Below, piece after piece: positions 1 to 32,803 of a DNA stretch of 32,803 bases (position 1 is its first letter; each line of letters starts with the position of its first letter). The notes under the pieces were generated by a model. That model was not told the DNA's origin. It saw only the letters and a list, made by a program, of their open reading frames with translations, and did not search any database. This DNA is from Macrostomum lignano (taxonomy: Eukaryota). Position numbers and translations under genes: made by a program. The stretch lies in the NCBI GenBank assembly GCA_002269645.1, contig NIVC01004870.1, forward strand, positions 1 to 32,803, given 5' to 3'.

Positions 1-1645
1 CAAATAGTATCTAGCATAGATTGGTCCTCAATAGTGCAGCTATGTAGATGTGGCAATGTTGCAGTTTTTCGTGTAATTATTTTTACTTTTGAATATGTGC
101 CAACGTGTCACGGAGGTTTAAATTTGTGTTGACTTATCATGCCACATCATCCTAAAAGGCCATAGACACTTTTGGGCAAGTTTTAGTGAGGGGTGAAGGC
201 AGCAATCTTTACACTGCTCAAGATTTCCCAACCTAGAATTGCCTTAAGATATACATATTTTGCAAGTCATGGCAGGATGTCCAGCTGCACAATCATTTAT
301 AATCCCACCTGCTAAGGTTTGTACCTGCTGCTGAGCTACTGAATCTGATAGATAGCACATTCCCTTTGCGCTACATGTATGATGTGACTCACGACACAGT
401 ATCAATCATTTGTTGGCCTAGATAAGTTCCACCTGCTGCTAATCTTTGGTACAGTACTGTATTGGTTGCCCATTATTATCCCCTACGAGGATTGATTTAG
501 TTTTAAGACTTGTTTTGAGCAACTTTTGAGGATTCAGTGATTAAGGAGCGATGTTATAGTCCTATTAATGTTCACTTGTTTGATTGTTCATGAAATTGGT
601 GTATATTCAAAAGTAAAAATAATTATGCGAAACAAACTGCAACATTGCCATAGATGCAAGTATATAGTCTAGCATATTAATGTAGTTTAATACAAGAAAG
701 GAGATATCTAGCACAGTTTAAACTTGGCTATAGTAGGGATTAAATGCAATCCTAAAGTCGTAAACCTAAATCCTAAACAAAGCTGTCACTAGGCCTAGGC
801 CAAGATAATCTGTCACTACTTTGTCTATTGCCAAATCATTTGTCCTATATAGCCTAGGCCTAGCCCTATAATCCGGATCATACTAGGTATACACCTAAAC
901 AAAAATTAAATAATTACAAATGCACTCTGAAAAAATGAATGTATGCCCATTCTCAAAACTATGCTAGTTTTGCAATAATAAATGACATTTTTTATATCAC
1001 AACAATTAAAAACTTTTTTAAATTGCATTATAGACCCTTTTTTAAGAAAAATTTAATTAGGTTAATTTTTCTGCTTTTTTGATTATACTAAGCATATTCA
1101 TAATTGAAAATGCATAGGGCCTACATGCAAAGATTTGTTTAAATGCTTTTTTATAAGCTTAAAAAAACTAGAAAGCTTGAAATTTACACTTTAAAATGAA
1201 CTTTTTTTCATATTTTTTCTACTTTACAACAACTCTCATGTGATTCTATGATTAGGCCTATGAAGTGCATGCCAGGTATGCACACATAATATTTTCTTAG
1301 GAGTGGTGTATGCCAGCTGTACATACTACTTTTGGCATGCAAGGCCAATACACGCCCAAATTTTTGGGCATATACTACAAGATCTAGAGTATAGGCCTAG
1401 CCTAGTTGTCAGTTGTCACTATCTGTTCTATTATATTAGGCCTAGTATTACCATAAAAATTTAAATATTGAACAAATTATTTCTTAATTTTAGGCAATCC
1501 TTTGCCTTTGGTTTCTTGCTCTAAATTATTTAAATCTCTTTTTTGGACTTTTTTGCTATTGCCAGCCAGTATGGCTAGCCAACTTCCAATGCCACAACCA
1601 CAATCTATTGTCCCTGTAGCTGAAGTCCCCAACAACCTAGCGGCT

Positions 1646-1828
1646 CACACAAATACTATAGAGGGAATGTGGGGCTACTGCAAAGCCACGTTCCAAGCTT
1701 TGCATGGAACCAGCAACAAGTTATTCAAAACATACCTCGTACCTGCAGGAGTTCATGTGGCGACAAGCTTTTTCCCATAACACTTCAGCAATATCCTCTA
1801 CTGGATAAGACACTACTACCGTGTAGAA
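1646..1828 (+). mobile_element. Merlin / IS1595(ISXO2)-like DDE transposase C-terminal relic, frameshifted
   Basis: Reads HTNTIEGMWGYCKATFQALHGTSNKLFKTYL. After removing a 7-bp insertion it continues YLQEFMWRQAFSHN, and after a further 1-bp shift FSNILYWIRHYYRVE. This matches the HTNTIEGxW...K...YLxEFxWR...F..IL..I C-terminal signature of ISXO2/Merlin transposases. No TIRs identified. Confidence 0.7.
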
Positions 1829-3697
1829 CTCTGTGAGCTTGTTAGACTCTAAAAAGTTCAAAAAGGGGTTTAAATAATTAAGAGTGGGAAACCAAAGGAT
1901 CGCGAGTGACGAAGAAAGAATTGAATACTACTTAAGTGACTTTAAGCCTAGCCCTAGGGCTATCACAGTAGTCAGTAAGTATCAATACAATAGAACTATG
2001 CCTATCTAATCATTTAGTTTAGGCTTAAGTTAAGGCATAAATAAATAAAGTTTTAAACACAATCAATTTTGATTCAATTGAACAGCTTCTCGTTTTTTCT
2101 GCAGAATTCTTGAGTGCAATGCTTCAATTGTAAATATAAAAAATCGCTGGATAATATTACAATTGTACAGTCGAGAGTAAGACGTGCAAGGTAATCCTTG
2201 GGTTGTGGATATTTGTTCTCTGAAGCCCTGCTTGTCTTAAAACGAATTTCAAAGAAACCCTTTGAAACAAAGTGACCAACTTTAGCTTCGTGTGATTCTT
2301 TTCGTGCGACGTGCAAGTAAAATTCTAGCTTCAACAGGAAACATTTTTTTAAATAAACTGTTAAAAGCAACTATTATTTACCTTATAAATACACTATAAA
2401 TGAAGCGTAAAACCTGTTATAATACGTATTTTTATTTCAAAGCCGGAAGTTTTTACCCTTCAAGCTTGATAGAAATCGCGAGTATATAAATATGAAGTTT
2501 TACGTTTTATCATAGTTTAAAGAAAAGTGACGTATTTTAGACGACTCGCGTCAAACGTGTATAAAGCTTAAAAAATGTTGAAAGGCGACTTCTCAGCGAG
2601 ACTGGAACTGTAAAACGAACACACATCTGCCGCTGAAGATGAAAATAAAAAGCTGTGAGAAACGCAACAACTGTTTTTATCGTATTTTGTTAACATGCCC
2701 ATAAAAATCACATGTATGCATATAAGATATTCTCTAACTCAGTTTACAACATTTAAAACGGTGTGAACAATCAGATTGTAATATATATATCGAATTATAT
2801 ATAGACCTTAATATATATATTAACCCTCGTTGCTCTAAGGTTGGCGCAGCACTGGTAGGGCTGTCATTGAAACAATATGTGCGTATAAGCAATCGCTTAC
2901 CGCACAACAGGACCACCTTTTAAAATTGTGACTGCTACTTGGATTTCTAGTGGAAATTAAGTCAAAATTAAAAACAATTTATTATAACCTTTGCTTTCCC
3001 GTCTTTCCGATTCGATCTTTTGCAAAGAGATTCGACATTGTGCTTCTGGCTGACTATTTCCCCACCAAGTGTTTTGTACTAGCCACCCCTTACGTAATAA
3101 AATCCTATATGATGAGGACGCACCTTTTTTCAATCTTAGAACTGCACTTTTTGCTTCGATGCGCTTTTCCCCTACTGTCAGTAGGCTAGTTTGGGAATTT
3201 CTCTCCGTTCTCTCACCTAGGCAAAGTTCTATACTAATGTATAACATTACTATTAATTATCTTAGATACTCAATGTACTTCTCTTAGGATTCTAATTTTG
3301 GATTGTTTACGCATCTTTGAAGGTCAGACTGTCTGGGTTTGAGACGGATTGACCTCTAACAGTCTAGACAGGCGACACTAAGTCTGGGAGGAATGTTTTC
3401 AACCCCATTCTGACCCACAGATTTGTGGCTTTTTCACTGTTTTCAGTGATTTATGGCGGCATAGCTGTCACTTTTGGCTCCAGCCTGTCTGGGTCAAAGA
3501 GGTCTCTCCAGCTTTCTCCCCACTCGCTCTGTTACTTTCTCCTTTGATTTATGGGCGTTTTGCTGTCACTTTTGGCGCCAGGATGTCTAGACAAGGGACT
3601 TTTATTGCGTTTCGCTCATGATTTATGACCGCACCTGTCAACTTCCCTGGGGTCTGAAGGCCACCTGGCAGGGTGGGTTTTGGGGTTTTGAGCTCAG

Positions 3698-3829
3698 CCA
3701 ATCAGAGTCGACCTGACTGCCCTTGGCTCGACCAATCAGAAAATTCGGCGCCTTTTTTAACAAAAGCTCTTAGCCAATCATAAAATTCGGCGTGCGTTAT
3801 AACAAATCGGCCGCGTGAGAGCTATAAAA
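3698..3829 (+). promoter_or_regulatory. Pol II promoter-like module (3 CCAAT boxes + TATA), possibly part of a retroelement LTR/5' region
   Basis: CCAAT at 3698, 3732 and 3774 (the last two lie in a 19-bp direct repeat CCAATCAxAAAATTCGGCG), followed by TATAAAA at 3823-3829. No downstream ORF of 60 aa or more. Confidence 0.5.
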
Positions 3830-5304
3830 GGCGGCAACTCGAACCGCACTCGAGGTTACCGGGTCATTATCCCTACCTTGGCCTTGGCCAGACCTGCCGA
3901 CCTTATCCCCTTCGGCTTCTGCAGAGTCTTCGACGTCTGATCCCCCTTCACCCGGCAGTTTCGGCTTCACCAGCTAAGTTCCCCTTGAGAGGTTTCACCA
4001 GTACTTCTCGGCCGTGAACAAAGGGCAGCAACAGCAATCGGCAGGTGAAGAGTAACGGCGGCACTCGTCAGTTAAGATCAGCAGCAGCATCCCATCTGAG
4101 CGCTGCGGTCTCTGTGGATTTCTTGGCCACCGGCAGATAGGTCCTCTGATTGGTTGGGTGAGAGGCTTTCTTGACCTGCTAAACTGGGTGCGCCCTTTGT
4201 CTGACCCCTTCCTAGGTAGTCTGATAGGATTTGCACTTTTGCTTACTTGCTTTTGCGTGTCGAACTCGAGGCAGAAGTGTCAGTTAATATTAAAAGTAGC
4301 CATTCGCTCTAACTCAATTTAAAGTGTTTAGGATTGCGGATTAAGTGAGAAAGTTAAACCTGGAAGTTAAAGACTTAACGTTTTCTTTCTTTTTCGCAAT
4401 GCCAGCTGAGATGAGCGGCTAGACCTAGAGGCAGGGGTCACAGTGAACCGGAAGCGACACAGTTCCCAGTCAATCAGTCGATCTAAGAAAACATGATAAG
4501 CATGCAAATTAAGTGCCAGACTGGTGCTTTCGCGCGGTCTCAGGCAGCTAAGCGGCTAAAACGAGTTAAATGTTAGTCTAAAGATCTCCAAAAGTAACAA
4601 TGTACCTACATCATCGCTATCTGTCGACGTGTTAACACATTTAGTGCCAAAAGCGTGCAGTCACGTGTACTGATACATGTACTTCTGGGAATTTGGTAAT
4701 GAAATAGTACTTTTAGTTGTGTATGAAGGCTCGCCAGCGCAGGAACCCCTTGCAAAAGTCCTCTCTGTCCCTGCATGGCCAATGTGATCTTAGTCCCAGC
4801 AGCGTCCCTTCTATTCGGCTATGACTTCGAGATTTAGACAGCTAAAAGACACTAGATGGCAGGTAAGTGCAGTGCCCCTCTAGTCGGAAGTCCGATTTCG
4901 ATAGTTCCGGTTTGGTGAGCCGGGGCGCACGGACTGGTGGCAGCGGGTTAGTTAATCTGCGGATTAGCTAATCTCTACCTTTCAAATTCTCCCTGCTTGT
5001 CTCTCGCTGTCTTCTCTTAGCTATAGGACCTTGTTGCTCGCCCACAATCTAGCTACCATGGGGCTGACCATCTGACAGGAGTGAGAGGCCAGAGTTCTAA
5101 GTGATTCATTTCTGAGTTCTGAGGCCCGAAGCTATAGGCTTAAAAAGGCCGAACCCATCATATAGCTGAAATTCATTTAACAAAAACATTTACAGACCAT
5201 TTAAAGTTGGTTTATTATGCAGTAAAGTAGTGAGTAATCATTAATATATGCCCCATTAATTATATTGTCAGTATCATGACGTAGCGAGAAACCCCGAACA
5301 GCCT

Positions 5305-7688
5305 CTAAACAGTGTAGAGGCCCAAGCAGGCTGAGTTGCTAGTATGGAACTGAGTCGCGACCAGACTGACCGCCATGCACACTGCGCAGACTTCAGACAC
5401 GGCAAAGAATAGCCTGTCAGCAGCGCATAAAACGGCGGCCCATTCGTTGCTCCTCTGTTTTACCTGAGCTCCACTGACTGATGAGATTGCAGCTGAGACT
5501 CCTCGGCGATTGTCGGCTGCGAGCTTCTCACGAATCTGTTAAGGAAGAGAGCTCGGATGAGCCGATTGTTCACCGGAGCGCCGCTCTTCATTGCGAATTG
5601 GCAGTTGAGCACGAATGCGTTGCAGAACACGTTCAGAATTGTCATTAGCAGCGTCACGCTGAAGTACCAAGCTGCAATGAGAGAAATCATCAAGTTAGTT
5701 ACTCTAAAACAAATTGATGCATTGGAACTCTAAGAGATAAAATAGGTGTCGATCTGAGATAGAAGAGCATATATATCAGAACCAATGATGCTGGGGGGAG
5801 GGGTTTCAGCAGTTTTTCTGAAATCGAAGAAGCTTTGTGCATTGGACTCACTGATGAGCGGCACGGACTCGCTCTGAGCAGGCGTGTAGTCGCCAGCCAG
5901 CTGCAGGAACACGCACATTGACAGCAAGATGGTGACGCTGAACGACACTCGCTCGCCGCACTCGGGCGGCAGGCGAAAGACGAGCGCAGCGATGGCAAGG
6001 AGAAGCACGCTGGGCAGCATCAGGTTCACCACGTAGAATGTTGATCTCCGCTGCGGCAAGATTGTTAAAAAATTAATTTATTTACCAGCTAGTCCAGGTT
6101 CGAAAATTCTAGTCATAACCCGTACCGCAATCCGACGTCGGTCGATATTTCCCGACGTTTTTCGACGTCTATGACAAATATGAACTTTAACATTGCAACG
6201 ACGTTCAGCCGACGTATTTTGGACGTCGTTATCTGTTCGATGTATTGTAAAAGTACATGGCTGTCATAGACGTTGAAAGACGTCGGGAAGGTCGGCCGAC
6301 GTCGGATTGCGGTGCGGGTAAGAATTAATAATTGTAATATTATTCCAGTCACCTGAAAAGTGACGCCTAAGATTGCGGTAGTAGTTAAAAAAACCGGGTC
6401 AGCTTCCATGACAGCGCTGAGCACGCAGTACTCGTTGTTGCTGAACATGTAGGAGGCCACAGCATCGCTTGGAGTGACTGGCTGAACAACAAGCCGCAAG
6501 TTCTTTGGAATTTGCATCCAGGTCGAGATCCTAGTTCTACAGGTCTGCGTATCGAATGGAAAGCGGAACATCAGCATCTGGCACTTCAAAGTGATGCTGA
6601 CGTCAGAGGCTTTCATGACTGATCCGTTGTTGTGCACCAAAAGCTGCGAACTGTCGGTTGACAGGAACTTAATATCGAGACTGGAATTTGTTATTATCAA
6701 ATGCGCACGTTGAGAGGGAAAGGAAAAATAGAGAAAGCTAGTAAATAAAAGTTTTTATACATGTGCGACGTAACGGGAGTAAAAATGAAGTCTCATGCGC
6801 ATACAGAGCTAGGGGTATTCAAGCTTATTTTTTCGTTTTCCGTGTTTAAAATATATTACTGTACAAAATTTCCAACTACACTTAAACATGAAAGTAAACG
6901 TTACTTTCTCTCCCACATAACGCTTTGGACAGGTCCTGTTCTCGTAAGGGATGTTTTCGGTCCCGCAGTCTTCATTATATCACAGGCCAGTTTATGGTTC
7001 ATATGGAGTACAGTCGCAATTAAACAAAAATGGCGTTAGTGCTGTCTTACACGTTGTTTACTATAAGGTCCGGCTGCCACACCAGTTCAGCTGGCAAACT
7101 GATGGAGTCCAAGCTATTCAAACTGGAGTTCCGCTTGCCATACCACGACAGGCGTCGATCCACCCATTTCTAAAATATTGCAGCATCGTGTAAGAGTTGA
7201 TTAAAACGAACCCAATCTCAAGAAAATTTACCTGCACTATCCACAGTCGAAGCGAAACCTCTTGAGCCGCCGAGTCCTGCAAAAGATGCAACAGCTGGAT
7301 ACATTACCGTGTTTGGGTAAATGAGTTGACCCTTCGATCTCAGATCAATGAATCTCTTGTGAAACAAAAAACTAAGCATGATTCAGTGTGGTTTAATATA
7401 ATGTCAGCACTTGCACTTGCGAATATCAACAATGAAAACTGACAAGGTGGCGGGGCCCACCCCCCTGCTCACCACTCTGGCCAAGCTGGTCAGGTAGGCA
7501 AATATCTGCACTGTGTTTGCGGACCCATTGTCGGGTGGCGGGCGTACGGCTTTGTTGTACTCCGTCCTGAAATTCAGCGCATCGAACACAGCCTGATCCA
7601 GAAAAACTTCAGAGGACTCCGTACCGAATGCGCCACTGAAGAGCGAGGGGGCGACCTGAAAAAAGACGACAAGGCCCAGTAAGCCCAT
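5305..7688 (-). CDS. Cys-loop ligand-gated ion channel, nicotinic acetylcholine receptor-like non-alpha subunit
   Basis: Exons 7688-7473, 7276-7232, 7169-7051, 6680-6353, 6050-5852, 5671-~5574 and 5535-5305; the first five introns are GT-AG and phase-compatible. Contains a signal peptide, YNKAVRP, WQPDL, Cys-loop CQMLMFRFPFDTQTC, M1 FYVVNLMLP, M2 GERVSFSVTILLS, M3, and pre-M4/M4 NEWAAVLCAADRLFF. The M3-M4 junction needs a frame change (see findings). Confidence 0.9.
6119..6318. mobile_element. 200-bp MITE with ~55-bp imperfect TIRs and TAA target-site duplication, in intron 4 of the channel gene
   Basis: Left end CCCGTACCGCAATCCGACGTCGG...GACGTCTATGACA is the reverse complement of right end TGTCATAGACGT...CCGACGTCGGATTGCGGTGCGGG. 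TAA at 6116-6118 and 6319-6321. Confidence 0.85.
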
Positions 7689-9214
7689 GCTGGATAGTCG
7701 GGCAGGCGCTGGAGAATGGACCAAAATTTCATGGTTTGTCAAGGATTTTATGCCAGAATTATTTACTATGAGAAATACTTCTGGGCCGGCCGGTGTCTTG
7801 GATTTCAGGGGTTTATCAAGATAGCAAATCAAACACTCATGCTCTGTATGCAGTATTTGCCTCTTCAACAGACTTTCTAGTTTAGCCTTTACAGTCGGCA
7901 GGATGCTGTCCCCCTTCAACCTGCCTCTTCTAGAGAAAATCAATATACTGGTAGCTCGTAAAATCCATCATAGAACTTACCTACGAGTGAATTCTTTCGA
8001 AGAGTCTCATGTGAATAGACCCCTTAGATACACGTACTTTATTTGATGAATTCAGCAAAGGAAACCGGCGTTTTGTATGGCTGCGTGATGTGCGTGTGTG
8101 ACACTGTATTGCCTGTCAGGTGAAGTCGCAGCTGGTGCAGGAGATGCTGCCTCTGATGCTACAGGCCACCCTATACTGGCGGGGACAGGCGCGCACTTGG
8201 CTCCAAATTCTGTCATTGAATTACTTTAAAATACATCGCACCAATTCTTTGCAGTCTATGTGTTCAAATTGCTTTGATTTGGGACCAAATTATATTATAA
8301 TTTAATGGTCCTCCTCGTACAGGACCCATTAACGCAGACACACGAATTTCAAAAAAACGGACTAAATTTTTTCGCGCACCTTCTCAAATAAGAATTAAGT
8401 CTCAGCCCTCCAGACCGTCGAGACAGGCAACGATTTGAAGGTCGGATTCTTCCCTTAAGCGCTAGTGTATTCAATGTTCAGCACTGCTTCTCAGTGCAGC
8501 CTTGACGAAGACATATGTCTCAATTAGCTCTGACTTTAGTTGGTCAATGGCTTTCAACAAGCTGGCCCCAGGTGACTATGAACACCCTGTTGCGAATTTC
8601 TCTGAAGTCTCTGATCAGGCCTCAACTGCTAGGCATCCCCAGCCAGTCTCTCAAGTATTCAGTCGTCATTCAGACGTCGTCGCCTCCTTTAACGGATGGC
8701 ACCAAGGTTTCGATCGGTTTCAGAAGTTCCTGTTTCTAAATATTTTGCCCGAAGCGTAATGTGTATCAGTTTCCCACTGAGAATTCCATTGGAGAAGTTC
8801 GACACGCTCACATGAAGAAGCGAAGCCATGACAACATCACATTTGAGATTGCAATGACTGTCAGATAATAAAATATTTTTCAGGTATGTGCTGATTTTAT
8901 TTAGATGGAGAACAGTTTCCTCGTATAAAATAATATTTTTAAGAAGCTTAGATCAACTTTTTGTAGATAGGTTGGGATTCAGTTCTGGGGGTTGGGATTG
9001 GGTTTTGAAGGCTGTGACGCTTTGAGTTTGCATATTAGATTATTTAAAAAGAAAAATTATACTTCTGTTTTTGCAGAAATCTCGATCGGCAAAAAAAATC
9101 TCGTAGAATTATTAAAACTTCTCTGATTTTCTGAACAAAAAAAGCAACATCGGTTTTCCCGTGAAGACTAAACGTAGTAGATTAACTTCAGCTGAAACCA
9201 TGGCAGCCTAAAAT

Positions 9215-10553
9215 TCACACCTGCAGCATCATCCGCATCTCACGGAAAGCCTTGTAGCTTCCAATGCAAGCCGAGGCCATGTAGGAGGAACCGGACGCCT
9301 GCGTGGCTGAGTGCACACCGTTCGGGTTGGAGTTCATGCAAGATTTCCACCAGTAGCCGCCGCTCCCATACTTGGTGCTGCAGCTGGTGGAAGAAGCGTC
9401 GTTGTCCCTGTCGAAGGTGGAGAACTGCTGGCCGCGAGCCGTCGACAAAAAGTCGCAGCTCATGGTAGAGTTGGCGCTGAGGAAGCTGCCGAAGTTCATC
9501 CTGTAGTTCGTGCTAGAATTCCCAACAGTGAAGCCAAGCCACTCGAAGACGTAGAAATCTTCGTCGAAAGTCAGGATCTCGATTCGCAGGTTTCTCGGGC
9601 TGGTTGCAGTCACATTGTGGATGCTTTCGAGGCCTGAAGTTTTGACAGGAACTTGTTAACTCTTCAACATGATCTGTTATGAAGAGCCACACCCTCACGA
9701 GCCAATATACTCTCGAACTTTCACAGTTCAAATGTAAAATTTCAATAAAACGGCAATGCCTTGCTTTTGAAACTGAAGACACTCACCAGCCCAGAACTCC
9801 GTGGCATTCCCGAAGCCGCTGACGTAGTCATTCCAGTTCCTGTTGAAGGCGATTTGACCCGTCTGTCTCTGCTGGAACACCCAGAATGTCCGGCCACTGA
9901 TCTGCTGCTGGTATCCGAAAGCCCCGATCAGCATGCCAGTCGGGTTGCTTGAACTCATTCCGGTGGCCTCGGTAGTTTCAGACGTTTCAGTAGCTTCAGA
10001 TGTTCCGGTAGTTTCCGGCGTTTCTTCATCCGTTTCAGGTGATCCGGTAGGTTCAGAAATTCTGGTAGTTTCAGTAGCTTCGATGGCAGCTGTTGCGTCT
10101 GGAGTTCAAATAGTACAGCATTGAAAGCATTGAAAGTCGGTTAGAAGGATAATCTGAACTTTAGTTACTCACCCGGTGCAGCGCGCATCCGGTACACGGT
10201 CGCAGCACCGGATGCGGCGCAGTCAGCATTGTCGGACAGGACGCAGACTCCGTTGATGAAGCTGTAGGAGAGGCTGTCGCCGGCCTGAGCGCATTTCACT
10301 GCGCACTCGATGTCGCTGCGAGCGCTCACGGTGACCGAGCTGGCATCGCAGGAGGCTTTCGCGGTGACCGCGTCAAATTCGATGCTGGCGATGTTGTTGT
10401 TCAAGTCTGTATTGAAATTTGTTACCGGACCGTATTTGAGTTGTTACGAGTATTAAGTATTTAATGATCGCTTAACAAACCGGACCTGAACTCACCTGAG
10501 GCAGCTGCAAAGGCAGCAAAAAACTGCAGACTGAGAAAAGCAAGGAGTTTCAT
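9215..10553 (-). CDS. Secreted fibrinogen-related protein A: signal peptide + PAN/apple-like domain + Thr/Glu-rich linker + fibrinogen C-terminal domain (~340 aa)
   Basis: Exons 10553-10496, 10406-10173, 10098-9787 and 9633-9215, all phase-1 GT-AG introns. FBG motifs: WVFQQRQTG, FNRNWNDYVSGFG, EFWAGLESIH, FSTFDRDND, GGYWWKSCMNSNPNG. PAN-like motif: ECAVKC...SYSFINGVCVL. Confidence 0.9.
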
Positions 10554-11182
10554 TTCTTCAGGGACAATTTCAATTATTTTCTTTCTGTTGCTTTCTTCCA
10601 GGCAACTGGCCTTGTTCTTCTTCTGCTTAAATGCAGCTTGGCTTTCTTGCGTTTCTGTCACGGCCGATGGCTCAGGCTTTATCTGCCTGGCTGAGCCTGC
10701 GAACAATGTCCTCATCCCAAACTTCTTGGCTCTCATGGCAGTGAGAGATGCGAGATGAGCTTCTTGACAACCGGCCTTCCAGCAACTGGTGCCTGCAGAG
10801 TGGGCCCAGGCGACACCCTCTGGAACACAGAAATAATGTCTCACGCAGTCGCCACGCTTTGTTGCCATTGCGGAAACGTGCAGATATTAAACTGTCTGAA
10901 TAGAATTTATTGCTGTCAGAGCAGACATGAGAGTTGGGCAGAAGTGCTGATCGAAGAGTAGAACTCATTGCATGTCTGGTTATTGATTAAACATTGAGGC
11001 TGCTGCATGCTTCCCTAGGACACTTTATTGTTTTCGTAGAGTGAAAGCCTTGCTCTGACTTAACCAGAAAATACAGGTGATTTATCTTCCAAATAAAATT
11101 TGAGACAGATTTCTCTCACCATGACTGTTGGCACAATTTTTTAAAATCAAAATTACGCTCGTACATGACAGTGCAGCAGAGA

Positions 11183-11255
11183 GCGGAGCAGCTCAGCGGT
11201 AAACGCGTCCGATTCTCGAGCCACGACCCCGGGTTCGATCCCGTGCGCGGCCGCA
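11183..11255 (+). mobile_element. tRNA-derived SINE head (body probably extends to ~11550)
   Basis: A-box-like AGCTCAGCGG and B-box GGTTCGATCC (11232-11241). The anticodon and acceptor stems do not pair, so this is not an intact tRNA. Confidence 0.55.
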
Positions 11256-12135
11256 TTCTTTGGGGCTTGTGCGTGAAATTGGATGAGAGGTTTTTCGTGC
11301 GATTCCCCAGATGCAGGGGAATACCACACTGCCACACTGCCCGCTGGAAGGTGGGCGAGCGAGGTGACAGAGGACCTTGTGTGGCAGCACCTGCGGAGTG
11401 GAGACACGGCATTCTGCTTTCGGCTTGAAACAACGCCCGAATCATTTCCTACTAAGCGAGCATCTTGCAGGGCGGCTCCTTTCAGCAGGCCGGTCGAGAC
11501 GTAGTGCAATGCGCGGGGTCCGCGGTGTGGAGTGCAGGCAGGAAGCGGACGAACCGGTATTGGCCGTTGCTCAGTCTCTTAAGACCCTCGGGTATTCAGA
11601 ATGCATTTCCTGCATCATTTTAAACTCCTTCCTGCATCCTGTGCAGCTGCTGCTTTTTGTAAGATACTCGGTTGATTTAAGCTCGATAATTCTATATTTT
11701 CTGAAGATTTCAAAGCTTTTCATAGCTATAGGTCAGGTAACTTGTGCTATAAAAACATTTGAATGTTTCAGCATAAATCCCCGGATTTTTATTACGTCAA
11801 ATGCTTTTGCACTCTACGAGTCTGTACAACCGTACCTGTGCGAGCAGCGTGTGCATAGACTTCAGGTCGCTAGTATTGCTCAGCTGATAACCCGGAAAAG
11901 GTTTGTAGCGATCGGCTTCCATGCACCAAACCGAAAACAATTGGGTTATATTAGATTTGCAACCTCAATGGTAGCGCTCCTTCAGTAGACCAAGGATCGG
12001 AATGTCTAAAGAGCTCAATGTATTAGATTAACCATATTGGACTGACTGAGAAGGCAAACACGGTGTCCTTTTCAATGATTGAATTATATCACATTATTCC
12101 CCGCCGGCGTGACGTGCCTGACAATAGGTAAAACA

Positions 12136-12145
12136 TGATTGACAG
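12136..12145 (+). promoter_or_regulatory. PBX-PREP/MEIS composite site TGATTGACAG upstream of FREP B
   Basis: Exact decamer 246 bp upstream of the ATG, with TATA-like TATAAA at ~12223. The same decamer is conserved at 14228-14237 in the relic paralog. Confidence 0.45.
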
Positions 12146-12381
12146 GTGCGCCTGTGGATCTCCCAACAGTCAAACATCGAGAATTGATACTTTTTATAAT
12201 CCCTTTATTAGAATACTCAGCTATAAACAAAAACAGCTGTGCAGCAACGAAAAACTAGGAAAATCCATCGCAAACTCGTTGCTAGGAATCGCCGAAAAAA
12301 ACTGAATCCGCCAACTAGAAGAAAAACCCGAGTTCTCGGAAATCGAGAAAGTTGGAAAGAGCTGCATAGCAACTCGCAACG

Positions 12382-13521
12382 ATGCTCGCACCACTACTCA
12401 GTCTGCTGCTGCTTGTGACTGCTGCTGCAGCCGCTAATCCAGGTAAGCAACCGGTAAATTGTCTACCTGTGAATGTAAATTTTACATACCAGATATTGAT
12501 ATCTCACGAACTGATCAATCATCTCATAGTATTCGAGTTCGACTTAGCCGCTGCAAAATTCTCCTGCTCAGCCAGCTCGATCTCCGTGAGCGCTCGAGGC
12601 GAAATCGAGTGCGCTATGAAATGCGGTCAAGCTGGCGACATGTTCTCATTCAGCTTCATCAACGGAGTCTGCGTCCTGTCCGACAGCACGAGCATAAGCT
12701 GTTCCGCACCATCTGCTGCAGTTGTGTACATGAAGCGCAGTGGCGAGTTTTTTACATTGTAGCCTTGCTGGCTTGGAAAGCATGACCGTCGGCGAACAAA
12801 ATGGTGATTTCTAATTCATCATTCCCATAAACCGCACTCCTTCCACCATATCATGCAGTTTTTCCCGAAAAAGTCCCGGCTACCAGCAGCAGATCGGCGG
12901 CCGGACATTCTGGGTGTTCCAGCGGCGACAGACGGGAGAGATCGCCTTCGGCAGGAACTGGACCGACTACGCTAGCGGCTTCGGGAATGCCGTCGAGTTC
13001 TGGATTGGTGAGTCCGCCGTCCGATTGGCCAGTCTTCTTAGGACACCAGAAGCAATCGAAAGGATTCTCTCCCGTCAACTGCAGGATTCGAGAGCATCCG
13101 CAGTGTTACTGTGACCGGCGCTAAGCAACTCCGAGTCGAGACCCAGACCTTCGACGGAGAGTTCTACGCGCTCGAGTGGCTCGGCTTCACCGTCGGGGAC
13201 TTTAGCACGAATTACAGGATGAACTACGCCAGCTTCCTCATCAGCGCCAACTCCACCATTAACTGCGACTTTCTGTACTCAGCTAAAGGCCGGCCGTTCT
13301 CCACCTTCGACAGGGACGACGGTGCTTTCGGATCGAGCTGCAGCAGCAACTTCGATGGCGGCGGCTACTGGTGGGAAACGTGCATGAACTCCAACCCGAA
13401 CGGTCTGCACTCATTCACTAAGGCGTCCGGCGCCTCCTTCATGGCCTCGTCTTGCATTGGAAGATACAAGGCTCTCCATGTGATGCAGATGATGCTGCAG
13501 GTGTGCGGAGGTGCTCCTTGA
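12382..13521 (+). CDS. Secreted fibrinogen-related protein B (PAN/apple-like + fibrinogen C-terminal), paralog of A; exon 2/3 junction irregular
   Basis: Exons 12382-12442, ~12530-12742, ~12859-13007 and 13085-13521. Clear similarity to A: ECAMKC...SFSFINGVCVL, GYQQQIGGRTFWVFQRRQTG, FSTFDRDDG, GGYWWETCMNSNPNG. It lacks the Thr/Glu linker. Confidence 0.8.
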
Positions 13522-13559
13522 TTAACAAAGTCTTGCGAGCAACTTTTTTTACCAAAATA

Positions 13560-13846
13560 ACTGTAGGTCTAACCGATTTGATGATCAGGGGTTCTCGATC
13601 CCACTGGAACAATTTGTCCTTGAGCAAGACACTTAACTCTGCATTGCTGCAGTTCATCCAGTTTTAAAATGGGTGCCAGCATTAGCTGAGTTAATTGAGG
13701 GTGTGTGTGTGGCAACCCCCAGTCCTTGGACTGAACAGCCGTACGCATGCGCCTTCAGATACGCCTCGCAATAGCTGCGGTTGAGCTCCTGTCGTTTGCA
13801 CACCTGGCCCAATTGGGGCAGGTGTAATCAATTATTATTATAAATT
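13560..13846 (+). mobile_element. SINE with CORE-like central domain and (TTA)n-type tail
   Basis: Degenerate B-box GGGTTCTCGATCCC (~13588). GTCCTTGAGCAAGACACTTAACTCT...TTTTAAAATGGG (13616-13673) resembles the MIR/CORE consensus GACCTTGGGCAAGTCACTTAACCTCT...TGTAAAATGGG as recalled, not searched. Ends in AATTATTATTAT. Confidence 0.6.
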
Positions 13847-14220
13847 CAGTCAATTAAAATCGATTGGGATTTTCGCTTACTACGGCTTCAGATTGTGAGG
13901 CAAAGACTCATTTTCAGTGTCCGGAGGCTAATCGCGCTCAAGTTCCTGAGTTCGATTCTGGCTGGGATCTTGTCGCGAGAGATTATAACGCCCGAGCTAG
14001 GGTCGACCACAAAGACACGGAGTCTGTCAGCCTGGACATAGGAAATCAGGGCCTCTTCGTGTACAGCCAGTGGTGTGTTACTGCATATTCGTGTGCTTTT
14101 CCGTTAACCCAACCAAAGTTTCTCCTCTTCATGATCACCAGAATAGTGAATTCCAGGTGATCAATCTAAACAGCTGCTGCTGGCTGAAGCCTTGAGCTAC
14201 GGATCAAGTTTGAGCAAGAG

Positions 14221-14488
14221 AAAACACTGATTGACAGGTGCACCAGTGGATGAATTTATATGCATCAGAGAGTAGTGAAGGCGCTGAGCTGTTTTGCAAT
14301 CCGACTCAAAATCTGAAGAAAAAAACAGAACAAAACTGTCTGCAATTCTTCGTCAAAGCTTGCTTCAAAAATGATGCACACGCTGCATCTCAGACACGTG
14401 GAAAACTTTGGGGGGCTGCAGAAAAACCTGACGATGCTCGCCTCCATACTGAGTCTGCTGCTGTGGCTTTTGTTTTCACATCAAGTCA
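14221..14488 (+). pseudogene. Relic third FREP paralog: promoter + signal-peptide exon
   Basis: TGATTGACAGGTGCACCAGTGGAT matches TGATTGACAGGTGCGCCTGTGGAT upstream of FREP B. ACGATGCTCGCCTCCATACTGAGTCTGCTGCTG (ATG 14434; MLASILSLLLW) matches FREP B exon 1 ACGATGCTCGCACCACTACTCAGTCTGCTGCTG. No intact exon 2 or FBG exons follow. Confidence 0.6.
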
Positions 14489-15138
14489 GTAAAACTGAAA
14501 GTCACACAAGAGACAGTTATGGTGTGATCAATCTCAATCTAAATCAAGACTAAGTTGCAATGCAGTCTTGTGCTATGCAGCCACACACCAAAGTGAATCT
14601 TGTCTTGCGGTCACAATTCAGCCAGTCAACTGAAAAAAAATCAAAGTCTGAGTAGAAAGTGCAAACTGTAATCAAATTTAGCACTGCAAAACAACAGGCG
14701 GCTGCTGACCAAAAGATGACGAGCGGAATTGAAATGACTGACGGCCTGCCTGATTTTTTTGTATTTCAACACGATATGGCAACGCGACAAGCCCAGTTAT
14801 TAATAATGTTCACCTTGCGCTCTTATAGCTGACTAAAACACCGCGTTATTTGGCACAACACCAATATAGGGTGACAGATAGCCATAAATATTTTAGAAAC
14901 AAAAGGTAATGCGGCTATTTAATAGAATTACTAATCAGGTTACTATAAGCTTTCGCGTCAAATAGAGTTTTGATCGAGCTGAAGCTGGTAGAATTTGAAT
15001 ATTTATTGCAAAGCAGAACAGATACGAGTATAACATAAAGCAACAATGGCTACCATACGAGTACAAACTTATTGAGTCTATTTTTCTAAGAAACAGCTAG
15101 CAAGGCGAAGATAAAGCAAAAGTTCTGGAAACCAATTA

Positions 15139-15149
15139 TTTATTTTATT
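15139..15149 (-). terminator. Candidate poly(A) signals (AATAAA x2) for RPN1
   Basis: TTTATT at 15139-15144 and 15144-15149 on the + strand. These are the first AATAAA hexamers I found downstream of the RPN1 stop. Confidence 0.35.
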
Positions 15150-15275
15150 TTTTAATTAGCTAAACAGAGTTGATAACGGCAGAACCGGAACTTATTCTTC
15201 TCAGACCAACTATATGAAACTTGGGGCGGCATGGCAGTAAAGAAAGGTAATTAAGGTGCAAATATTTTCACTAAC

Positions 15276-15885
15276 AACTTGAAATCCCAGAATCCCGATT
15301 TGAAATCCCACGATCCCAATCTAAAATCCCAGGATCCCAATCTGAAATCCCGGCATCCCAATCTGAAATCCCGGCAACTCAATCTAAAATCCCGGAATCC
15401 CAATCTGAAATCCCAGGATCTCAATCTGAAATCCCAGGATCTCAATCTGAATTCCCAGCATTCCAACCTGAAATCTCAATCTGAAATCCCAGGATCTCAA
15501 TCTGAAATCCCAGGATCTCAATCTAAAATCCCAGGATCTCAATCTGAAATCCCAGGATCTCAATCTGAAATCCCAGGATCCCAATCTGAAATCCCGGCAT
15601 CCCAATCTGAAATCCCGGCAACCCAATCTGAAATCCCGGCATCCCAATCTGAAATCCCAGGATCTCAATCTGAAATCCCAGGATCTCAATCTGAATTCCC
15701 AGCATCCCAACCTGAAATCTCAATCTGAAATCCCAGGATCTCAATCTGAAATCCCGGCATCCCAATCTGAAATCCCGGGATCTCAATCTGAATTCCCAGC
15801 ACCCCAACCTGAAATCCCAGGATCCCAATTTGAAATCCCAGGATCCCAACCTGAATTCCCAGCATAATAATCTGAAATCCAGGTA
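15276..15885. repeat. 21-bp minisatellite (AATCTGAAATCCCAGGATCTC), ~29 copies
   Basis: Direct tandem units with point variants. Confidence 0.95.
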
Positions 15886-15994
15886 CAAGTGTATCGGTAG
15901 GATGCAGAAGCCGAATATTACTAGCTGACAGTGTTAGCCCCAACAACCACTCAGCGTCAAGCCAGCCCCGGTCCGAGAGCTCGCACCAGTCCGC

Positions 15995-18900
15995 TTACAG
16001 GCCTTCAACCAGCTGCTCGATGCGAGCCACAGCGTCCTCCTTGTTCTTGACGTGCTTGGCGTCGGCGTCCAGGTACTGCTGGCGGGTGATCTTGTTGGCA
16101 ACCAGAGCCTCAGCCTGACTGGCCGCGGTCTGCAGCAGTTCAGCCAGGCGGCTGTCCTGACGCTGCAGTTCGTCAAGTCGCTCCAGCAGGTCGCCGGGCG
16201 GAGCGAAGGCCGGGTCGCTGCGGATGGCCTTCACCAGCTCAGCGACCTTCTTGGTCAGAGCTTTGTGGTCAGTAGTGACCTGCGACAGGGGCAGTAGTTG
16301 GGCATCTCTTGGTGTATAAATCTTAAAGGAAATTTCTTAGCGGGGCTCATACACAGGGAAAAGACCTGGCAGGAAATCCCAATTTCAGGGAAATTCCCAT
16401 TTCAGAGGAATCCCCATTTCAGGGGAATCTCCATTTCAGGAAAATTTCTATTTCAGGAAAATTCCCATTTCAGGGGAATCTCCATTTCAGGAAAATTCCC
16501 ATTTCAGGGGAATCTCCATTTCAGGAAAATTCCCATTTCAGGGGAATCTCAATTTCAGGAAAATTCCCATTTCAGGGAAATCCCCATTTAAGGGGAATTC
16601 TTATTTAAGGGGAATTCCAATTTTAGGGGAATTCCCATTTCTAAAATTGTGGGATATTCCCATTTCGGAAGTAAACAAGTTTTAGTGGAAGAATCCTGTG
16701 GATACTGGTAATTTCAATAGACTTCTTGGGCCGAATTCCGTGGATATAAATATTGTATTTTAGGAATTCTAAAAGACGAAATTCTTTTGCAAGGAATTCT
16801 TGAGGATATAAAAATCGATAATGGACATCCCCAGAAGCCTGACAGGGAAGTTCCCAGCGCGCCGGTGCTTTCAAAACCCTGAAATCGATCGGTTGAGGTA
16901 GAGATCCCACCTTATTAACGTCGGACTTGAACCGGCCGTGGTCTTTGCCGGACTTGAACTTGTTAATGGCGTCCTCGTAGCACTGGTACAGGGCGGAGCG
17001 CCTGTCCTGCAGGCCGACAATCTCGGAAGTCAGGCAGCCGAGGCGCTGCTTCATCTCGGTGCTGGCGTCCTGCACGATAGAGAAGTTGAGCCGCACGGCC
17101 AGGATGACGGTGAGGAACAGCACGAGGAAGAAGGTGGTGGCCATCAGCGGCTCGCGGATCAGCGACCAAGAGGCGAACTCGTAGCGGACAACCAGCTCCT
17201 GGATGTGCTGGTCCACGAGGTTGGCCTGCGGGGTGGGGGGGGGAGCTCACGGCTTCAGATTTGGAGCAGAGTAACTGACAATGTGGGATAGATCAACTAA
17301 GGGTTTGGGATAGATCAGGTGTGGGATAGATCAGCTGTAGGTTAGATCAGCTGTAGGTTAGATCAGGTGTGGGATAGATCAGCTGTAGGTTAGATCAGGT
17401 GTGGGATAGATCAGGTGTGGGGTAGATCAGGTGTGGGATAGATCAGCTGTAGGTTAGATCAGGTGTGGGATAGATCAGGTGTAGGTTAGATCAGCTGTAG
17501 GTTAGATCAGGTGTGGGGTAGATCAGGTGTGGGGTAGATCAGGTGTGGGATAGATCAGCTGTAGGTTAGATCAGGTGTGGGATAGATCAGGTGTGGGATA
17601 GATCAGCTGTAGGTTAGATCAGCTGTAGGTTAGATCAGCTGTAGGTTAGATCAGGTGTGGGGTAGATCAGGTGTGGGATAGATCAGCTGTAGGTTAGATC
17701 AGGTGTGGGATAGATCAGGTGTGGGATAGATCAGCTGTAGGTTAGATCAGGTGTGGGATAGATCAGGTGTGGGATAGATCAGCTGTAGGTTAGATCAGGT
17801 GTGGGATAGATCAGGTGTGGGATAGATCAGCTGTAGGTTAGATCAGGTGTGGGATAGATCAGGTGTGGGATAGATCAGCTGTAGGTTAGATCAGGTGTGG
17901 GATAGATCAGGTGTGGGATAGATCAGCTGTAGGTTAGATCAGGTGTAGCTTAGATCAGCTGTAGGATAGATCAGCTGTAGCTTAGATCAGGTGTGGAATA
18001 GATCAGCTGTAGGTTAGATCAGGTGTGGGATAGATCAGGTGTGGGATAGATCAGCTGTAGGTTAGATCAGGTGTGGGATAGATCAGGTGTGGGATAGATC
18101 AGGTGTGGGATAGATCAGGTGTGGGATAGATCAGGTGTGGGATAGATCAGCTGTAGGATAGATCAGCTGTAGCTTAGATCAGGTGTGGAATAGATCAGCT
18201 GTAGGATAGATCAGCTGTAGCTTAGATCAGGTGTGGAATAGATCAGCTGTAGGATAGATCAGCTGTAGGTTAGATCAGCTGTAGGTTAGATCAGGTGTGG
18301 GGTAGAGCAGCTGTAGCTTCGATCAGGTGTGGGGTTCAGTAAAATTTTCCCAGCCGCTTACCTTGCTCAGCACAAGCACGGGCCGCCCCACGGTATCCAG
18401 GTAAGTCTTAATCAGCTCCCTGGGGCCTTCGATCACAGGGTAAGGCGCCTCGTATCGAATGTTGGTGGCCAGCTCGGGCAGCACAATCTTGAGGGTGATC
18501 CGGTCCACCACCATATCGTCGTGCACGTGATCAATGAAGCGAATGCGCAGAGCATACTGGTTGCCGCTACTGAACAGGTACTCGTAGCTGGGCACATTGT
18601 ACCCGATGATGTAGTCGGTGTTCCAGCCGCCGAACAGTGGGAACCTGGGCCGCAGTTCGATCTCAACGGAGTCGATCAGCTCGCGCAGATTGGACGTACT
18701 GATGTTGCCGATGTCGTCGCGGTAGTACACGTCCTTGGCGGCGGCCGGCAGCACGGTCTTGTAGGCTCGGACGCTGGACACGCCATCGTTCTTGCGCTGA
18801 TACTCGTAGCGGGAGAAGCTGCCCTTGAGCTTGGCGCCGGAGTGGACAACGTGGATTTTCTCTTCAATAGCAACGTTGCCCCAGTGGGACACCTCGACAT

Positions 18901-21579
18901 GGCGCAGCATGTCGACGACCGTGAGGAATGGAGCGTTGTTCTCGTAGTGAACGCTCACCTGCAAATGGGGTGTGGCGGCAATCAATGCTGTCGATTGCGT
19001 TAACTAGCCGAGCAGGGTCGGGAAACTTTTTAAAAATTAAGGGTCAGATAAAGAATCTAGCGCATGACTGCGGGCCAGATGAGAGAAGAGAGAAGAGAAA
19101 AGGTAGAGATCAAGGAGATGAGAGGAGATAAGAGAGGAGGGATGAGATGAGAGATGAGAGGTGAGAAGAGATGAGAGGAGAGGTGAGAGGAGAGAGGAGA
19201 GAGAGGAGAGCAGAGAGATGGGAGAGAGGAGGGTAGAGAGATGAGAGAGAGAGGAGAGAGAGAGAGAGGGGAGGGGAGAGAGATGAGAGAGAGAGGAGAG
19301 AGATGAGAGAGGGGAGGGGAGAGAGATGAGAGAAGCGAGGTGAGAAGAGATGAGAGAGGAAAGGTGAGAGAAGGGGAGAGAGGTGAGAGAGAGGAGAGAT
19401 GAGAGAGAGGAGGGGAGAGAGATGAGAGAAGAGAGGTGAGAAGAGATGAGAGGGGAGGTGAGAGAAGAGAGGGGAGAGGAGAGAGGAGGGCAGAGAGATG
19501 AGAGAGGAAAGGTGAGAGAAGGGGAGAGAGGGGAGAGAGGTGAGAGAGAGGAGAGATGAGAGAGAGGAGGGGAGAGAGATGAGAGAAGAGAGGTGAGGAG
19601 AGGTGAGAGAAGAGAGGGGAGAGGAGAGAGGAAGGCAGAGAGATGAGAGAGGAAAGGTGAGAGAAGGGGAGAGAGGTGAGAGAGAGGTGAGAGATGAGAG
19701 AAGAGGAGGAAAAGAAAAATGAGCTGAGATTCTGACACAAATCTTGAGCGGGCCGGATTGCTATTGTGGATTTCAAAGGACCCGAGGCCCAGATAGAGAG
19801 GCTTCGCGGGCCGGAGTGTGCCGACCCCAGTGACCAGTGCCGTGAACTGCACAGCCTGCGGCCCTCGTGAGCCATGGATATTATAATATTAAAGCCTTCA
19901 TACCCTATTCTTGCTACTTTTTTAAGTAGGCGATTGCAAGCGATAAGTGAATGGAATGAATGATAGAGATTCGCACCTCCTGCTGGGTGAAGGCGGGCAC
20001 GTTAGCGAAGGGGCCGTAGGTGATGGTGGACTCCTGCTTGTTCACCGGCTGCAGGTTGGTAAAATCCAGGATGTTCGGATTGGCCGTACGAATCTGAGTC
20101 TCAACAGAGTCGCTGGGGTAGGGCGAGTAGAAATTGGCATTGCCAGTGAAGCGCAGGTACTGCCTCTCTGACTGGGTGATCTCGCTGGGGTAGGGCGCGA
20201 GCTTGTGCGTGTAGTAGGCCGTCACCACCAGGCTGGAGGGCCGCGACCCGATGGAGATTTCGTACAGCCTGGTAGAGGTTGGGGCGAGTGGCGTGCAAGT
20301 CAATAGGAACAGCTTTGAGTTATTTCAACTGCAATTCAGCACTGCATCTACAGGGCACACTCACTGCTTTCCATTCTTGGATACAGGCTTGATTGGCAGA
20401 GCTGGGCTGTCTTCACCGGATTTGGTCTAAAATGAAATAGTAATTCTATTGTTATATTTCAATCCATTACCCTAAAAAAATAAAGTATTGTGTTATCTCA
20501 TTTGTTTATTTACTATTAGAGTTCCAATCTTTCACATTTGTGCCTTTTCAAATTGGTGACTATTTTTCTATGCTTTTCTCAGTGATAACTTCATGAGAAC
20601 AATCCTCCATATTTATATATTTGAATGTTAGCCAGTGAGCCAGTATGTTATCAATAATAACAAAGTGATAAACAAATAAACCCTTAAAAGAATGTTAAAT
20701 ATGTTGTAGCATCATAGAATGTAATAATATAAGATACATGAAGTTATTAAATACATTAGTAGAGTTTTTCTATAATTTTTATTATAGGCCTAGTCAGTTT
20801 TGGTTGTAATTAAATTTACCATTTTAACAAATCATTTTATAAAAAATAAGGCTATATGTGAATAATTTGTGCTTTTAAAGATGTTTTTAACTTTTTAAAA
20901 CTTAAATAAATTCTATAGCTTTTTTGCTTTCAAATCAACAAAAACGAATTTTCAAAAAATTTGCCCTTGATTTTTGGATTTCGCCATATAATAATATAAA
21001 TATAAATAAATGGAAATCATCAATCGAACAAAGCCAAAGATTAAAAAACTGCTTTAGATCAATTCAAAGAAAATTGAATATAAATAAAAATTGGTAATAA
21101 GAAATAAAATTAAAAATTGGTATATATCAGGGGTATACTCTTATACTTGTATAGAACTAATTTTTAATCTATCACTAAATTTGTAATTTATTTTCTCTTT
21201 GCTAATTTATTTCTAAAAAAGTCTTAGTCCTAAAACGAACTTACAGTACAAACTATTAATAGGAATATCCTGAATAATTAAATTTGGAGAATTTCAAGTA
21301 AAAAATTTAATAAATTTTGGGGTTCATTATTGTTCAAAATTCAAAATGAAATTTAATGCTTACAGAGGCACCAATAAATGCCATGTTGTCCTCATAACCA
21401 GGTTCGGCAGCAAAAAGGTATGTAGAGCCAAAACTTTCAGACGAAATAACTGTTTCGATTTTGACGATTTGAGTAGTTAAATCCACTTTCCTAACAACCT
21501 TTGAGTTCTTCGCCTGCTCACTGCAGTTTGAGGCAGAAAGCATCAGCAGAAAGTAGGCAATTAGAAGTGTCTTGTCCAT
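15995..21579 (-). CDS. RPN1: Ribophorin I (oligosaccharyltransferase subunit 1), 6 exons, ~588 aa
   Basis: Exons 21579-21364, 20426-20365, 20268-19977, 18958-18362, 17225-16911 and 16279-15995; GT-AG, phase-compatible, 1767 nt. Motifs: [76 protein letters not shown] helix. Confidence 0.97.
16362..16645. repeat. 17-bp minisatellite (CAGGAAAATTCCCATTT / CAGGGGAATCTCCATTT) in RPN1 intron 5
   Basis: About 16 tandem units with partly palindromic cores. Confidence 0.9.
17283..18330. repeat. 16-bp two-variant minisatellite (TAGATCAGGTGTGGGA / TAGATCAGCTGTAGGT), ~65 copies, RPN1 intron 4
   Basis: Fills nearly the whole intron 17226-18361. Confidence 0.97.
19078..19720. repeat. GA-rich low-complexity purine tract in RPN1 intron 3
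   Basis: Almost exclusively G/A (GAGAGGAGAGAGATGA-like units). Confidence 0.95.
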
Positions 21580-22188
21580 TTTCGTTTGTAAGAAAGACAA
21601 ACGATGTTCGATTAGGTTGGTTTGGTTGATTGATGAGTTGGAATAAAATAAAAAGCAAGTTTCAATTCATGAAATTGTTATTAAATCCAAGCTCAATTTT
21701 ACGCGGACACGTAGAAGCTTAGAAATTAAAGTTAAATATTGTTAAGAAATTATGTTGAATTATTCCATGCAATAACATAGTTGTTAACAATGTCTTTGAA
21801 TTTTAAATCATGTGCTTATTAACGTATCGTTTAACTGCAGACGGTGTTTTACTAATATTGCTAGAAAGCGCTAAATTTCAACTTTTTTATTCCTGGAATG
21901 AGACACGTTTTAGCCCAACTTTTTATATGATATCCACGCTTCGTTCATTCGTTCATGCTATCATGACCCTGACGGTCAGCCGCTTGTAAATTAGAGTCAC
22001 CAGTTTTTAAACCTGACTAACAGTCAGCATCGCATAGATATTCTAGACAAAAATACATTTCAGAGTTGTATTGTAGTACGTTTCCTTTGACGGCTTTGTA
22101 CTTCTGCTTTTTTAGTTTTAGCTTGAACCTAGCTAAATGACACCAAATTAGTCATAAGACTAGTTTCTTCCAGTAGTTTACTCGAGTA
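21580..22188. promoter_or_regulatory. Intergenic region between divergently transcribed RPN1 and STAR genes (candidate bidirectional promoter)
   Basis: The start codons at 21579(-) and 22189(+) are separated by only 609 bp. Confidence 0.6.
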
Positions 22189-25100
22189 ATGTCCGTTGCT
22201 ATTGCAGAGTCTTCACTTGCCAATTCAATGCAGTCAGTGAGCGGCAGTTCGAACCACATGAATCCTCAGAGTTCATCTATGCTTCCACATATGCACCACT
22301 CACCAGGTGGAAGCAGCCAATCATCTCTATCTACTTTAGCCACAGCAGCAAATATCAGTCTCCCAAAAATAACACCAGAATATTTGCAGGAACTGTTAAA
22401 AGATAAGAAGAATCTTCAAAGCCTACCAAATTTGTTCAATCATTTGGACAAAATCCTTGAAACAGGTTAGTTTTTTATATCATTGTCTTTTACTTTAGTG
22501 TATACCTTTTTATCTTAAAGAAGAATTTATAATTTTAGCTTTAAGTACAGCAATTATATTTTATAAGCTAAGAAATATTTAAATATTACAAAACTCCCTA
22601 ATATATTTATATATTGACATTGTTATTATCTAGTATTAGGACTATATATTAGGTAGTATATGACAGAATGAAATTTGCTTCCTAGCTTTTGATTTGTATG
22701 TTAGCCACTGACTTATATTACACACAAAATATACCAAGAAAAAAATAAAAAATGGCAATATATATATCTAGGCTAGGGCTTTAACTTTAAAATTAAATCA
22801 TTACAAAAATGGAACCTATTAAAAATATGCCTAATATTTTACTTAACTATAAATAATTAGTTCTTTTCTTTTTTGTTTTACTTTTGATTTTTTAGAAAAG
22901 TAAAATGCAATTTTCAGTTTAGTTGTTTGTTTTTTTATTCCTTGTTCTGTAAATCTATGTTGACAATGTTATATTTAGTCTATTTTTTGTAAAGTCACTT
23001 TATTTGAGCCTAAAATATACACAGGTAATCAGGTATGCCATAGATCTTAGCCAAAAAATGACAAGTACCCTTGTTTGCTTAAAAATCTTGGCATAAATGT
23101 CACCTTCTAATCTATAGTAGCCACATTGGTCTATGGCTACCTTGGTCTATCATCTATTATATCAATATATATGGAGACTATACTAAATTTGAACTTGGTC
23201 ATTTTTTGTTTGCCAACTGTATATTGTTGAGACTCAGAACTTTGTCTCATCTGCTATCTTGATGATCTCTATGCCAAATTATATACCAAAAGCTATACTA
23301 GATCTCTCTATATGCCTATTTAAATATACTCATTATATATGCATCTAGTATTTGTCTAGATGCAGAGGCAAGGGTCACCCATTCCACGAGCCCCTAAAGG
23401 CCCACATATAGACCATAGCTGAAAGCAGGAAGGAGTGAACCGAGTCACAAAAGAAAGAGGAAAGAAGAGAAAGAAAAAAAGGACTGCTAACTACTAGACT
23501 ACAGGACGAGTACCCCTGGGTCAACTTGCAAGACAGCATGGGAGTGGGGTCTGTGGCTGCTAGCAGCAAATAGAGGGTGTAGACCTCCCACCAGCCTTAA
23601 CTTGCTGAAGATAGAGGCAGGTGTAAAGCATCATAGACTATAGCCCATAGGCCTAGTCTGTCTCATACTTCATTGGCATACTGAATACACCTTTGTGTGC
23701 ATAAATCAGGGGATGTGCATGTATGTAGTTGCCTATTTATATATAGTTTAAATATATAATCCTACATACTAAAATTTGTAAGCTTATTACTATTTTTACA
23801 AATTTTATATTAAAAACAAAATAAGAAAACAAAGGCAAAGGTTCAAATCTGTTATTTTCTTTTTTTTTTGAAGTAAGTGGAGTTATTAAAATAGTAAATC
23901 AATATTCTTGAACTATTGAAAATCATCTAATTAGGAAATCATCCAATTCAAATTGCATAAAAGCCTATTTCTACTAAACCAGTAACAAAAAAACTAAAAA
24001 ACTGTTACTTTTGATTATGAAAATGTAAAATTGTTTGTGATCCTACATTATGTAGCTCTATACCTGGGATCAATATATGCTTACACACCTATTAGCATAA
24101 TAGGGTATTACAATTTTTTTGATGTACTCAAATATGATTATCTCTAATGTCTATGTGTTCCTTGTATAAAACTTTATGTCTACTAGGCAAAATCATATCC
24201 ACTGGAACCTCTGAAACTCTAAAAATGTGTTATTCGTGGAATTTTTCTTTTTACCATTTTTACATACTCATTTAACATTAATAATTAAAAACACTCAAAA
24301 AACACCAGAGATCACAAGAGTTCGCAGCCAGCTCTTCCACTTCAATGGCGCCAAGCGAGCATCTGACGATCTGCCTGAAGGCGAGGGCCCCATAGTGACG
24401 GTGCAGGAGAAAGTGTTCATTCCTGTGAAAGACAATCCCTCCTACAACTTTGTTGGCCGACTGTTGGGGCCACGCGGCATGACGGCCAAGCAGCTGGAGA
24501 CCGACCTGGACTGCAAGATCATGGTCCGCGGCAAGGGCTCCATGCGGGATAAGAAAAAGGTTGGCTGGCTTTTCACTTGGCCTTAGAAATGTGTTCTCAA
24601 TTAAGATCTTAGTCTGACACTCTTATTGTTATGTGGGGTATTAGACCAATGCTAATCATTAGGTGGGGTATTAGACTTACACTAATCATCAGGTGGGGTA
24701 TTAGACTGACACTCTAATCATAATGTGGGATACTAGACTGACACTAATCATCAGGTGGGATACTAGACTGACACTAATCATCAGGTGGGATACTAGACTG
24801 ACACTAATCATCAGGTGGGATACTAGACTGACACTAATCATCAGGTGGGATACTAGACTGACACTAATCATCAGGTAGGATACTAGACTGACACTAATCA
24901 TCAGGTAGGATACTAGACTGACACTAATCATCAGGTGGGATACTAGACTGACACTAATCATCAGGTAGGATACTAGACTGACACTAATCATCAGGTGGGA
25001 TACTAGACTGACACTAATCATCAGGTAGGATACTAGACTGACACTAATCATCAGGTAGGATACTAGACTGACACTAATCATCAGGTAGGATACTAGACTG

Positions 25101-26288
25101 ACACTAATCATCAGGTAGGATACTAGACTGGCACTAATCATCAGGTGGGATACTAGACTGACACTAATCATCAGGTGGGATACTAGACTGACACTAATCA
25201 TCAGGTGGGATACTAGACTGACACTAATCATCAGGTAGGATACTAGACTGACACTAATCATCAGGTGGGATACTAGACTGACACTAATCATCAGGTAGGA
25301 TACTAGACTGACACTAATCATCAGGTGGGATACTAGACTGACACTAATCATCAGGTGGGATACTAGACTGACACTAATCATCAGGTGGGATACTAGACTG
25401 ACACTAATCATCAGGTAGGATACTAGACTGACACTAATCATCAGGTAGGATACTAGACTGACACTAATCATCAGGTAGGATACTAGACTGACACTAATCA
25501 TCAGGTAGGATACTAGACTGACACTAATCATCAGGTGGGATACTAGATTCAATCAAATCCCAATTCCTGCGCCAATTCCGCAGGAGGACCAGAACCGGGG
25601 CAAGCCGAACTGGGAGCACCTGGCTGAGGAGCTGCACGTGCTCATCTGCGTTGAGGACCACCAGAATCGCGCCGAAATGAAAGCCAAGCGGGCGGCCGAG
25701 GAGATCAAAGCTTTCCTTGAGCAAGCGGTCAAGATGGTGAGGGTCCCCAGCTCGAACCTGCTAATGGGATTATTATTAATAACCGCGGGTCAGAAAGTGT
25801 CGCATCGGATTAGCCGCAACGCCAGCAGGGGGCAATCGGGGCCCTCGTCAGGATGATCGATTATTGGTTGGCTCTACTTCTGCCGTCTTCTGATGTCTTC
25901 TTCTTCTGCGAAAGATCGCCAATTGCTGTCAGACCGCTGCCCAGGGGGATTCGGGAATTCTGGACAAGGCTGGGAGAGAAATTCGATACCACTTTAACGA
26001 TCATTTGAGCGCTTTCTGTAGCTGGAATATAGGATTAGGAATTCGGCACTACTGTGGGCGCCCGCGGCCCAGCCTGTTGCCCGCCTGCCCACTTCTCTGT
26101 CGCTATTTTCACTTTCTTGAGTCCTCTGCTCAAGGCTTTCTACAACTCGGCCTCTGTTTTGATCGAATAGTGGCAGCGTTTTACTTTTCTTATCACATAT
26201 TTTACACTTAGATTTCTATTGCATTTCTGTCTGAGTCTGAATCTGCCTCATCTGCCTGTCTACCCGTGTGTGTCTATCTGTGTCTGCC

Positions 26289-26334
<46 letters not shown>

Positions 26335-29048
26335 CATCATCTCTCTATCCGTCATTTGCTACTTCTATCATTTCTGTCTCCCCCAGCTCTCACTCCCAGT
26401 CAGCCCATCACCATCGGGCGTCTTCCGTGTCAGCTGAGGGCGGCACTTTGCAGTTGCGGGGGCCTGCTTCAGCAATCACATGTGATTACGCTTGATGCCC
26501 CGGCCTGCTGCGCTGGTTCTGCCCCTTCACTCGCCTCTCTCTCATTGCTTCTGCCCACTTTTCGACTCCAGACTCCGTTCTTCATCATCATCATATACTC
26601 ATAGACTTGTAACTTATTCTCTGTCTCTCCGAGCTGCGTATTAATGTATTACTAGTATAACCGGCCCATGGCTGTAATAGAACTCTTAAAAAGGTGTTCT
26701 ACTGCTATTAGCGGGTATGTTGCGAATCGCTGCCGACTTTAATCTTAGCCAAATTTGAGCTGCTAATTTTATTCCTGTTCCTCTCCCTGTCACTGCCTCT
26801 TAATATTTTGTCCCAGCTTGCAAAAGCTACTAATCTAGAGGGAGAGGAGGCAGGGGAGGCGGCCATGCCCAGGACAGGCCGGAGGTCGATTCGCTGCCAG
26901 GCGGCTGCGACTGCCGCTGCCGCTCGTCTCTGGCCAGCAGAAGAAGCAAATTGCTGGCGGAGCCTGTGTGCTAATTAGCTGGAGCTGGGCCGGGCTGGTC
27001 CCCCAGCTTCCCCTCTGTCTCCTCGATGCCTCCTATTCCCATTTTTGAGAGAGAGAGGCTCTGTCGATCCCGGTGCCTCATCGCATCAGCTGTTCTATCG
27101 AGGCCTAACCGGCTCTGATTATCACGCTTAACCAGCCGCAAAGACTTTCTGGCTGACCGTGATCTGTCTGTCTGTCTATCTGTAGGCCTATCCTGGGTAC
27201 TCTTTCAAATTTGGAAAGTTTGTGGCATCTCTATTCAACTGTAATGTGGCAATGAGACGCCATTTTTAATATAGCATTTTGCAGCCCATCTGGGCTTGCG
27301 CGCATTTAGTTTGATCCAAGATAAGTTTGCCAATGTACCGGAGCTTTTGTCTATGGTAGCAAGGCTGGCACAGCGGCATTTGGTTTGGTCCAACAAAACT
27401 CAATTTGGTCCATAACTTCATTTGCAACTGCTGTGATGGAGCAAGATCAGTCCCGCAATTGTGGACCATATGCTAGGGCTAGGCTGTCGAACCATTGGCT
27501 TGCGATCGAAGCGCTCGACAGAGATGAAAACCCAAATGACATTGCAAGGCTGCTGAATGTAAAAGAAAATATGGTTTACAGCATCCACCAGTGTGTTGAA
27601 ACCACTGCCGGCAGAGATCGCCTGCGAAGAGGTGGCAATCGCCAAGACAAGTTGCGAGAGCCTCAGGTCCAACTGACTACTCGATGCAGTTGAGACAAAT
27701 CCTTTGTTGACGGTGCAGAAGTGCAGCAGAAGTTGAAGGAACAGCTCCAGTTAGTTATCTGATTTCGAATATCAGCAAAGCTCTAGAAAAGCGACTGAAA
27801 ATTGTTGGTAGAGACGCTGACATTCCAGCGGTACGCAATAACCAAATTGATTCTTGTTGGACCAAATTAAATGCCGCTGTGCCAGCCTCGCTACCATAGA
27901 CAAAAACTCCGTTACATTGGCTAACCTATTTGGGATTAAATTCAATGCGCGTGGGCCCAGATGGGCTGCAAAAAGCTATACCTATTGAAGCTGCCGGATG
28001 GTCAGTAGAAGCTGTTCCTGACTATGAAAGCCTTATAGTCTATGGTCGGTCCTGGTGACCGCGCTTTAGTGTGTGAACTAGGTTGACCCAATGGAATCCA
28101 GGCGCGGTTAGCGGGACTGGCCATAAACTATGACACTGCCAGTTAAACCCATTTTTTCTATACAATGGGTTGTAGCCTAGTGGTTAGAGCGGCGGGCTCA
28201 CGACTGAAAGGTTGGGGGTTCGATTCAAGACTTGGCTGTACTGGCGCACTTGTCCTACTTGAATCCAACGCAGCGCATATTCCACCCAGTATGCCTTCCA
28301 TCACTCGCACGCCTTCTCACTTAATAATCACCCGAGCCTGTCGGACTTGCTCGAGGCGTCGAGGGCCGGCTGTAAGGAATTATCCAGCGAATCTGAGGCC
28401 GCCTCCTCGCATCGAAGGGATTTGGGGTGGGTGGGTGGTGGTGTGGCTGGCGTGGATGAAGACGGGAAGAGGCACGCGCCTCCCTCCTGCGGCCCTGTCC
28501 TGCCTCGCGGCTGGGAGCCCTCATGTATCAGCCATCTCCCTGTCCAGCTCCCCACGAGAGACAGTCTGGGAGATCTTCCCCAGCAGCAACACTCTTAGTA
28601 TTAGTAATGAAAGTTTTTTAACCCCGTTGGTGAAAATTTGCTTCAACTGTCCCGAAAGGGCCAAGCAGCTGAGCAGATCAATTTGTACCCGGCACTAATT
28701 GTCCGCATTGAATTCTTTCGCTTTTGTTGGCCCACATCCTCCCAAGGGAATTCCGAAACTTTGGGTCTCGTTTTATGACTCCGCCGGATACCCCCCCCCC
28801 CCAGAAAAGTTTTCTTCCCATGTTGGCCAAGAAGCGGATGAGGGCGGCCAGATCCCCCAATTTGCGTTGGGGATTTACTCGAATCTGCGCCCCGCCACAC
28901 TTCTATCTATCCATCGGCCTGGTGGGCCTCTGCATCGATCCCTTTGCAATCAGGGACGGCTCCAGAGTCTGCCTTTCTGTCTCTGTCTGTCTTCAATAAT
29001 ATGGCCCCATTTCTCTGGCCATCTGAGTTGCACAGTTCTATGTTGCAC

Positions 29049-29099
<51 letters not shown>

Positions 29100-31775
29100 C
29101 ATTGTGTCGCAGGTAGAGCGGCGCTTTGATTCTGCCGCCTTGCAGCATATCTGTTTTCAGTTTCGTGTTAGAATGAATACGGTAGCAACAATAGCAGTTA
29201 CATAATAAATCTTAACTCCTTTTATGGAGGCTCCGTGCTCAAGTGGCGCCAGTCCTGGTCTGGCGGCCTACGCGTTTTTGGTTTTGTTAAATTTCTTTTT
29301 CAACTCGAGCCCTTGGGGCAGTATAAGATATTTATGGGAAATGTCTCTGTGTTGCATTCGTTTAGAGATGAGATGGGATACGTCAGATATTATTATTATT
29401 ATGTGCGGGATTTTGCTCAGCCTTTTATTCAGCTCAAGTCGTGCTGAGTAAAGCAGCATTCATCCATTCTTCCATTCATTCCTGTCTGATTCCTAAAAGA
29501 TCCCATATAGCTATAGAGAGCAACTGCTATCCTCATTTGGCATCAACTTCCTGTTGGAGCGTTGCTTTGGCCCGGAGTTTGAGGAGGGATGCTGGCTGGG
29601 CTGTGGTGGGTGGCCTAGTCAGGGAGACCCGGGACTGAGGATCTGGAGTGCCGAGTCCAAACTCTGTTAAAAGTCAAAAGTTGAAAGTTGATATTATTAA
29701 ATGTTCTTCATTTATTTTAACGACACAGCATGAAACTGGTCTATCCAGCTTGCCAGCAGGCCATTTGCCAGCTTTTATAAGCAGAAGTCTGGCTGGCAAA
29801 TGTCTAGCTGGCAAATGTCTAGTTGGCAAGTGTCTAGCTGGCAAATGTCTGACTGGCAAATGTCTAGCTGGCAAATGTCTGACTGGCAAATGTCTAGCTG
29901 GCAAATGTCTGACTGGCAAATGAGGTACACTGTGTTAGGGCTATAAGTCTGTCAAGGATTGGGAACTCAAGGATGCGAGGGTTCGTAGAGTGAAGAGGCT
30001 GGCAATGCCAAATTCTAGTATGCGATCTCCCCTGACCCCATTGCTCTTCCCCTGCTGGCTACTTCCGGTGCCTCATCGTGAAGAAAGACTGGCTATTGTT
30101 GTGCAGATTCAATGCTTCATTTTAACTAATGCCTTATATTATAGTACTGCTATGCAATCATGATTTTATATGAATGGCGTTCTGGCTGTCAAAAGATAAA
30201 TTATTTTTTTTCAAAAAAAATTATAGCAAACTCATCACCGCACACCCGCCCTGATTCTAGCCTGAGAGTGAGGACAGGCTCAAGCAGATGCAGCTCATGG
30301 AGGTGGCCGTGCTCAATGGTAAATTGGTTGACAACCGTCTCAGCTGCTGTTCTGAGCGCTCAATATGTACTTACATGTAGATTGGTTGGTCTAACAACAC
30401 GCGATCAGTCAGTTGTGTTCTCTACTCACTACATGTACTCTGCGGTCTCTGTAACCCCAATGTATGCTTCTTAATCTTAATCTTGTTGCTACAAGCATTT
30501 ATGCAGCATTAACCCTCTGATTGCGAGATAATGCAACTGGGGGCCGTCACCAGTGCTCTGGCTTTATTGCACATTGAATTCCGGAGAGCTTAACAAGCTG
30601 TCTCGGTTCAGTGACCAGGCCAAATCTGCTCTTAAACCTTCTGCTTATTTTCAACTAATTTTGAGTGCCATTTTTTGTAAACATTGTAAACTGTTTTTTT
30701 TCAACTGGGACTGCTTCTGGCATTGCATTTTTAAACCAAAATTATTCTCGCTTCATACTGCACATTGTGAGCAGGGTGACCCGAGTCTGAAGCCTCTCAT
30801 TGTTCCACCCGCGTGCCAAGCCCAGCAAGCTGCTCAGGAGACACCAGCTAAAACTATAAAGCCTTCAATTCATTCTCTCTCTCTCCGCAGCGCGCTCGGA
30901 TGTGCTGCATCATTCGAATAATAAAGATAGAGAGGGAAATTGAGAGAGAAAAGCCTCGAAATTCGTGCCAGCGCCTGCTCACAGCCTGCTTGCCCAGCGT
31001 GCCTTTAATAAAACTTGAGCCTGCCTGCTGTGCTTGTTGAGAGGGGTGGGGGCTTGGCAACTAAGCGAATGAAGTTTTAGTTTCTGCGGGTGGCGCCGCT
31101 GCGGGGGGGGGACACCACAGTGCTGAGAGTGTGGCCTCTCTGTGCGCATGGGCTGTGTCTGTATGATTACTTGACTCTGCGCTGCGGCTTGAGATTGAGT
31201 TGGTTAACAATTCGGGTTTGTGAGAAATAGCATATGAAAGAGAGGGGTTGAGAGGGTCCACTAGGGCCGTCCTAGGTTTGCGTATTTGCGACGGAAAAAA
31301 TGCGAGAATTCATTATTATTAATGAGAGTTTCATTATTTCGATTCACAATATGCCCGGTTTTGGGAGGAAACAAACCGCATTTTAACTTTGCTTTGCTTG
31401 TTAATTTACTAAGATTTATTGCTTTTAGTTATTTGTATGTGCCAACTGCATTGATGGGGAGGGGTTGGGCAGTCCAGTTTCTCGCCTAGCTTGTACCGTA
31501 TCAGTCCCAGCGGTCCATGAGCGCGGCCTGAGAGTCAGCAGACTGTCGAATTCATTGCGTGTTTACAGCCAGACGGCGAGGACGACCTGAAGAAGAAGCA
31601 GCTGATGGAGCTGGCCATTATCAATGGCACCTATAGGGACACCAGTAAGAAAGGCGGCGGCGGCGGCGGCTCGTCCAGCTCTGCTGGAGGGCAGTCGGCG
31701 GCTGCTGGCGGCGACAATCCCGCAGCTGCCGCTGCTGCGCCGCTTCGCTGCACTCAACCGCCTCCTTGGCGTTGC
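22189..31775 (+). CDS. qki: STAR-family KH RNA-binding protein (Quaking/HOW/ASD-2/GLD-1 type), 3' end probably beyond window
   Basis: Exons 22189-22465 (QUA1 [23 protein letters not shown]), 24309-24559 (EITRVR...[18 protein letters not shown]...[15 protein letters not shown]), 25584-25736 ([28 protein letters not shown]) and 31569-31775 ([24 protein letters not shown]). Splice phases are compatible. Exact orthology within QKI/HOW/GLD-1 is not resolved. Confidence 0.93.
24641..25547 (+). repeat. 30-bp minisatellite (TACTAGACTGACACTAATCATCAGGTRGGA), 27 full + ~3 degenerate copies, STAR gene intron 2
   Basis: Full units run from 24731 to 25540 at an exact 30-bp period. There is one recurrent G/A variant site (14 G, 13 A by my count). 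Confidence 0.98.
26282..26330. repeat. (TCTG)n microsatellite
   Basis: Direct reading. Confidence 0.9.
27272..27978 (+). mobile_element. Tc1/mariner(IS630)-superfamily internally deleted DNA transposon with ~140-bp TIRs and TA TSD
   Basis: Left TAGCATTTTGCAGCCCATCTGGG...GGTCCAACAAAACTCAATTTGGT is the reverse complement of right ACCAAATTGATTCTTGTTGGACC...CCCAGATGGGCTGCAAAAAGCTA. TA at 27270-71 and 27979-80. The interior encodes a degenerate HTH ([27 protein letters not shown]...[10 protein letters not shown]). No DDE domain seen. Confidence 0.85.
28167..28240 (+). mobile_element. tRNA-derived SINE head / tRNA pseudogene (Val-CAC-like loop)
   Basis: A-box TAGCCTAGTGGTT (28173), loop CTCACGA, B-box GGTTCGATT (28217). 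Anticodon and T stems (GCGGG/CTGAA, GGGGG/CAAGA) do not pair. Confidence 0.6.
29053..29095. repeat. (CT)n microsatellite
   Basis: Direct reading. Confidence 0.95.
29793..29922. repeat. 15-bp tandem repeat (CTGGCAAATGTCTAG), 9 copies, preceded by inverted partial copies
   Basis: Units at a 15-bp period. Inverted CATTTGCCAGC at 29762-29772 and CTTGCCAGC at 29749-29757. Confidence 0.9.
30261..30380 (+). CDS. qki: Alternative (duplicated) QUA2 exon 4a of the STAR gene
   Basis: Acceptor GATTCTAG|CCT is phase 0, as exon 3 requires. Encodes [20 protein letters not shown], then either a donor G|GTAAAT at 30319 or read-through [19 protein letters not shown] (TAG 30378-80). Confidence 0.8.
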   Translation, partial: PESEDRLKQMQLMEVAVLNGKLVDNRLSCCSERSICTYM

Positions 31776-31974
31776 GTAAGCGCTGCATGCAAGACCCCTT
31801 CCGTGTTCCTCTTCTCTAACCTCAGCATGTGTTGTCCAATGCGACTACCTGACTGCTACAAATGCATGTTGTGCACTCTTCTGCACTTTGCGCAAGCCTG
31901 TGTAGCTTTTAGTTGTTTCTATGATAAGTGCTCTGAATTTTAGTTCGAGCATTCGGGCTATTTTCCGCTCCTTT

Positions 31975-32470
31975 CTCTCAGCTGTCTGCCTTCCAGCTCT
32001 CAGCTGTCTCCCTTCCAGCTCTCAGCTGTCTCCCTTCCAGCTCTCAGCTGTCTCCCTTCCAGCTCTCAGCTGTCTCCCTTCCAGCTCTCAACTGTCTCCC
32101 TTCCATCTCTCAGCTGTCTCCCATCTCTCAGCTGTCTGTCTCCCTTCCAGCTCTCAACTGTCTCCCTTCCAGCTCTCAGCTGTCTCCCTTCCAGCTCTCA
32201 GCTGTCTCCCTTCCAGCTCTCAGCTGTCTCCTTCCATCTCTCAGCTGTCTCCCTTCCATCTCTCAGCTGTCTCCTTCCATCTCTCAGCTGTCTCCCTTCC
32301 ATCTCTCAGCTGTCTCCCTTCCATCTCTCAGCTGTCTCCCTTCCATCTCTCAGCTGTCTCCCTTCCATCTCTCAGCTGTCTCCCTTCCAGTTATCAGCTG
32401 TCTCCCTTCCAGCTCTCAGCTGTCTCCCTTCCAGCTCTCAGCTGTCTCCCTTCCAGCTCCCAGCTGTCTC
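31975..32470 (+). repeat. 22-bp pyrimidine-rich minisatellite (CTCTCAGCTGTCTCCCTTCCAG), ~22 copies, STAR gene intron after exon 4b
   Basis: Direct tandem units with CCAG/CCAT variants. Confidence 0.95.
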
Positions 32471-32803
32471 TTTTTTCCTCTGCTTCTATTCTCCCCACCC
32501 TCTCGGCCTCACTCTTAAACCTTTTATTCTCAACATCCGCTGTGTCTACGTCCGCTGTCTCCGTAATCCACCTTTCCGCAGTTGAAGTGCAGTTCTGGAG
32601 TAAGTTACTATAGTTAGTAGTTTATTTCCTGCCAACTGTTTTGGACTCAATCGGCGGCTAGCTATCTATGAATAATATCAGCATGCAGAATAAATAATAT
32701 TTCGCTTGCTGTCATGCTGTTTTTTATGTTGATTTCTTTGCACAGTCAGTGTCGTATCTTCTGTCCAGCTAAATGCTGACAATTTTTAGTCAAAAACTCC
32801 CTT

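Follow-up and report, generated by a model that had tools for sequence, protein, structure and literature searches.

Tandem alternative QUA2 exons in a Quaking/HOW-type gene of Macrostomum lignano and their conservation in flatworms

Results

Two QUA2 exons in one gene

Exons 4a and 4b of the Quaking/HOW-type gene of Macrostomum lignano constitute a genuine isoform switch of ancient origin that lies within the RNA-binding domain. We dismiss the reading as a dead duplicate because flukes and tapeworms have conserved this pair as well. It is probable that the two exons are an ancient tandem duplicate, that they are mutually exclusive, and that they endow this Quaking/HOW orthologue with two isoform classes. 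Each exon would join exon 3 (phase 0) on one side and exon 5 (phase 1) on the other, with 4b contributing the canonical bilaterian QUA2 helix and 4a a flatworm-specific variant.

The window that we analyzed is the whole 32,803-bp M. lignano contig NIVC01004870.1, which holds the 5' two-thirds of a STAR gene of QKI/HOW type (Table 1). The coding exons match M. lignano proteins at 100%, and the gene is 60-70% identical to QKI and HOW across the STAR domain. A QUA1 homodimerisation region lies N-terminal to the KH domain (Pfam STAR_dimer PF16544, E = 2e-19, residues 61-108), the KH domain is of the extended (maxi) type (PF22675, E = 1e-12), and its columns GPRG…CKIMVRG.GS.RDK are invariant in the alignment. 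The match to the QKI structure PDB 4JVH (E = 2.8e-74) runs from residue 6 and continues ungapped through 4a and the start of exon 5. The QUA1-KH-QUA2 architecture is the same as that of QKI, HOW, GLD-1 and ASD-2 (PDB 4JVH, 4JVY, 2MJH), with all KH residues conserved, and a paralogous M. lignano copy has a C-terminal tail that, like those of QKI-5 and HOW(L), closes with an RxHPYxR motif. Judged by its sequence, the gene is the M. lignano orthologue of Quaking/HOW, a STAR protein of the QUA1-KH-QUA2 type.

Table 1. Features of the STAR gene in the window (all on the forward strand; a slash marks the splice site)
Feature	Position	Strand	Description
Exon 1	22189..22465	+	ATG, Ser/Gln-rich N-terminus, QUA1 (PF16544); donor CAG/GTTAGT, phase 1
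Exon 2	24309..24559	+	End of QUA1 and N-terminal part of KH; phase-0 donor
Minisatellite, intron 2	24652..25547	+	30-bp unit, 29.8 copies, 97% matches
Exon 3	25584..25736	+	C-terminal part of KH and KH-QUA2 linker; donor ATG/GTGAGG, phase 0
Exon 3 donor read-through	25737..25856	+	C-terminus of model PAA46417.1, annotated on the same contig
ACTAAT	30125..30130	+	136 nt upstream of 4a acceptor; chance-level
Exon 4a	30261..30318	+	58 nt, phase 0 to 1; divergent QUA2 helix; exon 5 lies outside the window
4a donor read-through	30319..30381	+	Stop at 30379-30381; no coding support
ACTAAT	30654..30659	+	336 nt downstream of 4a donor; chance-level
Exon 4b	31569..31644	+	76 nt, phase 0 to 1; canonical QUA2
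Downstream of 4b donor	31645..31775	+	Coding in WormBase/UniProt models and in the first reading; probably intron

Frames and exclusivity

An earlier note on this DNA had described 4a and 4b as tandem paralogues, each coding for one of two alternative QUA2 helices in a single STAR protein, and their comparison bears this out. The exons share 43 of 58 nucleotides and 11 of 19 amino acids, are separated by an intron of 1,250 nt, and are both matched by human QKI in a tblastn search of the window, in the right frame and order (E = 1e-4 and 4e-8). Both acceptors are AG in phase 0 and compatible with the exon 3 donor at 25736, as had been proposed. Both donors are in phase 1 (AATG/GTAAAT after 30318 in 4a, ACCA/GTAAGA after 31644 in 4b). 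Spliced to exon 5, 4a reads …VAVLN/ETNRAPS…, and the corresponding junction of 4b is predicted to read …TYRDTKTNRAPS….

The frame incompatibility of the two exons was also correctly recognized. Joining 4a to 4b adds 134 nt (58 + 76), which shifts the frame and leads to a stop about 25 codons on, while skipping both makes a phase-0 end meet a phase-1 start. Since the inclusion of both exons or of neither shifts the frame, a productive mRNA contains exactly one QUA2 helix. We found no dedicated mechanism of exclusivity: neither docking/selector RNA pairing nor a short-intron steric block was found, and all sites are of the GT-AG class. A search for docking and selector sequences revealed no inverted repeats that would pair the introns upstream of 4a and 4b; it yielded nothing beyond a MITE-like pair of 140 nt and a local hairpin against a 15/30-bp array that lies upstream of 4a. 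The sole evident mechanism of exclusivity is thus frame incompatibility, presumably acting through nonsense-mediated decay.

Residues of the QUA2 helix

Residue roles were taken from the NMR study of GLD-1 KH-QUA2 and from QKI mutagenesis (PMC4081071, PMC5626755). The QUA2 residues D187, K190, Q193, L194, A198 and R205 (QKI numbering) are invariant in the 4a and 4b forms, and the invariant QUA2 residues are carried by alignment positions D174, K177, Q180, L181, A185 and R192. Exon 4a also keeps N201, and the first codons of exon 5 provide the R205 of its isoform. The same holds for every flatworm 4a isoform, in which the next exon places an Arg at this position (ETNR, DKDR, DKER, ESDR). A loss of TYRD from 4a had been suggested in the earlier note; this loss is incomplete, the Arg being restored by the next exon.

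The entry loop and cap are canonical in 4b (G185, a basic residue at 191, and N-G-T-Y-R) but not in 4a, which has S185, Q191 and N-E-T-N-R. Substitutions of like class occur in all flatworm 4a-type exons, which systematically alter G185, the basic residue 191, and G202/Y204. This departure lowers the claim of 4a to be a canonical QUA2 and leaves the membership of the gene in the family unaffected. The loop glycine G185 shapes the pocket for the 5'-most U in GLD-1 (PMC4081071), the basic residue 191 contacts the 5' phosphate, and D187 forms a salt bridge to the KH domain (PMC4081071, PMC5626755). Note that the K190A/Q193A mutant of QKI shows just a 2-fold drop of affinity in vitro (PMC5626755), so that substitutions elsewhere in the helix region could matter little. 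An AF2 model of the 4a STAR domain (mean pLDDT 66) placed a helix at the QUA2 position with pLDDT below 50; the model consequently does not inform packing and was not used for a fold search.

A biochemical difference in RNA reading between the 4a and 4b proteins is likely, if we infer from these residues. The 4a isoform keeps the base and backbone contacts K190, Q193, L194, A198, N201 and R205 and replaces G185, the basic residue 191 and the G-T-Y cap. The two isoform classes would have in common their dimerisation through QUA1 and their recognition of the UAAY core by the KH domain; the difference would lie in the affinity or specificity with which they bind the 5' extension of the (U)ACUAAY element.

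Transcripts of M. lignano

Exon 4a is used in M. lignano transcripts. Three GenBank models derived from RNA-seq (PAA80226.1, PAA64328.1 and PAA84600.1), located on three near-identical genomic copies, splice exon 3 to 4a and 4a to exon 5, omitting 4b. The phase-1 donor that had been read after 4a is therefore real. This annotation was built by StringTie, TACO and de novo RNA-seq with an isoform-fraction filter of 0.75 (PMC5730564) and consequently retains dominant isoforms. None of the available RNA-seq-based M. lignano models contains 4b, and a homologue search with the end of exon 3, 4b, exon 5 and exon 6 as query returned no Macrostomum isoform, its matches being canonical or driven by low complexity. 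The sole M. lignano models with 4b (UniProt A0A1I8GFL6 and A0A1I8HVJ9) read past the 4b donor and so leave the junction at 31644 untouched. We infer that 4b is used in M. lignano and that the two exons exclude each other at the RNA level.

Both exons are intact in all four M. lignano genomic copies, and 4b has good AG/GTAAG sites in each. Variable sites among the copies number 0/58 in 4a and 0/76 in 4b, against about 2% in the intron; with only about 2% of columns variable, the copies are too alike for selective constraint on 4a and 4b to be read from them.

Conservation in flatworms

The Echinococcus multilocularis and Schistosoma japonicum loci carry a 58-nt 4a-type exon, then a 4b-type exon, and then a common downstream exon. 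The duplicated exon is found in both genera, with the 4a type at the same length. Across what is about the deepest split of Rhabditophora, 4a is identical at 14-16 of 19 residues, with 7-10 codons differing only synonymously, and 4b at 18-20 of 24 residues in the same comparison (M. lignano, Echinococcus, Schistosoma). The M. lignano 4a is nearer to the 4a of S. japonicum (16/19) than to the 4b of its own gene (11/19). Isoforms of both types are annotated in Echinococcus, Hymenolepis and Taenia, and the annotated trematode isoforms are of the 4a type in Fasciola and the 4b type in Echinostoma. In Echinococcus and Echinostoma, annotated 4b-type isoforms join the common downstream exon. Both exons are conserved phylum-wide, and both isoforms are used in parasitic flatworms.

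In a collection of about 210 QKI-family sequences, only flatworms have the LKQ…AVLN type that lacks GTYR. An exhaustive representative search with a 4a-type profile added Clonorchis, Opisthorchis, Echinostoma, Cichlidogyrus and one UniParc entry, and it met the 4a type nowhere beyond the flatworms; a word-indexed search with a 44-column profile of this type gave no candidates. We also considered, and rejected, a protein with two QUA2 helices, as suggested by models with both exons in Paragonimus and oyster. In flatworms such a protein needs intron retention, and the Paragonimus model runs on through an intron (LNDSIPLIFKEIKFLMCLQ), as artefactual predictions typically do.

These data refute the view that 4a is a decaying, unused pseudo-exon, which now has next to no probability. 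It is true that 4a lies farther than 4b from the bilaterian QUA2 consensus, is shorter, and lacks GTYRD. However, three RNA-seq-based models include it and skip 4b, and an exon of the same length and phase, with 14-16 of 19 residues identical, is used in annotated cestode and trematode proteins. The dead duplicate envisaged in the earlier note, with neither 4a transcripts nor conservation, is therefore contradicted on both counts.

The converse idea is that M. lignano uses 4a alone and that 4b is a conserved-looking relic, or a poison exon that lowers protein output. In its favor, no transcript-based model of 4b exists for M. lignano and the 4a-4b junction leads to a premature stop; QKI-family autoregulation is also known (PMC5695090). 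We nevertheless regard it as unlikely: 4b is identical to the oyster b' exon at 21 of 25 amino acids, remains intact with good splice sites in the four copies, and has counterparts in annotated 4b-only isoforms of cestodes and trematodes, and a poison exon needs no full canonical QUA2 reading frame.

Read-through of the donors

The frames stay open beyond the donors of both 4a and 4b, which raises the question of alternative terminal exons. The pair could then give short-tailed proteins by donor read-through, in the manner of QKI-6/7 or HOW(S), with a Cys-rich tail after 4a and a Gly/Ser/Ala tail after 4b. The WormBase and UniProt models adopt the 4b read-through. However, the 4a tail is not conserved in the E. 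multilocularis or S. japonicum loci (across the four M. lignano copies, 3 of its 64 alignment columns are variable), the 4a donor is spliced in the models built from transcripts, and the 4b tail is shifted out of frame by indels across the four copies. We consider such terminal exons very unlikely. The dominant-negative form that had been imagined from the stop and Cys-rich tail of 4a finds no support, given the lack of conservation of the tail and the splicing of the donor.

The stretch after the 4b donor is probably intron. From about position 31738 onward, indels of 1-2 nt among the four genomic copies shift any read-through frame past 4b, and a phase-0 position at 31775 is incompatible with exon 5, so that coding to that point, as first read, is not sustained. 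A truncated isoform without QUA2 is annotated on the contig, but its origin is read-through of the exon 3 donor and not 4a; the model in question, PAA46417.1, is either a QUA2-less truncated product or unspliced RNA.

ACTAAY motifs and the intron 2 array

The minisatellite of intron 2 carries an ACTAAT and a 5'-splice-site-like CAG/GTRGGA in each unit, with 28 sense-strand ACTAAT at a spacing of 30 nt. It is also found in the paralogous M. lignano copy with a different copy number. This array is real and extreme, and it invites the proposal of an autoregulatory switch in which the protein binds ACUAAU near 4a and in intron 2 and so chooses its own QUA2 exon. Autoregulation of mammalian QKI and ACUAA branch-point competition are documented (PMC5695090, PMC13004596). 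Against this, ACTAAY outside the array occurs 21 times where 30.6 are expected by chance, the array lies 4.7 kb upstream of 4a, and tandem repeats make up 15% of the M. lignano genome (PMC5730564). No array is seen in the Echinococcus and Schistosoma loci, which have no ACTAAY at conserved positions and no positional counterpart of the motifs at -136 and +336. We consider such a switch quite unlikely. Of the two ACTAAT motifs said to flank 4a, the one at 30125 is confirmed and the other lies at 30654 rather than about 30645; the feedback role given to them is countered by their chance-level frequency and lack of conserved position.

Discussion

Comparison with known exon switches

QKI-5/-6/-7 and HOW(L)/HOW(S) are likewise functionally distinct isoforms produced by alternative splicing of one STAR gene. 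In these proteins, alternative 3' exons alter localisation signals and leave the RNA-binding surface unchanged; described members of the QKI subfamily have a constant STAR domain and isoforms that vary only downstream, whereas the flatworm gene encodes the QUA2 helix twice, and its 4a is missing three features that hardly vary elsewhere in the family, namely G185, the basic residue 191 and the GTY cap. Autoregulation and cross-regulation of QKI isoforms are documented in mammals (PMC9786888, PMC5695090).

Mutually exclusive, tandemly duplicated exons by which one portion of a binding domain is exchanged are established in FGFR2 (IIIb/IIIc), PKM (exons 9/10) and tropomyosin. Another such pair is OGDH exons 4a/4b (PMC7969005). 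The flatworm exons share with these systems the adjacency of homologous exons, equal phases, frame-incompatible joint inclusion and long conservation; they differ in swapping the RNA-recognition helix of an RNA-binding protein. Mollusc QKI genes in RefSeq (Crassostrea, Magallana, Saccostrea, Mytilus, Biomphalaria) form another parallel, with two alternative QUA2 exons at the same position of the gene, both in phases 0 to 1 and both joining one downstream exon. Their order is also that of flatworms, the M192/L200 type coming first and the R/K192/I200 type second. However, both mollusc exons keep G185, K191 and NGTYRD, while the flatworm 4a is divergent. The mollusc exons measure 94 and 127 nt, with only 98 nt between them, whereas truncation has left the flatworm 4a with 58 nt.

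Sam68 and T-STAR (PDB 5EMO, 5ELR; PMC4735526) are among the structural matches to the query. Their QUA2 region is reported not to contact RNA in the QKI manner. By analogy, they are a possible precedent for QUA2 variation that changes the length of the RNA motif read. They make up a separate paralogous gene family and are not the product of an alternative exon; 4a retains the QKI-type contacts.

Evolution and significance

A more far-reaching account can be offered tentatively. The switch would date at least from the ancestor of Rhabditophora and possibly from Spiralia, and it would provide two domains that read the bases 5' of UAAY differently and serve distinct sets of targets. The older, spiralian date is favored by the oyster pair, which agrees in its order, in its phases and in the signature of M192/L200 versus K/R192/I200. 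Flatworms would then have specialized the upstream copy, with loss of the U-pocket glycine and of the phosphate-contacting basic residue, and 4a isoforms, 4b isoforms and QUA1-mediated 4a/4b heterodimers may regulate different targets in different cell types.

QKI, HOW and GLD-1 are textbook RNA-binding proteins, with one RNA-binding domain and isoforms that differ only in their tails. Our literature searches brought up no STAR protein for which alternative QUA2 exons are described, and the 4a and 4b isoforms are known only from database models, several of which wrongly fuse or truncate the two exons. Annotation, RNAi and expression work in Macrostomum, planarians, schistosomes and tapeworms currently assumes one protein. 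If our reading is correct, a single STAR gene can yield proteins with different RNA-reading surfaces. The residues switched are exactly those that shape the pocket of the 5'-most nucleotide in GLD-1, and the exon pair would thus be a natural experiment on how QUA2 tunes the specificity of the KH domain.

The gene and its exons

A tblastn search with human QKI-5, used only as a probe, revealed four coding blocks in collinear order on the + strand, the last of which was duplicated as a weaker second copy. The best matches of the assembled exons were M. lignano proteins (100% identity), followed by several hundred QKI/HOW/GLD-1-type proteins with 55-70% identity over the STAR domain. STAR_dimer and BBP-type KH domains were detected in the window protein (Pfam), and the closest solved structure was that of QKI STAR-RNA (PDB 4JVH; E = 2.8e-74). 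Since the window encodes PAA46417.1 (BOX15_Mlig002858g1), a member of the top cluster, and matches the contig of that protein, it represents one whole contig of the Mlig_3_7 assembly. Its end cuts the QKI gene, so that exons 5 and 6 are missing; these were found in L001, L004 and L005, three genomic copies of nearly the same sequence, multiple copies being expected for the recently duplicated M. lignano genome (PMC5730564).

Exons of the QKI-type gene, and repeats, in the window
Feature	Position	Strand	Remarks
Exon 1	22189-22465	+	ATG, QUA1, phase-1 donor
Exon 2	24309-24559	+	
Exon 3	25584-25736	+	ends …FLEQAVKM; donor ATG|GTGAGG, phase 0
Exon 4a	30261-30318	+	58 nt, phase 0 to 1
Exon 4b	31569-31644	+	76 nt, phase 0 to 1
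Tandem array	15280-15880		21/42-bp
Tandem array	16372-16641		17-bp
Tandem array	17302-18333		16/48-bp
GA-rich tract	19077-19729		extreme GC skew
Intron-2 minisatellite	24652-25547		30-bp, 29.8 copies, 97% identity
Intron-3 inverted repeat	27270-27409 / 27841-27980		140-nt, 87% complementary, arms 431 nt apart
24-nt element	29750-29773		complementary to each unit of next array
Tandem array	29787-29922		15/30-bp
Repeat in intron 3' of 4b	31975-32470		22-bp CTCTCAGCTGTCTCCCTTCCAG, 22.6 copies

Two paralogous QUA2 exons and their use

Translation recovered the two QUA2 peptides of the earlier note in place and confirmed their paralogy (43/58 nt and 11/19 aa identical) and phase-0 entry, each after an AG acceptor; 4a encodes 19 residues before a G|GTAAAT donor and 4b encodes 25 before A|GTAAGA. 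Serial joining of 4a to 4b produces the anticipated frameshift, with a stop ~25 codons on. This frame incompatibility is the only evident mechanism of exclusivity; RNA pairing able to enforce it was looked for and none was found. The reading frame that continues past 4a does contain the Cys-rich tail described earlier (stop at 30379-30381), but it has no support as coding sequence, being unconserved and the 4a donor being used. An end of the 4b region at 31775 could not be upheld: it would be a phase-0 end, and no reading frame is kept around it because the four genomic copies differ by 1-2-nt indels from ~31738.

Transcripts do include 4a. PAA80226.1, PAA64328.1 and PAA84600.1, encoded on the three other genomic copies, read exon 3-4a-exon 5-exon 6 with 4b skipped (…EQAVKM|4a (19 residues)|ETNRAPSLMPAG…) and end in a QKI-5/HOW(L)-like manner (…LRAHPYSRPGV). 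The exon 5 acceptor is ccgcag|AGACCAAC, and the final G of 4a together with the AG of exon 5 therefore gives Glu at the junction. The GenBank annotation of M. lignano was not ab initio, having been built from genome-guided StringTie/TACO assembly and a de novo transcriptome; TransDecoder supplied the ORFs, and the isoform-fraction filter was set to 0.75 (PMC5730564). Because the annotation is RNA-seq-based and filtered in this way, the 4a isoform is transcript-supported and probably predominates in whole animals.

The only M. lignano models with 4b were UniProt/WormBase entries A0A1I8GFL6 and A0A1I8HVJ9, both of which continue beyond the 4b donor, where the frame shifts from one genomic copy to another. 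We infer that 4b is also used in M. lignano, and the indirect case is strong, because 4b shares 21/25 aa with the oyster b' exon, is intact in 4/4 genomic copies, and has a phase-1 donor fitting exon 5 (predicted junction …TYRDT-K-TNRAPS…).

PAA46417.1, the model on the window contig, passes the exon 3 donor into 25737-25856 (stop near 25854), resulting in a QUA1+KH protein without QUA2. The Logan-assembled transcript P0003 also runs past this donor, with an unrelated tail; given 89% identity to the window protein, its source is probably a related species or a diverged copy. The read-through could be an intronic-polyadenylation isoform or merely unspliced RNA. In other database models, including P0010 (Paragonimus), P0185 (Hymenolepis-like), P0006-P0009 (oysters) and A0A1I8GFL6, QUA2 exons are fused through the intron or the 4b donor is read through; these look like annotation errors arising from the exon duplication.

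Conservation in flatworms and molluscs

Related species, where the earlier note proposed to look, do carry the duplicated exon. In Echinococcus multilocularis (L002) and Schistosoma japonicum (L003), an exon encoding …FLEQG(L/V)RT precedes a 58-nt 4a-type exon (PEDKDLLKQTQLMELAVLN+G and PENEDRLKQLQLMELAVLN+G, respectively), the 4b-type exon lies 2.2 kb further on in Echinococcus (24 residues…) and 9 kb further on in Schistosoma (PDGEDQVKKRQLMELAVINGTYRA…), and a common exon, (D/N)KERQQAQ… or DKDRQQAH…, follows both. Annotated flatworm proteins carry one type or the other: 4a and 4b, respectively, in Echinococcus (P0094, P0011), Hymenolepis (P0068, P0026) and Taenia (P0070, P0064); among trematodes, 4a in Fasciola, Calicophoron, Schistosoma and Clonorchis and 4b in Echinostoma (P0182); and 4b in the monogenean Cichlidogyrus. 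Phase 1 is conserved, since in Echinococcus and Echinostoma both types reach one downstream exon via a split codon (G, A or C + AT). Between species, 4a is identical at 14-16/19 aa, with 7-10 codons showing synonymous differences only, and the M. lignano 4a clusters with the 4a exons of other species and not with its own 4b. The duplication is therefore older than the Macrostomorpha-Neodermata split, and both copies have been retained under protein-level constraint.

Two alternative QUA2 exons are likewise present in mollusc QKI genes (oyster, mussel and snail). The Crassostrea angulata locus (L006) has a 94-nt exon (31 residues) ahead of a 127-nt exon (28 residues…); each runs from phase 0 to 1, has a C|GTAAGT donor, and is spliced to one shared next exon. 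Because the mollusc and flatworm pairs agree in order, phases and the M192/L200 versus K/R192/I200 signature, a shared origin in Spiralia is suggested, though not proven. Both mollusc exons are canonical, whereas flatworm 4a is shortened and divergent, a type found only in flatworms among the ~210 sequences inspected. The exons are separated by 1.25 kb in M. lignano, compared with a 98-nt intron in the oyster (L006 21158-21256), where an ACTAAY precedes the second acceptor by 44 nt and the geometry could impose steric exclusivity.

Predicted RNA recognition by the two helices

The exons were placed on QKI and GLD-1 numbering (QKI unless GLD-1 is named) via HMMER alignment to 4JVH and 4JVY. D187, K190, Q193, L194, A198 and N201 are common to 4a and 4b. 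D187 forms a salt bridge to KH, and Q193, L194 and A198 make up the adenine pocket (PMC4081071, PMC5626755); K190 hydrogen-bonds the C of UAC, and the equivalent GLD-1 K313A causes a 65-fold loss of affinity (PMC4081071). R205, whose backbone reads adenine and whose side chain touches phosphate (PMC4081071, PMC5626755), is also kept, the following exon supplying it in 4a isoforms (ETNR in Macrostomum, DKDR in trematodes, DKER in cestodes, ESDR in P0184). The earlier reading that 4a loses TYRD is only partly right; the restored Arg, a conserved feature of the splice junction, had been overlooked.

Four differences in 4a are systematic: G185 is replaced by S, N or D, K/R191 by Q, I200 by L, and G202-T203-Y204 by acidic/polar residues. 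In GLD-1, the 5'-most U sits in a pocket formed by the G308-D310 loop, and the G308E allele causes loss of function; K/R191 contacts the 5' phosphate, and substituting it has mild effects (PMC4081071). AF2 predicted the 4a segment to be helical, at low confidence. It is reasonable to expect from these residues that the 4a isoform would read the CUAAY/UAAY core normally and would handle the two 5' nucleotides differently, or bind more weakly.

ACTAAT motifs and repeats

ACTAAT motifs do flank 4a (30125 and 30654), but their density is that of chance, and a functional meaning is not supported. The window holds 49 ACTAAY matches, of which the intron-2 minisatellite accounts for 28; 21 lie outside it, where 30.6 ± 6.1 would be expected by chance. 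The feedback proposed through motifs beside 4a is not supported. The Echinococcus and Schistosoma loci showed neither a positional equivalent of these motifs nor a counterpart of the minisatellite.

Every minisatellite unit contains, on the sense strand, ACTAAT (QKI/branch-point-like) and CAG|GTRGGA (5'-splice-site-like), and L001, a paralogous copy, also carries the array but with another number of units. Each 22-bp unit 3' of 4b resembles a sense-strand polypyrimidine tract with a CAG 3' splice site, and copy number differs among the four genomic copies. The intron-3 inverted repeat is probably a MITE-like transposon insertion. The 24-nt element and the array that follows it (29750-29922) precede the 4a acceptor by 340-500 nt and might fold into alternative hairpins; their pairing showed no link with 4b. 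Alignment to L001 places the ~15280-19730 arrays in the region of a ribophorin I gene, the minus-strand neighbour of the QKI gene in head-to-head orientation.

Significance

Full-text literature searches turned up no description of alternative QUA2 exons in QKI, HOW, GLD-1 or another STAR protein, nor any account of this gene in flatworms; the 4a/4b isoforms are present only in databases, as models that have drawn no comment, several of them wrong (exons fused, donors read through). Mutually exclusive splicing of tandem exons and the gene family itself are already well known. What is new is the site of the switch, QUA2, and the degree of its conservation.
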